IMG/VR virus record: IMGVR_UViG_3300029985_000017
Span: 99,230-163,229 of that record
Reading direction: 5' to 3' (one strand)
Source: a virus
Length of the DNA stretch: 64,000 nt
The position numbers and the translations under genes are program-made. Within the stretch, counting starts at the first letter, position 1. The number at the start of each line of letters is the position of its first letter. The notes under the pieces are model-generated. The model was not told where the DNA came from, ran no database searches, and was given only the letters and a program-made list of their open reading frames with translations. Shown one piece after another: positions 1-64,000 of this stretch.

Positions 1-1566
1 AAGAGGAGAACGCTGCCATGCTGTGCCATTATAGATGGCAAAGTCGCCAGCATAGAACTGTTCGCCGGTAACTGCACCATTGCCAGCAACAGCAATGCCG
101 TCTGCAGAAGCTCTGTATACATCACCATTAAGAGGCGTTGGATCAAGAGCAGTTAGGGTATTAACGGCATCTGTCGGATTCCATGCGCCTTTATAGGTCA
201 TCAATGCGCTAGGCAATTGACTATATGGAACCTTACCAGAAGAATCTAGGGAGGCAACGCCATTATTTTGGCCAAGCATCCCGGTATTAAGAGCGGAACC
301 AGTATAGGTACCATCACTCAAACCAGTGATGTTATTGGACCCCATAGCGATATTGCCGGACATCGTTCCACCAGCAAGTGGTAGATAGAGACCGTCATTA
401 CCAGCCAATTTCTCAATAGCTGAAAGGATGCTGTCCGCAGAGGTGACAGTACCAGGAGCAGCGGAGAAGCCGGTCAATACTTTAGCAATAACCGCAGCAT
501 TGCTTAGAGTAATAGCTCCAGATGCAACGATCGATGCTTCACCAGACATTGCAACGTCAGCTGCAAGATTGGAAGCATTACCAACCAAGATGTGGTTCTG
601 AGTTAACGCAATTGAACTAGGCGTAATCGAAGGAGTCGCCCAAACTGGCAGCCCACCAGATACGGTCAATACTTGACCAGTCGTACCAACAGCAAGGTTA
701 GAATAGGTATTTGATGCGCTTGCATAGATCAAACCACCAGTAGAGGAGGCTGGAGCAAGAGCATTAAATGCAGCAGCTGCGGTCGTTTGACCAGTACCAC
801 CATGAGCGATGGCAACTGTAGTGCCATTCCAAGTACCTGACGTGATCGTACCAACACTAGACAAGCTAGAGGCGGTAGTCAGAGCAGATAGGGTGGCCAA
901 CGTTGCATTGCTTGTAGCAACTAAGCTAGTAGCAAGGCTACCGGCGCTAGTTGTAACATCGCCGGTAAGAGCCGGGAATTGCGAGGCTTGGAGAGTTCCA
1001 GTCAACTGAGTGGCTGGTAAACTCAAAGATGACAACGTAGTCAACGTAGAGTTGCTAGTAGCCGTAATGTTAGCAGCGGTTCCGCTGGTATTCGACGTAA
1101 TGGTCGAAGGAAGATCAGCAGCAACCATTGCTCTAAAGGTAGGAGCTGCGGCAGATCCTGAACCTGGGCCAGCAAAGATGCTATTAGCCGCTTGGGTCTG
1201 GAATACAGCCGTCAAATTACCCGAAGAGGTAATTGGGGAGACCGTAACATTGAATACGCTAGAAGGAAGGGTTAAGCCAACGCTGGTAACTGAACCAGAT
1301 GAAGGATTAGTCCAACTTAATACGCCAGTTCCGTCATTGGTAAGAACATAGCCGGAAGAAGCAGCCTGAGCAGGTGGTAAAGTTAAGGTATAAGTGCTCG
1401 TAGTGGCTGACGCATTTAAAATGACGTAACCAGACGTTGCACCATTAATTTCTAAATTCCCCGATAGGTCCAACCCGCCATTAAGGAGTAGGGTATTGGA
1501 AGCGCTGGAGAAATCAACGGTTCTAGGTACGCCGTTGATTAAACTTAATAGTTTTGAATAATTCAT
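1..1566 (-). CDS. Tail fibre/adhesin protein, runs off the window start (absent from ORF track)
   Basis: ATG at 1566 after AAAGGA. Open to position 1: MNYSKLLSLINGVPRT...GSVTSVGL...VAIAHGGTG...GTTGQVLTVSGGLPVW...YLPLAGGTMSG...YKGAWN. S/T/G/A-rich fibre motifs. Confidence 0.8.
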   Translation of the reverse strand, partial: MNYSKLLSLINGVPRTVDFSSASNTLLLNGGLDLSGNLEINGATSGYVILNASATTSTYTLTLPPAQAASSGYVLTNDGTGVLSWTNPSSGSVTSVGLTLPSSVFNVTVSPITSSGNLTAVFQTQAANSIFAGPGSGSAAAPTFRAMVAADLPSTITSNTSGTAANITATSNSTLTTLSSLSLPATQLTGTLQASQFPALTGDVTTSAGSLATSLVATSNATLATLSALTTASSLSSVGTITSGTWNGTTVAIAHGGTGQTTAAAAFNALAPASSTGGLIYASASNTYSNLAVGTTGQVLTVSGGLPVWATPSITPSSIALTQNHILVGNASNLAADVAMSGEASIVASGAITLSNAAVIAKVLTGFSAAPGTVTSADSILSAIEKLAGNDGLYLPLAGGTMSGNIAMGSNNITGLSDGTYTGSALNTGMLGQNNGVASLDSSGKVPYSQLPSALMTYKGAWNPTDAVNTLTALDPTPLNGDVYRASADGIAVAGNGAVTGEQFYAGDFAIYNGTAWQRSPL

Positions 1567-1652
1567 ATTATTTCCTTTTTACGTTTTTGATACGTCGGTT
1601 ATTAATTATCGGCCAATCCGATACGTTAATTTTGTCCTTAGTTTATTTAAAT

Positions 1653-1660
1653 TAAAGATT
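1653..1660 (-). promoter_or_regulatory. AATCTTTA late-promoter-like motif
   Basis: Same 8-mer lies upstream of several virion genes (5361, 17831, 26298, 39273). Confidence 0.6.
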
Positions 1661-1705
1661 GTTTTTCTCTATTGTTATATCTTGTAAATACCTGAAATTA
1701 AAAGA

Positions 1706-2167
1706 TTATAATATTCCGAAGTTCTGTGTGAATATCTGTAGATCTTGATTTAATGGATTATTTTCCCCTTTAACGATCACTCCACAAAAAACCATACTGT
1801 CTCCGGAGGTAAAAGGGGCTACAGGATTCCCATTAATATCCACGGGTTTAATGTTCTGTAAGGAACCACCAACACTCATATAGATTGCATCTCCAATGGA
1901 AAAAGAGTACCCGCTCAAATTTTCTAGCCTACCGGTAGAAATTATAGGTCCTAGAGTGGCTGTGGGTATTCTAACATTAGCATAGCCTACAAAAGCTTGA
2001 ACCGATGCCTGAGAGGTAACGTCGGTTAAACCTATGGATCCATCATTTTGGGTAGAGCAAGGGGCACCTTGAGGAATAGCTAAACCAGTGTTATTATAAT
2101 AATTAGTTATAAGGGATACGCTTGATCCCGTAGACTGCCTTCCTGTAAAAATTGGGTTATAGCTCAT
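1706..2167 (-). CDS. Virion-associated protein (fibre accessory/cement-like)
   Basis: 153 aa beta-rich ORF between fibre genes, with GDAIYMS motif. Confidence 0.5.
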   Translation of the reverse strand: MSYNPIFTGRQSTGSSVSLITNYYNNTGLAIPQGAPCSTQNDGSIGLTDVTSQASVQAFVGYANVRIPTATLGPIISTGRLENLSGYSFSIGDAIYMSVGGSLQNIKPVDINGNPVAPFTSGDSMVFCGVIVKGENNPLNQDLQIFTQNFGIL

Positions 2168-2179
2168 TTTTTGACTCCA

Positions 2180-5100
2180 TTAGAATATAAACCAGGAGGA
2201 ACCGTTTGAGACTAAAGAAAACGATTCATATTGAACATTGGTAGTAAGAGTATTAAAACCATCAATTAAATCGGATCCAGCGCCCATAATAATCATGCTA
2301 TTGGTGGTGGAATCTGTTTTCTTAAAATAAAACACTCTACTATTAGAACTTACAGCCGTTGGCAAGGTAAAAACGATATTGCCAGCAGTACAGTCTGCCA
2401 ACAAGAACCCATCTGTGCCTAATACAGTGTAGGAACTAGTTTTAGTAGAAATATTGATTGGGCCATTTAGAGCATCTGCGCCAGTAGCTCCAGTTGGGCC
2501 TGCTGGACCGGTTGGACCTGGAGGGCCTTCTCCGCCACCACCGCCACCGCCGCCGCCGCCGCCAAATCTGAGTTCTAGTTCATCGCCAACGACTAAGCCG
2601 CCGCCTGGCAATGTTAGAATTTCAATTTGATTAGAAGGAGTTCCAGCAACTCCAACTTCAGAATATGCGCCACTCTCAACGTCTAAAAACTGGCCATTTA
2701 AAAATACTTGTAGAGTTCCTTTGCCTACCGTATAATAAGAAACAACATCGCTTTCTCTAGAATTAAGAGGTAAGGTAATAATCGTACTATTAGCAACTGG
2801 ACCATTTAAAGAAGAAGGAGGGGTAGCTCCAGAAGCAACAATTTCTATAGTTTCATCATAAGTTGGTGAATCTAAACTGGCTTCTAGATTACCAAGAGAT
2901 AAATCCAGCTTTTTGATGGCTAAAGTTAAATTATCTCCATCGTTAACTATGAAGTTACCTTGGCCAGTTCCTGCTTGGGTAGTTGCAAATGTAAATGGAG
3001 TGGTACCATTTGATATACCATTTGAAACACCGGACGAATTATTTGTTATTGTAACTACATCTCCGGTAGCACTAGCAGCAAAATCGGCAAAAGGAAGATT
3101 ATTATTCAAAGCAGCGGCTAACTTAGTAGCTACTTGAGCTGCTGTATCGCTAGTTAAAACATCTACTTCTATAGCATCGTTAGTATTTGCAACTAAAGGC
3201 AATGAACCAGAACCATTTACTTTAAACCAAACTACATAATTTCGTGCATCTGCAGAAGAACTGGCCAAGAAATAATGTGAGGGAGTTATTGTAGAACCGG
3301 CTGTGGTAGTGGTGGTACTAATTTGTGGCAATACTGCTTGACTAGTACCTTGATAGATATTATATGTAGAAACGTATTCTGGAGTAGTGGAAGAATCAGT
3401 TGGGCTACCGATATAAGATAAGACGTTTTGAATTTGAGGTCCTGAAACATTTTCAGAAACACCATAAGACAAATCTAATCCAAGCCAACGAACATACACT
3501 CTTGGGAGTGATCCACCATCATCGTTTCTTGCTAGCAACCACGAGGTATTTGGATTGATGGGTACAGCACCACGAGCTACAATATGAATTTGTCTTGCAC
3601 TTGCTCCTACGCCCGGTAAGGTATATTCACCAAATGAATATTGGGAAGGGGCGCCGCCAGCACCGGTAGAAGTGCCGCTAAATGCACCGGTTAATGTTAC
3701 TTGAGACGTAGAATTAACTGTCTGAATTTCATAATATCCAGCGTGAGTCCCACTTGATAGTTTAATCCAGTCGCCAGCTTCAAGTCCCGTAGTCCAAGTA
3801 ACGCTGCCAACTGAAGAAACAATAGCGCTACTATTAGTCCAAATAAGATCTGGGGTAATAGCAGCATCACGAGTCAAAGTAATATAAGCTACTTGACCAT
3901 CTGAAAGAGTTACCGAACTACCCGTTGGATTAGCCGCGATTTGATAATCAATATTTGAGCCAATCACTTTAAAATTTAATACATTAGACCAATTAATTTG
4001 ACCTGGTTGGGTGGCAACCGGATTAATAAATGAAACCGTAGTGCTGCTAGAGACAGGAGAAAAAGCTATTGTAGAATCACCGGTACCACTAGATAGTGCG
4101 AGTGTTCCAGAAGATAGAGGGGCTCCAGTTCCTATAGCTAAAAGAGTTGCTCCAGTAACAATAGTGTTTTGAACCGTGAAATTAAATCCGTTATTGGTAT
4201 AAATTGCACCTGCTGTAGCATTTGCTGACGAGACAGTAAAAGTATAGTACGTATTATCTTGAGACTCATTGCTCATCGTAACCGTAGAACCAGTAACTGA
4301 CAAGACAGTAGTTCCACCAGTAAAGGCTTCGCCGCTAATATATTGACCGCTTGCAATTCCTACGGTAGAAGCCAATGAAGTAATTTGATTGCTACCTAAT
4401 GTAACATTACCAGTAGTCGTTAAAATAGGAGTAGTGTCTGGAATAACACCATGACTGATGTTGCCGTTACTAGTGAGGATGGTGTTGACTGCGTCTTCTC
4501 TTAGTTGAGCGATGGAGCCGCTAGGACCTACGCCGATAGCAGAATACCAATAAGGACCACCGCCAATATAAAGCAATTCGGTCTCTACAGCATCAATCCA
4601 ATCCTTAAGATCGGTAATAGCCTTATCACCACCGTAGAACGGGTTTGAAGAGTTAGTAAAAGTGGTGGGAGGATTCTCGGTCGTGCCCTCTGACCACGGG
4701 TACACATAATATGGATTAGGACTTGATCCACCGGTACCCAAACGAAACAACAGCGGCCTAGAATCGGTAATAGAAACTACATTGTTTCCAGAATCGGTTA
4801 GAACTACTGCTAGATGCAATATATTTGAAGCCCAAGTTGTGGAGCTAATAACGAATTCATAATTCATTACGATTGAAGCTGGAGCAATGGTGGAGTCTTC
4901 TTGATTCGTAGAAGGATCCCAAAGTTCGCGTTGAACGTCTGTGGTAGGATCTTGAAATCTGTAATAATCTATACCGACATAGTTATTGGTTCCTGGTACG
5001 AAAGCACCAGAAACGTTAGAGACCGTGGCAGCATTCAGGGTCACATTAGGGGTTCCAGCAGGAACCAGGTAAATAGTACCCGATTGGGAAGCCGTGGTAT

Positions 5101-5332
5101 GCATTAAGGCGCCATTAGACACTATAACCTGGAGATTAGAAGCGGCGCCACCAATTGGATTGGAGGCCATGTTGAGGGTGAATCCGTTAATAATATACGG
5201 ATTGCCCGCACCAGTAACAAAGGCCTCAAAAGATGCATCAAAATCAGCACTTACAGCAGATTCTATCGCCCTCATATCGGGCGTATCTACTCTCATTTGG
5301 GAGAGCCAATTAACTCGGCGTTGGATGGACAT
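2180..5332 (-). CDS. Baseplate-attached tail fibre/structural protein with poly-Gly and collagen-like segment
   Basis: 1050 aa, S/T/G-rich; poly-G then GPPGPTGPAGPTGATGAD near the C-terminus; tail module context. Confidence 0.7.
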   Translation of the reverse strand: MSIQRRVNWLSQMRVDTPDMRAIESAVSADFDASFEAFVTGAGNPYIINGFTLNMASNPIGGAASNLQVIVSNGALMHTTASQSGTIYLVPAGTPNVTLNAATVSNVSGAFVPGTNNYVGIDYYRFQDPTTDVQRELWDPSTNQEDSTIAPASIVMNYEFVISSTTWASNILHLAVVLTDSGNNVVSITDSRPLLFRLGTGGSSPNPYYVYPWSEGTTENPPTTFTNSSNPFYGGDKAITDLKDWIDAVETELLYIGGGPYWYSAIGVGPSGSIAQLREDAVNTILTSNGNISHGVIPDTTPILTTTGNVTLGSNQITSLASTVGIASGQYISGEAFTGGTTVLSVTGSTVTMSNESQDNTYYTFTVSSANATAGAIYTNNGFNFTVQNTIVTGATLLAIGTGAPLSSGTLALSSGTGDSTIAFSPVSSSTTVSFINPVATQPGQINWSNVLNFKVIGSNIDYQIAANPTGSSVTLSDGQVAYITLTRDAAITPDLIWTNSSAIVSSVGSVTWTTGLEAGDWIKLSSGTHAGYYEIQTVNSTSQVTLTGAFSGTSTGAGGAPSQYSFGEYTLPGVGASARQIHIVARGAVPINPNTSWLLARNDDGGSLPRVYVRWLGLDLSYGVSENVSGPQIQNVLSYIGSPTDSSTTPEYVSTYNIYQGTSQAVLPQISTTTTTAGSTITPSHYFLASSSADARNYVVWFKVNGSGSLPLVANTNDAIEVDVLTSDTAAQVATKLAAALNNNLPFADFAASATGDVVTITNNSSGVSNGISNGTTPFTFATTQAGTGQGNFIVNDGDNLTLAIKKLDLSLGNLEASLDSPTYDETIEIVASGATPPSSLNGPVANSTIITLPLNSRESDVVSYYTVGKGTLQVFLNGQFLDVESGAYSEVGVAGTPSNQIEILTLPGGGLVVGDELELRFGGGGGGGGGGGEGPPGPTGPAGPTGATGADALNGPINISTKTSSYTVLGTDGFLLADCTAGNIVFTLPTAVSSNSRVFYFKKTDSTTNSMIIMGAGSDLIDGFNTLTTNVQYESFSLVSNGSSWFIF

Positions 5333-5360
5333 GTACTACCCTCTGGAATGGACCTTAAAG

Positions 5361-5368
5361 TAAAGATT
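5361..5368 (-). promoter_or_regulatory. AATCTTTA late-promoter-like motif
   Basis: 28 nt upstream of the 5332 start. Confidence 0.6.
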
Positions 5369-5447
5369 CCTACCTTTTCTTATATCATTTAACCCTATTT
5401 ATCTTAATAACTTGACACGGAATCTTTACCTATGATAGTATATAGGC

Positions 5448-5852
5448 ATGAGGGACATCATTTTGGGTAAGTCTAGAACGAATCGTCATGGTTTGACCAA
5501 AGAACAAGAGCTTGTTAAAGAAAATCAAGGACTTAAACGCGAAAATAGTAGGCTCCGGAAGCTTTTAGCTAGGGCAGATCTAAATCGTTATGAAAATGTT
5601 AAGGAAGCTGTAGAAGATCATGAACGAAATCTTGGACTTCCTACCACTCAGGATCTATTGGAATCATTGAAGAAAGAGTGGAAATGCCGAGAATGTACTG
5701 AAGGCTATCTAGAAATCATCGTTTATACGAAAATAGGAGATCCTTGGTACTTTAGAAAATGCTCAGATTTTGGTTGCAAAAATCGTACCAAGAGCCAAAA
5801 ATATGACTCCAAATCCGTTCGTGGGATCATTAAGAAATCAACTGAAGAATAA
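5448..5852 (+). CDS. Coiled-coil plus Zn-ribbon protein
   Basis: CRECT...CSDFGC; TTGACA at 5412 upstream. Confidence 0.6.
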   Translation: MRDIILGKSRTNRHGLTKEQELVKENQGLKRENSRLRKLLARADLNRYENVKEAVEDHERNLGLPTTQDLLESLKKEWKCRECTEGYLEIIVYTKIGDPWYFRKCSDFGCKNRTKSQKYDSKSVRGIIKKSTEE

Positions 5853-5857
5853 ATAGC

Positions 5858-5886
5858 TTGACTTTTCGAATATTCCTTGTTAGACT
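5858..5886 (+). promoter_or_regulatory. sigma70-type promoter
   Basis: TTGACT-N17-TAGACT, then AGGAG and ATG 5907. Confidence 0.7.
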
Positions 5887-5906
5887 GATAGCAGGAGAAT
5901 ATAAGA

Positions 5907-6353
5907 ATGACTTATTTATCTATTATAACTTCTGCCGCAAAAGCAGCTAAAGTCAGTGCTGTCCTTCTCTATGCTATTTGTGCCCACGAAAGTCGTGATT
6001 TCACCTTAGACTATGCGCTGTATGACAATGGATCTCCAAGCTACGGCGTGTGTCAAGTTAAGGAAAATACAGCTAGGATGCTAGGATTCAAGGGCGATGC
6101 GATTGAATTGAGAAATGCCGTGGTGTCTACAAAATATGCCGCTCTTTATCTTAAGTATGAACAAGATAGGTATGGAGAAAATGATTGGGTTGTTTTGACC
6201 GCTAGCTATAATGCGGGTAGCTATATTGAATCCGCAAAAAAGCCCGGTTTTCCAAAGAACTTAAAGTACGTTAAGCTAGTTCAAGCTAAGTTGCCAGATG
6301 AATACAAAGACCGTCTAAATGGAACAAACAAAGGGGGAGTCCCATGGAAGTAA
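5907..6353 (+). CDS. Lytic transglycosylase (SLT family)
   Basis: AICAHES (catalytic E), GVCQV, ASYNAG motifs. Confidence 0.85.
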   Translation: MTYLSIITSAAKAAKVSAVLLYAICAHESRDFTLDYALYDNGSPSYGVCQVKENTARMLGFKGDAIELRNAVVSTKYAALYLKYEQDRYGENDWVVLTASYNAGSYIESAKKPGFPKNLKYVKLVQAKLPDEYKDRLNGTNKGGVPWK

Positions 6354-6658
6354 TTAAATTGACCAAAAAAATGCTTAAGATGCATCCTGCTGATCTACTG
6401 ATTAAGTTAGGTGCTGCTGATTTGAAGAAAAAAGTTGCATATCCACAACATGTCTATTTTTCAAGGGAAGACTATAAAGAATTAGGAAATAATCTAAAAG
6501 CTTATGCTAAAAAAACAGCTCCATACACTTCCTCTAGGATAGTAAATTATTCTGTAGGCATGGACCTTCTCAACTTTGGTCCTAATGAAACACTTAAGGA
6601 TGCCGTTCGTCCTGGTTGGGCATTGGTGGATAAAAAGGGAATTGCTAAGGAACAATAA
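6344..6658 (+). CDS. Hypothetical protein
   Basis: Overlaps previous gene, GGGGAG RBS. Confidence 0.6.
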   Translation: MEVIKLTKKMLKMHPADLLIKLGAADLKKKVAYPQHVYFSREDYKELGNNLKAYAKKTAPYTSSRIVNYSVGMDLLNFGPNETLKDAVRPGWALVDKKGIAKEQ

Positions 6659-7282
6659 ATGGAACGCAAAGGCATCTTTTTTTGGTCAGATTTACATATT
6701 GGTCACGCCAATGTTTTGAAATTTGATAATAGGCCATTTAAAGATTTGGATCATATGCATGAGGTTCTAATAAATAACTATAATTCCACCGTAAAAGATG
6801 GGGTGTGTTATTTTTTAGGAGATATTGGACTTGGTAAATCAGATATAGTCCAAAAAGTCATTTCTAGAATGATTGGAGTTAAAATCTGTATTCTTGGAAA
6901 TCATGATAAGGGTGTTGAAGCCATGTATAAGGCTGGATTTGACGCTGTACTTTATGGAGCAACTATGCAAATTGCTGGGGAACGTGTAACGCTTTCTCAT
7001 TGCCCCTTGTTAGGCGTTTATCGTGAGCAATGCGAAGGTATGAATGGAACTAAGACAGGCGAAAATTGGCATGGTGAGAGTCGTGAAAAAACAAAAATTT
7101 ATACCATTAAAGATGAGGGCCAGTACCACCTTCATGGTCACATTCACAGTCCCAATGGTGGAAAAAGTCAAAAGATATCGGGAAGACAATACGATGTGGG
7201 AGTTGCGGCCAATGGGTATAAGCCTATTAGTATTTCGGTAATAGAGAGTTGGATTGCGAAAACAAAGGAAGAAAAGAAGTAA
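6659..7282 (+). CDS. Calcineurin-like metallophosphoesterase
   Basis: DLHIGH, LGD, GNHD, HGHIH motifs. Confidence 0.9.
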   Translation: MERKGIFFWSDLHIGHANVLKFDNRPFKDLDHMHEVLINNYNSTVKDGVCYFLGDIGLGKSDIVQKVISRMIGVKICILGNHDKGVEAMYKAGFDAVLYGATMQIAGERVTLSHCPLLGVYREQCEGMNGTKTGENWHGESREKTKIYTIKDEGQYHLHGHIHSPNGGKSQKISGRQYDVGVAANGYKPISISVIESWIAKTKEEKK

Positions 7283-7711
7283 TCAGCTACGATCTAGAGC
7301 CCACAAAGGTACCATACCCTTAAAACTAAAATTAAGTTTGTAGGTTCCTTTAGTTGGAATAGAATGAGATTCACTTGTAACCTTTGCTTGTGGAATAAAA
7401 ATAATATCTTCAGATGTTGAGCGATCAGTTACACGTAATGATACATAAGGATTCGCTGATTGATCGGTAAACAATGGTCTAAGATTTTTAGCTTGCAAGC
7501 CGCCCGAATTCTTAAGACGGAACCCATTTACCTGGCCTGAAATAGTAACTTTATTTCCTGCAATTTCTTGTGGATATGGAGAATCAATACCATAAATCTC
7601 TTCTTCTCCGTAATCAACGGTAAATGAGATATCTGCAACTTCCTTATACTGTTGATTATTCCAGAAAATTTCTATTTGAGCACCTGTGATGGTTACTGGG
7701 ATTGAAGACAT
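7283..7711 (-). CDS. Tail tube-like protein
   Basis: About 142 aa beta-rich; YGEEEIYGIDS tube-like motif; start MSSIP after GGAGG. Confidence 0.6.
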   Translation of the reverse strand: MSSIPVTITGAQIEIFWNNQQYKEVADISFTVDYGEEEIYGIDSPYPQEIAGNKVTISGQVNGFRLKNSGGLQAKNLRPLFTDQSANPYVSLRVTDRSTSEDIIFIPQAKVTSESHSIPTKGTYKLNFSFKGMVPLWALDRS

Positions 7712-7712
7712 T

Positions 7713-9641
7713 TTATGTACCTCCCAGATCATTTACTGGATATTGGACTGATGTTGGGTTTGGACCATAGACATATTTTATTTCTGAGTGAGAAGTTCCT
7801 GCGCCCCCCAAACCAATGTCGTTGGGATAAAGTATAACAAAATTAATTGTAATCCCAGCTGCTATTACTTGATTAATCAAATCTTGGCAGTAAATACGGC
7901 CACCAACCACATCGGTTATTACGAAATCATAATCGCTACCATTAGTATTCACTACTACTGGTGCTTTGTTTAACACAACCCTAATCGATTGTCCTACAGG
8001 ATGATCAAATTGTAAATTGTTTACTGGACTTAACAAAATCGTCGTACTAGACGGAACTGCAATAACATTAGCAATCTCCTGTGTAGATCCCCCATAATCG
8101 AAGACTACATATCCGGTGCCATTAGGAAATCCAGTGCTATCTACTACAAATACTACATCACCCGTAGTAGCGTTAACATCTTGCGTAAGAGTCGTAGCAA
8201 CCCCACCAACCGTAAAAGGTTGTGTGGTATCAAACATATTTGGGCCAGGCTGATTAGGTTCTAATGATATATTATAGCCCTGTGGGCCGCTACCTATGAT
8301 ATTAGCTGATCCTGTATAAGAAATGGTCAAAGTATTAGCTAAACTATTATTATAAATAGAAACGATATTATCACTATTCACAATAGCGGTCAAATTGTTC
8401 GGAAGGGCATTTATAGCAGCAACCATATTTGTAACGGTTTCAAGAATAGTTCCACCAATTACAAAGTTAGCTCCTGCAACTAAAGTAATTCCAGAAGTAA
8501 GGCTAAAGGAATCGCCATTATTGGGTTGTGCGTTAAAAGTAAACGCCCCAAGTGGCGGATCATGTAAGTGGGCTGAACCCTCCCTACCCCTAGAAACGAC
8601 TTGGGTGGTGGCAGGCATATAGATCTGAACAACATTGGTAGTAGTTTGATAAAGTGCGGCGTAGTACCCTTTAGATGCTATGGTTTGTTTATCTGGATAG
8701 AAAAATAGTACTGATGTATCCGTACCTTGTGTTACAACGCCTGTAGTTCCAATTGGATTATAAATCTGAAAATAAGAACTTCCTGCTAATCCGCCTACAG
8801 CTGCTGTAATGGTATAAGTCCCTATATTAGCTGAAGAAGCAAATCCACCGCCATAAATATTTACATAATCTCCAACGGTAAGCTTTCCTAAATTAGGGTT
8901 TGCGCCACCAGACCATGTAAATCTAATCTGTCCATCCGATTGGGTTGTTAAAGTCCATTGAGTAGAAGAATTCCCTCCGGCATTAACAGTAGAAGGGAAT
9001 AAAAGAATATTCTGAGCACTACCACCTAAAACTGTTACCGAAGATCTTGGCCCAATGGTGCTGCTAACAAGTTCAACGTAATTACCAAGACCATTATTTT
9101 TAATGGTTGCTAATCCAGAAAGTCCTTGGCTATTTAAATAAGCTACAATTACATCTGCAACTTCTATCGCCTTAGCATTGGTTATATCGGTAAAATTGGC
9201 TGCTTGAAATGGAATAGTTACAGGTGCGCCACCGTCAAAGCTAACTATTAATGTGTCTCCACTTTGTAAGTTATATGGTTCTACAACAGTAGAAGAGTCT
9301 GTAGCTTTACAGTATTCATCTCCAAAAATTGCATCAAGTAGATTGTTAATTAGATCTCTTACCTGCTTACGATTTTTTATTTGAAGTCCAATTTCTCTAA
9401 AAGAAGAATCAGAGATACCAATTTGAGGGGGGCGTGTAACTCCATATTGAGAAAGTAACAGATCGAGATATTGGGCTGATGCTGTAGTAATAAAAAGCTG
9501 AGCATTTACTTGCTGCACAGAATTAACAAGATATGACGATCCCGTTGCTAAGGCATTTAAGACTGCATCAACATTTTTGCCTTTAAGTGCGGGATTAAGA
9601 TAGGATCTTAAACGTTTATATTCTGTTATATTATTTGCCAT
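7713..9641 (-). CDS. Baseplate wedge protein
   Basis: TASAQYLDLL..YGVTRP...DSSFRE wedge-type N-terminus; follows baseplate J-like gene. Confidence 0.65.
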   Translation of the reverse strand: MANNITEYKRLRSYLNPALKGKNVDAVLNALATGSSYLVNSVQQVNAQLFITTASAQYLDLLLSQYGVTRPPQIGISDSSFREIGLQIKNRKQVRDLINNLLDAIFGDEYCKATDSSTVVEPYNLQSGDTLIVSFDGGAPVTIPFQAANFTDITNAKAIEVADVIVAYLNSQGLSGLATIKNNGLGNYVELVSSTIGPRSSVTVLGGSAQNILLFPSTVNAGGNSSTQWTLTTQSDGQIRFTWSGGANPNLGKLTVGDYVNIYGGGFASSANIGTYTITAAVGGLAGSSYFQIYNPIGTTGVVTQGTDTSVLFFYPDKQTIASKGYYAALYQTTTNVVQIYMPATTQVVSRGREGSAHLHDPPLGAFTFNAQPNNGDSFSLTSGITLVAGANFVIGGTILETVTNMVAAINALPNNLTAIVNSDNIVSIYNNSLANTLTISYTGSANIIGSGPQGYNISLEPNQPGPNMFDTTQPFTVGGVATTLTQDVNATTGDVVFVVDSTGFPNGTGYVVFDYGGSTQEIANVIAVPSSTTILLSPVNNLQFDHPVGQSIRVVLNKAPVVVNTNGSDYDFVITDVVGGRIYCQDLINQVIAAGITINFVILYPNDIGLGGAGTSHSEIKYVYGPNPTSVQYPVNDLGGT

Positions 9642-9645
9642 ATAA

Positions 9646-12600
9646 TTAGCTTATCAAAGATACAGAAATATTAGAAGGTTGTAAAACATATGTCTGCTCA
9701 TTAGGCTGAACAGCAATCAAATCATGTGTAGGACTATAGAGAGGAGAACTAATTGCGACAGAAACTACTCCAGCTACAGTAGTACAGACTGCAACAATAC
9801 TAGAAATTGCTATACTTTTTCCAACTGGATTTGAGTTTACCAGAGCTGCTACATTAGATTGTATTTGTTGTGCTACAGAACTAAAGGGTGCTCCCGTTTG
9901 CAAACGAACATCAATGGCTAAGGTAACAACCAGTGGCAAAGGTACGTCAACAAAAATATCGCTACCTGCTGCGGCTACGCCAGGAAATGTCAAAGGATCT
10001 GTTGGATCTCCATAAATAATTCTGTTGGCTTCTTGGATCAAACCGGTATTATATTTGTATCCATCAAGTCCTTCGTTAATTGTCGTTGGGAAGTTTAATT
10101 TATTAAGTGCAGTAACTTCTACTCCTGCTGCCTGATTAATCTTTTCATACTGTTGATAAGTATCAAAAAGAATTTCATTTAAGTTAGTAGTTCCTGGTTG
10201 TGGTCCAACCAAATAAACATGCTTATAGCCCGTATACGCCACACCTTCGTCTACATAAATGGAAGACAATAATCCGTTCAAATTAAATGAAGGGGTGCTA
10301 TAAGCAGAGAAAGTAATGGTAGCATCGCCTATACCGCTGGTCAAGGTTAAAGTTCCAGAAGACAATGGATTGCCATTGCCGGTAGTAGACAGCGTAGTTC
10401 CGCCCGAAATGGTGCTGCTCACAGTAAAAAGTTGACCGTTATTTGTATAGGTAGCTCCGGTAGTGGCATTAGCAGCAGTAACAGTAAAGATATAAACCGT
10501 GCTTAAAACGCCATTAATTACGATTTGATTTTGATTAGGAACTTGGGTAATAGTATAGCTACCCGCATTTGCAGCTCCAAAAGCCGTACTTGAAAGTACC
10601 AAAACATCCCCTGGAATCGTAGCTTCATATTCATAGAAAGTTAATGAACTAGAAGTTAAAGTCTTTTCTTCTTCTATGTAATCTGTATTTTTAATCCAAA
10701 AGCTATCGTTAAAGGTCCTAATAACTCTATAAGTTCCTTGATTTGGAGCGGAGAAAGGAGCGCCAATAATAACCGAATCACCTTCTTGCACACCTGTACT
10801 AGCTAAAAAGGTTGACCCAGCAGTAACAGCAAAGCTAGCTACTGTGGTAGCGTTAACATTGGTGACCTGTAGGGTGGTGGCAGTGCTGCCAGTTACCATG
10901 AACGTGCCGCTATTGGCTGGCGATCCAGTAACCATGATAGTCACTAAATTACCAATCGGTACCCCACTAAAATTGGTGGTTCCACTTAAAACGGTATAAA
11001 TAGAGTCATTTGTTTCAGAAACCAGTCCAATGCTTACCGTATCTCCTGTAGTACTTGCAAAATTAATGCTTTGTGTTAGATACTGAGGACTAGAAGTGCT
11101 ATTTACATAACTAAAACAAACTAGTTCACCTTGCGCTTCTACTCTAAAAGTAAGACTACTTAGACCACTAATAGCTCTGGGGGTGCCAAAATATCTTTGG
11201 GTAGAAAGTCCATTTGACAAAGTTACCGTACTTAAACCGGCTGAAGGGGAATTGGGAGTAAATACTACGTTAGTGTTATCACCTAATTCAGTCTGTTTTT
11301 GTTGTACGTTTGCAGCCTGCAAATAAAACCACTGTCCGCTTATTACATTGGATGAAGCAATAGTAGAAGCTGAAATAGCCGCATACTGATTATTAATGTT
11401 CAAAGCAGAATCAATTACAGGGAACGAATATCCATTTGCTGCTCCGCCTACAACTTCTATGTATCCTGCAGAACCGTATGTTTCCGAAGAAATTTCAAGT
11501 TCAGAATCCCTATTAGCAGTGTTAATAACACTAGCAGTAGACAATCCAGTTACAGCTTGGGTATTAATAAACTTATTTACTTGATCAATCGTAGTAGGAC
11601 TAAAAATGAGAGGTTCGCCGTTATTAAAAGAGTACCCTACATCTGAAGGCAATGCCAAAGGATTTTTAAGAACAAATTGTGGAGAACCTGAAATATTGCT
11701 TGACAATAACCAGTTAACGCCATCTACAAGTTGCGTATTGGTGCTAGCAGTAATTATACCTGTGCCAGGTGTTCCACCTGAACCATCATTAACTACCGTA
11801 GCAGAGATGTAAGAAGATAGATTTGCATTAACATAAGCTGCTACCGTCGTTGCCGTAGTCGCTGGTGGAATCGTGATAGTAAGATTAACCGTGTTACCAA
11901 CAGTAACTGAGTAATTCAAAGCACTTGCACTAGGAGAATAAACATAACTAATTATAGTTTGCTGTCCACTTGATCCCCACACCACAGAGCGGTAAAGAAT
12001 AGAGCTTTGTGAAGTAGTGCTACTCAAAGTTTTCTTAGCTTGCATCAATACTTTATAGTTATTAAAGCTAAAAGTAGAACCAAAGGACGTTACAAAACTA
12101 CCAGTTGGAGCTAGATCGGTATCATATGCATTAAAATCGTTAGAATTAACTCCATAAGTGGCGTTAGTTAAAGCATGCCTATAAAGAGGTACTTGAAAGG
12201 TATTATTAACTGGATTATTGTCAATAATAGCAACCAAAGTATCTTTAGCGCCAAAAGAAAGTGGGCTTGAGGTAAAGAATCTATCATTGGTCCTAAGTCT
12301 TCTAACATCAGGATCTTGTGTAATTCCCACTACAGTTGCCGCAACAGTAGTTTCTTGTACCACTTCATTTGCGGGCTGTTCGTCATCAATTCCACCATAA
12401 GGATTAATAAAGGTAATGATCTCGTCGGGTTCTCTTCCGACAAGACTAATGGTAGAATTAAAACTGGACACAAAAGTATCTGGTGGAAATGCATGGGTTC
12501 CAGAAGAAATAGTGCTATGGAAAAATGATGGCAGATAAGCACTAGCAGTATCTTGATGGGCTAAAATAGGATAACTACTTTGATTTGTTTGTCCAGCTGT

Positions 12601-15132
12601 AAAATTCAACAGCTGTCCAACTTCATCAAAAGTAATGACTGTTATAGCACCACTAGTATTAATGGTATTGGTTTTAATGGCTAAGTATTCTTCTATAACA
12701 ACTGAAAAAGTAAGAGAATCTGTTTGAGCTTGTAGATAAATAGAAATGGCATCTAGAGTTTGTATGCCAGTAGGGACGTTAAATTTTTGAGGAGCATCAG
12801 CCATTCTAGCAACTATAAAACTCGCTTCTTTAATTACAACATCAGATTGTGGTGCAACAGCTGCGGCTTCTGCTGGAGTAACCAAAATATTTAGGGTATC
12901 TTTAGTTGTAGTGGTGGTAGTAATTGAATGAACTCTGCCCTCAAGTCTATTGGTAGCATTAAGTTCTGGAGACCATATAATTACATAGTCGCCTGGCAAA
13001 ATATTAGAAAAGGCTGAAACAGTGTTACATGCATAACTAACTAAGCTACCAGAAACGCTAACGGTTATAAAGCTACCAGGAGTCGCACCAGTAGGAATAA
13101 TAGCTACCGGTTCATCAATGGCTAACCAAACATATCCTTCTGATGGAAAATTGATAGATCCACCGCTAATCGCAGTACTAGTAATGGTTCCTTTTGTATT
13201 TTGAGTTCCGGCAGTTAGAGTGTCTCCGGCAACTAAAGGTACAGCAAGTTCAAATTGTGCAGTATTGCGATCTAGAGTGTAATCTGAGGTGAGGCCCTTA
13301 GAAGACAAACCTTCAGCTGATGTAAACATTCCTTTAGTTACTAAGGTAGATGATGAGCTTATTACTACTTGAGCACGAGTTTCTGCTCCTAAATTACTTG
13401 TAAGTTCTATCTGTGAACCTGAAATAGTGGCCGTTATGCCTGTAATTTTGTTATTAAATACTTCTACCCAAGATTGTAGGGAGTTTGTAGGACTTACAGT
13501 AGAATATAGGCCTGTAGCTAGAAAATCAGAATTTAGAATGGTATAAGTAATCGAATTCGTTCCATCAACTGAAATGATTAGTGTATCGCCATTAGCAATA
13601 CTGCTTGACCAATTGGCTTGTTGTGCTGAAAAAACAGAAGCTGTATCTCCATCTTCGCTTAGCAATTTACCGTCTTTGTAAAGTCTTAGGGTTTCATTAA
13701 GTGTAGTAGGGAATCCTAAATAATTATTGGCGTCTGTTAATGATGGAGAAGATGGCGTAGTTACTTGAATAGATTCATGAGTTTCTGCAATAGCGTTAAG
13801 TACCACATAGGTTCCGCCTCCAGAGGTTGAGGCTTGAAAATTTACTAAAGTGTCGGCATTAATACTTGCGCAAATTTCATAAGCTGTAGCTGCGCCTGGA
13901 GCTTGGAAATCAGAGTTTAGAAAAGCATGCTGGGTAGTAACACCGCCAACTGTAACGGCTAGTACATATCCACCCTGAATTGCGAATGGAGATGCGTTTG
14001 TTGATTGAACAAAAGCTTTAGAAATTGGAGCTTGAGTGCCTCCAGTTGCCAATTGAAAGTACTGCTCTCCACCAATAGCAGAATCTACGATATGCTCAAT
14101 AGCAACTCCTGAAGTTTTAGCTTCATATGGAGTGGATCCACCGGTAGAAATGTAAATAGTTGATGTGCCGTTTAAATTATTAACTAAAATGTCAGAAGAA
14201 ATAGTGGCAGCTTCATCAGTTGCTGTAGCTCCAATCAAAGAGTTTTCTAACGCTGTAGCCGTACCCAATCCAATAGAAGAGAGTTGGTTTTGAATTTGTG
14301 TTCTTAATTGATCGTCAGTAGTAGGATCTGTTCCTCCGCTAGTAGGCGAAGGATTTGTAACTGTAGCATTGGGAAAGGGGGAGCTAGCAAATTGTGTAAT
14401 AGCTCCAATGGGTATATTGCTAGCTGAGCCTGGCAAAAGAGCTGTAATAGGCACATTAGTTACAGTATTAGCACCGTCTAAAAGAACTCCTTGCTGGGTT
14501 ACCACGTATTGATTGTTAGGGGTTATTCCATTTGATGGGGAAAGTACGATTGTGTTTACAGGAACAATTCTATTTCCGCCTTGACTAAGGATAATAGACT
14601 CATTGATATTATGAAATTTAGTAGTAGCAGAAGTTAAATTGAACTGATAATAATTTCCAATTGAAACTATAGAGGAATATCCAATTGGACCCTCACTATT
14701 ATTGGTGCCCCTACCAAGATATATGTTTCCTGTAGCAGGAAATCCTATGTTAGAGCTAGCGTAAACTATAATAGAACCTGCATTAGTTGCATTTTGGCCG
14801 GGATAAACGGAGGTAGAAACAACTTGGAAAGAGGTATCGGTTACAGTTATAGAACCAGTACTAACAGCTGATTCTACAGGCGTAATCCCAAATTCTGCAG
14901 CGATTGCCTGCAAACTTGAGCCACTAGCGTATTGTAAACTTGAATTTAATAGTGTAGTAAATACATCCCCTGAAGCGCGGGCAATTGCTAAAGCTACAAC
15001 TTGAAAAAAACTTAAATTGGCAGAGCCCACAAATGGTGAAGAAATTCCAGTACTTGTGGCATAACTGGATAGCATGTCCGAAGTAATCTGGGAATAACTC
15101 TCTGGTTGCGGAACTGTTGGTAGTGTAGCCAT
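9646..15132 (-). CDS. Very large baseplate J-like wedge protein
   Basis: GGTDPTTDDQLRTQI J-family motif; J-like C-terminus VAGVVSV; 1828 aa. Confidence 0.75.
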   Translation of the reverse strand: MATLPTVPQPESYSQITSDMLSSYATSTGISSPFVGSANLSFFQVVALAIARASGDVFTTLLNSSLQYASGSSLQAIAAEFGITPVESAVSTGSITVTDTSFQVVSTSVYPGQNATNAGSIIVYASSNIGFPATGNIYLGRGTNNSEGPIGYSSIVSIGNYYQFNLTSATTKFHNINESIILSQGGNRIVPVNTIVLSPSNGITPNNQYVVTQQGVLLDGANTVTNVPITALLPGSASNIPIGAITQFASSPFPNATVTNPSPTSGGTDPTTDDQLRTQIQNQLSSIGLGTATALENSLIGATATDEAATISSDILVNNLNGTSTIYISTGGSTPYEAKTSGVAIEHIVDSAIGGEQYFQLATGGTQAPISKAFVQSTNASPFAIQGGYVLAVTVGGVTTQHAFLNSDFQAPGAATAYEICASINADTLVNFQASTSGGGTYVVLNAIAETHESIQVTTPSSPSLTDANNYLGFPTTLNETLRLYKDGKLLSEDGDTASVFSAQQANWSSSIANGDTLIISVDGTNSITYTILNSDFLATGLYSTVSPTNSLQSWVEVFNNKITGITATISGSQIELTSNLGAETRAQVVISSSSTLVTKGMFTSAEGLSSKGLTSDYTLDRNTAQFELAVPLVAGDTLTAGTQNTKGTITSTAISGGSINFPSEGYVWLAIDEPVAIIPTGATPGSFITVSVSGSLVSYACNTVSAFSNILPGDYVIIWSPELNATNRLEGRVHSITTTTTTKDTLNILVTPAEAAAVAPQSDVVIKEASFIVARMADAPQKFNVPTGIQTLDAISIYLQAQTDSLTFSVVIEEYLAIKTNTINTSGAITVITFDEVGQLLNFTAGQTNQSSYPILAHQDTASAYLPSFFHSTISSGTHAFPPDTFVSSFNSTISLVGREPDEIITFINPYGGIDDEQPANEVVQETTVAATVVGITQDPDVRRLRTNDRFFTSSPLSFGAKDTLVAIIDNNPVNNTFQVPLYRHALTNATYGVNSNDFNAYDTDLAPTGSFVTSFGSTFSFNNYKVLMQAKKTLSSTTSQSSILYRSVVWGSSGQQTIISYVYSPSASALNYSVTVGNTVNLTITIPPATTATTVAAYVNANLSSYISATVVNDGSGGTPGTGIITASTNTQLVDGVNWLLSSNISGSPQFVLKNPLALPSDVGYSFNNGEPLIFSPTTIDQVNKFINTQAVTGLSTASVINTANRDSELEISSETYGSAGYIEVVGGAANGYSFPVIDSALNINNQYAAISASTIASSNVISGQWFYLQAANVQQKQTELGDNTNVVFTPNSPSAGLSTVTLSNGLSTQRYFGTPRAISGLSSLTFRVEAQGELVCFSYVNSTSSPQYLTQSINFASTTGDTVSIGLVSETNDSIYTVLSGTTNFSGVPIGNLVTIMVTGSPANSGTFMVTGSTATTLQVTNVNATTVASFAVTAGSTFLASTGVQEGDSVIIGAPFSAPNQGTYRVIRTFNDSFWIKNTDYIEEEKTLTSSSLTFYEYEATIPGDVLVLSSTAFGAANAGSYTITQVPNQNQIVINGVLSTVYIFTVTAANATTGATYTNNGQLFTVSSTISGGTTLSTTGNGNPLSSGTLTLTSGIGDATITFSAYSTPSFNLNGLLSSIYVDEGVAYTGYKHVYLVGPQPGTTNLNEILFDTYQQYEKINQAAGVEVTALNKLNFPTTINEGLDGYKYNTGLIQEANRIIYGDPTDPLTFPGVAAAGSDIFVDVPLPLVVTLAIDVRLQTGAPFSSVAQQIQSNVAALVNSNPVGKSIAISSIVAVCTTVAGVVSVAISSPLYSPTHDLIAVQPNEQTYVLQPSNISVSLIS

Positions 15133-15173
15133 TTTATTTTATACCTTTATACTTTTATATCACAACTCTATAT

Positions 15174-17825
15174 TTATGCTGCTAACTCAAAATTAACAGG
15201 GAAAACTCCGGTTTGGCCTGCAATTTGCACGCCCACGCTAATGGTTAAAGTCGGCGGAGTTGCAGCAATTTGCAAACCTGTAACACCATCAAATCTAGGG
15301 TCAGCCTGAATTTGCATATTGATTTGTTTAGCTAAATCTTGTATATTAAGATCGGCGACACTGGTTCCAGGAATAACTCCTAGACCATATTGTGGCTCCA
15401 ACATAAAACTATTAATCGTAGTAGTAAATAAAATTCTAAGAGCCTGTACAATATTGGTCATTCCATAGGACAATAAAAAATTACCGTATTGGTCTATAAT
15501 AATATCACCATTATCATCTAATAGCCAATCTACGCCTGAAATATCTGCCAAAGGATCTCCGCTTAAGCTAACTAAAGGAGGTAATGGAATATTAACTTGT
15601 CCTTGTAATTGAGCTACTGGTAAATCGCTTGGAATATAAATTTTTTGCATTGCATTTACTGTATTAGGAAGATAGGCCTGTATATATGCTTTGTTCGCTG
15701 TAGTAAAATTGCCAAGATTTGGTTCGCCATCTAAAGTGATAAGATACCCACCATTATTTGGCAATGGAGTAATATTAGTAATACTTCTTGATTGTTGGAT
15801 TTGTCCTGCAGCCATAAAAGTAACGGTTTGGCCTAAATATAAATCCACATTACTTGTAACAACGGCCTGTCTACCAATTGCATTGGTCACTAACGGCAAT
15901 TGGAAGCCCAGGTAATCTAAGTATGGTTCTTCAAGGCTATTCAAAGTGGCTATTTCTAACCAACGATTAGGATCTCCTAAGTAACGGGCTGCGATACCTT
16001 CTATGGTAGTATTAAAAGGTACGGGCACTATAATTTTACTAGTAGGAACATCGAATGGTATTCCTGATTGGGTGGCCAATCCAGCCACATAATCTAAAGA
16101 ACTTTGAATGTTGAGGTCGGTAATTTGCGTGGTGGCAGTTAAAATGTTTACAGATTGAATAAACTCATATAAAGTATCTAAAATCAAAAATTGAGGTATA
16201 CTCATTGGCTGATTGCGTACTGGAGGGGGTGTTAAATTGTAAAGTTCATTGTATAGCGGGGCTCCTGCACCAAAATATCCTTCTAGTTGGACCGCTAGAG
16301 ATAAAATTGAGTTCGCATTATTTTTAAGTTGTTGTACAGTCAAAGTAGTATTGTTGAGAATGTTGTTCAGCTTATTTTGTTGAGCAGTATTTAAAACTAA
16401 CTGACTTGTAGGGACTTGGTCCATTAAATCTACGAAGGCGTTAGGGTTATTAAAAATATTTGCAGCAGGATTGGTCTGTTGCGCATTAGCTACACTATTA
16501 CCCAGTTGGCCATTAGATGCGGCGGTTTGACTAATACCATTTCTAGCAGTTTGCGCCGCAGCTATAGCCGCGACAGCTGCAACTCCAGCAGTGGTTGTAA
16601 CAGCGGTAGCTATAGCATTAGAATTTATAGAGGCATAATTTTGTATTGCAGAACTAAAATCTTTTTGAATAGACGCGGGAAGATCCGAAGCTGCGGTCCC
16701 AACTCCCATTAGGTCTTTAACGAATAAAGCTGTTTGACTAAGAACATTAAAGACGCCATTTACATCTGAAGTAACCGCACCAATTACGGCGATTGCAGAG
16801 CTACAAGTTAAGCGCGCTTCTGTTATACCATTCAAAATTCTTTGCAGAATTCCTGGCGTGATTTTATAAACATTTGCTGGAACAACTTTGCTGGATTCGC
16901 TTAGAGTAATCCTCCTCCAAGCCTTAAATTGCAACTGATACATTATTTCCATCGGCTTTTGTGCCGATTGCTGCCAAACATACTGCATTGGAGTTACGAC
17001 ATAGGAGGTATTTTGTTTTGGAATATCAAAAACTAAACGCCATCCGGCATTATCGGGATTTTTCTTAGCTTCAGCATACTGCTCAATAAACTGCTGAAGA
17101 TACAAAGCCTGATAGTAGCCAGTACTAGTTGGACCAAAAGTAGCGCCAGCGCTAGTTGGACCAATAGTATTGGGCTTTTGATTTGGATTATTAGTTGTAA
17201 AAGTATTAACAGTGGTGGCTACCTGATTGATTAGACCCGTAATAGCCGTTAAAGTGCCCCCAAATACTGATTGTAAGATGGAGGGGCTTCCTGGAGGCTT
17301 TGAGACGCTCTCTCTATAAGGCCAAACACCCATAGATCCTGAGGCGTTAATTAATTTAAACTTAATCCCATTATGTTCTTCTAAAACACCCCTTAAAGTA
17401 GCCGAAGTATTAATAGCATATTGATCAGTAATACTAAGCTGTTGAGGTGTAATGGGAAGATTAAATTCCCATTTAGTCGTCGTAAGAGCATTGAAAGTTA
17501 AAGTGGGCGTACCCTGTTGAACGCCCGTCACAGTGCCTTTATAATCTCCAAAACCGCTTACAATACTGTTATTATTGGTCACATCTATTACAACTAATCT
17601 GTAAGGAAACAGCTGGTTCCAGCGAGAAGCGTCTAAAGCTATAGGAGGATAAAAGGCACTTAGATAGTTCGCTCCCGCTTGTGGATCCCAAGGAGTGACT
17701 AAAGGTGTATTGGCGATCGAAGCATTGCCCGAATTAAGTCCAAAGGCTGCCGCAGCTGCATTACTAAGGCCGCTGATAGCACTTCCAATGCCTAAATTAC
17801 CGGTACCGTTAGAAAATACATCCAT
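15174..17825 (-). CDS. Baseplate fusion protein (tube-initiator-like / LysM-like / gp25-like C-terminus)
   Basis: TIEGIAARYLGDPNRWLEIATLN (LysM/tail X-like); NIVQALRILF...PQYGLG...DPRF (gp25-like). Confidence 0.65.
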   Translation of the reverse strand: MDVFSNGTGNLGIGSAISGLSNAAAAAFGLNSGNASIANTPLVTPWDPQAGANYLSAFYPPIALDASRWNQLFPYRLVVIDVTNNNSIVSGFGDYKGTVTGVQQGTPTLTFNALTTTKWEFNLPITPQQLSITDQYAINTSATLRGVLEEHNGIKFKLINASGSMGVWPYRESVSKPPGSPSILQSVFGGTLTAITGLINQVATTVNTFTTNNPNQKPNTIGPTSAGATFGPTSTGYYQALYLQQFIEQYAEAKKNPDNAGWRLVFDIPKQNTSYVVTPMQYVWQQSAQKPMEIMYQLQFKAWRRITLSESSKVVPANVYKITPGILQRILNGITEARLTCSSAIAVIGAVTSDVNGVFNVLSQTALFVKDLMGVGTAASDLPASIQKDFSSAIQNYASINSNAIATAVTTTAGVAAVAAIAAAQTARNGISQTAASNGQLGNSVANAQQTNPAANIFNNPNAFVDLMDQVPTSQLVLNTAQQNKLNNILNNTTLTVQQLKNNANSILSLAVQLEGYFGAGAPLYNELYNLTPPPVRNQPMSIPQFLILDTLYEFIQSVNILTATTQITDLNIQSSLDYVAGLATQSGIPFDVPTSKIIVPVPFNTTIEGIAARYLGDPNRWLEIATLNSLEEPYLDYLGFQLPLVTNAIGRQAVVTSNVDLYLGQTVTFMAAGQIQQSRSITNITPLPNNGGYLITLDGEPNLGNFTTANKAYIQAYLPNTVNAMQKIYIPSDLPVAQLQGQVNIPLPPLVSLSGDPLADISGVDWLLDDNGDIIIDQYGNFLLSYGMTNIVQALRILFTTTINSFMLEPQYGLGVIPGTSVADLNIQDLAKQINMQIQADPRFDGVTGLQIAATPPTLTISVGVQIAGQTGVFPVNFELAA

Positions 17826-17830
17826 TGAGT

Positions 17831-17838
17831 TAAAGATT
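17831..17838 (-). promoter_or_regulatory. AATCTTTA late-promoter-like motif
   Basis: 5 nt before ATG 17825, no SD. Confidence 0.6.
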
Positions 17839-17907
17839 ACAGTTACAAGTATATCTTATTTATAAAGATAAGTCCCTGATTTTATTAGTCAATATAGATA
17901 TCTATGA

Positions 17908-18735
17908 TTATCTTACTTCTATTCCTAGTTCTTTTAACTTATTTCTATCCCAAAGCTCGGAGTTTGGGTGTATAGATTTAAACCAATCCCATTTAATTTG
18001 TGCATCTGGGCGCATCAAACCCTTTATTTCTACCCATAAATTACAGTCCGGAAGAAATAGGTCTGGTCTGTAGCTAGTTGACTTCCCAGTAGGATTACAT
18101 ATAACGTCAGTGGGTATTTCAAAAGTTTTTGGTTGCCACTCAAAATTAATTTTATGGAAATTTAGATAATCTACAGTTTTCGCCTCATAAGATCCTTGAC
18201 AAACGAGTTCTTCATTTGTTTTCCAGTGGAACTTAACTGTTGATTTATTGGATGATTTAGCCACTTTTAAAGAAATGCCTGTGTTTTTGTTGGGGTTACA
18301 GAAACCGTATCTTTCTATGCAAGTTTCCCTTATTTTCTCTTTAACTTCTTCGCTTTGAAAAGGATTTTCTACTCCCCGCTTATTCAGACATGTTTTTTTC
18401 TTTTTTTCTTTTATAAGTTCATTTTGACCTGGATAATCTACCCCATAATTTTTATTTGAAGTTATTTTTTTCTTATTCTTGATTTCTGAAGATTGAGAAA
18501 CGTTTTCGACACCATACACCTTTAATGTAGTTTGTTTTCTCTTTAAAATAGCTCTAGTAGGATGGCTGCCACCCTTCAACACACTTTTCACGACAGCTTC
18601 CCAGCTTCCAAAAATATTGTCCATAAAAATAGCAGATCTACGACTAGAAATATAACTTTCTTTCATTATTGTTACGGTATCGCCATGAACTAATTTTAGT
18701 CTAGTTTCTACCTGTTTTATTGTAAGCTTTCTCAT
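17908..18735 (-). CDS. Free-standing homing-type endonuclease (PD-(D/E)XK C-terminus)
   Basis: Repeats K.T.L..YGVEN; YRPDLF...WVEIKG nuclease motif; own TTGACA promoter. Confidence 0.75.
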   Translation of the reverse strand: MRKLTIKQVETRLKLVHGDTVTIMKESYISSRRSAIFMDNIFGSWEAVVKSVLKGGSHPTRAILKRKQTTLKVYGVENVSQSSEIKNKKKITSNKNYGVDYPGQNELIKEKKKKTCLNKRGVENPFQSEEVKEKIRETCIERYGFCNPNKNTGISLKVAKSSNKSTVKFHWKTNEELVCQGSYEAKTVDYLNFHKINFEWQPKTFEIPTDVICNPTGKSTSYRPDLFLPDCNLWVEIKGLMRPDAQIKWDWFKSIHPNSELWDRNKLKELGIEVR

Positions 18736-18834
18736 AATCTATAGTTTACACAAATGGATAGATTTGTCAATAAAAATGTTTCCTACTCTATATTTTATAA
18801 ATAGCGATTTTATAGTTATGATATAAATAAGGGT

Positions 18835-19398
18835 ATGAGAACAAAAACTAAGACTTTACTACTTGTTTTTATTGGACTTTTCTTTTGTGCTAAGATAATG
18901 TCTTGCTCTTCAGTTCATATAAAGCCCGCTCCTGAGTATAAAGGGGTCGATCCTAAACTTCAATCACTAGTAGATGAATATAAAGAATTAGCAAAATTTC
19001 AAAATATAACTTTCAAACATGAAGTGACTATGGGTTTTACGGATATAAATAACAATAATATCATAGGTTTATGTACTTATGGTAGAGGGTGGAGAGAAAT
19101 TGATATAGACGCTAATTACTATAACAATGCTACCTCTATATCTAAATTAGTCTTGATGTTCCATGAGTTGAGCCACTGCTATTGTGGGCGAGATCATGAC
19201 TATGGTAATGGAATAAAATACAAAGATGCTAGCGAAATGCAAAAAGTAATAACTATCTTTGATACGGACATGGATGGTTTCTATCCTGATTACTGTCCTT
19301 TAAGCTTGCTTTATCCCATAGTTGTAAGTAATATATGTCTAATGAGGCACTACGGGGACTATATTGTAGAAATGTTTAATCGTTGCAATCCATATTAA
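18835..19398 (+). CDS. Secreted/lipoprotein zincin metallopeptidase
   Basis: Signal peptide with Cys; HELSHCYCGRDH (HExxH...H). Confidence 0.7.
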   Translation: MRTKTKTLLLVFIGLFFCAKIMSCSSVHIKPAPEYKGVDPKLQSLVDEYKELAKFQNITFKHEVTMGFTDINNNNIIGLCTYGRGWREIDIDANYYNNATSISKLVLMFHELSHCYCGRDHDYGNGIKYKDASEMQKVITIFDTDMDGFYPDYCPLSLLYPIVVSNICLMRHYGDYIVEMFNRCNPY

Positions 19399-19399
19399 T

Positions 19400-19762
19400 A
19401 TGCTAACTTCAGAACAAGCTAAAAATATTATCTATGTCTATAGTTTCCTAATGGAAACTGAAACAAATGGTTGGGATAGATTGGACAATCATTTAGAAAT
19501 GCTAGAATGGTTAGATGATTTGCAATTGTATAGAGAAGCCGAAGTACTCTATAGTTACCATAGAAATAAGACTATGGGCTGTGGGAAAACTCATAAGCCT
19601 GGTGTTGGGTGCACCGTAAAATTTATTATGGAAGCAGTAGATTCTATTATACAACTTTACGAAGAAACAGATAATCTACATCCAAAAAATAAGTATATAC
19701 TTTCATACTATATAGCTTTATGTAAAGAAGGCCATATATGCGAAATGGAAGAACGTCACTGA
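19400..19762 (+). CDS. Hypothetical protein
   Basis: Adjacent ORF, 120 aa. Confidence 0.55.
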   Translation: MLTSEQAKNIIYVYSFLMETETNGWDRLDNHLEMLEWLDDLQLYREAEVLYSYHRNKTMGCGKTHKPGVGCTVKFIMEAVDSIIQLYEETDNLHPKNKYILSYYIALCKEGHICEMEERH

Positions 19763-20007
19763 ACTCTAAATGGCAATATTTTAAGATTAGTTAAACATTT
19801 CATAGCTATATCTCTTTGCTTACTAGTTCCATTTTTTAGGGTATGAGATATATTATCTAAAAGAGTACTATAATATTTTTCTGCTTGTGATGCCGTAAAA
19901 GTATAAGTTCCATTTTTAATATACATATCATTAGCAATTAAAATATTATAGGAATTGGATTCCATTTTTTTAATTTCTTTTTCTGTAAGACTTTTTCTTT
20001 TGCTCAT
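19756..20007 (-). CDS. Hypothetical protein
   Basis: Start moved to MSKRK, just downstream of the previous stop. Confidence 0.5.
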   Translation of the reverse strand: MSKRKSLTEKEIKKMESNSYNILIANDMYIKNGTYTFTASQAEKYYSTLLDNISHTLKNGTSKQRDIAMKCLTNLKILPFRVQ

Positions 20008-20011
20008 AAAA

Positions 20012-20272
20012 TTATGATATGGTTCCCGTACCAACCCCAGTACCAGCGCTTGGACTTCCAGCCGATGCCGTTACAGGGATAATTACAACATCCGTAGTAT
20101 TAACCACGGTATTGGCTACCAAAAAAGGAATTATGGCGTTGGCTATGCCTTGAGATAGGGCATCTATATATTCTGGCGTGCCTATTAGACCACCAAATTT
20201 GGCCTCAACTGCAGCTGTAATGGCTGAGGTTAAAGATGCTGTTAAAACTGATTCTTGTCCCGTGATTGGCAT
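20012..20272 (-). CDS. Small virion protein (spike-associated)
   Basis: C-terminal GTGVGTGTIS; downstream of spike gene. Confidence 0.5.
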   Translation of the reverse strand: MPITGQESVLTASLTSAITAAVEAKFGGLIGTPEYIDALSQGIANAIIPFLVANTVVNTTDVVIIPVTASAGSPSAGTGVGTGTIS

Positions 20273-21078
20273 AGCTTATCTCCTTTTTTTATATTTTCTG
20301 AGCCCCATAAAGGTTGTAAATTAGTGTAGTGACAAGCCTTTAAAAATTGATCCCTATCTGTTAAATCAAAACTTGACAATGGAATAATATGGTCTATATG
20401 CCACTTACCATCACCTCTTCCCCAATTCCCCCACGTCATCTGGGGTTGAAAAAGAGATTCTAGATGTAATTTTAATTCTTCTATGGAACAACCCAAATCG
20501 GAAACTGCAGAACCGCCTTTTTGTCCATTTTTAATGGCTTGATTTAGCCTTGTTCTAAGATTTCCTGATAGTTTATGGTTTAAATCTGTTTCTCTAAGAA
20601 GTTTTTCGTACTCACGTCTTTCTTTTCTATGTGTTCTCTGATAGGCTCTTTTCTGTTCATTCAATTCTTCTCTATGTTTTTCTTGATATACTCTATCGTA
20701 TTCTGCTTTCTCATCTTTACGATTATCAGAATAAATCTTACGTTTGATCGCTATTTCTTCTTTATTTTCTTCGCGATATATTTTATCGTATTCAGCTTTT
20801 TGCTCTTTGGTAGCATCTCTATAAATCTTTGATTTTACTGAAATGACTTCTTTATTTTCTTCGTAATAATCTTTTTTATCTTTAGTTAATTTTTCTTTAT
20901 TGTTTTCTCGCCATTCGCGCTGTCTAATGCGTATCTTTTCCTTGTTTTTTAAAACATATTCTTTTATGCAGTCTTTGCACTGACTACTCAGGCCGCTTTT
21001 GGCTCTCTTGTCTTTATCAAATTGAGTTGAGTCTTTTTCAATTTTGCATTTAGAGCATGGTTTCATAATTGTGACCAT
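20242..21078 (-). CDS. HNH homing endonuclease
   Basis: CSKC..CKDC N-terminus, K/E helical repeats, WHIDHIIP...HYTNLQPLW..EN. Confidence 0.85.
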   Translation of the reverse strand: MVTIMKPCSKCKIEKDSTQFDKDKRAKSGLSSQCKDCIKEYVLKNKEKIRIRQREWRENNKEKLTKDKKDYYEENKEVISVKSKIYRDATKEQKAEYDKIYREENKEEIAIKRKIYSDNRKDEKAEYDRVYQEKHREELNEQKRAYQRTHRKERREYEKLLRETDLNHKLSGNLRTRLNQAIKNGQKGGSAVSDLGCSIEELKLHLESLFQPQMTWGNWGRGDGKWHIDHIIPLSSFDLTDRDQFLKACHYTNLQPLWGSENIKKGDKLCQSRDKNQF

Positions 21079-21081
21079 AAA

Positions 21082-22041
21082 TTATTTTGTGAACACTAGG
21101 GTGCTTAAAGACGAGTCCATTGGTTCCAAAGGGGGGCTAGTGGGTAGTCCCAAATTCCCGTAATGTACGTGATTATCAAAAATTAAAGCAAAATCGTTGC
21201 CTCTAATAACAGATTGCACAGCATCAACACCCAACTTAATGGTGCTCCCATCTACAGTAGTAGTTCCCTGTGCAATTATGTTTGCAGTTCCTTGGGTATT
21301 TATATTTGTGTCGCCTTGCGTAGTAATATTGGTATTACCCTGAATATTTACAGTCCAATTACCGCTAGTAGCCATGTTTATTTCTTTAGCGGTATTATCT
21401 ATCTTAACTGTAGCGGTATTATTGGTTACACTAAATGTTCCATCAGTTCCTATAGCTAAAATAGTTGTTCCATTTGAAGAATCTATTACATCGCCATTAT
21501 TGTCTGTGGCGCTATTCCAAGTAAGGGAGGTAGATCCGTCAGCCAAAATATTTACTGCAACTCCATTATACTCTCCAAAAAGCATTGGGGCTGTGGAAGT
21601 AAGGTTGGTGGGGCGATCTGGATGGTTAAGACCTCCAAGAATAACACCTTTCCCCATTGTGGAATCTATACACAATACTAATACGGTTGCTCCATTTTGT
21701 CCTTTAGTTAAGGGAAGAGCCTGATTTTCAGTTTGAGTTTGAACCCTAAAATTCTTTTCAAAATAATCTGCAATAGAACCCAATCCATCTACAGAGAGAC
21801 AGTTTTTATAGGTTATTGGAGCCATACCTCTATTCATATCCTGTTCTATAACATCCACATCGTATTCTGTGGATAATTTACTTATATTGCCTGGATCATT
21901 TACGGAATAAATCTGTGTAACAATACCAAACCTTAGGGCCGTATTAGAATAAGTCTTATTTAGCCCACGATTAAAGTCTGATGGGTCACATGAAAGCAGA
22001 CCATGGGGCATTACCGTTCCATTATCTAAGAAATTATTCAT
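21082..22041 (-). CDS. Baseplate central spike (gpV/gp5-like)
   Basis: OB-like N-terminus, beta-helix repeats (NITTQGDTNINTQG), C-terminal HVH metal site. Confidence 0.8.
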   Translation of the reverse strand: MNNFLDNGTVMPHGLLSCDPSDFNRGLNKTYSNTALRFGIVTQIYSVNDPGNISKLSTEYDVDVIEQDMNRGMAPITYKNCLSVDGLGSIADYFEKNFRVQTQTENQALPLTKGQNGATVLVLCIDSTMGKGVILGGLNHPDRPTNLTSTAPMLFGEYNGVAVNILADGSTSLTWNSATDNNGDVIDSSNGTTILAIGTDGTFSVTNNTATVKIDNTAKEINMATSGNWTVNIQGNTNITTQGDTNINTQGTANIIAQGTTTVDGSTIKLGVDAVQSVIRGNDFALIFDNHVHYGNLGLPTSPPLEPMDSSLSTLVFTK

Positions 22042-23999
22042 AAGTTCCCACTATTGTTAGTGTTTGTAGGATTAGGTTGATTTGGGAATATACCGGTTTG
22101 TTTTGGTTGTGGCATCATAGTATTTGGTTGAGTAAGAGGATTGTTGGTATCATCAATACTAGGGGTACGATAAGGTACATTCTGACTTTCCGAAACGCCA
22201 GGCAAGATTTGGTCTATCTTATAGTCCCAAGCTCTTTCTGCGTAAGCATTTGTGTAGTCCATTTCTGGATATATAACACCGTACTGAGAGCTGCTGCGAA
22301 CAGAAAGTCCATTAGAAACACTTATAATAGTTCTAAAACTTTTAACACCATTACTTGGGCTTATAGAACATTGATGAACTATTTGTTCTATATGATAAAC
22401 AACGCCTTCAAATTCAAAATTGTCGCCAATGGCGATTGGATCAGGTATTCCAGCACATACGAAGGTGCCATTGAGCTTTAGGTGCCCTCCAATTAAAGCG
22501 TCGGCATGGATCCTAGCCCAAATAGGGCTGTTAAAGGCCGTTCTAGATACAGCGCCGTAAATGTCGAACATGCTGGAACTTACAGCAGGTCTAAGTCCGC
22601 TTCTTTGAATGTCATTTGCGTCATATTGATAATTATGATTAGCACTTTCTAAGGTATAATCCGATCCAAGTGCCCCTCCCTGAAGAAGTCTAGCAAAAAC
22701 TTGAACATAATTGATTCTTAAGGCTTCGTCTCTACCAATATCCTGTGAAATTACCAAGGCGGGTGAAACTTTCCATCTTGGCAAGTTCATAAATTTAGTT
22801 GTAGAAACACCACTTACTGCAGTTCCATTATTTGCTTCAAAATCTTCATTCGTAAATGGTATTTGTCTTAAAACTACAGTGGGAATAATAGTACCATCAT
22901 CTGGATCTGCTCTAAAACAAGTAAAAAATTCATTTAAAGGTTTATTTACATATTGATTTAAAATATCCCAGGCTTTTACCTGATTCCAATATTCAGGGGA
23001 TAAAATAGCTCTACCGGCAACAGGAATGGGCGTGTAATAAAATCCATCTGAAGACAAACCATCAGACATGGTTGGATTTAACCCTACTTTGGGACTTACA
23101 TTAGAACTGGTATTATTGTATTGTTGAAGTCCAAACCAATAATTATATAAATCTGCTGCAGTTGTAACTACACCTGGGTCATAACCGAGTAATTGTCCAA
23201 CGATTCCGGGCATAAAAAATTGATCGTTAGGTGTCTGAAAGGCTTGCCCAGTAATATTATTACCGGCTGCTCTAGGCGAACTTGAACCAATAAAAGTGGT
23301 TATTAAAGTTTTGATTAAATCTTGAAGACTTTGGTTTTTATTAGCACTAACAAGTTGCTGCCATTTAGTATTAATTTGGGATGCAAAAATTAAAGCTCCA
23401 CCACTATTCTGCAAGGCAACTGATGGATCAAAATAAAGCATGTTATTGAATTCAGTAAAAGCATATCCTGTAATTTTAAATATAACGCCTTTTTTACCAG
23501 TCTCTTGATCTATTACGGCTACAGTTCTTCTAACTGACTGTACCTTAAAAAGACCTTTAAACCCATCATTAAAGTTATTTATGGCTCCTACTTTACCACC
23601 GGTCACTCTAGAATAAAGCGTATCTACTTGAGAATCCCAATTAAGCATATTAACTAATACGAAATCTCCGGGAGCTATTGCAGTAAGATAATTAACATCG
23701 GTTTGAACTAAAGTCGCTTCCATGCTAGGGGTAAAGGAATTTTTATTGCTGCTAACAGAAACACTTATACAATCATTGATTACTACTAGAGGATCTAGCG
23801 TGGCTTTTAATGCAGCTAAGGCTCCTGCGTTTTTAGCAGGGTTATCATTTATTGTTTCATCAATCCTATAAGTATCTCTATATTTCCACCTTACAAAAGT
23901 AAGCATCCAAGATGGACTAGTAATATTAACGAAATGGTTCTCATTTTGTCCAGATCCCTTTGGGTTTATATAATAAGTATAAGCTTTAGAATCCGACAT
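22038..23999 (-). CDS. Baseplate hub protein
   Basis: Between tape measure and spike; G.PDPIAIGD...YHIEQIVH hub-like C-terminus. Confidence 0.7.
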   Translation of the reverse strand: MSDSKAYTYYINPKGSGQNENHFVNITSPSWMLTFVRWKYRDTYRIDETINDNPAKNAGALAALKATLDPLVVINDCISVSVSSNKNSFTPSMEATLVQTDVNYLTAIAPGDFVLVNMLNWDSQVDTLYSRVTGGKVGAINNFNDGFKGLFKVQSVRRTVAVIDQETGKKGVIFKITGYAFTEFNNMLYFDPSVALQNSGGALIFASQINTKWQQLVSANKNQSLQDLIKTLITTFIGSSSPRAAGNNITGQAFQTPNDQFFMPGIVGQLLGYDPGVVTTAADLYNYWFGLQQYNNTSSNVSPKVGLNPTMSDGLSSDGFYYTPIPVAGRAILSPEYWNQVKAWDILNQYVNKPLNEFFTCFRADPDDGTIIPTVVLRQIPFTNEDFEANNGTAVSGVSTTKFMNLPRWKVSPALVISQDIGRDEALRINYVQVFARLLQGGALGSDYTLESANHNYQYDANDIQRSGLRPAVSSSMFDIYGAVSRTAFNSPIWARIHADALIGGHLKLNGTFVCAGIPDPIAIGDNFEFEGVVYHIEQIVHQCSISPSNGVKSFRTIISVSNGLSVRSSSQYGVIYPEMDYTNAYAERAWDYKIDQILPGVSESQNVPYRTPSIDDTNNPLTQPNTMMPQPKQTGIFPNQPNPTNTNNSGNL

Positions 24000-26248
24000 T
24001 ATTGGGCAATACCCGCTTGCTGCTGTTTATTCTGTGCATTCTTTTTAGCCGCATCCAGGGCATCTTTAGCTCTCCAGGCATCGTCCAGGTTACTAGATCC
24101 GGGATTTCTAGTCATTGCATCGTATTTTGCTTGTGCGGTATTTACGTCGCCCTGAGCTTTTTGCAGTCCAGGCATATCTGCATGCAACATCTTTGCCGCT
24201 TCTAAGGCATCCTTAGCAAACTGATTAATGCTATCGCTTAGGGTTGAAAGTGAATTTTGGGCATTTAGAGAAGATGCTTGAATCATTTTGTCACCAGCCA
24301 AACCGGTTTGGCCTTCCATTTTCTTTTCATTCTGGCCAAACAATTCCTTTATTTTGGCATCTCTTTCAGAACCTTCCGGCATATTTAATATTTGAGCATA
24401 AGACTTTGTTTCAGCAGCACCCATACCAGGATTTAAAGTACCTATCATGCCCCTTACATCATAGCCAGTGCCACTACGACCACCCATAGCAGTCTTCATA
24501 TTATCTATTGAGCGCCCTCTCAATTTTTTAGCCAATTCTGGGCCACTTAATCCTATTTTCTTTGCAGAATTTATAAAACCCTCATCGGTTTCATCAATTT
24601 CATTGGGTTTTAATTTTAACAATGCTTGAAGTTCTGCCGGATCCTTTATTTGGGATAAATCTTTATCCTGCATAGCAGAAGAAATATTGATTCCGCCTAA
24701 ATATCCAGAGGTTTCGGTTGCATTAGACTGAAAAGCTTCAAAAGCTGATTTTCCAGCTTCAATATTTCTAGTAGTAGGAGCACCGCCAATAGCCGCTTTC
24801 ATTAGATCTGCGATATTAGAGGCTGATTCTGTAGAAGTAGAACCCCCTTTAAAAATTTGTTCCGTGACACCCTGGAGAAATTTTCTGTTTTCTTCAGCAT
24901 ATTTAGAGTTATCAAAACCACGAGAAAAGATGTCAATTAAAGTTTTTCTGCTGGTTTCAGGAATGCTTTGTGTACCGCTGATCTGCCCTAAAAGTTGGTT
25001 TGCATTTGTTAATCCAAGGCCCCTTTCGGCCTTAAGGGCCATACTGGATTGTCCTGCCATAGCGGTAGATCCACCGGCACCTAAGATGCCTTGGGATGCT
25101 CCTACAACTTGTTGGTCGGTAAAATTACCGCCCATTTGACCCTGTAGATATCCTCCTTTAGAAAAATAATGGAGATCATTCATTCCCAAGGTCCTTTGCA
25201 TTCCTATATCTCTTTGGGAAGTATCTCTGAGTCTATCAATAGAGGCCTTTCTAAGGGGATCCATTTCATGAGCACTGTCTAACATTGTTGAAAAATCTTG
25301 AGTATATTGTTGTGCTTGATAGGCTCCGTATTTTCCTCTGTCTAGTACACCATGGCTAGTGGCTAATGCCCCAACACCTGCAGCACCTACTACTCCCAAT
25401 CCAGCGGCCATAGAAAGGCCTCCAGTAGGTATGGCTAAAAGTGCTCCAGCAGCAACAGCAGCCCCTGCACCTATTTTAACCCAATCAGAAACTTCGCCTT
25501 CTTTTTTTGCTTTAGTTGCAGCATCAGCCGCTTTTTTTCTATCGCCACCAAACATGCTTTGATAGGTATATTCACCACTACGACTTTCGGAAAACTGTCT
25601 CCCAGTTAAACCGGCAACAGCAGATCCTTGCATGCTAGCGATTTCAATAGGTCTTCTAGCCATATACTCTACAGCTTGGGCTACAACGCCTGCAATGGCT
25701 CCTGCACTAGTAGCAGTCATACCGGCCTTTTCCATGCCGCTCATGCCTCCCCAGGCTTGCTGGAGGCCACCCATACCACCCATCTTAAACTCTCTTTCCA
25801 TGGTTTGGAGGAGTTCCTTATAGGTCCTAGTTCTTTTTTCGGTAGCTACCGTGAGCATACCTTCATTCTTAAGTTTCTTATCGCTCCATTCACCTATGAC
25901 CTTTTCGGTATCTTTTATATCCTTACCGGCCTTAAGTTGAGCTTCTTTAAACTTGTTTAAGCGTTCTTCATTCTTAAGAATTTTTTCTTGATTTTTAATT
26001 AAATCTGCGACGTAAGTCTTTTGTTCAGTTTCGGTCTTCTTTCTCTCTCTTACAACTTTTTCGTAATCAGGAGAACCGGGCAAGCCGCCATAGCCCATAG
26101 ATTTAAGTCTTTGATCTAATTGCATTTGCATTTGACCTTGACCTGGCGCTTGATTAAGCTGTTTAAGCTTGTCCATAGCCGCTTTGATGCCTTGCTGAAA
26201 ATTCCTATCATCAAAATCTAAACTTATCTTGAGCTTTTTTTCAGACAT
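23999..26248 (-). CDS. Tape measure protein
   Basis: 749 aa helical, A/G/Q-rich with hydrophobic stretches; first gene of tail module. Confidence 0.7.
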   Translation of the reverse strand: MSEKKLKISLDFDDRNFQQGIKAAMDKLKQLNQAPGQGQMQMQLDQRLKSMGYGGLPGSPDYEKVVRERKKTETEQKTYVADLIKNQEKILKNEERLNKFKEAQLKAGKDIKDTEKVIGEWSDKKLKNEGMLTVATEKRTRTYKELLQTMEREFKMGGMGGLQQAWGGMSGMEKAGMTATSAGAIAGVVAQAVEYMARRPIEIASMQGSAVAGLTGRQFSESRSGEYTYQSMFGGDRKKAADAATKAKKEGEVSDWVKIGAGAAVAAGALLAIPTGGLSMAAGLGVVGAAGVGALATSHGVLDRGKYGAYQAQQYTQDFSTMLDSAHEMDPLRKASIDRLRDTSQRDIGMQRTLGMNDLHYFSKGGYLQGQMGGNFTDQQVVGASQGILGAGGSTAMAGQSSMALKAERGLGLTNANQLLGQISGTQSIPETSRKTLIDIFSRGFDNSKYAEENRKFLQGVTEQIFKGGSTSTESASNIADLMKAAIGGAPTTRNIEAGKSAFEAFQSNATETSGYLGGINISSAMQDKDLSQIKDPAELQALLKLKPNEIDETDEGFINSAKKIGLSGPELAKKLRGRSIDNMKTAMGGRSGTGYDVRGMIGTLNPGMGAAETKSYAQILNMPEGSERDAKIKELFGQNEKKMEGQTGLAGDKMIQASSLNAQNSLSTLSDSINQFAKDALEAAKMLHADMPGLQKAQGDVNTAQAKYDAMTRNPGSSNLDDAWRAKDALDAAKKNAQNKQQQAGIAQ

Positions 26249-26281
26249 TACAATACCTTATGAATTTGAGCGTTTAAACGC

Positions 26282-26340
26282 AAAAAAGCGTATAGATTAA
26301 AGATTCCAGTTTTTGCTGGATATCTAGAACCTATACGCTT
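26282..26340 (-). terminator. Long hairpin plus U-tract containing an AATCTTTA motif
   Basis: AAGCGUAUAG-GUU-cu-AGAU-a-UCCAG-caaaaa-CUGGA-AUCU-uu-AAU-CUAUACGCUU-UUUU. Confidence 0.7.
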
Positions 26341-26381
26341 CCTATATCATAGGATATGAATATCTTAGATAAAACGAGGAC

Positions 26382-26585
26382 TTAGCGCAAACGATTGCGT
26401 TCCCTCAATTGAATGAGTTGAGTTTCCAAGTTCTTGAAACTAGTACGAAAGTCATCCAAAGTCTTATTGGTCTGTTCAATATGGGCATTTAATTTAACCA
26501 CAAGATCATCAAAAATTCTAGGAGCTGATGCATGAGTAGTTACATAGCCAATAACTGGGGGATCCACTTTCTTCTTCTTAGCCAT
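26382..26585 (-). CDS. Small coiled-coil protein
   Basis: Start MAKKK overlaps the previous stop. Confidence 0.55.
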   Translation of the reverse strand: MAKKKKVDPPVIGYVTTHASAPRIFDDLVVKLNAHIEQTNKTLDDFRTSFKNLETQLIQLRERNRLR

Positions 26586-26832
26586 TCTGTTCACCATCTT
26601 TTTCGTTTTTTATGGATTCAATATTAACACTATAGGCCTTTTCGATTTTCTTATAGACGGTAAGATTACAAACACCTAAAATCTTAGCAGCTTTAGATTT
26701 ATTCCCTTTAGTCATTTTAAGAACTTTAAATAGATAAAGTCTTTCCACTTCTTCTAGAGTGGGCCAATTTGTAATATCTATATATTCTCCATGTCCTTCG
26801 CTGCCTTCGGCTTCGATTTCCGTTTCTCCCAT
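26578..26832 (-). CDS. Stand-alone Fis-type helix-turn-helix protein (like the C-terminal HTH of NtrC-family activators)
   Basis: PTLEEVERLYLFKVLKMTKGNKSKAAKILGVCNLTVYKKI; start at ATG 26832 after GGGAG. Confidence 0.85.
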   Translation of the reverse strand: MGETEIEAEGSEGHGEYIDITNWPTLEEVERLYLFKVLKMTKGNKSKAAKILGVCNLTVYKKIEKAYSVNIESIKNEKDGEQNG

Positions 26833-26845
26833 ATGAATCTCCCTA

Positions 26846-27880
26846 TTAAAATTCAAGGCTGTTGTCGTTTCGTACATAACCTTGTTTTGTCCTAGCGATA
26901 GCGTAAATCTTTTCTTCAAAACTATTGAAATCTTTCGAACCCAAAGCATTAATAGCATCTTTGATCAATTGGCCATCTTTAACCATCAAAGCCCTGCCCA
27001 AATTATCGGATTTAATCTTAGTTACTTCACCTTCAACTAACTTATTCCATACTAGATAAGTAAAAAGATATCCACTTGAAATGAATTTAGAAGCCCTATC
27101 GTTTAGAATAGCATTTGCTCTAGAACCTTTATTGGAATCTCCTTCTTTAATAACATATTTCAATACATCCAAGGCATAATTCATTGCTTCTACAAATTGT
27201 GCTTTTTTTGTATAACCCAACTTAAGAGTAAACTTACTATCGCCTGTGGGAATCTTGGAAAGTTGCTTCACTTTTTGTGCAATATTACCAGACAATACTT
27301 TTTCTACTGAAAAGTCATTATAATCATGAAAAGTCATACAATAAAGAATCGAAGCGATTTGCTTATATTGTTTAACAGTAATAAGTTTAACTCCAAAATA
27401 AAGGGAAGTATCAACAAGTCCAATACAATCCCTAATCAAACTTGCGAAAGCCAAGTCAGGATTGATTAGAAGATCCTTAATCTTAAGCCCAACAGCGCTG
27501 CCTTCAGCAAGATAAATAGAAAGAGCTTCTTGTGTTGGAAACACGTATAGAGTCGCATTGCAACTTCCATCAGTTCCAAGTCCTCCATCCCTTTTATGAA
27601 CCAAATTTAGAGCGGCCATACGATGGTGACCACCACGTCGTTCTAGTGTATATCCACCATTTCTTTTTACGGGTACAGCTAGAATAACACCAAAATGGTC
27701 TGGATTAAAGTTATCTGCATACGACTGTACTCTATTTTCATCAAGAGCCCTATTGTTATTATAGGCAACCATATCTTTTACTACAAATTCTGCATCCCAC
27801 AATTGGTCTAGGGTTGCGGTATAAGAAGTACCATTTCGGCCTACTTGTCCATTGCTTTTAAATCTTTTCAAGATATCCAT
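26846..27880 (-). CDS. ParB/Srx-like N-terminal domain protein
   Basis: NNRALDENRV...GGHHRMAAL; start at ATG 27880 after AAGGAG. Confidence 0.6.
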   Translation of the reverse strand: MDILKRFKSNGQVGRNGTSYTATLDQLWDAEFVVKDMVAYNNNRALDENRVQSYADNFNPDHFGVILAVPVKRNGGYTLERRGGHHRMAALNLVHKRDGGLGTDGSCNATLYVFPTQEALSIYLAEGSAVGLKIKDLLINPDLAFASLIRDCIGLVDTSLYFGVKLITVKQYKQIASILYCMTFHDYNDFSVEKVLSGNIAQKVKQLSKIPTGDSKFTLKLGYTKKAQFVEAMNYALDVLKYVIKEGDSNKGSRANAILNDRASKFISSGYLFTYLVWNKLVEGEVTKIKSDNLGRALMVKDGQLIKDAINALGSKDFNSFEEKIYAIARTKQGYVRNDNSLEF

Positions 27881-27881
27881 A

Positions 27882-28025
27882 TTATTCTCCTTGAGTCTCG
27901 GTCGTAGCAGTCTTAGGCTTATTCTTAGAGCCCTTTGGTCGTCCTCGGCCACGCTTTACAGCGGGAGCAGCATTAACAGTCGTTGAGGTCGTAGTGGTAA
28001 CAGAATCAGTATTAGTAGTAGTCAT
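27882..28025 (-). CDS. 47-aa AT-hook microprotein (absent from ORF track)
   Basis: AAGGAG RBS; MTTTNTDSVTTTTSTTVNAAPAVKRGRGRPKGSKNKPKTATTETQGE. Confidence 0.8.
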   Translation of the reverse strand: MTTTNTDSVTTTTSTTVNAAPAVKRGRGRPKGSKNKPKTATTETQGE

Positions 28026-28048
28026 ATTTATCTCCTTGTTTAATTAAA

Positions 28049-28077
28049 AGTCTAACCGGTTTATTTACAAAAGTCAA
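28049..28077 (-). promoter_or_regulatory. sigma70-type promoter
   Basis: TTGACT-N17-TAGACT. Confidence 0.75.
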
Positions 28078-28080
28078 GCT

Positions 28081-28266
28081 TTATTTTTGTAAATTCTTTA
28101 TTTTATTTCTTAAGGTCTCTGCTTGATTTTTAAAAAATTGATCAAGAGTAGAATCATCATTTTTGATGTTTCTAACTGTATATTTAATAAGAGTATTTAG
28201 GAATTCAATTTGAGGATTCATGGATTTTTTCTTTGTCTTAATTTTTTTAGTCTTCTTTTTGGCCAC
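28081..28266 (-). CDS. Small basic protein
   Basis: GTG start, Lys-rich. Confidence 0.5.
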   Translation of the reverse strand: MAKKKTKKIKTKKKSMNPQIEFLNTLIKYTVRNIKNDDSTLDQFFKNQAETLRNKIKNLQK

Positions 28267-28280
28267 ACATCACCGTTTCT

Positions 28281-28871
28281 TTAAAATGGAAATTTAATAC
28301 CTAAGCCCATGAAATCTTTGCCTTGGTTTGGCATTTCTAAACCAGCACTAGAAAAATGATTGTATGTAATTCCAATACTGTCGTGTTGTTTGTCCACAAT
28401 ACCAAAAAAGATGGTCTCATTGAACTGAAATGGACCTCCAAGAGCAGAATCTGGAGTTGATATTAGGGTAGGGCCACTAAAAATACTTGCTTGAACTACG
28501 TCATTTGTGACTTCAAAGCCCAATTGATACCCTGCAAATGTACTATTATGTCTACCATCACCCCTAGCATCTAACCATGCACCGCCGTTAAGTCTTTGCT
28601 TTAGTGTATACCAAAGATCCTCCTGAATACCCATTTCAAGCATTTTCACTTGAGAAATGCTATGTCCCTCAGTACTAAATACTCCCAATCCAGAATTAAT
28701 TAAAAACTTGTCATCTTCAGCTTTAGCATAATTAGTCGCAAATATAATTAAAGCAATTGCCAACCAACTCAATATAACTACTATCTTTATAAAATTATTC
28801 TCTGTTTTGTGTGGTTCATTTTTTACAACTCTTAAATTACTTCTGCGCTTCTTATAGCTTTTTGTAGTCAT
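28281..28871 (-). CDS. PagL-like outer-membrane beta-barrel (lipid A 3-O-deacylase family)
   Basis: Signal/TM segment; FQFNE...YNHFSSAGLEMPNQGKDF...FPF resembles HxSNAG..PNxG; terminal Phe. Confidence 0.7.
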   Translation of the reverse strand: MTTKSYKKRRSNLRVVKNEPHKTENNFIKIVVILSWLAIALIIFATNYAKAEDDKFLINSGLGVFSTEGHSISQVKMLEMGIQEDLWYTLKQRLNGGAWLDARGDGRHNSTFAGYQLGFEVTNDVVQASIFSGPTLISTPDSALGGPFQFNETIFFGIVDKQHDSIGITYNHFSSAGLEMPNQGKDFMGLGIKFPF

Positions 28872-29227
28872 TTGTTGCCTTTCTTCAAAAGACCATCTAA
28901 AATAAAAGATTTAAACAAAATCTTATCTATTCTCTTGGGCTGGCATCTTTCTTGCCATTCTACAAGTTGAAGTTTTTGAGACTTGCACATTACTTGAGCC
29001 TTGCAAACATGATAATTTGGCATAGAATCTGATTCAATCGTAATCTTATAACAATAGAATGAAGGAATTGGATTCCATATATTAATACCATACTTATCTT
29101 TAAGGCCAAAAAGAATTTGTTCTACAGGTCTTTGGCACACAAAATGCGTGGGATCTCCATAAAAAATATCGCCTTTCTTTGGTGGCTTAAAATAAAGGTG
29201 TAATTTGCGGAAAAAACGCTGCACCAT
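28868..29227 (-). CDS. Hypothetical protein
   Basis: In operon, ATGA overlap. Confidence 0.5.
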   Translation of the reverse strand: MVQRFFRKLHLYFKPPKKGDIFYGDPTHFVCQRPVEQILFGLKDKYGINIWNPIPSFYCYKITIESDSMPNYHVCKAQVMCKSQKLQLVEWQERCQPKRIDKILFKSFILDGLLKKGNK

Positions 29228-29236
29228 CTTTATACC

Positions 29237-29641
29237 CTATACCTTCTTTTTTAGAATGTCAAGCGCTTTCTTGGTGTCCGCCGAAGTTAAACCGATAAAT
29301 GGGTTTGTTTGGACCAAACGGTCTCTAACGCTATCCATGTCATTATTATCGTCCAATATAACGAAGTACTTGGGCTTATATTCGGCAATCCACCTTAGGA
29401 TGTGCTTTCCACGATCTCCAGTTTTAAGATCCGTTCTGTCAATCACTCTAGTTGAGTTAACACCATTTTCCTTTAGGGCTTCTTTGCAGAACTTAACACC
29501 TTTGTGTCGCCAAGAAGAGCTGATAACGATCTTTAGGTCCGGTTCGGCATCTAGAAGCTTATTTAAATTCTTACAGGCAGCTTCAGAAAATTTACCTGCA
29601 ATGTGGACAACTCCATCAAAATCCAAAAAAAGTACCCTCAT
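29237..29641 (-). CDS. HAD-superfamily phosphatase (RNA-repair 'Swiss army knife' type)
   Basis: LFLDFDGV, IVISSSWR, FVILDD. Confidence 0.8.
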   Translation of the reverse strand: MRVLFLDFDGVVHIAGKFSEAACKNLNKLLDAEPDLKIVISSSWRHKGVKFCKEALKENGVNSTRVIDRTDLKTGDRGKHILRWIAEYKPKYFVILDDNNDMDSVRDRLVQTNPFIGLTSADTKKALDILKKKV

Positions 29642-29642
29642 A

Positions 29643-30746
29643 CTATTTCCTAACCCCATTCTCAATTACCGTATTCGAACTAACTCTTACGAATTCGCAC
29701 TTCTTGTGAAACTCTTTTAGGTTCCGGGCGCCAACGTAAGAAAATGCCGAACGTAAACCGCCCTCAATGTCTTGAAGAATATCTTTTACGGGTCCTTTGT
29801 ACGGAACCAAGATAGATTCGCCCTCAGCGGTGCGCCATGAAGCATCTTTGCCTTGTACTGCGTAAGATTCTTTAGAGGCAGACCCACGATATTTTTTAAA
29901 TACTTTAACGTTAGATGGATGACTCACCCACTCATCAACTTCAATAGTTCCATCTTTCAAGAATTCTAGCTTCATACCTAGGTGGTTAACTAGATCTCCT
30001 GGGGACTCTAGGGTTCCAGCGAAGAAGCTTCCGGACATTACCATTGAAGCCCCGGCTCCCAAAGCCTTGGCGACATCAGCGGGCTTGGACATTCCTCCGT
30101 CAGCAATAACTGGAATACCAGTCTTTTTGATTGCGGCAACAACATCCATAATTGCAGATAGTTGGGGATACCCGCAACCAGTTTTAATGCGAGTAGTACA
30201 AACCGCCGAAGGCCCAATCCCAATTTTAAATCCATCTACAGAATAGGGCGTGTATTCTAGAAAATCCAATACACTTTGTCCAGTGGCGAAGTTGCCAACA
30301 ACAATAGTACCATTTTCACGTAGAATAGACCTGAGTTTATTGGCTTGCTTTACAGCGCCCATACTAGCCCCGTGAGCTAAATCAATTATAAAGCAAACCG
30401 CGCCGGCGTCCCTTAGGGCTTCTGCCCTTTCGAGTTCCTTGTCTCCAAGGCCAATAGAAACCATCGGAATCCTGGTTAGGCCAGTTTCCCTTAGGGAGCT
30501 TTCGTGGAACATTTTAACATTGTCTTCGATACTCTGAAATCTAGGTAAACAAGCTTGGGCTCCATTCAAAACCATGTGTTGGGCAAGCGTTGCGTTCGTA
30601 ACAGTATCCATGTTCGCCGAGATAATGGGTAGACTCATATAAGGAAATCCTGAACCATTAAAACTCAAATCAACGTCTTTCCTTGACTCAACAGTAGAAA
30701 ACTTTGGAATAACCAGCACGTCGTCAAATGTAAAAGCTTCCTTCAT
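29643..30746 (-). CDS. guaB: IMP dehydrogenase/GMP reductase family protein (no CBS domains)
   Basis: TFDDVL, SANMDTV, KIGIGPSAVCTTR, IADGG, YRGSAS. Confidence 0.9.
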   Translation of the reverse strand: MKEAFTFDDVLVIPKFSTVESRKDVDLSFNGSGFPYMSLPIISANMDTVTNATLAQHMVLNGAQACLPRFQSIEDNVKMFHESSLRETGLTRIPMVSIGLGDKELERAEALRDAGAVCFIIDLAHGASMGAVKQANKLRSILRENGTIVVGNFATGQSVLDFLEYTPYSVDGFKIGIGPSAVCTTRIKTGCGYPQLSAIMDVVAAIKKTGIPVIADGGMSKPADVAKALGAGASMVMSGSFFAGTLESPGDLVNHLGMKLEFLKDGTIEVDEWVSHPSNVKVFKKYRGSASKESYAVQGKDASWRTAEGESILVPYKGPVKDILQDIEGGLRSAFSYVGARNLKEFHKKCEFVRVSSNTVIENGVRK

Positions 30747-30755
30747 TTTTCTTCC

Positions 30756-31109
30756 TTATTTCAACCAGTTTAATTCCCACTTCATATGTAAAGCATACGA
30801 ATTGGGCGTTATATCATTACTTACAGAGTTACAGATCCCCATATTAGGCAGATTGAACTTTAAAGTCTTAGTCCTAAACGTGCGGTAGGCGTAAACCGTT
30901 GCTCCAACTGCTGATACTGATTCATCGCCCAAATGATAACTGGCCTCATTTTCGGTATAACTTATCGTCTTAGTCTCGTAAGAATCCAGTAGTTGATAGG
31001 TTCCGGTCTGTTTTGTGCCGGCTTCTACAGCCTTATTACATGCCTGATCGTACTGTGAACCAGTAGTCAAGGTGCTGCAAAGACTTAATATAGCAGACTG
31101 CATCAACAT
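30756..31109 (-). CDS. Hypothetical protein
   Basis: In operon. Confidence 0.5.
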   Translation of the reverse strand: MLMQSAILSLCSTLTTGSQYDQACNKAVEAGTKQTGTYQLLDSYETKTISYTENEASYHLGDESVSAVGATVYAYRTFRTKTLKFNLPNMGICNSVSNDITPNSYALHMKWELNWLK

Positions 31110-31114
31110 TAGAT

Positions 31115-31342
31115 TTAATCCGTTTCAAATGGCTCAGGATCTACTTCGTCTAAATACCCAGTATCCGCATCCGAATCCCAGTTACTAAACGGCTCTTCCT
31201 TTTCCATTATCTTTTCTGCCAATCCAAATAAATGTTCAGATTTTTCTTCGTCACGCTCATCCCTAAGCATTTCACTCAAAGCTCTCATGGCTTCTTTTGA
31301 GGTTAACTTACCCTTTTGATATTCCAAGCAGATGATACAGAT
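31115..31342 (-). CDS. Hypothetical protein, probable ATC start (M-CIICLEYQKGKLT)
   Basis: AGGAGG 5 nt before an in-frame ATC; track start TTG 31327 has no SD. Confidence 0.5.
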   Translation of the reverse strand: MCIICLEYQKGKLTSKEAMRALSEMLRDERDEEKSEHLFGLAEKIMEKEEPFSNWDSDADTGYLDEVDPEPFETD

Positions 31343-31351
31343 AACTGCCTC

Positions 31352-31534
31352 CTATTTCTTCACAAAAGGTGGTGAGCCTTCATAATAATCAATTTTTTCT
31401 TTTGAAGCATCCCTAATGATTAGGTCCCTACCACCGCACTTAATACAACTAATCTTATCATTTGAATCATAGCTATAAATGAATTTATTCCATTTATTGT
31501 CGCAGTATTTACAAGTGAATTCTAGTTCTGGCAT
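31352..31534 (-). CDS. FmdB-like Zn-ribbon protein
   Basis: MPELEFTCKYC...CIKCGG. Confidence 0.65.
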   Translation of the reverse strand: MPELEFTCKYCDNKWNKFIYSYDSNDKISCIKCGGRDLIIRDASKEKIDYYEGSPPFVKK

Positions 31535-31537
31535 ATA

Positions 31538-31858
31538 TTAATCCAGTATAACACTTTTGGCGACACTTACAATGATTTTTCTTAGATTTTGAACCAAGTA
31601 CTCAAAGTCTGGATCTGACTCGATATATTTACTTATTTGATTTTTAAAGTACCCAGGACAAGCCTTTTCAGCTCTCTCCAGTAGTTCAGCGCCTTTTTCG
31701 TCCAAGCCAACCTCATAATAGTCGTGAGCCAAACAAACGTATCCGGTAGCAACATCTGCGGGCGGAAAGAAACCCTCCTTTTCTTTAAAGGAGGCTTCCA
31801 TCTCAATGAGATTCTTTACCAATTCTCTGTCCTGTTCAGGAACGTCCCCGTAAAGCAT
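31538..31858 (-). CDS. Hypothetical helical (TPR-like) protein
   Basis: Coupled ORF. Confidence 0.5.
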   Translation of the reverse strand: MLYGDVPEQDRELVKNLIEMEASFKEKEGFFPPADVATGYVCLAHDYYEVGLDEKGAELLERAEKACPGYFKNQISKYIESDPDFEYLVQNLRKIIVSVAKSVILD

Positions 31859-32175
31859 TATTCTACTGCCTGTTCTAGTTTGTAAACTCCGCCTTCTGTA
31901 CGAAAAGTAACAGCGCTTTCAGTCGTATCCAAAACTTCTACAACTGGGCTTGTACGAATGTACTTATATACACTAGCATGATCCCACACCCTAACTCCAT
32001 AACTTTCTGCAACCGGAAAGATTGTTACAGGTCCTACAACAAAATCGCCTGTAGATACCCAATTAGGTGGTCTTAGGGCTTCTATTTTAGTCAATTTATA
32101 AGTTGTGTCCTCAAGATTCTTGAAGCTATCTGAAACCTGATCTACAACTGTTTCATCGATCTTAACGGTTTTCAT
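31858..32175 (-). CDS. Hypothetical protein
   Basis: Coupled ORF; IRTSPV...FRTEGGVYKLE. Confidence 0.55.
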   Translation of the reverse strand: MKTVKIDETVVDQVSDSFKNLEDTTYKLTKIEALRPPNWVSTGDFVVGPVTIFPVAESYGVRVWDHASVYKYIRTSPVVEVLDTTESAVTFRTEGGVYKLEQAVE

Positions 32176-32429
32176 TAGTTATTCTCGATTTCAACATTAT
32201 CAAAAAGCGTAACTTCTCCTTGGATATCTGAAACTACTAGATCTACCCAATAGCCGTCATTTGGGTTTCCTTGAGTGTCCCTAAAATTATTAGCAAATTC
32301 AAGGGCTTCCTTAGCGGTGGAAAAATTTGCAATCCTTGGTGTGGAGTTGTCTACAAAGAAAACAAGATTCTTTACTTTTTTAGCCTTAGCCTTAGCCTTT
32401 GTTTTTTTTGGACTTTTTGCTTTTGCCAT
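32175..32429 (-). CDS. Hypothetical protein
   Basis: AAGGAG RBS. Confidence 0.55.
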   Translation of the reverse strand: MAKAKSPKKTKAKAKAKKVKNLVFFVDNSTPRIANFSTAKEALEFANNFRDTQGNPNDGYWVDLVVSDIQGEVTLFDNVEIENN

Positions 32430-32598
32430 TTTTAGTCTCCTTGTTAAGGGGAATTAACTTTTTATTTTTATCGTAGAACTTTAAGGTTACAATACCGTTC
32501 TTTTCTCTTAGAGCATAATAGACTACTTGGGAAATGTCAAGCAAATTTTTAAAGTGATCTAGAGGGACAAAACCGTCTTCTTGTACAGTAATAATCAT
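32392..32598 (-). CDS. Hypothetical protein
   Basis: ATGA overlap with RNR stop. Confidence 0.45.
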   Translation of the reverse strand: MIITVQEDGFVPLDHFKNLLDISQVVYYALREKNGIVTLKFYDKNKKLIPLNKETKNGKSKKSKKNKG

Positions 32599-34220
32599 AG
32601 TCCACATACCCCGTTAATACATTCACGTTCTTGTTCTTCAAAGACTTTTCCTTCGTCTGCTAGCGCTTCGTCTAGACTAACTCTGGTAAGGGGTTGTCCA
32701 CCACGAGCACCGTCTGGATAAACCGTAAAGCCCCTCAAACGTTTGGCATACTTAAGCAATGTAGCAGCGTTCTTCTCATAATTGCCTTCATTGTTTGATT
32801 CAGATCCCCAACTATCCATATTACAGGTGCTAGAGATAGCCATATCAACATAATTCTGAACATCTGCTTGAAACTTAACTCGTTGTTTGAACGTTAAGTC
32901 ACCTGCATCTTTAATGTTTTCCACTTTAACGCCTTGTTCTAACAATCTCTTAACAGATCCATCTACTACATATTGATACATCCACTTACCATCTTTAAAG
33001 TATCGTCTTTTATAGGCTTTACAGAACAAAGGTTCGACACCAGTAGTACTTTCTGCAATTATGCCTATCGTTCCTGTGGGCGCGATGGCCCTTACACCTT
33101 TAGGTACAGATACTCCTAGCTGTTTGGCCCCAATAAAGGCAGCTGAATCGCTTTCTTGTTCATATACAGAAAGTAATTTATGAAGTTCTGGAGTTACTTC
33201 ATATGGTTGACCTTTAGACATCAACCATTCGTGAATACCACCTAAGCCCAATCCAATCCTATTATTCTTAGAGCCTACTTCTTTAATCTTTTGAGTAGGA
33301 ACATCGCTATAAATACTGCCACAAAGAAGAAAAAGGGTAGCATATTTAGTGGCTTCTTGTAAATCTTTTTTGTCTTTCATTCTATTAAGCCAAAGTGTTC
33401 CTAGGTTACATTTATCAGAATCGTCTTCACTTACCACTTCTGTACAAGCATTTCTTAGTGATTCAGCATCTTTACGAAAGTTAAAACTCATTCCAGGTTC
33501 TGCGGTAGAAAAAGCTTGTTTACAATTTTGTAGCCAAATACTTTTGGCTATTTCGTTTTTAGGATGTGATTCATTTTCAATGGCTATAAAAAATTCTGTA
33601 TCATAAATAATAGAAATATTAGTCAGTTCCATTGGAAGAGGAAAATTAAGATCGGCTAATTTTGTTGTCTTGAGTTGATCAGAATAATCCTTAAGAGTCA
33701 TAAAAGTTTTAATATCTGGGTGAGACCAATTAAGCCCTGCCCAAATAGCACTTCTTCGTTGTCCACCTTGCATGATATAGCGTCCTGATTCATTTACCAT
33801 TTTCATGAGAGCGATCGGACCTGTAGAAGTTCCGCCAGTCCTAGAAATCTTGGCGCCTTCATGTCTAAGTTTAGAATAGTCAACTCCAATTCCACCACCT
33901 GTCATCAAAGACGCGGTAATCTTGTGCATAGTATCTGCCCAAGACTCGCGGCTATCTTCAGCTCTAAAAAGAAAACAATTATTAACTTGATGGAATTCTC
34001 TACCAGCAGAATATAGATATCTACCGCCAGGAATAAACTTTCGTTCTAGTATAATATTGTAGATCTTTTCTTTAGTCTTAGTATCTAAAAGCTGAGAACA
34101 AACAGCTTCCGTGACACGCTTAGCTGTATGAGCCCAACTTTCTACTCCATCTTTAGAATATTTTTGAAGATAAATGTCATGAGAAAACTTAGATGAAAAA
34201 ACGTCAAACTGATTCTTCAC
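32595..34220 (-). CDS. nrdJ: Compact ribonucleotide reductase, probably class II (B12-dependent)
   Basis: PGGR, NNCF, QGGQRR, NACTE (radical Cys), APTGTI, GFTVYPDG, C-terminal CINGVC; no beta subunit in window. Confidence 0.85.
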   Translation of the reverse strand: MKNQFDVFSSKFSHDIYLQKYSKDGVESWAHTAKRVTEAVCSQLLDTKTKEKIYNIILERKFIPGGRYLYSAGREFHQVNNCFLFRAEDSRESWADTMHKITASLMTGGGIGVDYSKLRHEGAKISRTGGTSTGPIALMKMVNESGRYIMQGGQRRSAIWAGLNWSHPDIKTFMTLKDYSDQLKTTKLADLNFPLPMELTNISIIYDTEFFIAIENESHPKNEIAKSIWLQNCKQAFSTAEPGMSFNFRKDAESLRNACTEVVSEDDSDKCNLGTLWLNRMKDKKDLQEATKYATLFLLCGSIYSDVPTQKIKEVGSKNNRIGLGLGGIHEWLMSKGQPYEVTPELHKLLSVYEQESDSAAFIGAKQLGVSVPKGVRAIAPTGTIGIIAESTTGVEPLFCKAYKRRYFKDGKWMYQYVVDGSVKRLLEQGVKVENIKDAGDLTFKQRVKFQADVQNYVDMAISSTCNMDSWGSESNNEGNYEKNAATLLKYAKRLRGFTVYPDGARGGQPLTRVSLDEALADEGKVFEEQERECINGVCGL

Positions 34221-34256
34221 TGATTTCTACCTCTTGTTGTAATTATTAATTAAGAT

Positions 34257-34910
34257 TTAGTCCCAAAGTCTATCTGCATGTTTAATCAAAAGTTCAGCCA
34301 TTCTATTAATATCCTTAACCCTATCGGCTTCACCATTCTCATAAAGGGCTAGTGTTTCTTGTCTTTCTTGGGCTTTGACTTCATCTGAAGCATTTAATGT
34401 ACCAGCGCGCCAGGATTCCCACCGATAATACTTTACCTTACCGTCTTTATCTGGTTCAGGAATGGTCTTAGACTCTATTTTGCCCCACTTCTTGTCATGG
34501 GCGCGATAGTATTTTCGTTCATAATCTCCTCTTGAGAGTCTTTTAGTGACCTTAATCAACTCTTTAAGGCCTTTCATGTCTTCATCTTCTTGATAAGCAT
34601 GGCCATTCTTAAGGCATTTATAGACACGCTTCATCTTAAAGTTCATTAGACCGTAAACACAATGAAAGTCAAAGTCATAGTTAAGCCAAGCAAACTTAGC
34701 AAATGCCCAAGCCCTACGAGTTCTTTCGTCTAGACATTGGTATTCACCTACGATTCCCCAAACAATCTTTTCCTTAAACTTATACCACCACTTAGCAAAG
34801 AAGGAAAGCTCGTCTTCGTCTGTATACCTAGAATAGGGGAAAAGCTTCCTAAGCAAAGGAAACCTGGGTGGGCGTTCATCTGGATCTTTTAGTGCTTTTG
34901 AGTTAAACAT
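34257..34910 (-). CDS. Hypothetical phage protein
   Basis: 217 aa ending LWD. Confidence 0.6.
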   Translation of the reverse strand: MFNSKALKDPDERPPRFPLLRKLFPYSRYTDEDELSFFAKWWYKFKEKIVWGIVGEYQCLDERTRRAWAFAKFAWLNYDFDFHCVYGLMNFKMKRVYKCLKNGHAYQEDEDMKGLKELIKVTKRLSRGDYERKYYRAHDKKWGKIESKTIPEPDKDGKVKYYRWESWRAGTLNASDEVKAQERQETLALYENGEADRVKDINRMAELLIKHADRLWD

Positions 34911-35181
34911 CTTCTTCTACCATCCTTACTTTAATCCAATTACCCGCCATGGGCTTATCATCTGGATAATACGCCCAACAAATGCCGTGCTCTGCTATGG
35001 GATTGCCATTCTTAGGGTCAATTTCAATCCAATAAGCTGGGGCTTTATTACATGAGCAGCTTTTATCAGAACACTTAGTCTTTTTCTTTTCAATCATTTT
35101 ATAAAAATCGAACCAAAAATTAGACAGAATTCTAATTGCATTTTCTGCTTTTCTCAAAGATTTACTCTCATTTTCATTCAT
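34903..35181 (-). CDS. Hypothetical protein
   Basis: Coupled ORF. Confidence 0.5.
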   Translation of the reverse strand: MNENESKSLRKAENAIRILSNFWFDFYKMIEKKKTKCSDKSCSCNKAPAYWIEIDPKNGNPIAEHGICWAYYPDDKPMAGNWIKVRMVEEDV

Positions 35182-35357
35182 TTCTTTTCTATCCTTTTAA
35201 TGATCTTATCGATAACAAAAGCAATATCAACTGGATCTACCTTTTCTAGAATCATCAACTCCATAAACCGAGTTGCAGCTTCTTCTGGATCTTTTTCATC
35301 TAGATGTTCGAGTAAAAAGTTGACTTGTTTTCTTGTAAGTTTAATTCTGTCTGACAA
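35178..35357 (-). CDS. 59-aa hypothetical protein (absent from ORF track)
   Basis: GAGG RBS, TTG start, MSDRIKLTRKQVNFLLEHLDEKDPEEAA..., ATGA overlap. Confidence 0.55.
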   Translation of the reverse strand: MSDRIKLTRKQVNFLLEHLDEKDPEEAATRFMELMILEKVDPVDIAFVIDKIIKRIEKK

Positions 35358-35386
35358 AATAACCTCAGTTCTTGGAGATTAATAGT

Positions 35387-35590
35387 TTATGTAGTTTCTT
35401 CTGATTCCCAAGTGTGTTCTGTGATTAGAAGGACAGGACATCTCTTAGTAACTGGAGGTTTCATTCCGTATTCTTCTAGAACATTCAAAATATTATTGGC
35501 GTTATCTAACTGTTCTTCTGGATGCTTATCAGTTTCATACATAGTACTAAGCAAACCGGCCAATAAATATTGCATTTCAGACCTTTTCAT
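35387..35590 (-). CDS. Hypothetical protein, paralogue of 44032-44226
   Basis: MKRSEM...LEEYGMKPP...WE. Confidence 0.55.
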   Translation of the reverse strand: MKRSEMQYLLAGLLSTMYETDKHPEEQLDNANNILNVLEEYGMKPPVTKRCPVLLITEHTWESEETT

Positions 35591-35828
35591 TTGATTCTCC
35601 TTTATGAGCTTCCCAAAAATTGGATAGGGCTTCAATTATTTCTTTTTCAAGACGATCTCTTGGGCAGTCTGGGAATCCTAAGTGTTGGTGTTCATAGAAT
35701 TCTTCGCTCCATTCTTCTCGGAATTCAATTCGAATCATCCCGTTGAAATCTCCACAGAATTGAACATGATAATCCAATTGAGAAATATTATGAAGCAGGT
35801 CTACAATTTTAAGTCCTACTTTTTCCAT
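35577..35828 (-). CDS. Hypothetical protein
   Basis: Coupled ORF. Confidence 0.5.
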   Translation of the reverse strand: MEKVGLKIVDLLHNISQLDYHVQFCGDFNGMIRIEFREEWSEEFYEHQHLGFPDCPRDRLEKEIIEALSNFWEAHKGESNEKV

Positions 35829-36271
35829 TAGTTAGTTCCTGTACTTCCAAAAGCGCTTGTGCCTCTGCTGGTGCTATCTAAACTATCCACAACTTCAAAT
35901 TCAGCTTGTACTACAGGACAAATAACACCTTGAGCAATACGGTCGCCTTTCTTGATTTCAACAATACTATGGCTGGTTTCACTATGCCAATTGCTCATAA
36001 TTACGCATACTTGTCCTCGAAAATCTGCGTCAACCGTCCCTGGTGCATTCGCTATCCGAAGAGGCGTTTTAAGAGAGGTACCCGATCTAGGGCGCACTTG
36101 AAGCTCATAGCCTAAGGGTACTTCAAAAGCCAAACCAGTCTTTACTAACTTTGTGTCTCCTGGCCAGATTTCAGTATCTTCCAATGCATGCAGATCAAAT
36201 CCCGAAGCTCCTGAGGTTTGGTATTGAGGAACTACCGCATCTTCATGCAATTTCTTAATTCTGACTTTCAT
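35828..36271 (-). CDS. dut: Trimeric dUTPase
   Basis: ASGFDL, RPRSG, GTVDADFRG, RIAQ, RGTSAFGSTG. Confidence 0.95.
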   Translation of the reverse strand: MKVRIKKLHEDAVVPQYQTSGASGFDLHALEDTEIWPGDTKLVKTGLAFEVPLGYELQVRPRSGTSLKTPLRIANAPGTVDADFRGQVCVIMSNWHSETSHSIVEIKKGDRIAQGVICPVVQAEFEVVDSLDSTSRGTSAFGSTGTN

Positions 36272-36671
36272 CTTTTTCTTCCTCTAAATATAGAACATTA
36301 AAGGTTTCTTTAAAGCTTTCAGAATTACCAATTTTGGCGCCAACGGGTTCTCCGATAGCTGATTTTGAAATATTGCGATTGTCATCGATAAAATTTGAAC
36401 TATGACCCGTAGAGAAGCTGGCTAAATAACTCTGGGCACACACTTTTGAACTATTAATTGTAGGAGCATGAGCATATGATTCATACAGTTTATCTCCCCT
36501 CCAAATATTTTGGGTAAATTCTCCATAAACCCAAACATCAAACTTTCTTTTATCCTTAAAGGTTATTGATATTTTAGTTCTTCCAATATCAAACTCTTCG
36601 GATTTACTAACAAAAGCATTTCTAGATTTCTTAGGTTCTTCTTTTTTCTTCTTCTTCTTAAATGGCCACAT
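36255..36671 (-). CDS. Hypothetical protein
   Basis: Start MWPFKK after GGAGG. Confidence 0.55.
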   Translation of the reverse strand: MWPFKKKKKKEEPKKSRNAFVSKSEEFDIGRTKISITFKDKRKFDVWVYGEFTQNIWRGDKLYESYAHAPTINSSKVCAQSYLASFSTGHSSNFIDDNRNISKSAIGEPVGAKIGNSESFKETFNVLYLEEEKDESQN

Positions 36672-36672
36672 A

Positions 36673-36843
36673 TCAATCCTCCAGTTCCGCTTCTTCTTCA
36701 TCCTCATCTAAGGAAAATTCAAGATCATCATTCTCAACGGCCACTTGGATCATTTCATAGATGCGCTCTTTTAAATCTTCACGATCGTTGGGATCTCCCT
36801 TAACAACCATTGAAAAATTAACTTTAAGAAGTTTGAATGCCAT
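36673..36843 (-). CDS. 56-aa acidic microprotein (absent from ORF track)
   Basis: AAGGAG RBS behind promoter; ends LDEDEEEAELED. Confidence 0.7.
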   Translation of the reverse strand: MAFKLLKVNFSMVVKGDPNDREDLKERIYEMIQVAVENDDLEFSLDEDEEEAELED

Positions 36844-36861
36844 ATCCGATCTCCTTTATGT

Positions 36862-36890
36862 AGTCTATACAATCTTTTTTGAAAAGTCAA
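36862..36890 (-). promoter_or_regulatory. sigma70-type promoter
   Basis: TTGACT-N17-TAGACT. Confidence 0.75.
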
Positions 36891-37129
36891 GAGAATTTTT
36901 TAGTATTGTGTCTACAGGCAGAACACCAATAAGCAGTTTGGATTTCATCGTTTTCCATCCAGTGGGCTCCATATTCGCTTTCTTGGCCGCAAGCACAAAG
37001 GTCATCAAGCATCTTAGAAAGCCCAATCATTGGTGCATTGGGGTCATAATTCTCAACTTTCATCTCTTCATATAGAGTATCAGCTAATTTCAGAAAAGCA
37101 TCCTCAGTCTTTTGAAACGGTACTGGCAT
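36887..37129 (-). CDS. Zn-finger hypothetical protein
   Basis: CACG...CSAC. Confidence 0.55.
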   Translation of the reverse strand: MPVPFQKTEDAFLKLADTLYEEMKVENYDPNAPMIGLSKMLDDLCACGQESEYGAHWMENDEIQTAYWCSACRHNTKKFS

Positions 37130-37358
37130 CTTCTTTTTCCTCTATTAATATATTAAAAAGCTGTTGATCTTTTTCTAATCTCTCAGCAAGCCATGCACAA
37201 GCACCCTCTAGGGAAGAGTAATGCTGGCTTTCAACTCCGACATCATAGCCGCCCTGAGCAGCAATAGTGCCATGACGTATAATAAACCAGGGGGATTTGG
37301 GTTTAGATGGATCGTAGGCTATTTGAGCAACTAGGTATGGTTTAGACTTTTTCTTCAT
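37104..37358 (-). CDS. Hypothetical protein
   Basis: In operon. Confidence 0.5.
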   Translation of the reverse strand: MKKKSKPYLVAQIAYDPSKPKSPWFIIRHGTIAAQGGYDVGVESQHYSSLEGACAWLAERLEKDQQLFNILIEEKEDASTVSKD

Positions 37359-37359
37359 A

Positions 37360-37899
37360 TTAAGCCTTATCACAATACGAACTATGAACACCGCCTACCG
37401 AATCAGCGCCACAAGAACAAGCGGCTGCTTCACCAACGACACTCCAGGAAGCGCCATCGCTTTTAATTACCACACTAGGGTAAACTGTTTGGTAAGATGT
37501 TGGGAGAGTAACCGTGATTGAACCGCCACTTCCGCCATTGCTTCCGCTAGCAACGCCTAAGTTACCCATTCCGACTGGAGGTATAAAATTATACGACACG
37601 CCATTAAAGGGTTGCCCAATTGCTAGTGCTGGCGGATCAATTACAGTAATACCTGCAAAAATAGCCGTTCCAACTCCGGTAGTAGCATTAAAATGTGATT
37701 TATAGCAAGCTACAATCTCTGTTCCATCCACAAAATTATCGTTTTCCATGTCCAAACGAAGAATATTTCTACCCATAACATGGCCAAATCTTATAAATCT
37801 AGTTTCTCCTGGCAAAGAATTCACAATTTGCTGAATAACATCAAAATCTATGCCATTAGTAGTAATAAAAGAACTAAATTCCGTAAATAGTTTACCCAT
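37360..37899 (-). CDS. Hypothetical protein with C-terminal CxCG..HSxxC
   Basis: Ends CSCGADSVGGVHSSYCDKA. Confidence 0.55.
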   Translation of the reverse strand: MGKLFTEFSSFITTNGIDFDVIQQIVNSLPGETRFIRFGHVMGRNILRLDMENDNFVDGTEIVACYKSHFNATTGVGTAIFAGITVIDPPALAIGQPFNGVSYNFIPPVGMGNLGVASGSNGGSGGSITVTLPTSYQTVYPSVVIKSDGASWSVVGEAAACSCGADSVGGVHSSYCDKA

Positions 37900-38266
37900 T
37901 CTTAACCTCCATTGCTTTAAGCGAAACTAAAGCTATGGCCTCTGGTGCTTCATCGGCTACAGCAAATTCAAATTTATCAGTACCCCAGAATTCCACTTTA
38001 GCAATCCACTGCATCTTATCTAGCGATTGATCCCAAAGCGTGGCTAAAGAAACAGCGGTGGTCTTATTTCTTAGTTTTTCAACAACTTCCCATGCAGCGG
38101 CTATATCATAACTATAATTAGGGAGTCGATTATACATAATCATTTCTCCATAACTATCATAGTAATCGGCTGGTCCAATACTCCAACCACCTTTTTTATT
38201 CTTAACTACCTCTAATCCCATTACACGTTCAGCGATCAAAGCGTCAAGTTCACGATTGTAAGGCAT
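37892..38266 (-). CDS. Phage ABA-sandwich-like protein
   Basis: RELDALIAERVMG...PNYSYDIAAAWEVVEKL...APEAIAL. Confidence 0.65.
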   Translation of the reverse strand: MPYNRELDALIAERVMGLEVVKNKKGGWSIGPADYYDSYGEMIMYNRLPNYSYDIAAAWEVVEKLRNKTTAVSLATLWDQSLDKMQWIAKVEFWGTDKFEFAVADEAPEAIALVSLKAMEVKNG

Positions 38267-38267
38267 A

Positions 38268-38450
38268 TTACCCCTCCACCAAAACAACTATGGGCCTATC
38301 TGGATCAAATTCTGTTTCTAGAGAGGCAAATTTTACCTGAGCCATATGGTATTCGAAAGTTCTAGCTTCAGTATCAAATAGAACTTCAGCGTGACCGTAT
38401 CCACTTTTAACAACTTCTGCTAATTCATAGAACAATTCTTGGGCTGTCAT
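38268..38450 (-). CDS. Hypothetical protein
   Basis: First gene after promoter 38461-38489. Confidence 0.55.
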   Translation of the reverse strand: MTAQELFYELAEVVKSGYGHAEVLFDTEARTFEYHMAQVKFASLETEFDPDRPIVVLVEG

Positions 38451-38460
38451 ATTATTAATC

Positions 38461-38489
38461 AGCTTAGCTCAATCATTTTGGAAAGTCAA
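38461..38489 (-). promoter_or_regulatory. sigma70-type promoter
   Basis: TTGACT-N17-TAAGCT. Confidence 0.7.
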
Positions 38490-38498
38490 GCACAAAAT

Positions 38499-38529
38499 AA
38501 AAAAGGCCTCCTTTTTATGGGAAGCCTTT
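38499..38529 (-). terminator. Intrinsic terminator
   Basis: AAAGGCUUCCC-loop-GGAGGCCUUUUUU. Confidence 0.7.
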
Positions 38530-38562
38530 GAGAGTATATTTTAATTATACGATTGTATACTA

Positions 38563-39267
38563 TTAGTATGCGTATGGGAAAGGCTGGTATCCAGCGTAAG
38601 GGGTCCAGGTTATCCTTACGCGCCTTGGTAGTCTAGCTGCGACCACTGGATAAGGTTGAGTAAAGTCGTCAAAGCAACCCGGAAAATTTGTGGATGGAAA
38701 ACAAGCATTTGGGAAAGATTCACCATATCCGCCATAGTATACTGAGAATTCTTGGTAGTTATTTGATGGGTACAAGTTTACAACCGTGAAATTTAGATTG
38801 GTAAAGTAATTGTAAACGAAATTAAACGAAACATAATCCCTAAGCTCCATCACCACACTGAACTTACCCATAGAATTGGCATTATTGATCAATTGTTCAG
38901 CGGAAGTAAGAAAAAGCGACTCAAACCTATTAGTTAAGGCTGTGAGACTAGTGGCAGAAGCTTGATTAACGAGCCTTGCAGTCTCTGGGATATCAACAAT
39001 AGACATTATGACGGTACAGACAGTAGTAGTCGAATTGGCCAGCGTGGCGGTCACCGTGAGCGTTGTGGCGGGTGTTAAATTCGTAGGAATACCAGAAAAG
39101 ACACCCGTTGTGGTGTTAAAGGTAATGCCAGCGGGCAAAGTGCCGCCTAAACTATAAGAAGCAGCAGAAAATCCAGGGGTTGGACTTACCAAAAGATTTT
39201 GACCTATTTGCCAAAAACTTGGATTTGAACCATAATAACTAAGAATAGAAAATGGAGCTAAACTCAT
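38563..39267 (-). CDS. Ig-like domain virion/decoration protein
   Basis: LPAGITFNTTTGVFSGIPT putative-Ig motif; AATCTTTA 5 nt upstream. Confidence 0.7.
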   Translation of the reverse strand: MSLAPFSILSYYGSNPSFWQIGQNLLVSPTPGFSAASYSLGGTLPAGITFNTTTGVFSGIPTNLTPATTLTVTATLANSTTTVCTVIMSIVDIPETARLVNQASATSLTALTNRFESLFLTSAEQLINNANSMGKFSVVMELRDYVSFNFVYNYFTNLNFTVVNLYPSNNYQEFSVYYGGYGESFPNACFPSTNFPGCFDDFTQPYPVVAARLPRRVRITWTPYAGYQPFPYAY

Positions 39268-39272
39268 AGATA

Positions 39273-39280
39273 TAAAGATT
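39273..39280 (-). promoter_or_regulatory. AATCTTTA late-promoter-like motif
   Basis: 5 nt before ATG of an isolated structural-type gene. Confidence 0.6.
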
Positions 39281-39325
39281 CCGATTTTATATCGAAAAAT
39301 ATATAACTATACGATACTATTAAAT

Positions 39326-39349
39326 AAAAAGGCGTCCCCGGAAGACGCC
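39326..39349 (-). terminator. Intrinsic terminator after Hsp20
   Basis: GGCGUCUU-CCG-GGGACGCC followed by UUUUU. Confidence 0.7.
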
Positions 39350-39359
39350 CTTCTATTCT

Positions 39360-39698
39360 CTACTTAATTCTGATCAATTTGGTTTGTTTTTCAACGCTTT
39401 TAGGCAAAGTTAATGTCAATATCCCGTCTTTTAGATCTGCCTCTATAGATTCAGAATCAACTGTATTAGGAATCTTAAAGGTTTTTGAATACTTACGATT
39501 TTTGGTTTTATTCTCACCCTTAACCGTCAATACTCCTTGGTTAAATTCCACGGCTAGGTCTTCTTTAGATATCCCTGGTAAATCCATGGATAGCTTATAG
39601 ACCTTAGAGTCTTCTTCTACATAGTCAGAAGTAAAATGTGGGTTAAATAAGAATCTATTAAAATCATCGAATAAATTAAATGATAAATCATGCTTCAT
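39360..39698 (-). CDS. Hsp20/alpha-crystallin small heat-shock protein
   Basis: DLPGISKEDL...IEADLKDGILTLTLPK. Confidence 0.92.
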   Translation of the reverse strand: MKHDLSFNLFDDFNRFLFNPHFTSDYVEEDSKVYKLSMDLPGISKEDLAVEFNQGVLTVKGENKTKNRKYSKTFKIPNTVDSESIEADLKDGILTLTLPKSVEKQTKLIRIK

Positions 39699-39748
39699 TG
39701 AGCACCTCCTGATTTAAAATATAATTTCTATTTTATAGTTGTCAAGTG

Positions 39749-40015
39749 CTACTCTTTAGCGCCAGTATCTACCCATTTAATTAAAATATCCCGTTCTTCC
39801 TGAGGCATATCCTGTCCTTGGGGCATTTCCTTGGTAATCATCTTTAGTTTAATGGTGTCCTTATACTTAAAGGCATCCCCATACTTCTGCCAATTCTTAT
39901 CTTGAACATAATCATGGCATTGAGAACACCTATTCTTAAAGATGGGCTTAGCATCCTTATTGTAAGTAGGGTTTACTGCTGCTAGGGCTACTGAACTAAA
40001 AAATACAAGTATCAT
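39749..40015 (-). CDS. Small secreted monoheme c-type cytochrome
   Basis: Signal peptide; PIFKNRCSQCH; distal MP; WVDTGA. Confidence 0.75.
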   Translation of the reverse strand: MILVFFSSVALAAVNPTYNKDAKPIFKNRCSQCHDYVQDKNWQKYGDAFKYKDTIKLKMITKEMPQGQDMPQEERDILIKWVDTGAKE

Positions 40016-40218
40016 GACTTTAACCTCTTAATTTCTTCTTCTAATTCCAAATTCTTTTTTATTAGAGTTATGTTTTCTATACGCAGTTCATATAGCTCTA
40101 CAGCCCTATCAAGATCTTCTGCTAGACGCCTAACATAACCACGATCTTCTATAGGAGTTTCTCCAGATCGCCTAAATCCTGCTTCAGGACAGTCTACTGA
40201 CCAAGTTACTTTACCCAT
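40012..40218 (-). CDS. Hypothetical protein
   Basis: Coupled ORF. Confidence 0.5.
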   Translation of the reverse strand: MGKVTWSVDCPEAGFRRSGETPIEDRGYVRRLAEDLDRAVELYELRIENITLIKKNLELEEEIKRLKS

Positions 40219-40724
40219 TACTTCTTCCTCTCTACAATCACAACTTCTTTGTCGGCTGCCTCTAGTTGATCTTTTAGAGATGGACCTACTTTGGCGTCTA
40301 TTACTTGATCTGTATAAGTAGCCACTAATGGTTCATGCTTTGCTTTTAGCTTATCGTATTCTTCCATCCATTCTAATGCTGCTTTTTCGTATACTTTGGT
40401 ACGATGTTTTTGATCTTTTAGTTCTTTCTTTAGCTCAAAAAGACTGTCTACGGTCTCTCCTAATTGCCTGGAATAATTCTCCAATTTATCGTAAATATAG
40501 TCAACTGTATTACCTCTATGTTCAGAACGACCTATTTCTTTGGATTTATTCTCTAACTGAAATTTAAGACTCTTAATCTCATTCCTAGCCGCATCTAATT
40601 CCTTTTGTAATACCGTAGCCCCATCCAAGAAAAACTGTTCGATCCTAAGAGGGGATACAGTAGAGCCATCCCAATTCTTGGCGGCGTACTCTTTAGCTGC
40701 TTTAGCGATTTGCTTTTTAGTCAT
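40218..40724 (-). CDS. Coiled-coil hypothetical protein
   Basis: Coupled ORF. Confidence 0.55.
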   Translation of the reverse strand: MTKKQIAKAAKEYAAKNWDGSTVSPLRIEQFFLDGATVLQKELDAARNEIKSLKFQLENKSKEIGRSEHRGNTVDYIYDKLENYSRQLGETVDSLFELKKELKDQKHRTKVYEKAALEWMEEYDKLKAKHEPLVATYTDQVIDAKVGPSLKDQLEAADKEVVIVERKK

Positions 40725-40726
40725 AT

Positions 40727-40996
40727 CTAATTCTTATACTTCTTACACCAATTACTATGACTGCTAGAACCGCACTTCTCAGCCCCGCATTCACATTCTA
40801 CTTCTTTAATCTCTGCACTACCTTTTAAAGATTTCAAAACTCTTTTTCTAAACTCTTCATCTGTTTCTTCTGTTATCCCATAAGATGGGTGCCAATAAGC
40901 ATCCCGTCTGATGCCATGTTCTTCGGCTATACGGTCTAAAGCATCTCCATGGGCTACGTCAATCGTCATATAATCGAAATATTCAAAGTCGTTCAT
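40727..40996 (-). CDS. Hypothetical protein with baseplate-like motif and C-terminal CxCG..HSxxC
   Basis: AHGDALDRIAEEHGIRR...ETDEEFRKRV; CECGAEKCGSSSHSNWC. Confidence 0.6.
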   Translation of the reverse strand: MNDFEYFDYMTIDVAHGDALDRIAEEHGIRRDAYWHPSYGITEETDEEFRKRVLKSLKGSAEIKEVECECGAEKCGSSSHSNWCKKYKN

Positions 40997-41014
40997 TTTT
41001 GTTCCTTAATAATA

Positions 41015-41923
41015 TTAATTAACGTACTCAAAAGTATATCCACCAGCATAATTAGAATTTTTATTTAAAAATTTTGAAATTTGACACCTACCTATGCCAA
41101 GTTTACGGGCAGCTTCGCTAACAGATTCAAAAACAATGCCTGTTTCTATGCATTTAATCTTTCTTTTAGTTATATTGGCACTTTCCATGTGCTCGTAACA
41201 CTCTTTTAGCCAACCTTCGTATCGTGCAGAGTCATAGGCTCCAGCATATTTTTTCTTAAATTGTGTAGGAGTATTACATTTTCTAGCAGCAGTCATACAA
41301 GCTTTCTTTGTCCAAATCAATTTTCCGCCGCCTAGGCTACCGGCTTTGTTTTTATTTAAAATTGTCCATCCATTACTACGATATTCTTCAATAAGTTTTG
41401 ATTCTTCTTTCCCTACAATTTCTTTTGGATAAAAAATATTAAATTTCTTAAAAATCTGGCCTCCTAACCAGTATTTTTGTTTTAAAATTTTATTATGAGA
41501 CATATGATATATGTGGCGTTCTTGATAATTATATGTCAAGCCTACGTAAACCGTTTTATCTGGATGTTCATAAGCATACAATGCTCTAAAATATCGGCTG
41601 CCAATTTTCTCCATGTGGAAGCAAACGTCTTCGTACCAAGGACTTCTGTAGGCTTTTTGGTGTTCTGCTGGAAATCTTTCCCTAAATTCAGTTTTTGTTT
41701 TACATTTCAAAGCTTTCTCATGGCAATATTCTTTTGTTAGTTCTCCTTTTATAAATCTTAACTTTTTCATATGTTTACAACATATTTCTAACCAGCCATT
41801 TCTCCAAGCGGCTGTGTAACCTCCACTTCTATGCTCATACCATTTGTGTCTTTCGTCATACTTTTTGGCATCAATCTTACATCTTTTTAATGTCCAGTAT
41901 CCTCGCGGTTTGTTTTTTGGCAT
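41015..41923 (-). CDS. GIY-YIG-type homing endonuclease with repeats and NUMOD1-like HTH
   Basis: ALYAY...VYVGLT..ERH; WT...C..A.K repeats; FESVSEAARKLG; start MPKNKP. Confidence 0.75.
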   Translation of the reverse strand: MPKNKPRGYWTLKRCKIDAKKYDERHKWYEHRSGGYTAAWRNGWLEICCKHMKKLRFIKGELTKEYCHEKALKCKTKTEFRERFPAEHQKAYRSPWYEDVCFHMEKIGSRYFRALYAYEHPDKTVYVGLTYNYQERHIYHMSHNKILKQKYWLGGQIFKKFNIFYPKEIVGKEESKLIEEYRSNGWTILNKNKAGSLGGGKLIWTKKACMTAARKCNTPTQFKKKYAGAYDSARYEGWLKECYEHMESANITKRKIKCIETGIVFESVSEAARKLGIGRCQISKFLNKNSNYAGGYTFEYVN

Positions 41924-41930
41924 ATTTAAT

Positions 41931-42968
41931 TTAAAATATCCTATCAATAATAGTAGCCAAATAAGAATCTTCAACTTTAAAATTAGGATTACTTTCCATT
42001 TTTGAACGTAAGCCATCAATAAGTTGGAGAAAATAGCTACTGTCAACCCCCACAAGTTGGCTTTCTAAAACATCAATATCACTCAAATCAAGCTGAGAGA
42101 TCTGAAAGCACATCTTTAGATATTGTCCTGCATTAATATTAAAGCCACGCTTAATGAACTTCCTAGTCCTAATTACAGAACAAAGTGGGTATTTAGACCC
42201 AATGTACTTAAGTTCCTTATTTAGAAGACATTCCAAAGCTTCGGCCTTCAATACCAATTGATTAGATCCAAAATCGTAATAATTGGTGCAATGCACAAAA
42301 TCGTAATTTGCATGGATAGCATCTGGTTCCCCATAGAACCTAACAACCAATTGAATCTTATCTGCCAAAGTAATGGCGTTAGTGCTGAGAAATACTGGAC
42401 GATAAGGATCTTTAGGTTCTTCTGCAGACTCCAATAGCTTTTCATCAATTTGGTCTGCATCGTTTAAAGCTTCAACGGCATCTTCAAAGGGTTGTTCTAG
42501 AATTTTATCGTTCTCAGCTGCAACACCATCAGATCTAACAATGATTTTTACCCTATCTGGAGTAGTTCCAGCAATCATCCTGGACAATACCTTTCCTTGA
42601 TTGGAAAATTCTCTAGCCAATTCTGAGTTCCTGTCAATAAAATGATAACTCTTTCCGTCTTTATCTGGAGTAAGTTCTTCGCCATCCAATACATATGCTT
42701 TGGCGCTACCGCCCAATCGATTTTTTTTGTTGGCTTGGCGCTGATTAAACTCGTTTGTATAATACTTGGCTACTAGGTAAGCCGTCTTCTTATCCCTAAA
42801 ATAAAGGTCATAATCCTTGGGTTCTTCACCCATGAGCATCGAGGCAATAGAACCGCCCGTAACTATTGTATTTTTCTTGCAAAGCTTTTGAACTTCTTCG
42901 TCTTTAATAGACTTAACCCAGTCATTTAGCTTCTTGGACAAAACAGACTTAATTATTTTACGGTTCAT
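41931..42968 (-). CDS. Nucleotidyltransferase (poly(A) polymerase/CCA-enzyme-like head)
   Basis: VTGGSIASMLMGEEPKDYDLYF; YDFVH; RTRKFIKRGF. Confidence 0.7.
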   Translation of the reverse strand: MNRKIIKSVLSKKLNDWVKSIKDEEVQKLCKKNTIVTGGSIASMLMGEEPKDYDLYFRDKKTAYLVAKYYTNEFNQRQANKKNRLGGSAKAYVLDGEELTPDKDGKSYHFIDRNSELAREFSNQGKVLSRMIAGTTPDRVKIIVRSDGVAAENDKILEQPFEDAVEALNDADQIDEKLLESAEEPKDPYRPVFLSTNAITLADKIQLVVRFYGEPDAIHANYDFVHCTNYYDFGSNQLVLKAEALECLLNKELKYIGSKYPLCSVIRTRKFIKRGFNINAGQYLKMCFQISQLDLSDIDVLESQLVGVDSSYFLQLIDGLRSKMESNPNFKVEDSYLATIIDRIF

Positions 42969-42986
42969 ACTAGATCTCCTTTGGTC

Positions 42987-43015
42987 AGATTACGACTAAT
43001 TAAATTAAAAGTCAA
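42987..43015 (-). promoter_or_regulatory. sigma70-type promoter
   Basis: TTGACT-N17-TAATCT. Confidence 0.75.
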
Positions 43016-43018
43016 GGA

Positions 43019-43402
43019 CTATTTAACAACTTTCAAACTAGACTTCTTATCCCAAAGGCCTTTTTCTTGGTTGGCATTAGGTTTATAGTATGTCTTAATA
43101 AATTTTTGAAATCTAAGATAATCAGGCCAACTTAATACCATACCCTTATCATTAAATTGTATAATACTAGCATGGATTTGAGATTTAGTAGAATAATCAA
43201 ATAAAGACTTTGGCCAGCCTTCATGATTCCATTTTCTTTTAGCAAATTCCTGTTTAAATGTCTCAAATGTACCATAATCCCATTTATGGGTGTGTCTAGT
43301 AGTCATTTCTTTATGGGCAGCCCATGGAATCCAATAGGTACCAAAGAATGCCATAGCAAAAAGCCCACCTAAAAATATCAGTACTAATCCATATGTAAAC
43401 AT
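43019..43402 (-). CDS. Membrane-anchored hypothetical protein
   Basis: N-terminal TM segment. Confidence 0.55.
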   Translation of the reverse strand: MFTYGLVLIFLGGLFAMAFFGTYWIPWAAHKEMTTRHTHKWDYGTFETFKQEFAKRKWNHEGWPKSLFDYSTKSQIHASIIQFNDKGMVLSWPDYLRFQKFIKTYYKPNANQEKGLWDKKSSLKVVK

Positions 43403-43403
43403 C

Positions 43404-43613
43404 CTAAGGCTCCTTCTTTTCTTCTAATTTTTTATCTTCGAACTTCTTATGAAAAGCTTCCAACATCACAAAGTCTATGGTGCATTTAACAATATTTTGT
43501 CCTAATTCTGAGTTCTTTAGCTTATCGATAACATCTAAATTGGTAGGTCTAGAAAGATAGAGGCTCAAATGATTAAAATAACGTGTTTTAACTGATTCGA
43601 AGTCTTCATCCAT
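43404..43613 (-). CDS. Hypothetical protein
   Basis: First gene after promoter 43631-43659. Confidence 0.5.
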   Translation of the reverse strand: MDEDFESVKTRYFNHLSLYLSRPTNLDVIDKLKNSELGQNIVKCTIDFVMLEAFHKKFEDKKLEEKKEP

Positions 43614-43630
43614 ATTCAGCCCTTTTAAAT

Positions 43631-43699
43631 ATCCTACCGTATTGAAAGTAAAAAGTCAAGGAAAAAATACTTGACATTTAAGAAAGAGGAGAGTAGGAT
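43631..43699. promoter_or_regulatory. Back-to-back sigma70-type promoters
   Basis: Minus TTGACT-N17-TAGGAT (43659-43631); plus TTGACA-N17-TAGGAT (43671-43699). Confidence 0.75.
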
Positions 43700-43705
43700 T
43701 AAGGT

Positions 43706-43816
43706 ATGAATGAAGAATCATGTACAATTCCCACCAGAGACCATAACTGGATTGCCCAAGACGATCACTTTGAATATTGTCCCTATTGTGGGGCTGTTAA
43801 GGCGAAAGAAAAGTAA
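43706..43816 (+). CDS. 36-aa leaderless Zn-binding microprotein (absent from ORF track)
   Basis: ATG 6 nt after -10; MNEESCTIPTRDHNWIAQDDHFEYCPYCGAVKAKEK. Confidence 0.6.
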   Translation: MNEESCTIPTRDHNWIAQDDHFEYCPYCGAVKAKEK

Positions 43817-43822
43817 GAAACT

Positions 43823-44032
43823 TTAATAACAAGTTCCATACGGATATTTAATTCCGTGTTCTGTCATTCCTTCTAAATCGAATTTATTACCACAATGCCC
43901 ACAATAGTAGGCATCGCCCGGTGCAAAGTTTTGCAAGCACTTCATGGCCGCTTCTTCTAGACAAAAGGAACAAATAGGCCCAATAGTTCCTTCTTGCTCT
44001 AATGGTTTCCTATGGAATAAGCAAATTGGCAT
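43823..44032 (-). CDS. Zn-finger hypothetical protein
   Basis: CLFH, CSFC, CGHC. Confidence 0.5.
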   Translation of the reverse strand: MPICLFHRKPLEQEGTIGPICSFCLEEAAMKCLQNFAPGDAYYCGHCGNKFDLEGMTEHGIKYPYGTCY

Positions 44033-44226
44033 TATTCATATTCCCACTCAAAGGTATCTACACCATCATCCTGACTGGCATCATAAGGAGGTCTCATACC
44101 CAATTCTTCCACTAATTGTAGAACACTGTCCATAAACTCATTCGGAGTTATATAACCAGCTTCAACCATACAGTGTTTAATGCCATAATACCTTTGAAGT
44201 TTAAGCAACATTTCTGAACGTTTCAT
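44032..44226 (-). CDS. Hypothetical protein, paralogue of 35387-35590
   Basis: MKRSEM...VEELGMRPP...WE. Confidence 0.55.
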   Translation of the reverse strand: MKRSEMLLKLQRYYGIKHCMVEAGYITPNEFMDSVLQLVEELGMRPPYDASQDDGVDTFEWEYE

Positions 44227-44561
44227 TCTTGAACCCTCAAAACTATATGGCCCCTACTAATAGCTTGTTTAACACAATTTTCGGTTCCAGCACCACCTGG
44301 AAAAGCAACTACAATAGCATTAGGATACTTTTTTAACATCTCTAAATTCCTAATTGGTCCCGCAGCACGGCCATGCTTATCCCATTCTGCTTCTACAAGA
44401 AACGAATTAATTTGATAAAAATCACAATATTTTTGAGCCAATCTATCCGCACCTGAGGCACCACCTTGAATCAAAAGGCCAATATCAAAAAGAGAAAGAA
44501 CCTTTTGCACTTTATCCCAATTATTGTAGTCTCTGCCTCCTGTAACGATAATGTCTTTCAT
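44223..44561 (-). CDS. SLOG/YspA-like (DUF2493-type) protein
   Basis: IIVTGGRDY, QGGASGAD, HGRAAGPIRN, AFPGGAGT. Confidence 0.85.
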   Translation of the reverse strand: MKDIIVTGGRDYNNWDKVQKVLSLFDIGLLIQGGASGADRLAQKYCDFYQINSFLVEAEWDKHGRAAGPIRNLEMLKKYPNAIVVAFPGGAGTENCVKQAISRGHIVLRVQE

Positions 44562-44562
44562 A

Positions 44563-45126
44563 TCAGTCCTTCTTCTTACATGCTTTTGCTATAGCACAAG
44601 TGCATCCTGGCATGCATATGCCCGTATGGCCCCAGCTCATGGCATCTGGCAATTCACCAAAAGAACAGGTGCCCTGGCTCTTTCCGTGTCTCTCTTTGCA
44701 CTTATCTAAAATAGTTTGTGCTTCTGTGGCGTCTTCATATTTAAGTACTTGAAAACCATCCTTATAATGGGATAAGAATCGTTCAATGCCAATTATTAAG
44801 TACTTTTCGTCTTTAAGTTTCTCATGTTCAATAATATAGGCCACTAGTTTATCGTCTACTTCCCCATTGTCCAAGCATTTAATAACTCCTAGGATTTCTA
44901 CCTTAACCACAGAAAGAGGGATTAGAGGTTCAGTGCTTATAATAAATACATCTAGAGGATCGCCGTCTTCAGCTAAAGTATCTGGGAAGTAGCCATAGTT
45001 CTCTGGATAGTTGTGGAATAGGGGTCTATCCAAAATCAATTGGCCGGTTACTTTATCTACTTCGTATTTATATCTGGATCCTTTTGGGATTTCAACAACT
45101 GCTTTAATTAGACTCATCTTGGTCAT
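44563..45126 (-). CDS. ppa: Family I inorganic pyrophosphatase
   Basis: EIPKGSRYKYE, YPENYGYFPDT, DGDPLD, DDKL; start may be the second Met. Confidence 0.92.
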   Translation of the reverse strand: MTKMSLIKAVVEIPKGSRYKYEVDKVTGQLILDRPLFHNYPENYGYFPDTLAEDGDPLDVFIISTEPLIPLSVVKVEILGVIKCLDNGEVDDKLVAYIIEHEKLKDEKYLIIGIERFLSHYKDGFQVLKYEDATEAQTILDKCKERHGKSQGTCSFGELPDAMSWGHTGICMPGCTCAIAKACKKKD

Positions 45127-45517
45127 CCTTCATCCATAGTGGTTCTGGCATAAATTCTTGGGGTTTAATATCATCAATAATCCATCTAGGCTTAGTAATT
45201 ACTACGTCCACTAGATACTCGATTTTCAAAGCCTTAACGGCAGCTTCTGCCCAATCAAAACCGCCCTGCGACCATACGACCACTGTATGATTTCGCATTT
45301 TATGCTTCTTAATTTGTTCAATATGCTTCCTATGTGAAACTACCCAGGCAGACCAACCACCTACATTAACGACTTCGCCATCTTCATTTACGGTGGTGGA
45401 ATTGGGACAAAAGATCTCAATACCGCGCTCAGCAATTTGTTCTGGAGTAGGGTTCCACATTATGAGAGTGTCGTCCACGTCCACGTACAAAATCTGATCT
45501 CCGGATATTACAATCAT
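45104..45517 (-). CDS. HAD-like phosphatase
   Basis: YVDVDDTL, VWSQGG, KP..IIDD. Confidence 0.75.
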   Translation of the reverse strand: MIVISGDQILYVDVDDTLIMWNPTPEQIAERGIEIFCPNSTTVNEDGEVVNVGGWSAWVVSHRKHIEQIKKHKMRNHTVVVWSQGGFDWAEAAVKALKIEYLVDVVITKPRWIIDDIKPQEFMPEPLWMKDDQDESN

Positions 45518-45801
45518 ATGACTTCCTTCAAAATCTTGATATACATCTCAGGATATCTTTTCCTAAGCCTACGCTCTCTGCGCCTATCTGGTTTAGCCCT
45601 TTTATTAGAATGCAAGCACTTCTCACTACAAAATAAATCTCCGTAACCCCACGGAATTGAATGATTCCCGACAGCTCGCTTAAATCTAACCCGATCCCCA
45701 CAAGCATAACATCTGGTACATGAAATGATAGACATCAAAGTAGAGTGCATCTCATCCCCAAAAGGATACCAATGTGAGAGGCGTACTGGATAGATGCTCA
45801 T
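45514..45801 (-). CDS. Zn-finger hypothetical protein
   Basis: CYAC...FCSEKC. Confidence 0.5.
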   Translation of the reverse strand: MSIYPVRLSHWYPFGDEMHSTLMSIISCTRCYACGDRVRFKRAVGNHSIPWGYGDLFCSEKCLHSNKRAKPDRRRERRLRKRYPEMYIKILKEVI

Positions 45802-46052
45802 TCTTCTATCTCACTAGCACTATAATGTCTCCGAGTTTCAGCATAAACCCTAAATCGTCTTGGAGTATCGTGACCTTCTGACAATAACCAAACATTGTCC
45901 ACATCGGGATACTCTGCTGAGTTACAATGATCTTCTTCACAAATAGATTCGGCAGCATCGTGATAGCCGCGAGTACTTTTAAACGACGAAAGCCATTTGG
46001 TGTCCTCAGGCCATTTATCTTCAAAAGTGTATAAATATTTAAAAGTTTTCAT
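45798..46052 (-). CDS. Hypothetical protein
   Basis: ATGA-coupled. Confidence 0.5.
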   Translation of the reverse strand: MKTFKYLYTFEDKWPEDTKWLSSFKSTRGYHDAAESICEEDHCNSAEYPDVDNVWLLSEGHDTPRRFRVYAETRRHYSASEIEE

Positions 46053-46411
46053 TTTACCCTCTCCTCTTTAAAATCGCCTTCAAAAGTATAGACTACGTTC
46101 TTGACACCCTGATCCTTCAAATACTTCCAACAAGAATTACAGGGGCGACTCATAGCGGGAGAACCATTTTTTTGTTGTCTAAAGACATACACAGTAGCGC
46201 CACGAACATCAAAGTTGGCGCTCAGAACAGCCATAAATTCAGCGTGGATACTTTTCCAAGAATGGGGCGAAGCCGGATGGGTCTTTAGCGTATTAAATCC
46301 AGTACCTAGAACACGGTTACCTTTAGCTATAACACACCCATGAATATGGGTGTGATGATTGGACTTAAGACTAAGTTTTTTAGCCAATGTCATAAGGCGT
46401 TGTTGTCTCAT
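46049..46411 (-). CDS. Cytidine/dCMP deaminase family protein
   Basis: HAE...SRPCNSC. Confidence 0.85.
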   Translation of the reverse strand: MRQQRLMTLAKKLSLKSNHHTHIHGCVIAKGNRVLGTGFNTLKTHPASPHSWKSIHAEFMAVLSANFDVRGATVYVFRQQKNGSPAMSRPCNSCWKYLKDQGVKNVVYTFEGDFKEERVK

Positions 46412-46417
46412 ATAGGT

Positions 46418-46446
46418 AATATACTATATACAAAATTACAAGTCAA
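46418..46446 (-). promoter_or_regulatory. sigma70-type promoter (leaderless transcript)
   Basis: TTGACT-N17-TATATT, ATG 6 nt downstream. Confidence 0.7.
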
Positions 46447-46459
46447 CTAAATTTTACAA

Positions 46460-48752
46460 TTATTTACTAGTCTTATTCCAAATTTTATCGTGCCACATCT
46501 TCTTGGTATCATTATAGAATTTCATGGTAGGTGCCATACAGTACCTAAAATGTTCCTGATGGTGCGAGATGTTCTTATCATATTTATTAATTCCCGTTAC
46601 GCACCCATAGAAGAATCCTTTGGCTACATAATTTAGGGAGTTGTTTTCTAGATTAACTGGATTATAAGCTCTAATCATGACTTCTTGTCCTAGAATGAAG
46701 CCTGAACCCATTAGAAATAAAACTTTAATTAGAGTCCACATTTATTTGCCTTAGTGATCTTTTCAAGTTCTTTACGAATTTCAACCACGACATTTAAAAT
46801 CTCTTTTTGGTGACCATACATGCGAGTAAGAGATTCCTTTAAATATTGATTTTCATCTACTACTTCATTATGAACTTCAATTAGTCGCTCTAATTGTTTT
46901 GGATTAGGCACAACTGCCAAAATCTCACTTGAATCATTAAATCTTGTGCATTTGATTTCAGGAAAATCTCTGTCTTTATACCATCTACTCATTTGGGGTC
47001 TCCTTCGTCCACGCTGAGAGCGTTTCTAGCAATTCTTTGGTGATCAAAGAAGTGCCTGGCTATGATTTCATTATTTTCTTGGTCACTATTACAAAGCTCA
47101 GTTCCATAGGTAGGTCTCGCAATATTCTCCAGTGCCGCCCGAAGCTTTAAGTTCTCTTCGCCATACTCAAAGCGATCTTGTTCACACTCTTTCAAGACCA
47201 TATTCAAGCCACCGATCTCTTCTCGAAGCCTGCGCACTTCGGCAAGTAAATTGGTAATATCTTCTGGAGCATGGGCTATAAACTCTCCATCATCATCCCC
47301 CGTGGGAAATCCGCCCTTATCACAATCTCCGTGTTTGTCTTCTTTACAGTCATCAGGACTACTGTGATCTTCAAGTATAAAAGTTCTATTTCCAGTGACA
47401 ACCATAGAATATGCGCACCAGTTATCACCTGGAATATGTCTCCATGGGCTTGGGGATGCTTTATTTAATCTATTTTCAATTTCTTTAAGTTGTAATTCAG
47501 TCATTTTGTGTCCTTTAGATAAGCATCTAGCCAATCCCTAAGCTTCTTAGCCTGTCCTTTATTAAGCTCTATATGAAAATGTTGAAAGTTATCCGTATTA
47601 GGGGTAAACAATAGTACAGGATAGATCTTCTTTCTATCTGGCTTAAACAAATCCTTACTATCATTGGCGTCATAGCTAATTTGCAAATTATTGAACTTGC
47701 TCTTAATTATATCTGTACCACCAAACTTTGATTTGTAGCTCATTTTGTAACCCAATTCGCTTTCTTACTAAATAAAGCTTCCCAAAATCCCATGGTATAA
47801 AAGTCTACCTTGACTCCCCTAGGAAATACATTGCCCATTAGACACATATTTAATAAATTAATTGGTCCTTTTACTCTAACTGTAATATAATAATTTTCGC
47901 AGTCCTCTATTACTTTCCACTTTTGAAAGTTACCTGTAAGATAAAGATTTAGAATAGAGGAAGAAGCACTCATTTAATTTCCTTACCATGATACAAATTT
48001 GGGCTGCAAACGCAGATAGCCCTATCTGGAGATCCAAAGTAGGTGTCCATATCTTTATGGAGGTCATTACAAAGATCTATACAGTTTTGTTTTGTACATT
48101 CTAGTGTACACTTGCCAGCCGTGCTACAAGATGGCAAAAAAAGAAACAATAAAAATAAATATTTCATTTTATTCCTTACAAACAATCATCTGGGGGATTA
48201 GAGCCCTTTGGTTCTTCTGCTGGAGCTTCTAGTGCTTTATCATGATTATCCGCATCTTTACCGATCCAGGGCTCAATGGTGTTAGTTTGATATTGCATAT
48301 TTAGTTCTGGCTTAGAGAACTCAAAACTTTCTGGGCTTTCTAACTTGGACCATTCACTTACCATACTCCTGGTATCTAATTCATAAATATAACCGTCGTC
48401 CCCAAGAGCATAGAGGCCATTTGGAGTAGATGAAATTGCATTAAATCTAACTTTTGCCATGATCTTCTTCCTTCCTAAGTTTAATCGTTCTATATCTCTT
48501 TGCCTTATTGTACGCATCGCCCTCATCATAGGCATAAACGGTCGTATCCAGTTTACTTACCGTATCAGAGCCTGTAATTTCGGCTGTAACCCTGTAATAT
48601 CCCGGTTTAGAAGGATTCTCATTTGGGCCATTATGGGGCTGTGATTTAAGTGCTTCTTGGATAGTTTCAGGTTTTTTAGTAAAAATGATATAAAGAATCA
48701 TTCCCATCGCAATGACTATGCCGCCTATAAAACCGTAAAAATCTGGTTCCAT
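46460..48752 (-). CDS. Run of short coupled hypothetical genes (46460-46741, 46729-46992, 46989-47504 Ead/Ea22-like, 47501-47743, 47740-47973, 47970-48167 Cys-rich lipoprotein, 48176-48460, 48447-48752)
   Basis: Tight ATGA overlaps; EFIAHAPEDITNLLAEVRRL Ead-like motif; FLPSC lipobox. Confidence 0.55.
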
Positions 48753-48916
48753 TACTCTTTGTCCTTCTTAGCTTTATGCTCAATTCTTTTGGCGGCAGCT
48801 CTTTCCTTACCTTTAGTAATTTGCTTACCAATCTTACCTGGAGGGAAACATGACCCAGGACGTTTTGACCAAGTCTCGAATCCCGGTCCCTTTGCACCTT
48901 TCTTAGTTCTACTCAT
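48752..48916 (-). CDS. 54-aa very basic microprotein (absent from ORF track)
   Basis: MSRTKKGAKGPGFETWSKRPG...; fills the gap exactly, TAATG coupling. Confidence 0.65.
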   Translation of the reverse strand: MSRTKKGAKGPGFETWSKRPGSCFPPGKIGKQITKGKERAAAKRIEHKAKKDKE

Positions 48917-48917
48917 G

Positions 48918-49400
48918 CTATGTTTTCTTTACATCACATTTCGTGCAATAATCAAATGAATCATAAAAACCTTGGTAAGTCTCCCAAGAATGATGGCATT
49001 CTAGGGGTGACCGTTTCATAAAAGAGTCCCATAACTCTTGTTCCAGTTTGACAGCTCCGGCTTTAATGGCAGTGTTGATATCAACCCATTCTGGCACTCC
49101 CGCTCCATTCGAAATAAGAACTTGGCCGTTTTCTCCAGACGCTATATATCTCAAAACGTCATAGATATGATCAGTATGATCTTTAACTAATGTTAAATCT
49201 GATTCAAAACATCTAAAATACATGGTTTTCGTGTCTTTTGTCTCTATCATTCCCCAATACTCTCTTAATGGGCCTGTATAATTTTCTACGGCTATATCAC
49301 AGAGACCATTAGGACTTGCTTCTGTAACAGTAGCAACAACTGCTTCCTCTACTCCCCACAAATTAATCCAAACTTTATCGCCTACATTGAACTTATTCAT
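48918..49400 (-). CDS. Mosaic hypothetical protein
   Basis: Start MNKFNVGDKV (KOW-like); C-terminal CHHSW...CTKC. Confidence 0.55.
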   Translation of the reverse strand: MNKFNVGDKVWINLWGVEEAVVATVTEASPNGLCDIAVENYTGPLREYWGMIETKDTKTMYFRCFESDLTLVKDHTDHIYDVLRYIASGENGQVLISNGAGVPEWVDINTAIKAGAVKLEQELWDSFMKRSPLECHHSWETYQGFYDSFDYCTKCDVKKT

Positions 49401-49560
49401 ATCAAGCCACATCCAAAAATAGTACAAAAGCTGCAAATCCACACAAAGCGGAATTAAAATGAAAAGCAAAATATGTAAAAGCTAAACATAACAACATTCT
49501 AGGTACTTTATCCATTTTTGCCTCCAATAATAATCAATATACCTGTTCTATTTTAGAATG

Positions 49561-50052
49561 TCAAGCAGAAAGTGCAATGGGCAGATACCAATCAGGGGGT
49601 TGTCTATTTGTCCATTTAGGGGCGCGTTTGTCATTTTTCCACTTTTCATTCAAATAGAGTCTATAGGCTTGAGTAGTATCTTCTATATGTTTAAAGGTTG
49701 TACAGTTAGGAAAAGGAGTCCGTTCTGTAGTAGCGTAGTTCAACTTGGTAGAATTATTTATAAAAACAGTTTGGTATTGCTCACATTTATGAATCTTACC
49801 AAACCTATAAGTATACTCCTCGCAAAGAAACATAAAATGTCCAAAAAGCCAGAAGTAATTGGCATGAGAAGTTCTAGTCCAAATCGCGCATGGATGATTT
49901 TGATGTGTAGTCTTATAAGGACCTTTAATGCCATTTAAGTTTAGATTTGTGGAGAGCATCTGTGCGCTCTCTAAAATCATTTTTATAAGACGTTTGTCAT
50001 CAAGAGCTTGAGCTGATTCTTTGGTACTAACAGATGAGGCAAAGATGTTCAC
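49561..50052 (-). CDS. Pyrimidine-dimer DNA glycosylase (DenV-like family)
   Basis: MNIF...KMILESAQMLST...HQNHPCAIW...EYTYRFGKIH...KWTNRQPPDW. Confidence 0.8.
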   Translation of the reverse strand: MNIFASSVSTKESAQALDDKRLIKMILESAQMLSTNLNLNGIKGPYKTTHQNHPCAIWTRTSHANYFWLFGHFMFLCEEYTYRFGKIHKCEQYQTVFINNSTKLNYATTERTPFPNCTTFKHIEDTTQAYRLYLNEKWKNDKRAPKWTNRQPPDWYLPIALSA

Positions 50053-50093
50053 TACTTCTGACTCCTAGCCAAATATTTGTTATATACCTTACC

Positions 50094-50345
50094 TCAATAA
50101 TATCCAACATCCGTATATCCATAGAATGCCATAAGCATAGCTATTTTGTCAAGCAAAATCTGATTGTATCCTATATCTTCAGCAATATAATGTGCAATGG
50201 CAACACATGGACAATGGGTTGCAACTGCATACGCTGCAATTGCTTTGCTTAGAGCTTCAGGATCTTGTGTTAATTCTTTGTCTTTTCTCCACCACGATTG
50301 TACAATCGGGCGATTTAAAACGTATTGGTTTAGATTGATTTTCAT
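50094..50345 (-). CDS. Hypothetical protein
   Basis: In operon. Confidence 0.5.
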   Translation of the reverse strand: MKINLNQYVLNRPIVQSWWRKDKELTQDPEALSKAIAAYAVATHCPCVAIAHYIAEDIGYNQILLDKIAMLMAFYGYTDVGYY

Positions 50346-50615
50346 TTAAATAACTAGTTCTTTTAAGAACTGCTTAGTTCCCCATGGTGATTGAACAATC
50401 TCGGTTCCTTCTTGTTTACCAATAAGTATATACCCGTGCATTGGGTCTAGACTGTCATCTCCCAAGTGTAATCCGTAGAGGTATAGTCCGCATTTAGATT
50501 TACGGACCCACTTATACATATAATGTTTTTTACGTCTAACTCCAACGTAATGAAATACTTTCAATACATCAAATTCATGTATTTCTTTGCCGTTTTTGTC
50601 AAAGGCTTGTTTCAT
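50346..50615 (-). CDS. YopX-like protein
   Basis: DKNGKEIHEFDVL. Confidence 0.6.
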   Translation of the reverse strand: MKQAFDKNGKEIHEFDVLKVFHYVGVRRKKHYMYKWVRKSKCGLYLYGLHLGDDSLDPMHGYILIGKQEGTEIVQSPWGTKQFLKELVI

Positions 50616-50632
50616 AATTTTCCTTTAAAATT

Positions 50633-50782
50633 AGGTGGGTCAGTTCGCCATTCTGACTTCTTGGTTTTAACCTATGCAGTATCTACCCTGCATTCGTACA
50701 ATACGACGGAATCCACTCGCGTAAAGAAAATAAGGCCCAAGCCTAGGAATTATAGACACGTTAGGGCTACGTGTGTCCACCT
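50633..50782 (-). ncRNA. Putative structured tRNA-like RNA (150 nt)
   Basis: Starts 6 nt after -10. Closing stem AGGUGG/CCACCU, 5' hairpin ACACGU/ACGUGU, 3' stacked hairpin GUCAG/CUGAC. Confidence 0.6.
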
Positions 50783-50788
50783 TTAATC

Positions 50789-50817
50789 AGACTAATCTAT
50801 GTATTTGGGAAAGTCAA
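50789..50817 (-). promoter_or_regulatory. sigma70-type promoter
   Basis: TTGACT-N17-TAGTCT. Confidence 0.75.
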
Positions 50818-52374
50818 GAGTTATTTTTTTGAGAGTATTCTGTAACAGAAATAAGCATATCTAGAAAGTTTTTAGCACCAAGATTGTAAACTTCGAGTTG
50901 TTCATGAGGAATAACCCCTCCATGATGATCTTGGATCCATCGGGCTTCAGCGTCATACATACACATAGCAATATTGGATTGCCACGTATGATAATAGCTT
51001 CCTGGGGCTTTTCCTTCTGCTTTTAACGCTTCCACTAAAATATCCATAGCTTGTCTAGTCTTCATAATAGATGGTGTCATATTTTAATACTCCGGCCAGT
51101 ATTTAGCCAACGGATGGTCTGCGCCAAATTGCATGACAGCTACATCAGTCATACCATTAAGATAATCCTTGAACAATCTTCGTTTCCAGAGTTTGGCGGC
51201 CATGCGACACATCCAAGACTTGGGGGCTGCAACTTGAATCAATAACCATGCCAAGGCTCTGGCATCCGTATTGCTGGTTGGAGTGGGCAAACTAGCATAC
51301 AAAATAACCATCGCAGTATAGAATCTAAATGGAAAAAGTGGGGTCTTCCCAGCCGCCCATACGTAAGCGGAGTATAGTTGTAATTGACGCCATAGGAATG
51401 CTTGGTCTGTCCAGGTTCCATCAACGTTATTGAATGCTCCGTAGTGTTTATAGCCATAGGTAAGGGTGTCTTGGGCTAAGCTTTTATCTTGGAGGAATGA
51501 AGCTGCTGAAGCTACACCAAAATTATCGTCTGGAGCTTCTTGCCCCCCAGCATTAATAGGATTACGCATTAGGAGTCCGGGGACCTTAAAACAAGACTCT
51601 ATAATAGCCTTATAATTCATTTGATCTACAAGAGTAGCTTGGCCTAGGCGATTTAGAATAACGAAGTATTCGGATAAATAAAGAACCCCATTATTGGAAC
51701 CGGTGTTTAGTCTGGGTTGAACTAGACCATATTGATCTAGATAGGGAACGATTTCGTCTTTGAGGGACATATTATTCCTTATCTAATTCTTCGGCCACAA
51801 AAGCAGGGAAAGGACTGGAAAGTGTATATAAATTAACCGGTTTCCCGTTAGAAACATAGTCGGTAGAAGTAGGTTCAGATTTTTCCAATTCAGTATCAAT
51901 TTCAAGATCAAAATCACCATACATTACCATAGTAACCTTCGCCATAGATCCGGCTTCTACTTCAAACCTAAGAGACTTAACAAATTTAAGAGGAACGTCG
52001 TCCAGAAATACTTGGCAGTTAAAACCGGATGTTAGTTCACCTGAATCTGGTCTTTTGCAAACTTTAATTTTTTGAGTTTTAGTTTTATTTTCCATTTAAA
52101 ATCCCATCGCTTTTTCGACAGCTAGATCTTCATGACAAAGCCATACAGCGTCCTTTAAATAATTTTTAGTTACCTTCGCATGATATTGATGAATTTTACA
52201 ATTCCCTTTATATTTATCGTCTATTTGCACTTCAATGTCCGCTTCCGCTCCTTGATATGGGCCACTAACCACTTTTACATGGTCCGCCCACCTATAGGGC
52301 TCTATTTGGGAGACGTATTTAGAACAACCAGTAAGAGCCCATATAGTCAAAACCAAAACCAAATACCTTTTCAT
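50814..52374 (-). CDS. Four hypothetical genes (50814-51080, 51084-51770 helical, 51772-52095, 52096-52374 lipoprotein with KOW-like motif)
   Basis: Tightly packed ORFs; LTGC lipobox in the last. Confidence 0.55.
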
Positions 52375-52391
52375 AAATACTCCTTAAAATT

Positions 52392-52606
52392 GTTGGCGGG
52401 GCTTTCGCCGTGCTCGCGCTAGAGGTTCACCGGATGATCCCTCCCAATCTAGTAGCAAGCTAGATCTCCGCGCCTATGTGCTTCATGGTTTATGCACACA
52501 TACAAACCACTCTCAACTGCTTTTACCCTCGAATTACTGCTTTTACTCCCGTTTAAGGGCACCGCAGAGTACAGGGGTTATTGCAGCCCACACACCTACC
52601 GCCAAC
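52392..52606 (-). ncRNA. Putative structured RNA (215 nt)
   Basis: Perfect closing stem GUUGGCGG/CCGCCAAC; GGC-GAAA-GCC; AUCUAG/CUAGAU; TGATATAAA upstream. Confidence 0.65.
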
Positions 52607-52799
52607 GTATTGTTTATATCATAATTACGTTTAATCCAAGACCTCTCGGTACAAGTTAACTAGCTATCCGTCCAGGACAGCTTTTGTTCTCATTTTTAAG
52701 AATTAACTTTTTCAACTGTTTCTTCGGTTTTTTAACCTCAGAAACTGTGCCTCTCAAACGAACTCGATCGCCTAAATTGAATTGCGTCATGTTTACTCC

Positions 52800-55242
52800 T
52801 TATTTACAATTACCATTAATAAACTTTTTAATGGCTTCTAGATCTTCATCAAAATGAACTTGTTGACCCTTGCGTTCAGCTTCATAGACAGCCAAATCAA
52901 ACAAAGGACTCATCAATTTAGAGCACTCTATGGGTGATCTATGTACATGGGGATGGGTTAAAGCAAAAATTAAAATCATTACGTTGGTCATTTTACTTTC
53001 CCCCAAAATATGTTAAATAGTGTGTATGCGCCTGACTTGAAAAAAGACTTAGGATAGCAGAAGTTATAAAAGCTACTTTAAATAATGGCTTAATATCTTC
53101 AAACTTCTCTATGCCGTTATTATAGAAGTGCGTACCGAACATAAGGCTAATCCAGCCGCTAAAATGAATGATGTAGGCATGAAACCAAGTAGTTAGATAA
53201 TTCATTTAATAAAAGTAGCTGTATAAATAGTTTCGCCATCATGATCGTATCTGTAGTCAGGAATCACCCTATACTTTCCGGGGCCGTCCCAAACCAAACT
53301 ATAGTTATAATAGTATGAGTACCTCTTCAGAGCTAAAGTCAACGCTTCAGCTTGTTCTTTACTGGTAAATGTAGCACATCCTTCTTTGCCTTCAACCCCC
53401 ATTGCGGGATAGTAGCACTCCTCAAAACTGGTTTCTTTTATAAGTCTATTTTTATTATCTTCAAACGCTTTATTTTTTATTTTCATGTCAAGTATGTTAA
53501 ATTGGTGATATAATTTATCATGTTCGTCTACTGAAGGTTTTAGTAGATCCATTTTAATTTTCATTTGTTCAAGTCGTCTTTCATCGGTCCATATATAATT
53601 GGGATCTGTAAAATTAGGGCATTTGGGACATAAATAGTCTATGCCATAATCAACCATTTGAGTACCGCAGTCTGTACAAAGAAATAGAGTAGTCATAATT
53701 AATTCTCGCCTTTATTGTGAGCATCAGATATATAGTAAATTCCTAAACTAGCGATAATAAGTATTGGTAGAGATGCTCCCACCAAACCAAAATATGAGCT
53801 AATGTTTGCCGATGCCCAACCAACTAAAAGGCAATACCCTACAATGCCAAGCATAATCAACCAAAAATAGGCCACTTCTTTAAGAGCTTGCTTATTCATA
53901 TTTAAATCCCTCTCTAACAATTTCAACATTCTCCCATTTTGTCTCACCAGTAGTTCTACATAAAAGCTGCTGTTGAAGGGTGTCTTTATAAATAGGACGA
54001 ATACTGGGATTGTTAATATACCTACGAATTCTAAAGTTATTGGTCTTTTCCCAGAAATATACTACTACGGGTGGAACTCCTTCTGTGCCTATGTCCATTC
54101 TATTAGCCCTCCACAATTTCAACAGCTTCTATTTCAGAAACTGGAAAATATACACCATCAGAGGTGTCAAATCTTCCAAATTTAAATATACTCTCTATAT
54201 AAGCTTGGGCTCTTTCTTTGGAAGTCCATTTAAAGATAGTATATCTAAAACCTGCGATCTGAGCTTTAGGTTCAAAATATTCAGAATACATAGGGGCATC
54301 GAGACCTTTTACATGAACACAAACCCTAGACTTAGGAAGTGCGTTTTGCTCTTTTAGCCAGGTATCGTATTCTTGTTCTGCTGCAGCTTCACGAAGTTGG
54401 TTATCTTTTTTGTCAGCTTTATATGCCCAGATGCCAAAAGCTATGAATGATAAGAATATGAGTAGGGCTATCATAAGGACTCCTAACAATTAACTATTTG
54501 CTTTTATTCATTTGATCTACTTGTTTTTGAAGATCTTTTACTTTTTCATCGTGTTCTGGAGTCCATTCATAATTGGTTATTTCACCAAAAATACCATAGG
54601 AACGGATGTAGTCAAAATCGTTTTCTGTAGAGTTTTTAGTCCTTAGATTAAATTGATAAATTTGACTATTACAATAGCCAATTAATTTGGTCATATAAGG
54701 CAGTTTGGGCATATTGTTTACATCTAAAACTACAGTACCTGAAATAACATTATCAAGACATTCCTTCATAATCTTTGTGTCTTCTTTAGCGCCATCAGAA
54801 ATATGATAGGACTCAAATTCTTTTACTTTAGCCCACGTCTCTTCATCTAGATCGCCTTGAATATCTATAACAGAAAAGGTACCTAGAGGACGACCCCATC
54901 GATCGGAATCCTCAATAATATATGGTAATTTGGCTATTCGTATCATAAGGACTCCTAACAATTAACCGTGGTAAAGGGATACCCTATCCCAACTATAGCG
55001 CCTGGTATACCTTGGGTTCCACCAATAGTCTGGCCGGTTGGCTGAGTGGTTGGCTGAGCGCCTTTATGGACATCGCTCAAAACTTTTTGATGAGCAGCGT
55101 CTCCATGTGAAGGGTCGATTTCGTGCTTAAAGACCATATTCAAATGGTTTCTAATGACTTCGACTTGTTTTTCAGTTAGATTCGTTGAGCCAGAAATCTC
55201 AAAATGTCCTTGAAGCCAATAACAAAAATCTCGTGAAGTCAT
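52800..55242 (-). CDS. Run of short hypothetical genes (52800-52991, 52993-53205, 53202-53696 Zn-ribbon, 53699-53899, 53892-54122, 54103-54474, 54494-54946, 54955-55242)
   Basis: Coupled ORFs, several with TM segments; SD-supported starts. Confidence 0.55.
54469..54966. repeat. 26-bp perfect direct repeat (54469-54494 and 54941-54966)
   Basis: TATCATAAGGACTCCTAACAATTAAC occurs twice, flanking one gene. Confidence 0.9.
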
Positions 55243-55261
55243 AAAGTCTCCTTTAAAAAAT

Positions 55262-55453
55262 ACCCCGAATCTCGCATCGGGATAACCGCGCTTGTTGCTA
55301 CCTATTGGACTTGAGACGCCCTAGACCTTGGGTAGCTCAGGGATTGCGCATACGATTCCACGTTACGCTTTCGTGACCTCTCTAGGGCTACAACTCCACC
55401 GGAGAAGTAGCTTACCTGGGTGTTTTACAACCCATTTAAGGAATCGGGTCAGC
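55262..55453 (-). ncRNA. Structured leader or ncRNA upstream of gene 55242
   Basis: Begins after TTGACT-N17-TAAGGT (55488-55460); several stems; ends in CCCGA..UCGGG hairpin plus U-tract. Confidence 0.55.
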
Positions 55454-55846
55454 TATACAACCTTACCAAAGGATTTTAAAGAAGTCAAGAAAATAATAAA
55501 GTGTATCTTATAATGATCATAATACCCATTTTTGTATATTATACGATACACTTTGGCCAAAAATACCCTATTCTGATGGCGCAGCCCCAATAGACCTAAA
55601 ATATGTTTAAACACATTAGAAAGATATGTTTAAATATATTTGGCGGCGGTTTAATATTATTCCTATAGCACAACAATAGGTTGTGTATTGGGAGTTAAAA
55701 TAAACTAAGGATTGTCACTTTTGAGGGTTTATTGACGATCCTTAGGAATAAAAATGGGCAGGTCTTCACAAGGTGTCCTAAACACCGAGAATTTATCGGG
55801 ACCTGCTTAGCCCCTAAGCCTTTACACTTAGAAGTACCCTTAAAAA

Positions 55847-56026
55847 GTTGACGGGTGGGTCGCGACTCCCACAATGAGGCCCCTTGCAGTCAGGATTGCA
55901 CTCAGTTTTAGCCTGCTCTGCAAGATGCGTGTTCTAGTGGGCTGACCATTTACTTTCGTCGCATGTCGCAGTTACCGTCTACCGCAGCACTTGTAGACCC
56001 CACGCGTCTTCCACGCCTCCGTCAAC
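55847..56026 (-). ncRNA. tRNA-like RNA family, copy 1 (180 nt)
   Basis: GUUGACGG-AG-GCGUG-GAA..UAGAA-CACGC...GUGGG-AGUCGCGA-CCCAC-CCGUCAAC. Confidence 0.8.
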
Positions 56027-56049
56027 GTACCGTATATATCATAAAACTT

Positions 56050-56217
56050 GTTGACGGGCCGGTCGCGACACCGGCTTCGGGCTTAAATGTAACGATACTG
56101 GCCCATTTAAGGGTAGCGTACCCGACCACTCGTCTGATGTGCGTGTCTCTAGCGGTAGCCATCCGTTGTCATATGACCTCAACGACCCTCGCCGCAGCTT
56201 TCCACGCCTCCGTCAAC
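56050..56217 (-). ncRNA. tRNA-like RNA family, copy 2 (168 nt)
   Basis: GUUGACGG-AG-GCGUG-GAAAG..UAGAGA-CACGC...GCCGG-UGUCGCGA-CCGGC-CCGUCAAC; starts 6 nt after TTGACT-N17-TAGCCT. Confidence 0.8.
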
Positions 56218-56248
56218 TATTACAGGCTAACCTAAAGAACTGGGAAAG

Positions 56249-56593
56249 TCAAGAACTGTTTTTAGCTATTTCAATAAAAGTTTTTAAATTAATATTCGCT
56301 TGCTTGATTTGATTTTCTAAATATTCAATAAGAACATTAAAATCAGACTTCTTTGCCAATCTGACATTATCCGGATGTGTCCAGCCCTCATAATACATGA
56401 GGCCGTCTCGAGGGTCTCTTACAGCATAACAATAGTCCACTTCCAGTTCTTTGGCTTCTTTCTCAGAACACTCGAAAAAATGCAAGCCAGATATCAGGGG
56501 ACTATAATAACCGTATTTACCGTCTTCTTCTAATTGAACAGGATATTTATTATATTCAGTTATAATCCAATCGCCCTTTTTATATTTTTTCAT
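56249..56593 (-). CDS. Hypothetical protein (leaderless)
   Basis: ATG 6 nt after TTGACT-N17-TAAATT (56628-56600). Confidence 0.65.
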   Translation of the reverse strand: MKKYKKGDWIITEYNKYPVQLEEDGKYGYYSPLISGLHFFECSEKEAKELEVDYCYAVRDPRDGLMYYEGWTHPDNVRLAKKSDFNVLIEYLENQIKQANINLKTFIEIAKNSS

Positions 56594-56814
56594 TGAGTTA
56601 ATTTAACAAGGAATTTGGAGGAAGTCAAGAACTATTTTCCATTATCCGGTTGGCGAAGCTCGCTAGGTGTCCTAGAAGGCCTTCACGATCCCTAGGCCCT
56701 CAGTTGCCCTCGGGCTCCTATAAAGCCAGGTAAAGCGTAAAAGCTATTAATAGGCGGTAAGGGGCCAAGCCTTTATAAAAACGCGCTATAAGTCAACTGG
56801 GGGCGGTTTAAAGT

Positions 56815-56982
56815 GGAACTGGCAGGGTAGGGCGCGACTCCTACTCTGCGAATGCTCGCAGTCCACCATAACGTGTCTCTAGTGATCAGGATCGGTACCA
56901 AGCCGATTTAAGCAGCGCCCCTACCGTCTGCACCCTATAATCGAATATTAGATCCACAGCTTTCCACGTCGCCGCCAGTTCC
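56815..56982 (-). ncRNA. tRNA-like RNA family, copy 3 (168 nt)
   Basis: GGAACUGGCGG-CG-ACGUG-GAAAG..UAGAGA-CACGU...GUAGG-AGUCGCGC-CCUAC-CCUGCCAGUUCC. Confidence 0.75.
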
Positions 56983-57777
56983 TAAAGGGATATATCACGA
57001 CTCCAAAGGACCCTGGGTTCAGGGAGCCCTTTTAAGAGAGAATTTTTCGGAAATTTTTTAATGAAGTCATATAGTTAGGAGTGTTTAAAAATGGGGGTTT
57101 TGCGTAAAACTCTAAAAAAGACAAATATATGAAATTATTAAAGAAATGTGTATTTAATAGCTTATTGGGGGAGAGGCAGTTTATAGGGAAAAATTCTGGA
57201 AAAATTTTTTTAATCGTGATTGCACGTCTATATAGAATAGACTATAGAGTTGTAATCATTGGAAACCCCGAAAACACTATATTATCAATGACTTATCTCC
57301 ATGTCACCTATGACACACGTTGATTTCATTAGGGTTTATGCGCCTAGACTTTGGGCATAGACTGTTATTGACACACTTACACTATCCTGATGCTTGACAC
57401 AGCCTAACACCATTGACGAATGACCGCGCCGCTGTTAACAATTGACTTTATGGAATCGGAGACTAACTCCGACTCATTGATATCATTGACTTATATTGAT
57501 TTAACAAACTTGATTAAACATTTTGCTATTTTGTGCAGTGCTGTAACTCACATATAGACGACTTGACACACTTGACCGATCGACCATGACCATGCCGCCA
57601 TTGACCTATAGGACGCACGAATGCCTGGCTCCCGGTGGGTGCCAGGCTTGACTCAGGGTATATAATTTTGTGGTATATAACTTGCATTTTGAATGCTATT
57701 AGGTGGGTCAATGACGACTCACTATAGACTTACTTTAGAATGCAAGATACACTACATAGTAAAGATTAGGCGACTAG

Positions 57778-57880
57778 TGACATTCTATGACATAGCCATG
57801 GTGACAATATACGTCAAAGTGACAATATTTGGTACATTAGCCCTATACGATTCAATGACTTACATTGGCATTCCATATGC
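57778..57880 (+). promoter_or_regulatory. sigma54-type promoter with three upstream TGAC-N7-GTCA-like boxes
   Basis: Boxes at 57778/57802/57820; TGGCATTCCATATGCA (GG 57867, GC 57879). Confidence 0.7.
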
Positions 57881-57893
57881 ATTACTTATAACC

Positions 57894-58295
57894 ATGATTA
57901 GTTATATTAACCGTATTATTTTAACCCAAGCTTCTAAACTCAAGTATACGGTAGCCGATCACGCGCCGGGTACTGAAAAAGGGTTATTCAATCAAGCTAG
58001 TTTAGTTATATGGTCTGGCGCTTCTGACGATACCATATTTGACGATTGTAGGGTTAACTGGGCATTCCGGGCATTGCACGATTCATTGCATTTAAAAACG
58101 GGTTTAGGTTTTAGTATTGCAGAAGAGATTTATTTAGGTAGGTTACAGGCTAATCAGTATTCAGGTATATTAGCTGATTTAGTTTATAGCGAGGTAGCGG
58201 AACAAGCTGAATACTATAGAATTAATGGTGTATTTGTACCTAATCAAAAAACCTTTGCTATTGACTCTCTTAAATCGAAAGGATTGTTAAAATGA
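57894..58295 (+). CDS. Hypothetical protein
   Basis: Start moved to MISYINR just after the sigma54 site; ATGA overlap with next gene. Confidence 0.55.
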   Translation: MISYINRIILTQASKLKYTVADHAPGTEKGLFNQASLVIWSGASDDTIFDDCRVNWAFRALHDSLHLKTGLGFSIAEEIYLGRLQANQYSGILADLVYSEVAEQAEYYRINGVFVPNQKTFAIDSLKSKGLLK

Positions 58296-58741
58296 TTAAA
58301 TATATACTAATTCTATTTATATCTCAGTTAGCCTATAGCGGCGATTTTAACACGATTCAAGGGTTAGCTCATTCTAATGGTTTTAACCCGTCTAATAGGG
58401 TTGTCAAGGCTATATACCATGCGGCGCGGCTATACCATATCCCTGTAAAGGAATTGACTGCTATAGCTATCCTCGAAACGGGTATAGGCTTCAATGCCAA
58501 AGTTAGGCATAACTCCAATGGTACACTAGATATAGGTTTATTTCAGATTAACACTGTAAACCAGTCTAGTTGCAAGGAATTCAATTTGACTTCAATTGAA
58601 GGAAATGCGTTATGCGCGGCGAAGCTATTGCATAGGATAGCCCATAGGCATTCCGACTATTTAGGCCGTTATCACTCTAAAACACCTAGTCATAAAATCA
58701 AATATATCCGCGCTATTAAACATATCTTGGCCATTGAGTGA
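58292..58741 (+). CDS. Secreted lytic transglycosylase (IagB/EtgA-like SLT)
   Basis: Signal peptide; AIAILETG, NSNGTLDIGLFQINT, GRYHS. Confidence 0.88.
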   Translation: MIKYILILFISQLAYSGDFNTIQGLAHSNGFNPSNRVVKAIYHAARLYHIPVKELTAIAILETGIGFNAKVRHNSNGTLDIGLFQINTVNQSSCKEFNLTSIEGNALCAAKLLHRIAHRHSDYLGRYHSKTPSHKIKYIRAIKHILAIE

Positions 58742-58839
58742 CAATTATTGTCCCGATTAGGTGACAATTTTTGTTATTGGGACAATTATTGTCCCGATTA
58801 GGATTGAAATGATTAGATTATTTCTGGCATTAGGGTTGC
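58739..58839 (+). promoter_or_regulatory. sigma54-type promoter with three upstream boxes
   Basis: Boxes at 58739/58762/58780; TGGCATTAGGGTTGCA (GG 58826, GC 58838). Confidence 0.8.
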
Positions 58840-58869
58840 AATAGATAGTGTTATAGGAGATTTATTAAC

Positions 58870-58995
58870 ATGGCTGAAATTGTTCAAGTTAAAAACGGTT
58901 TTCAAGTGATTTATAAAGGCAGAATTAGTGTTAAATTTGATAGCATTCTTGATGCTATTCGGTATTCCTATAAAATGAAACGATTATACCTATAA
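58870..58995 (+). CDS. 41-aa microprotein (absent from ORF track)
   Basis: AGGAGA RBS; MAEIVQVKNGFQVIYKGR... Confidence 0.55.
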   Translation: MAEIVQVKNGFQVIYKGRISVKFDSILDAIRYSYKMKRLYL

Positions 58996-59009
58996 TGGGG
59001 GAGTGAATT

Positions 59010-59129
59010 ATGCGAGTGTATTTCAAAGAGTCTAATAGTGATAAGTTATCTTTTACTGAAGTCTATACCCAAACTATGTATTTAATTGGAGTATTGACGA
59101 TTTTACTTGCAACGTGGTTTTATAACTAA
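59010..59129 (+). CDS. 39-aa membrane microprotein (absent from ORF track)
   Basis: GGGAG RBS; C-terminal hydrophobic helix. Confidence 0.5.
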   Translation: MRVYFKESNSDKLSFTEVYTQTMYLIGVLTILLATWFYN

Positions 59130-59395
59130 ACTAGATTGATTAATGCTTTAGCCTGGTATAATTCTTGATTGAATTGTACCGGGCTTTAGCAATTGAAAGG
59201 TATTAATATGGGCATTAAAAAAACTGAATTGAAATGCTATGTTATGGTTCCGGCTAACAAAGTTAATCAAATCAATAGAAATTATGTATTTGATTAACTT
59301 TGACGATGCTAAAGTATTTTTTGAGTATTATTTAACTAAGGGTTATAAGGGTTTAAGTATAGAATCGGCTTTTATAATTGAAGGAGTATTATCAA

Positions 59396-59617
59396 ATGAA
59401 TAGTTGTAGGTTATGCAATGATCGTGATTTATTGACTAATGGCCTATGCTTCCCATGCCACTATATGGATACCATTGTTTATAAAATGGGTTCCGATATC
59501 CTCTATGCCGATTATGATCACTTAATTGAAAAAGCGGATAGATATAACTCAATAGGCTTTTTGACTAGTAAATCGGTTAGGTTTATTGGCAATGTAAATC
59601 AATTGGGTTATAACTAA
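59396..59617 (+). CDS. Zn-finger hypothetical protein
   Basis: AAGGAG RBS; CRLC...CFPC. Confidence 0.55.
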   Translation: MNSCRLCNDRDLLTNGLCFPCHYMDTIVYKMGSDILYADYDHLIEKADRYNSIGFLTSKSVRFIGNVNQLGYN

Positions 59618-59649
59618 TAGCTATTAATATCCTCTAATATCACCTATAA

Positions 59650-59694
59650 TAGCCCGGCTTATTCCTTCAGGGGATAGATCGGGCTATGTTATTT
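59650..59694 (+). terminator. Hairpin terminator
   Basis: UAGCCCGGCUUAUUCC-UUCA-GGGGAUAGAUCGGGCUA then U-rich. Confidence 0.55.
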
Positions 59695-59701
59695 GGTATT
59701 A

Positions 59702-59803
59702 TGACCATAATTGTCAGTATTGAGTGACATTTTTGAGTATTATGACCATAATTGTCACTATTATATATTGATTTTATTAAATTTTATTTGGCCTACTGGT
59801 TGC
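59702..59803 (+). promoter_or_regulatory. sigma54-type promoter with three upstream boxes
   Basis: Boxes at 59702/59725/59743 (TGACCATAATTGTCA twice); TGGCCTACTGGTTGCA (GG 59790, GC 59802). Confidence 0.8.
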
Positions 59804-59816
59804 AATAACTAATATC

Positions 59817-59972
59817 ATGAGAGTATTTCAAATTAAATACAAGTTGAGATGCGGAACTATGGTAGAATGCTTTAAGGCTTATACCTGTACACTTGCGGTA
59901 GAAAAACTTTTAAAAGGTTTGACTCCGCGTGATAAGATGTATTTTAATATAGTTTCTATTAACATGCTTTGA
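59817..59972 (+). CDS. 51-aa microprotein, near-leaderless (absent from ORF track)
   Basis: ATG 14 nt after the -12 GC; MRVFQIKYKLRCG... Confidence 0.5.
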   Translation: MRVFQIKYKLRCGTMVECFKAYTCTLAVEKLLKGLTPRDKMYFNIVSINML

Positions 59973-59981
59973 GGTATACCT

Positions 59982-60209
59982 ATGACACCGATGAAGTTTA
60001 AAGACGCAATCGATTTACTTGAGTCAAATGGCTTTGTGTTCATTCGTGCTAATGGTCATCAGATATATGGCAAGGGAAGCGTTAGGATTGCCCTAGCGCA
60101 TCAAAGGATTGTATCGGTAGGGGTTGTTAGGTCAATCCTCAGAGCTATTAAACAAGCCAATAGCCAAGAGCCTTTGACGCCATTTTTCGTCACATTGCCT
60201 AGCCGTTAA
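59982..60209 (+). CDS. hicA: HicA-like mRNA interferase fold protein
   Basis: MKFKDAIDLLESNGFVFIRANGHQIY...H..VSVGVVRSIL. Confidence 0.7.
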   Translation: MTPMKFKDAIDLLESNGFVFIRANGHQIYGKGSVRIALAHQRIVSVGVVRSILRAIKQANSQEPLTPFFVTLPSR

Positions 60210-60278
60210 TTGTCATATTGCCCTAAATTGTCACTCGGTTTATTGATCTCATTAAGTTTTATTTGGTACGTTCATTGC
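60178..60278 (+). promoter_or_regulatory. sigma54-type promoter with three degenerate upstream boxes
   Basis: Boxes at 60178/60201/60219, each ending GTCA; TGGTACGTTCATTGCT (GG 60265, GC 60277). Confidence 0.75.
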
Positions 60279-60302
60279 TTTATACTATAGCAAGGAGTCA
60301 TT

Positions 60303-61670
60303 ATGCTGAAACATATTAGAATTCAGATTGACGGAAATAAAAGCTACCTGATTTATCAACGTGGTTTATTTCATGCCATTGAATTGATTAAGCCTATTGA
60401 AAATCATAGCTATTATGGTAATAGCACTACAGGAGGATTAAAAGGGGCATTTACCTATCTCAAAGTGGAAATCGGAAGTCAACGAGAAGCATTGAGAAAT
60501 GTTGATAAACTCACTTCAAAGGGTTCCGAATCAATTCTAAAGATTTTAAATAGAAAACGCGAACGAGTATGGCGCGAGTGTCTCAATTCAAAAAAGCCCG
60601 TTACCTTGCATAAGCACGTAGGGGTTGAAATTGAATTCGTTTCAGAGTCAACTAGGGAAGCTATAGCCAAGAGCCTTGCGCTAGCGGGTTTAGCTTCATT
60701 CACTGAATTAAAGTCAGATGGATCAGTACACGGCGGAAGTAGCGGCATTGACGGGGATTGTGATGGATCATGCCGTAGCGAATGCGAGTGTTATGAATGC
60801 GGCGAATATCACTATTGCGATGAAGAAACGGAATGCACTAGACAACGGCGAAGGATTGGCACAGTTAGTGACGGCGAATGGGAATATCGCGATGGCTGTA
60901 CCGAATGCAATGAAACTGAAACGATTGAAGATTGTGAATGCGGCGGCCAAAATGAACAAGGCGAAAATGTATGCAATGGCGCGCACGTAGTTTGTTCCGG
61001 CCATTGCCCAGGACATTATTGCCAAGGCTATGATGATCATGACAATAATAATTGTGAATGCGACCATAATGACTACTGTGGCGGCAATGATGGGAATAGT
61101 GGTCATGAGCTGGCTATAGTCGCAAAGTCTACTCAAATAGCTTCTGTGATTTCAAAAGCTTGTAAAGTGTTAGCTGATCACAAAGCAGAAGTAAATTCTA
61201 CATGCGGGTTACACGTTCACATTGACATGCGTAACCGTGACGAAAAACAAGCTTTTGCTAACTTAGTTAAATCTCAAAAGCTTTTATATAGCATGGTTCC
61301 ACGTTCAAGGTACGAAAACACTTATTGTAAACCAAACGATAAGGGTTTAAAAATGGATAGTTATCAAGGCAGGTACTTAGGCATTAACCCTAGTTCATAT
61401 GGTGAACACGGTACTATTGAAGTTAGATTGCATTCTGGTACGGTTAACGCTGAAAAAATCAATAATTGGATTAAATTACTACAGGCAATTGCATATTCAA
61501 AACGTGTACCAAAGATCGTAAAACTATCTGATTTAGTTAATAATGTTAAATTGCCTAGTACCTTAATTGAATACATTGAAAAACGATTGGCTACCTTTGC
61601 CAATAAACACCAAAGCTATTCGGTTGAAAATGATCTCAATATACAAATTGAATTGCCATTGGCCGCCTAA
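60303..61670 (+). CDS. Putative amidoligase (COOH-NH2 ligase) with Cys-rich insertion
   Basis: GVEIEF, DGS, HELA, TCGLHVH, RY..IN, TIEVRLH. Confidence 0.85.
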   Translation: MLKHIRIQIDGNKSYLIYQRGLFHAIELIKPIENHSYYGNSTTGGLKGAFTYLKVEIGSQREALRNVDKLTSKGSESILKILNRKRERVWRECLNSKKPVTLHKHVGVEIEFVSESTREAIAKSLALAGLASFTELKSDGSVHGGSSGIDGDCDGSCRSECECYECGEYHYCDEETECTRQRRRIGTVSDGEWEYRDGCTECNETETIEDCECGGQNEQGENVCNGAHVVCSGHCPGHYCQGYDDHDNNNCECDHNDYCGGNDGNSGHELAIVAKSTQIASVISKACKVLADHKAEVNSTCGLHVHIDMRNRDEKQAFANLVKSQKLLYSMVPRSRYENTYCKPNDKGLKMDSYQGRYLGINPSSYGEHGTIEVRLHSGTVNAEKINNWIKLLQAIAYSKRVPKIVKLSDLVNNVKLPSTLIEYIEKRLATFANKHQSYSVENDLNIQIELPLAA

Positions 61671-61688
61671 CTTTGAAAGGATATGCCC

Positions 61689-62642
61689 TTGTGTAAAATA
61701 TTCGCCTTAACTAATGCCTCAAAAGTGAATTTTGATAGTAAGTTTATTAACATTGTCAAAAGTCAAGTATGTAAAACGAATGACCGCGATGGTTTTGGCT
61801 ATGCTGTACTCCGTGACTCAGGCTTAATACATGGTGAACGTACTACTAATCCCGAATTGTTTGAACCTTTGCGAGTGTCAGGGGTTACAGCGGCATTGCC
61901 TTGCATCGAAGTTACGCGCAATTCATTTGGTTCAATTGATGATACTAAACTAAAATCATTTATCGGACATGGGAGATTTTCGACTAATACCCGTAGCATT
62001 GAAAATACGCATCCATTTTTTGACGGCAATGCGGCATTAATTCACAATGGGGTTGTTAGGCATATTGGCCCTAAGATTGAGTCACTCAAAACCGATTGTG
62101 ATACTGAACTACTGGCCCATCACTGGGGTCAAAGTCAAATGCAAGGCATTGAGGATAGTATTACAGGTTATTATGCAATGGCTATACTTGAACACGGCAT
62201 GTTGCATATTGTTAAAGACTCAATTGCTTCACTTTATGTCGCATGGTCTCCTAGTATTGAAAGTTTTATTATTGCCACTACTCAAGACATTATTCAAGGG
62301 GTTGCTAAGGAAATGGGATGGGTTATTGAACCTTGTGAAGCTATTGCGGACAATTCTCATACGGTTTTTGACGGCAATAGCGTTGTGTCATGTGATGAAA
62401 TTTATCCCCTTGAAATCGACAATGGTCCTATTGATTCAAAAACTAGGGTTGCGTTAGGTATGGGCAGAGATTATGACGAACCATTGCCTGGCGATTCTGA
62501 AGAGTATTTTTCGGATGCGAATACTTTGGGCTATGAACGCGAATCAATTAGGTACAGCGATTTAAATGACGACGATGGGCCAGCTTATAGAGAAGACTAT
62601 TCGGCTGTTAGGGAATACATGAAAAGCAGAAAAGTAGGGTAA
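61689..62642 (+). CDS. Class II (Ntn) glutamine amidotransferase
   Basis: TTG start gives N-terminal Cys; DGFG, GHGRFST, NTHPF, HNG, DTE. Confidence 0.85.
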   Translation: MCKIFALTNASKVNFDSKFINIVKSQVCKTNDRDGFGYAVLRDSGLIHGERTTNPELFEPLRVSGVTAALPCIEVTRNSFGSIDDTKLKSFIGHGRFSTNTRSIENTHPFFDGNAALIHNGVVRHIGPKIESLKTDCDTELLAHHWGQSQMQGIEDSITGYYAMAILEHGMLHIVKDSIASLYVAWSPSIESFIIATTQDIIQGVAKEMGWVIEPCEAIADNSHTVFDGNSVVSCDEIYPLEIDNGPIDSKTRVALGMGRDYDEPLPGDSEEYFSDANTLGYERESIRYSDLNDDDGPAYREDYSAVREYMKSRKVG

Positions 62643-62854
62643 ACTAATGATTTGGTTTATTTACTTCAATGGTGATTTTTACTATCCGAGTCAAGATAAC
62701 CACTATAAACATGGTCGATCGGTAGCATGGGAAGGATCGGAAAACGATGCACGTAGGGTATGTGATGAGTTTAATGCAAAGATAGGTGTATAGGTCATTT
62801 TTGATATATAGGGTTGTTTTGACCAAAAAGTGTTTTTTAACTGAAAGGATTGAT

Positions 62855-63070
62855 ATGACTAAGCTAGAATATGGAATTATACAGGCATCAATTGATTTGA
62901 TTAAAGCAATGCGTAAAGAAAACCTAGCTATGCCAAAATCATTTTGTGCGCCATTAACGGTTAATGCGGCAGGTATTCTATTGGCCAGATTGCAAGATGC
63001 TGGCCATGTATTTGAGCCTATTAAAGAAAAGCCTAAAACTGATTTTACTATGGATGACGTGCCATTTTAA
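62855..63070 (+). CDS. Hypothetical protein
   Basis: GAAAGGA RBS, MTKLEY...DDVPF. Confidence 0.55.
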   Translation: MTKLEYGIIQASIDLIKAMRKENLAMPKSFCAPLTVNAAGILLARLQDAGHVFEPIKEKPKTDFTMDDVPF

Positions 63071-63098
63071 TTAAATTAAACTAACTGAAAGGATTAAT

Positions 63099-63299
63099 AT
63101 GAATTCATTTACAACTATCTATTTGACTGAAGACTATCAACCCGATGCTAGTGAGATCTCGCATCTAGAATATGCCGTCGAGCGTGAGATTGCCGTAGGT
63201 GAAGGGTTTATTAATGTATACAGCCGAGATAAGGAATTGATTAAAGATCTTGTGGATATTATAGGTGAGTTCTATGTTAAAGAAATTGCATGGGGATAG
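63099..63299 (+). CDS. Small acidic protein
   Basis: GAAAGGA RBS. Confidence 0.55.
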   Translation: MNSFTTIYLTEDYQPDASEISHLEYAVEREIAVGEGFINVYSRDKELIKDLVDIIGEFYVKEIAWG

Positions 63300-63364
63300 G
63301 TCAAATAGGGGATAGGTCAATTTCTATCTCCAAAAGTGTTTTCTCCCAAGAGTATTTTTTATGA

Positions 63365-63458
63365 TGACAATAAACGTCAACCCAAAATTGTTACTTGCTT
63401 ATGTCTTAGACAGTATGTTTATTGATATCATTGGACTTTGTCTTGGCCTAACGCTTGC
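63365..63458 (+). promoter_or_regulatory. sigma54-type promoter with one clear upstream box
   Basis: TGACAATAAACGTCA at 63365; TGGCCTAACGCTTGCT (GG 63445, GC 63457). Confidence 0.7.
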
Positions 63459-63503
63459 TATATAGTATGTCATAACTGGGCAATAGCCCAAAGGGAATAT
63501 CAA

Positions 63504-64000
63504 ATGAAGTTTCAAATTAAAAATCGTTTTGATTCATCGGTTATCTTTGAATGTGAAGCAGAATCTTTTGGCATTGCTGTTGAACTAGCTATTAAAGCTG
63601 GGGCGAATCTCTCTGGGGCGAATCTCTCTAGGGCGAATCTCTATGGGGCGAATCTCTCTAGGGCGGATCTCTCTAGGGCGGATCTCTATGGGGCGAATCT
63701 CTCTGGGGCGAATCTCTCTAGGGCGAATCTCTCTGGGGCGGATCTCTATGGGGCGAATCTCTCTGGGGCGGATCTCTCTAGGGCGGATCTCTCTGGGGCG
63801 GATCTCTCTAGGGCGAATCTCTCTGGGGCGAATCTCTCTAGGGCGAATCTCTCTGGGGCGGATCTCTCTGGGGCGAATCTCTCTGGGGCGGATCTCTCTA
63901 GGGCGGATCTCTCTGGGGCGGATCTCTCTTTTACTTGTATCTTTGGATTATACTTAGGGAAACATTTTGTATTCGGATGGAAAAAGACCAAAGAAATCGT
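63504..64000 (+). CDS. Pentapeptide-repeat protein, runs off the window end (absent from ORF track)
   Basis: [33 protein letters not shown] then A(N/D)L(S/Y)(G/R) repeats. Confidence 0.9.
63600..63929 (+). repeat. 22 tandem 15-bp coding repeats
   Basis: RGGGCGRATCTCTMT units. Confidence 0.95.

Follow-up and report, generated by a model that had tools for sequence, protein, structure and literature searches.

The window analyzed here, a stretch of 64,000 nt from a 163-kb phage genome, contains on its minus strand three sequences of 168–180 nt, named c1, c2 and c3, which are built on one scaffold and carry all the features described for them in the original prediction (Table 1). In each of them an acceptor-like stem (P1) is followed by a 2-nt linker and a 5-bp D-like stem (P2), and a 5-bp T-like hairpin (P5) abuts the 3′ strand of P1; an optional arm (P3) is inserted in the P2 loop. 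The 3′ motif GTCGCGMCCNNCCC was found three times in the window against 0.00 expected, and GRCGTGGAAR three times against 0.21 expected. No copies other than c1, c2 and c3 are present in the whole genome, and their GC content is 55–58%, as compared to 38% for the genome. The similarity among the three is restricted to the ends and the core motifs, and comparison of the interiors by BLAST produced no match, as anticipated from their apparent unrelatedness. The P2 stem of c3 represents a compensatory change with respect to c1 and c2, the unconstrained MFE fold of c2 recovered P1, P2/P3 and P5, and P1 of c1 is directly followed by a run of five U. A BLAST search of the region against GenBank phages gave no match, and for a 114-aa ORF located between c2 and c3 neither relatives in viral contigs nor a Pfam or PHROG family were found. 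DNA contigs from four peat runs matched the window without a single difference and hence offered no microdiversity for testing compensatory change. The three copies are best regarded as independent genes belonging to a widespread family of phage small RNAs.

Table 1. Features of the locus, with positions numbered from the first nucleotide of the window.
Feature	Position	Strand	Characteristics
c1, putative RNA gene	55847..56026	(-)	180 nt; P1 GUUGACGG/CCGUCAAC, 8 bp; linker AG; P2 GCGUG/CACGC; P5 GUGGG-AGUCGCGA-CCCAC
c2, putative RNA gene	56050..56217	(-)	168 nt; canonical family core; P1 and P2 identical to c1; P5 GCCGG-UGUCGCGA-CCGGC
c3, putative RNA gene	56815..56982	(-)	168 nt; P1 8–11 bp, one bulged C; linker CG; P2 ACGUG/CACGU; P5 GUAGG-AGUCGCGC-CCUAC
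Extended -10-like element TGATATATA	56033..56041	(-)	6 nt upstream of c1; weak, without -35 box; read from sequence
Promoter-like element TTGACT-17-TAGCCT	56224..56252	(-)	Ends 6 nt upstream of c2; 8/12 matches
Extended -10-like element TGATATATC	56989..56997	(-)	6 nt upstream of c3; weak; read from sequence
Terminator-like hairpin	55284-55261		Between the copies and the first gene

The proposal that each copy is preceded, at a distance of 6 nt, by a -10-like hexamer holds loosely, but the elements of c1 and c3 are weak and a simple sigma-70 scanner included none of the three upstream elements among its calls. In the family described below, promoter scores of at least 9/12 were obtained for 8 of 27 members on the RNA strand, but for only one of the 27 when the opposite strand was scored. 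Examples are TTGATA-16-TATAAT-6 nt in locus L033 and TTGACA-17-TAGTAT in locus L012. The first 8 nt past P1 contain a mean of 4.2 T.

Pattern scans of viral and metagenome contigs retrieved 44 unique full-length relatives, and further members were found in the Pseudomonas phages phi297, AUS531phi, vB_PaeS-D14H and PotUPM1, the last being a phage of P. otitidis. The phi297 member maps to about 12972–13162 of NC_016762.1, minus strand, and has the loops GAAGC/GGAGA and GUCGCG. Habitats of the members include peat, soil, wastewater, groundwater and marine samples, and the carriers include temperate Pseudomonas phages of 36 kb at one end of the size range and peat phages of 177 kb at the other. 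The common scaffold is a four-way junction in which P1, usually of 7–8 bp (range 6–20), stacks on P5. The linker between P1 and P2 has 2 nt in all members and reads CG in 39 of the 44. P2 consists of 5 bp (GCGUG/CACGC) followed by a nearly invariant purine-rich loop, GAAAGC // UAGAGA; the search patterns fixed GTGGAAAG and AGAGACAC, and the invariance of these letters is therefore partly due to ascertainment. The position of P3 is that where G18G19 would be in a tRNA. In some members P3 is a plain 22-nt hairpin or is absent, which casts doubt on the variable "cargo" domains initially envisaged. Unconserved hairpins occupy the positions of the anticodon and variable arms, and the P5 loop, N-GU(C/A)GCG-N, that of the T-loop. 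When members were tallied without requiring this loop motif, a 5-bp hairpin abutting P1 was present in at least 38 of the 44, and all the P5 loops of these fitted N-(G/U)(U/C)(A/C/U)GC(G/A)-N. A single purine, which is A in 30 of 44 members, follows the D-like stem, and unconstrained MFE folds of minimal members of 121 nt gave the same architecture. The internal loop of c1 is divergent (GAAGAC.. // UAGAA), making this copy an exception to the "invariant" P2 loop. Readings of the internal loop as a K-turn or a sarcin-ricin motif were discarded by inspection, their strand order and letters not fitting.

The family was delineated by pattern scans and a descriptor of our own. In an alignment of 27 members, 97.0% of the cells were paired, versus 70.9% (s.d. 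1.3) in shuffled and 28–44% in slid alignments, and double-compensatory cells amounted to 139 versus 39 in shuffles. Covarying pairs were 7 out of 7 in P1, 4 out of 5 in P5 and 2 out of 3 at the base of P3, so that the compensatory stem changes predicted for the window were found to extend across the aligned members. In well-aligned rows eight G.U pairs were counted against about one A.C, and the purine-rich loops lie on the same strand as the G.U pairs. These observations bear on the idea that the elements are selfish or decaying DNA, namely pseudogenes of tRNAs or small mobile elements bounded by inverted termini, devoid of RNA function. About half of the members have UG at the start and CA at the end, the position of the RNA gene differs among related genomes, and in G003 a second copy of 42 nt of the insert lies immediately downstream, all of which would suit such elements. 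However, compensatory changes occur in every helix, G.U pairs are found on one strand only and the loops are kept across unrelated phages, which together indicate selection on the RNA fold; in addition, neither target-site duplications nor transposase genes were observed, and such an origin is regarded as extremely improbable. The constant scaffold with unrelated inserts thus corresponds, as had been proposed, to a real RNA family, very probably one that is under selection and derived from tRNA, for which no published description was found in the literature.

The tRNA resemblance comprises an acceptor-like stem of usually 7–8 bp on a 5-bp T-like stem, forming a stack of 12–13 bp, the 2-nt linker to the D stem, and a P2 arm that matches the D-arm of class II tRNA-Leu. 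The latter likeness, already pointed out in the original prediction, was corroborated by tRNA-Leu(UAG) of the related phage G002, whose D-arm (UG-GUG-GAAUGGCAGA-CAC) has in common with the family the D-stem GUG/CAC and the loop ends GAA...AGA, and by arm-less members from Pseudomonas phages, which have 9-nt D-loops (GAAAGCAGA, GAAAGCGCA). Class II tRNA-Leu (RF00005) also has a closing stem of 7–8 bp with a stacked helix of 5 bp and a 2-nt linker. It differs by its anticodon arm, T-loop, G18G19, U8 and CCA, all of which are missing in the family. As foreseen, there is neither a UUCGA T-loop (consensus UUCRANY) nor a standard anticodon arm; the D-like loop carries AG or the inserted arm in place of GG, and the bases past P1 are U-rich, with no conserved discriminator and no encoded CCA. 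The expectation that tRNA and RNA family searches would give no hit also proved correct: ARAGORN detected no tRNA in the window, the window copies had no match in Rfam 15 at the gathering score or at E ≤ 10, minimal 121-nt members were matched neither by ARAGORN nor by Rfam 15, and the Rfam tRNA model gave no match to a 121-nt minimal member at E ≤ 10. The family is uncatalogued, as neither Rfam 15 nor ARAGORN recognises it.

With the T-loop and the D-loop GG both replaced, the RNAs lack a canonical tRNA elbow, at variance with the tRNA-elbow scaffold first suggested. The absence of an anticodon arm indicates that these RNAs are non-decoding, and they are probably not aminoacylated, since discriminator-CCA and canonical elbow are lacking. 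Many tRNA-binding proteins are likewise unlikely to recognise them, because the canonical recognition elements (T-loop, G18G19, U8 and NCCA) are missing, a point that weighs against the explanation favoured below. A non-decoding but chargeable tRNA-like carrier has nevertheless to be considered, which would undergo LeuRS-type charging after addition of CCA and donate the amino acid, or sequester it, away from the ribosome. LeuRS does not read the anticodon, and this property, together with the leucine-type remnant in the D-arm and the length of the acceptor/T-like stack, would be compatible with charging. The lack of a conserved discriminator base and of an encoded CCA past P1, and the replacement of two elements that shape the tertiary core of tRNA-Leu, the T-loop and the D-loop GG, make a carrier of this kind very improbable. 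Regarding intermediates that combine the family core with a GGTTCRA T-arm, only two chance matches in coding sequence were found. The only hit in a scan of genome contigs, in Pacificibacter, was also a chance match in coding sequence, without P2 pairing.

Among described RNAs, the family fits best as a divergent offshoot of the phage "tRNA-like stable RNAs", which include RNA1 and RNA2 of T5 and species 1 and 2 of T4. The initial statement that the family was not recognised has to be qualified, the T5 and T4 RNAs being its closest described counterparts. RNAs of this type have been known for about fifty years, none with a known function (PMC3014915). T5 RNA1 and RNA2 (AY543070.1, positions 30501–30644 and 32959–33083, annotated as 'tRNA-like stable RNA with unknown functions') are, like the family, phage-encoded and non-decoding, with an acceptor-like stem that bears a hairpin stacked on its 3′ strand, with large unrelated inserts, and with a placement by tRNA genes similar to that of G003b, L131, L132 and L054; furthermore, RNA1 has a leucine-type D-arm and RNA2 a CG linker. 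By contrast, in the T5 RNAs both the D-loop (GGAAUUGGUAGAC) and the T-arm (GGUUCAACUCC, GGUUCGAAUCC) are still canonical, whereas the family has the arm or AG for G18G19 and the GU(C/A)GCG loop for the T-loop, and the window copies have promoter-like elements of their own and no tRNA neighbours. T4 rnaC and rnaD (species 1 and 2; AF158101, 70908–71171) are stable phage RNAs of 119–139 nt located at the end of a tRNA cluster. In T-even phages rnaD has a variable centre between constant ends, and its conserved hairpin CCGG-GUCGCUA-CCGG resembles the P5 loop of the family. Neither of them contains the GUGGAAAGC..AGAGACAC core, and rnaC has a canonical T-arm. A further link, through a GUAGCG 'hexaloop' in rnaC, was dropped because covariation in phage Q7622 showed the word to be part of a stem and not of a loop. 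YrlA-type Y RNAs (RF02553) are also modular ncRNAs with a tRNA-like part, and they occur in phages too; they differ in having a Ro-binding stem made up of the RNA termini as well as canonical T- and D-loops, and the family has no Rfam match.

The window copies head about 35 kb of minus-strand genes, from the first of which they are separated by the terminator-like hairpin. They have no neighbouring tRNA, the single tRNA of the genome being about 150 kb away. Other members lie in or next to tRNA genes, in agreement with a descent from tRNA: G003b after tRNA-Lys, L054 before tRNAs, L132 5 nt before tRNA-Gln and L131 14 nt before tRNA-Met. At several loci the RNA is followed, within 5–40 nt downstream, by the start of a tRNA or of an ORF that has a Shine-Dalgarno site, an arrangement also compatible with a role in cis. 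Such a role would be that of a leader or punctuation element heading a long transcription unit, either as a processing site at which RNase P/E would release and stabilise the tRNAs or mRNA located downstream, or as a put-like element enabling RNA polymerase to read through terminators. The arrangement of the window locus, the members directly before tRNAs, the Shine-Dalgarno-ATG combinations 20–40 nt downstream in L014, L022 and L033, and the intrinsic terminator 40 nt downstream in phi297, at the start of the early operon, are all in line with it. However, in only 24 of 37 cases does the downstream gene point the same way as the RNA, the G002 copy stands by itself, with a terminator of its own and convergent genes around it, c2 precedes c1 and not a gene, and two invariant loops plus a tRNA-like junction exceed the needs of a processing site. 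Action in cis is accordingly held to be unlikely.

No neighbouring gene or protein family conserved across lineages was found. A 301-aa protein and a DnaB-like helicase encoded directly downstream in L014/L024, L053 and L056 were rejected as candidates, the arrangement reflecting synteny within one clade; the G000 homologue is not adjacent to the RNA, and its AlphaFold model (pLDDT 69) had no PDB match at E ≤ 0.001. A CsrA-family gene is found directly upstream of the RNA in phi297 and AUS531phi (PF02599, E 1e-24), and a gene with the same annotation just upstream in D14H. The CsrA family includes RsmM (PMC7366521). Small RNAs that sequester CsrA/Rsm proteins, of the CsrB or RsmY/Z type, expose numerous GGA motifs in their hairpin loops. 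The only invariant GGA of the RNA lies at the junction of P2 and its loop, and the phi297 RNA contains six GGA in about 190 nt, near the composition-based expectation. The adjacent CsrA gene and the invariant GGA of the core would be consistent with the RNA being the subunit of a particle with a dedicated phage or host protein, in which the invariant loops would be the putative protein-binding site and the arms would act as specificity or adaptor modules, similar to guide or Y RNAs. The presence of sequence-invariant loops between freely covarying helices, and of several divergent copies per genome (three in G000, two each in G003, G004 and G005), points in the same direction. Against it, no protein family adjoins the RNA across lineages: CsrA is absent from PotUPM1 and G000–G004, neither RtcB nor a CCA-adding enzyme is encoded in G000–G004, and a TROVE/Ro60 gene, absent from G000, G001, G002 and G004, is present in G003 only, far from the RNA copies. 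Moreover, the variable arms are nearly absent in some members, and the guide role considered in the original prediction lost ground, since the inserts match their own phage genome only over 10–15 nt, at chance level (E ≥ 1.2). A particle of this kind is therefore rated as rather improbable.

The explanation that we favour as a whole, with a probability of about one half, is that these are phage small RNAs whose frame derives from a remodelled tRNA of class II (leucine-type) and which act in trans. Action in trans is favoured by the absence of a conserved neighbour gene, the shifting position of the RNA gene and the stand-alone unit of G002. As judged from sequence, the RNAs would build up as stable molecules of tRNA shape, transcribed in the window phage from promoters of their own and, in other phages, released by processing of tRNA operons. 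The two invariant loops would be placed where the D- and T-loops of a tRNA meet; they probably make a tertiary contact that replaces the usual one, or together provide a surface to which a protein binds. Their target in trans would be a tRNA-recognising host factor, and the most plausible role would be that of a decoy or sponge occupying either a processing enzyme or a defence nuclease directed against tRNA. The decoy mechanism, considered less likely than not, is put forward by analogy: phage tRNAs have been proposed as decoys or supplements against tRNA-cleaving defences, and Septu cuts the variable loop of class II tRNA-Tyr (PMC13096335). Nothing was found linking the family to any defence system. 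A more specific and improbable version would see in these RNAs another way of building the tRNA elbow, arrived at independently in evolution, with the GU(C/A)GCG hexaloop docking on the purine-rich GAAAGC//AGAGA loop. The resulting L-shape, common to unrelated phages, would make an RNA-based anti-defence decoy that neutralises a host factor recognising the class II tRNA shape, for example a tRNA nuclease of the Septu or retron-PtuAB type.

As phage small RNAs on a remodelled tRNA frame, these molecules would show that tRNA-like stable RNAs are strongly selected across widely differing phages and habitats, and that such RNAs can shed both hallmark tRNA loops yet keep the outline. With a covariance model of the family, a gap in Rfam would be closed and wrongly annotated ORFs would be put right. 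The presence of members in the cultured temperate Pseudomonas aeruginosa phages phi297 and AUS531phi makes their function experimentally tractable; in both phages the region of the RNA is at present annotated as a 'hypothetical protein'.

The three RNA gene copies on the minus strand of the window, c1, c2 and c3, share one architecture. The closing stem P1 (8–11 bp; identical in c1 and c2, different in c3) is followed, after a 2-nt linker, by the D-like stem P2 (GCGUG/CACGC in c1 and c2, ACGUG/CACGU in c3). Beyond P2, a purine-rich internal loop, with GAAAGC on its 5' side and UAGAGA on its 3' side (GAAGAC.. and UAGAA in c1), bears an arm, P3. An unconserved region comes next, and the 5-bp hairpin P5 (stem GUGGG, GCCGG or GUAGG; loop W-GUCGCG-M) directly abuts the 3' strand of P1. 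Motifs common to the three copies exceeded chance in the window (3 matches vs 0.00 expected, and 3 vs 0.21). The GC content of the copies was 55–58%, vs 38% for the genome; their interiors did not align with one another, and neither ARAGORN nor Rfam 15, even at E<=10, gave a match. The original prediction of three elements with one scaffold, unrelated interiors and no known tRNA or Rfam counterpart was thereby confirmed as an observation; its interpretation was partly supported overall.

Positions of the RNA copies, family members and accompanying features
Feature	Sequence	Position	Strand
RNA gene copy c1	window	55847-56026	minus
RNA gene copy c2	window	56050-56217	minus
RNA gene copy c3	window	56815-56982	minus
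GC-rich stretch, possible sister RNA	window	52392-52621	minus
Further structured-looking non-coding stretches, between and after the copies	window	55255-55488, 55725-55846, 56630-56814	
Terminator-like hairpin and T-run, just ahead of the first gene of a long leftward block	window	55284-55261	minus
613-aa protein with ice-binding-like and chitobiase C-terminal domains; GroEL-like chaperonin	source phage, outside the window	27385-29226 and 57304-59070	
Family member L141	phi297, NC_016762.1	~12972-13162	minus
Family member L142	AUS531phi		
Family member L140	vB_PaeS-D14H	~37064-37236	
Family member L139	PotUPM1	33923-34123	
42-nt insert piece and its repeat (L027)	G003	136946-136987 and 137053-137094	
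tmRNA, Ro60 (TROVE) gene and 24-tRNA cluster (L083, L089)	G003	121.4-131.5 kb and 1-3.1 kb	
tRNA-like RNA (L067)	G001	~41.10-41.26 kb	minus
rnaC and rnaD (L099)	T4	70908-71171	
Proteo-phage-1 RNA (RF03044, 45 bits)	contig L123	10209-10282	

The virus record (163,229 bp, rated 99% complete) has the window as its final 64 kb, and several peat metagenome runs contain the same phage with identical sequence. Its clade consists of uncultured phages of 114–177 kb with core genes at 40–55% amino-acid identity and a portal and a GroEL-like chaperonin in common. The 2.4-kb region that contains the copies has no long ORFs and is flanked by ~35 kb of minus-strand genes on the left and a plus-strand block on the right; the sole tRNA of the genome, Ile(UAU), is ~150 kb away. 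The GC-rich stretch of ~215 nt at 52392 contains no ORF. Its closing stem, GUUGGCGG/CCGCCAAC, is one compensatory pair apart from P1 of c1 and c2, its upstream context TGATATA...TAC is that of the copies, and a GGC-GAAA-GCC hairpin is stacked before its 3' strand. Family core motifs were absent from it, and it may be a sister RNA having only the outer frame in common with the copies.

Relatives were sought by scanning viral and metagenome contigs with patterns that fixed GTGGAAAG and AGAGACAC. The scans yielded true relatives together with chance matches in coding sequence lacking the flanking pairings; the single match from a genome-contig scan was judged to be chance. Since the scans fixed the letters of GTGGAAAG and AGAGACAC, their invariance partly reflects ascertainment; the patterns do not span the whole family, as c1 and phi297 exemplify. 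In all, 44 unique full-length members of 119–302 nt were collected, and 27 were aligned with MAFFT and scored against the structure of c2. Paired cells amounted to 97.0%, vs 70.9% (s.d. 1.3) in shuffles and 28–44% when the partner was slid by 1–3 columns; double-compensatory cells numbered 139 vs 39.2 in shuffles, bearing out the covarying family that had been proposed, and the covariation score was 0.653 vs 0.164. Changes on both sides were found for 7/7 pairs of P1, 4/5 of P5 and 2/3 at the base of P3, and the inner three pairs of P2 (GUG/CAC) did not vary. A 5-bp hairpin immediately preceded the 3' strand of P1 in at least 38 of the 44 members, counted irrespective of loop motif, and all such loops fitted N-(G/U)(U/C)(A/C/U)GC(G/A)-N, GUCGCG and GUAGCG being commonest. 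The linker was CG in 39/44 members and an A followed P2 in 30/44. In G003, an unrelated 144-kb phage, a 42-nt piece of a member's variable region recurs as a near-identical repeat 22 nt downstream of the gene, which hints that insert modules move into and out of the scaffold.

The strand of the RNA was indicated by the pairs themselves (8 G.U vs ~1 A.C in well-aligned rows), and the purine-rich loop lies on that strand. Sigma-70-like promoters scoring >=9/12 ended 4–8 nt before P1 in 8/27 members (TTGATA-16-TATAAT, TTGACA-17-TAGTAT and TTGACT-16-TATAGT among them) vs 1/27 on the opposite strand, and the eight bases following P1 averaged 4.2 T. A promoter had been proposed for each window copy. 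Promoter-like signals do precede all three (TGnTATAT(A/C) for c1 and c3, TTGACT-17-TAGCCT for c2), but they are weaker and were not listed by a simple promoter scanner. Some members without a promoter are sited in tRNA operons: G003b follows tRNA-Lys within a 24-tRNA cluster, L132 and L131 end 5 nt before tRNA-Gln and 14 nt before tRNA-Met, respectively, and L054 lies ahead of tRNAs. Scattered through the G003 cluster are several canonical T-arm hairpins that ARAGORN did not call as tRNAs.

The proposed D-arm resemblance to tRNA-Leu held against tRNA-Leu(UAG) of the related phage G002, which reads UG-GUG-GAAUGGCAGA-CAC where the family reads CG-GC-GUG-GAAAGC[P3]UAGAGA-CAC-GC. Members from cultured Pseudomonas phages lack P3 altogether and have plain 9-nt loops, GAAAGCAGA in PotUPM1 and GAAAGCGCA in vB_PaeS-D14H, which differ from the D-loop of the G002 tRNA-Leu by one deletion and one substitution. 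P3 is thus an arm inserted where G18G19 would be. Its size ranges from nil through a 22-nt hairpin (G003b) to ~80 nt, and in L025 and L044 the arm ends in a canonical T-arm hairpin (GGGUUCGAUUCC, UGGGUUCGACUCCCA). The T-loop position was never canonical, a scan for the family core followed by GGTTCRA returning chance matches only. Judged by sequence, the class II tRNA outline is kept, with both elbow partners replaced, the anticodon arm lost and no CCA encoded; of the tRNA-elbow scaffold originally predicted, the outline stands and a canonical elbow does not. Combined, these results demonstrate an RNA fold that is under selection, descends from tRNA and is unable to decode. Genes for a CCA-adding enzyme, RtcB and CsrA are all absent from G000 (the source phage) to G004, and Ro60 occurs only in G003.

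A cis leader, punctuation or antitermination element is one rival reading of the RNA. Downstream genes were co-directional in 24/37 cases and the G002 copy stands alone, with a terminator of its own, which argues against a purely cis-acting role. No neighbouring gene was conserved across lineages, and the position of the RNA varies within the clade of the source phage; selfish DNA is a further rival. In three syntenic contigs a 301-aa protein of unassigned type, without a fold match, and a helicase lie directly downstream, but the protein is not adjacent in the source phage. The cultured members come from temperate Pseudomonas phages. A CsrA-family gene ('bci', RsmM type, 123 aa; PMC7366521) lies directly upstream of the RNA in phi297 and AUS531phi, and a gene of the same annotation occupies that place in D14H; PotUPM1 has no CsrA-family gene. 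This neighbour is a lead for one lineage and no family rule, and bears on another rival, a dedicated RNP, which for the phi297 group includes a CsrA-type sponge. In phi297 and PotUPM1 a CDS annotated as 'hypothetical protein' overlies the RNA; in phi297 and AUS531phi an intrinsic terminator lies downstream of the RNA, with a PD-(D/E)XK nuclease operon beyond it. The family is valuable chiefly because the function of such RNAs can now be probed in these cultured phages.

The two invariant loops would lie where the D- and T-loops of a tRNA meet, and probably touch each other or form a common protein-binding site; the helices would be important solely as helices, and the inserts tolerated, not required. 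The guide role that had been suggested for the inserts was not borne out, their complementarity to the phage genome being at chance level. The reading we favour is a trans-acting, stable, tRNA-shaped RNA that would engage a host factor recognising tRNA. Its likeliest role there would be that of a decoy or sponge, although the odds we give this last step are low, roughly one in four. A chargeable, non-decoding carrier is among the rivals.

No description of the family was found in the literature. The closest described RNAs are RNA1 and RNA2 of T5, annotated 'tRNA-like stable RNA with unknown functions', and the species 1 and 2 RNAs of T4, whose roles are likewise unexplained. T5 RNA1 has a leucine-type frame with a large insert, but canonical D- and T-loops. 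T4 rnaD resembles the family in its constant ends, variable centre and GUCGCUA hairpin loop; across T-even phages (L099, L108–L110) it keeps the 5' hairpin CCGG-GUCGCUA-CCGG and the 3' end while the centre is replaced. A likeness to T4 rnaC was dropped because its apparent GUAGCG loops are stem; rnaC is nearly invariant across T-even phages. Two other RNAs lie near family members: in G001, ~2.4 kb away, a tRNA-like RNA not called by ARAGORN, in which the closing stem has 9 bp and two canonical T-arm hairpins stand in succession, and in L123 a Proteo-phage-1 RNA ~285 nt upstream of the contig's member.

Follow-up and report, generated by a model that had tools for sequence, protein, structure and literature searches.

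Candidate sigma-54 promoters with proposed PilR-type enhancer boxes in an uncultivated 163-kb phage

Which transcription machinery would read a run of sites resembling sigma-54 promoters in the genome of a phage? The question is raised by IMGVR_UViG_3300029985_000017, an uncultivated phage of 163 kb with a completeness of 99% (CheckV), and by one plus-strand block in the 64-kb window, the whole stretch of 64,000 nucleotides that was analysed here and from whose first letter positions are counted unless they are given as genome positions. The strict -24/-12 pattern TGGYMY-N5-WTGCW occurs 10 times in this window, against 1.17 +/- 1.08 matches in a background of 100 shuffles, none of which reached 10. 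A preliminary description had placed GG dinucleotides at 57672, 57867, 58826, 59790, 60265 and 63445, with a GC exactly 10 nt on; all six are present on the plus strand, all six fit the strict pattern (starts at 57671, 57866, 58825, 59789, 60264 and 63444), and each lies ahead of plus-strand gene units between 57.67 and 63.46 kb.

The first of these -24/-12 elements, P1 (TGGTATATAACTTGCA, 57671-57686), has no enhancer box upstream and is preceded by a GC-rich hairpin. P2 (TGGCATTCCATATGCA, 57866-57881) and P4 (TGGCCTACTGGTTGCA, 59789-59804) are each followed by an ATG that starts 14 nt past the C of the GC, at 57894 (in frame) and 59817 respectively, with P3 (TGGCATTAGGGTTGCA, 58825-58840) between them. 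Were transcripts to begin 11-14 nt past the GC, as sigma-54 promoters would predict, their first base at P2 and P4 would coincide with or adjoin this ATG, and the mRNAs would be leaderless. P5 (TGGTACGTTCATTGCT, 60264-60279) stands ahead of amidoligase and glutamine-amidotransferase genes, and P6 (TGGCCTAACGCTTGCT, 63444-63459) ahead of a pentapeptide-repeat gene. The fit to a canonical sigma-54 promoter is imperfect in ways that count against the explanation we favour below: the -24 hexamers TGGCAT, TGGCCT, TGGTAC and TGGTAT differ from TGGCAC, the -12 part of P2 reads ATGCA, and boxes are missing, as at P1, from three other sites (genome positions 2503, 6462 and 7549). P3 and the last two of these sites share the sequence GCAATAGAT, so that in the phage DNA the motif is kept past the canonical core.

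Behind the promoters lie genes for a phrog_7806 protein, a lysozyme-like SLT protein and a HicA-like protein, together with the amidoligase and glutamine amidotransferase, the pentapeptide-repeat proteins and small ORFs. The PHROG match of the ORF around P2 leaves its upstream half uncovered. Strong Shine-Dalgarno sites are seen; together with the TTGACT-N17-TAnnnT promoters of the window they speak against a host from the Bacteroidota, given the signals usual in that phylum. Rfam and tRNA scans of the promoter region returned nothing.

What distinguishes this block is the DNA upstream of the sites. A search of the whole 163-kb genome for the box TGACA-N5-TGTCA, with at most one mismatch, gave seven near-perfect copies, and all seven fall within 57778-63379, about 4% of the genome, upstream of -24/-12 sites. 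P2, P3 and P4 each carry three 15-bp boxes of this type, at 57778-57834 (starts 57778, 57802 and 57820), 58739-58794 (58739, 58762 and 58780) and 59702-59757 (59702, 59725 and 59743). Their geometry is that of the preliminary description, which had given spacings of 23-24 and 18 bp (24+18 in P2, 23+18 in both P3 and P4) and a last box ending 32-33 nt ahead of the GG; the box starts lie 86-88, 63-64 and 45-46 nt ahead of the TGG. Four triple-box promoters had been counted, which is correct for P2, P3 and P4 and incorrect for P5, whose degenerate enhancer (60175-60233) combines a pair of right-half boxes (ATTGTCA), in register at 60201 and 60219, with a TGAC-N10-GTCA element at 60175. The enhancer of P6 (63365-63393) has one box, TGACAATAAACGTCA at 63365, and one half-site, AATTGTTA. 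The degeneracy at P5 and P6 and the lack of a box at P1 also weigh against the favoured explanation.

An element resembling TTGAWNTNATT, noted in the preliminary description 22-23 nt ahead of the GG in four promoters, is indeed found at 58804, 59768, 60243 and 63422, each time on the plus strand. It reads TTGAAATGATT in P3 (58804-58814, 22 nt ahead of the GG), TTGATTTTATT in P4 (59768-59778, one mismatch to YAANNNNTTGATW), TTGATCTCATT in P5 (60243-60253) and TTGATATCATT in P6 (63422-63432), and we describe it as IHF-like. Counted from the TGG, TTGAW lies 21-22 nt upstream in the four promoters, and a match to YAANNNNTTGATW with at most one mismatch occurs in P4 only, at 21 nt. A YAANNNNTTGATW-like site is placed 23-24 nt ahead of the TGG in six bacterial and seven viral promoters of the module set described below.

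Sigma-54 promoters are silent without an ATPase activator. The window was thought to encode no AAA+ activator, and this holds for the rest of the genome too: across the whole phage genome there is no match to PF00158, to an RpoN domain, to the GAFTGA motif or to sigma-70 region 2. Because the phage has neither sigma-54 nor an activator, it would require one from its host; as far as gene content can tell, an AAA+ activator with a GAFTGA loop must be of host origin.

The proposal that an enhancer-dependent RpoN layout ties these genes to a specific host activator is supported, and narrowed to an activator of PilR type, by comparison with bacterial genomes. The composite pattern, defined as a box followed after 28-58 nt by TGGYMY-N5-TTGCW, matches bacterial contigs, at least 120 of them, across many phyla, with Gamma-, Beta- and Zetaproteobacteria, Bdellovibrionota, Aquificota, Acidobacteriota and others among them. 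The first downstream ORF opens with the pilin leader GFTLIEL in at least 29 of the 80 bacterial loci that were read and carries AFTLVEL in two more (31 of 80 by eye); a Pfam N_methyl or Pilin domain is present in four of five scanned downstream proteins, and pilin is by far the commonest gene directly downstream of the exact module. One locus with the module ahead of a pilin gene, L087, belongs to Azospira oryzae DSM 21223. At three loci (L098, L110 and L126) the module is adjoined by a sensor-kinase gene and by a gene encoding a Response_reg+Sigma54_activat+HTH_8 protein; the kinase was scanned against Pfam in L098 and L110, and has a 6TM_PilS domain in L098. PilR is an NtrC-family response regulator which, with the kinase PilS, turns on the type IV pilin gene. 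Since the module lies directly ahead of pilin genes and beside pilS/pilR, the activator that the phage lacks is most likely the PilR of its host. Two points stand against this assignment. The neighbouring enhancer-binding proteins (EBPs) all score below the equivalog cut-offs of NCBIfam, which has no PilR model, and the published PilR site of P. aeruginosa is written TGT-N11-ACA with GTCT elements, unlike TGACA-N5-TGTCA; it is thus genomic context that points to PilR.

The same module recurs in other phages. The composite pattern matches 38 IMG/VR stretches, which represent 29 distinct promoters, and two to four boxes are present in 20 of these; a control pattern with both elements reversed gave 2 matches. 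Its carriers include small, unrelated phages of 40-47 kb, and five module-bearing IMG/VR records show no match to the terminase of the 163-kb phage. The occurrence of the signature in dozens of unrelated viral contigs suggests repeated independent acquisition. One module-bearing contig has two cultured relatives, Ralstonia phage DU_RP_II and phage DSL-LC05, neither of which carries the module; a second such contig has no match among phage records.

For the 163-kb phage, a blastn search with the region as query found nothing similar among 50,697 phage records, an amidoligase-based search for relatives found none, and the one other contig compared for strain-level variants is identical over 8.5 kb. 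Its DnaE-type polymerase is closest to that of Myxococcus phage Mx1, at 33% identity; at that distance the match is no guide to the host, and we dropped it as a host indicator. Relatives of 162-170 kb (DnaE 50-57% identity) keep clustered intergenic -24/-12 sites, with six at 43.4-50.1 kb in G010 and two in G011. These sites are without TGACA-type boxes and have other upstream sequences, such as the repeat CCGTATA-N5-TATACGG in G010, which counts against the favoured explanation; either they are served by other activators, or the boxes are non-essential. The -24/-12 motif of the 163-kb phage is shared with relatives, and reads GCAATACTA in G010.

From this analysis, we propose that the six sites are probably promoters for host RNA polymerase carrying sigma-54 (RpoN), and that five of them bear an enhancer for a PilR-type activator of the host. 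By analogy with pilin promoters, the TGACA-N5-TGTCA boxes, whose centres lie at about -64, -82 and -105, would be bound by phosphorylated PilR dimers, which would there form an AAA+ ring; with the DNA bent at TTGAW (about -47) in the manner of IHF, this ring would reach the closed complex of E-sigma54 at -24/-12, and ATP hydrolysis would open the promoter. The phage would contribute DNA only, and expression of the genes behind the sites would be confined to cells in which RpoN and PilS-PilR are active. Binding and activation are what we infer here, as are the timing of expression and any benefit to the phage. By copying the pilin enhancer, the phage would place some of its genes under the control of a single host signalling pathway, that which reports pilus production.

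A broader reading is possible, although we hold it only tentatively and think it rather doubtful. The 163-kb phage, together with the unrelated uncultivated phage contigs that carry at least 29 distinct promoters, may use the host PilS-PilR system to read the pilus state of the host, such that accessory genes are switched on in piliated or pilin-depleted cells alone, those that a pilus-binding phage can enter; firing could persist if the phage stops sigma-70 transcription. Should the main proposal be confirmed, PilR boxes with a -24/-12 signature would, for uncultivated phages, point to hosts that have RpoN and PilR and probably pili, and would be a source of natural promoter cassettes that are compact and tightly gated.

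The sites could be sigma-54 promoters and yet answer to another host EBP with a similar palindrome preference, or to an unrecognised phage protein, which we consider unlikely. A pilin lies directly downstream in only 29-31 of the 80 bacterial loci and some module matches precede other genes, one of them (L049) nitrogenase-related by eye; four of the nine phage sites are without boxes, and related phages carry other upstream repeats, as in G010. An activator other than PilR would nevertheless have to be squared with pilin as the commonest downstream gene and with the kinase and response-regulator EBP genes that adjoin the module in three loci, while a phage-encoded one is opposed by the absence of an AAA+ activator, GAFTGA and PF00158 from this phage and from five other module-bearing phage records, two of them complete.

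That a divergent phage sigma factor or RNA polymerase reads TGG-N9-TTGCAATA independently of host RpoN appears very improbable. Conservation of the motif past the canonical core, its sharing with relatives (GCAATACTA in G010) and the many large phage proteins without annotation would suit such a reader, whereas the genome has no match to sigma-54 or sigma-70 domains, an upstream enhancer with an IHF-like site is typical of host sigma-54 systems, and the module also occurs in the small unrelated phages.

We regard it as highly unlikely that a phage DNA-binding protein uses the boxes as operators on ordinary sigma-70 promoters, with the TGG...TTGC spacing a by-product. One such protein could be P0001 (26578-26832, minus strand), a stand-alone HTH_8 (Fis/NtrC-type) protein that had been linked to the boxes as a possible silencer of the sigma-54 promoters and was considered here as a candidate member of the system. 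P0001 is a real EBP/Fis-type HTH protein, and a weak TTGTCT-17-TATAGT match does overlap P6. Silencing by P0001 is, however, not supported: its recognition helix (CNLTVYKKI) does not resemble SFRSLRYKL or NLREFRYRL, the helix of three EBPs read as PilR, namely those encoded beside a sensor-kinase gene and the box module; a word-based search found no homologues of any length; a relative that has six sites of sigma-54 type carries no HTH_8 gene; and HTH_8 exceeds the Pfam cut-off in none of five other module-bearing phages. The idea that P0001 is a captured PilR DNA-binding domain was abandoned on the same direct comparison, which gives a non-PilR recognition helix. The operator reading also has to contend with a GG-N10-GC spacing fixed in six of six sites, with bacterial pilin genes behind the same module, and with sigma-70-like matches that are no commoner in the promoter region than in shuffles (31 versus 29.4). 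The plus-strand units do not use TTGACT promoters, as the preliminary description had noted: TTGACT-N16-18-TANNNT is absent from the plus-strand block, and elsewhere in the window it occurs 14 times against 3.2 expected, mostly on the minus strand. The three-tier programme proposed there is supported only in part: the excess of sigma-54-type and TTGACT sites stands, while the AATCTTTA class is not enriched in the window (12 versus 7.7 expected). Finally, chance likeness or a functionless relic, which the degeneracy of some boxes might suggest, is barely credible given a -24/-12 count that no shuffle reached, the confinement of all seven boxes to so little of the genome, the fixed geometry, and 38 matches against 2 in the viral scan.

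The proposed sigma-54 promoters with PilR-type enhancers resemble the NtrC/glnAp2 type of system in their palindromic activator sites 60-110 bp upstream, and in the DNA bending and obligatory ATPase activator predicted for them; the phage box differs in sequence from the NtrC site, which we take to be TGCACC-N5-GGTGCA. Closer parallels are the pilin genes controlled by PilS-PilR and RpoN, P. aeruginosa pilA and, in commensal Neisseria, pilE with Nps/Npa and IHF (PMC6528607; PMC6058289), which likewise have a -24/-12 promoter and several upstream activator sites, with an IHF-type site between them where the phage has its IHF-like candidate element. In commensal Neisseria, pilE is driven by RpoN together with IHF and Npa, a homologue of PilR, and the site for IHF falls between the UAS and the promoter (PMC6528607). 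The pilin promoters found beside pilS/pilR in many phyla have the phage box itself, TGACA-N5-TGTCA. Unlike the pilin systems, the phage has accessory genes rather than pilins behind its sites, does not encode the regulator nearby, arranges its boxes in a rigid triple array (23-24 and 18 bp) and repeats the module five times in 6 kb.

The preliminary description knew of no such three-tier programme in described phages; sigma-54-dependent promoters as such are already published for YuA, a phage of Pseudomonas (Ceyssens et al., 2008, cited in bioRxiv 10.1101/2023.10.13.562163), and NC_010116 carries their annotation. In the way proposed here, YuA is a phage without its own sigma-54 that uses host RpoN for part of its transcription; its sites differ in lying in the structural and lysis region, and the literature consulted names no activator. 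The YuA genome contains neither a TGACA-N5-TGTCA box (at most one mismatch) nor a strict -24/-12 match, and we rejected a YuA-type assignment of the sites in the 163-kb phage, which are unlike the three annotated YuA -24/-12 fragments.

Our literature search found no paper on PilR-enhancer mimicry. The nearest precedent in logic is the CtrA-binding sites of pili- and flagellotropic phages of Alphaproteobacteria, termed 'lytic deferment' (Mascolo et al., 2022; PMC9437464). There, and on our reading here too, unrelated phages have independently loaded their promoter regions with sites for the regulator of a possible adsorption appendage, coupling phage gene expression to the state of the host. 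CtrA acts at sigma-70 promoters and has been tested experimentally, whereas the phage sites described here would employ an AAA+ EBP at sigma-54 promoters. On the broader, rather doubtful reading given above, they would be an enhancer-based parallel, reaching over many phyla, to the lytic deferment of Alphaproteobacteria phages. If the main proposal is confirmed, they would be a second case, by another mechanism, of phages sensing surface-appendage state through a host regulator.

The window has 10 matches to TGGYMY-N5-WTGCW, where dinucleotide shuffles give 1.17 ± 1.08 and none of 100 shuffles yields as many as 10; six of the ten are the plus-strand -24/-12 elements P1-P6 (57671, 57866, 58825, 59789, 60264 and 63444), each of which precedes a plus-strand gene or gene group. 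Their sequence is as the preliminary description gave it; every one of them keeps a GG-to-GC distance of exactly 10 nt, and their -24 hexamers depart from the consensus. Around P2 the reading frame remains open upstream, and within this ORF the PHROG match is confined to residues 82-195. The first ATG falls exactly 14 nt past the C of the -12 GC at both P2 (57894, in frame) and P4 (59817), and the mRNAs from which these two units are translated may be leaderless or nearly so; Shine-Dalgarno leaders are found at P1, P3, P5 and P6. The genes predicted to be sigma-54-driven include one for an SLT-type lysozyme-like protein (58292-58741), with an N-terminal signal sequence by eye, and one for a HicA-like toxin domain (59982-60209) without an obvious HicB partner; neither of the two Pfam scores reaches its gathering cut-off.

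A whole-genome scan for TGACA-N5-TGTCA, allowing one mismatch, returned seven matches, all inside 57778-63379. P2, P3 and P4 carry three 15-bp boxes of this type each, starting 86-88, 63-64 and 45-46 nt before the TGG; the spacings are 23-24 and 18 bp, and the last box ends 32-33 nt before the GG. The triple-box arrangement reported for four promoters thus holds for three; the fourth, P5, is weaker, with two right-half sites in the same register and a TGAC-N10-GTCA element. P6 has one box and one half-site, and P1 has no box. The TTGAWNTNATT-like element is present in four promoters as described, starting 22-23 nt before the GG. The TTGACT promoters noted elsewhere in the window are likewise real in number, with 14 matches to TTGACT-N16-18-TANNNT against 3.2 expected, 12 of them on the minus strand and none in the plus-strand block at 57.6-64 kb, where generic sigma-70 matches show no excess over shuffles. 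These 14 sites, a TTGACTTT-N17-TAGACT-like class at 28049-56628, have unusual -10 hexamers (TAGACT, TAAGCT, TAGTCT) and serve the leftward DNA-metabolism and small-gene block.

The absence of an AAA+ activator, first remarked for the window, extends to the whole genome: neither the sigma-54 interaction domain PF00158 nor the RpoN DNA-binding and activator-interacting domains nor sigma-70 region 2 gave a match, and no frame contains a GAFTGA-like loop. The host must therefore supply both sigma factor and ATPase activator. P0001, an 84-aa protein encoded on the minus strand at 26578-26832, is a genuine Fis/NtrC-type HTH protein; the proposal that it may silence these promoters gains no support from the comparisons made. 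Its recognition helix reads CNLTVYKKI, versus SFRSLRYKL or NLREFRYRL in three module-linked enhancer-binding proteins, a word-based search found no homologues of any length, and among relatives of the phage, sigma-54-type sites occur in G010 without an HTH_8 gene, and G009, which does have such a gene, has few sites.

Public collections were scanned for the composite module, one box followed after 28-58 nt by TGGYMY-N5-TTGCW. In IMG/VR this gave 38 stretches (29 distinct promoters; GC 27%-63%), versus 2 with both elements reversed, and most comprise two to four tandem GTGACA-N5-TGTCAC boxes before a near-consensus TGGCAC-N5-TTGCW. Five module-bearing phage records, of which two are complete and have terminal repeats, contain no PF00158, no HTH_8 above the Pfam cut-off and no match to the terminase of our phage. 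In several module-bearing viral contigs the PilR-type promoter points away from the terminase-portal genes. The cargo behind the module in three IMG/VR contigs (L012, L016 and L029) varied, and included a 303-aa protein, ArdC-like by eye, a 585-aa AAA_30/AAA_19 helicase (Pfam) and a 451-aa protein, reverse transcriptase-like by eye.

Among bacterial contigs, one genome per species, at least 120 stretches carry the module, in Gamma-, Beta- and Zetaproteobacteria, Bdellovibrionota, Aquificota, Acidobacteriota, Nitrospirota and others among the matches listed. Of 80 loci read, 29 have a first ORF after the promoter that opens with a type IV pilin leader (...GFTLIELMIVVAIIGILAAIA), and 2 more have one with an AFTLVEL leader; N_methyl or Pilin domains were confirmed by Pfam at four pilin-type loci. 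At three loci (L098, L110 and L126) the module adjoins genes for a sensor kinase and a receiver-Sigma54_activat-HTH_8 regulator; the kinase was scanned in two, and that of L098 has a 6TM_PilS domain. Judged by gene content, this arrangement is the PilS-PilR/RpoN circuit of the major pilin gene, and the three regulators are read here as PilR. Thirteen promoters of the set have a site within one mismatch of YAANNNNTTGATW 23-24 nt before the TGG; at P4 the corresponding distance is 21 nt.

We propose that P1-P6 probably use host RpoN together with a PilR-type activator. The box would be assigned to PilR from its context across genomes rather than from a footprint, because the PilR site published for P. 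aeruginosa has another form, TGT-N11-ACA with GTCT elements. RpoN promoters served by another activator are an unlikely alternative, and the kinase-regulator neighborhoods speak against it. Readings of the sites as operators, as targets of a phage sigma factor or as chance share the small remainder between them.

The phage itself is a myovirus with genes for tail sheath, portal, large terminase, GroEL, an SbcC-like protein and a DnaE-type polymerase; its GC content is about 38%, its closest isolate, Myxococcus phage Mx1, has an identity of only 33%, and none of 50,697 phage records gave a nucleotide match. The window is the terminal 64 kb of a 163,229-bp IMG/VR virus record (CheckV completeness 99%), whose end interrupts a pentapeptide-repeat gene (63504-64000); plus-strand genes continue at the record start. 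The break is probably repeat-caused, since a second, independent assembly of the same phage (159,932 bp; L222) terminates no more than 3 nt away. In L003, the start region of the genome, 128-535 and 2998-3405 have 22-mers in common with the 5′ part of the terminal gene. The same region holds the only tRNA found in the genome, tRNA-Ile (anticodon TAT; 5309-5385), and a junction, AGTGAATTTTA(A/G)...GGAGA, directly 5′ of three start codons (about 100-130, 1280-1302 and 1870-1898), which looks like a shared stop-plus-ribosome-site cassette boundary.

Three further intergenic plus-strand -24/-12 sites, TGGCAT-N5-AAGCAATAG, stand at genome positions 2503, 6462 and 7549, without TGACA boxes; that at 6462 has a TCATTAAG element resembling the one at P5. 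All three are probably part of one rightward block with P1-P6, across the record ends, because the record ends in the pentapeptide-repeat gene and plus-strand genes resume at its start. Relatives with 50-57% DnaE identity and genomes of 162-170 kb all lack the TGACA-type module. G010 has six clustered plus-strand intergenic -24/-12 sites (43.4-50.1 kb of its record), G011 two sigma-54-type sites (33648 and 37242), and G008 and G009 one to three candidates; a GATTTTATTA element before the TGG is shared at the G010 and G011 sites. Because the relatives keep -24/-12 sites with upstream repeats that differ from the phage boxes (CCGTATA-N5-TATACGG in G010, for example), sigma-54-type promoters look like a family trait with an enhancer that varies between members and may track different host activators.

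A full-text search of incomplete coverage returned no paper that connects PilR enhancers with promoters of phages. In commensal Neisseria, an IHF site separates the activator site of pilE from its RpoN promoter (PMC6528607). Host-RpoN-dependent promoters are described for Pseudomonas phage YuA, as cited in bioRxiv 10.1101/2023.10.13.562163 and annotated in NC_010116; unlike our phage, YuA has none of the TGACA-N5-TGTCA boxes. The closest concept to the host-regulator sites described here comes from pili- and flagellotropic phages of Alphaproteobacteria, whose promoter regions carry clusters of host CtrA sites (PMC9437464).
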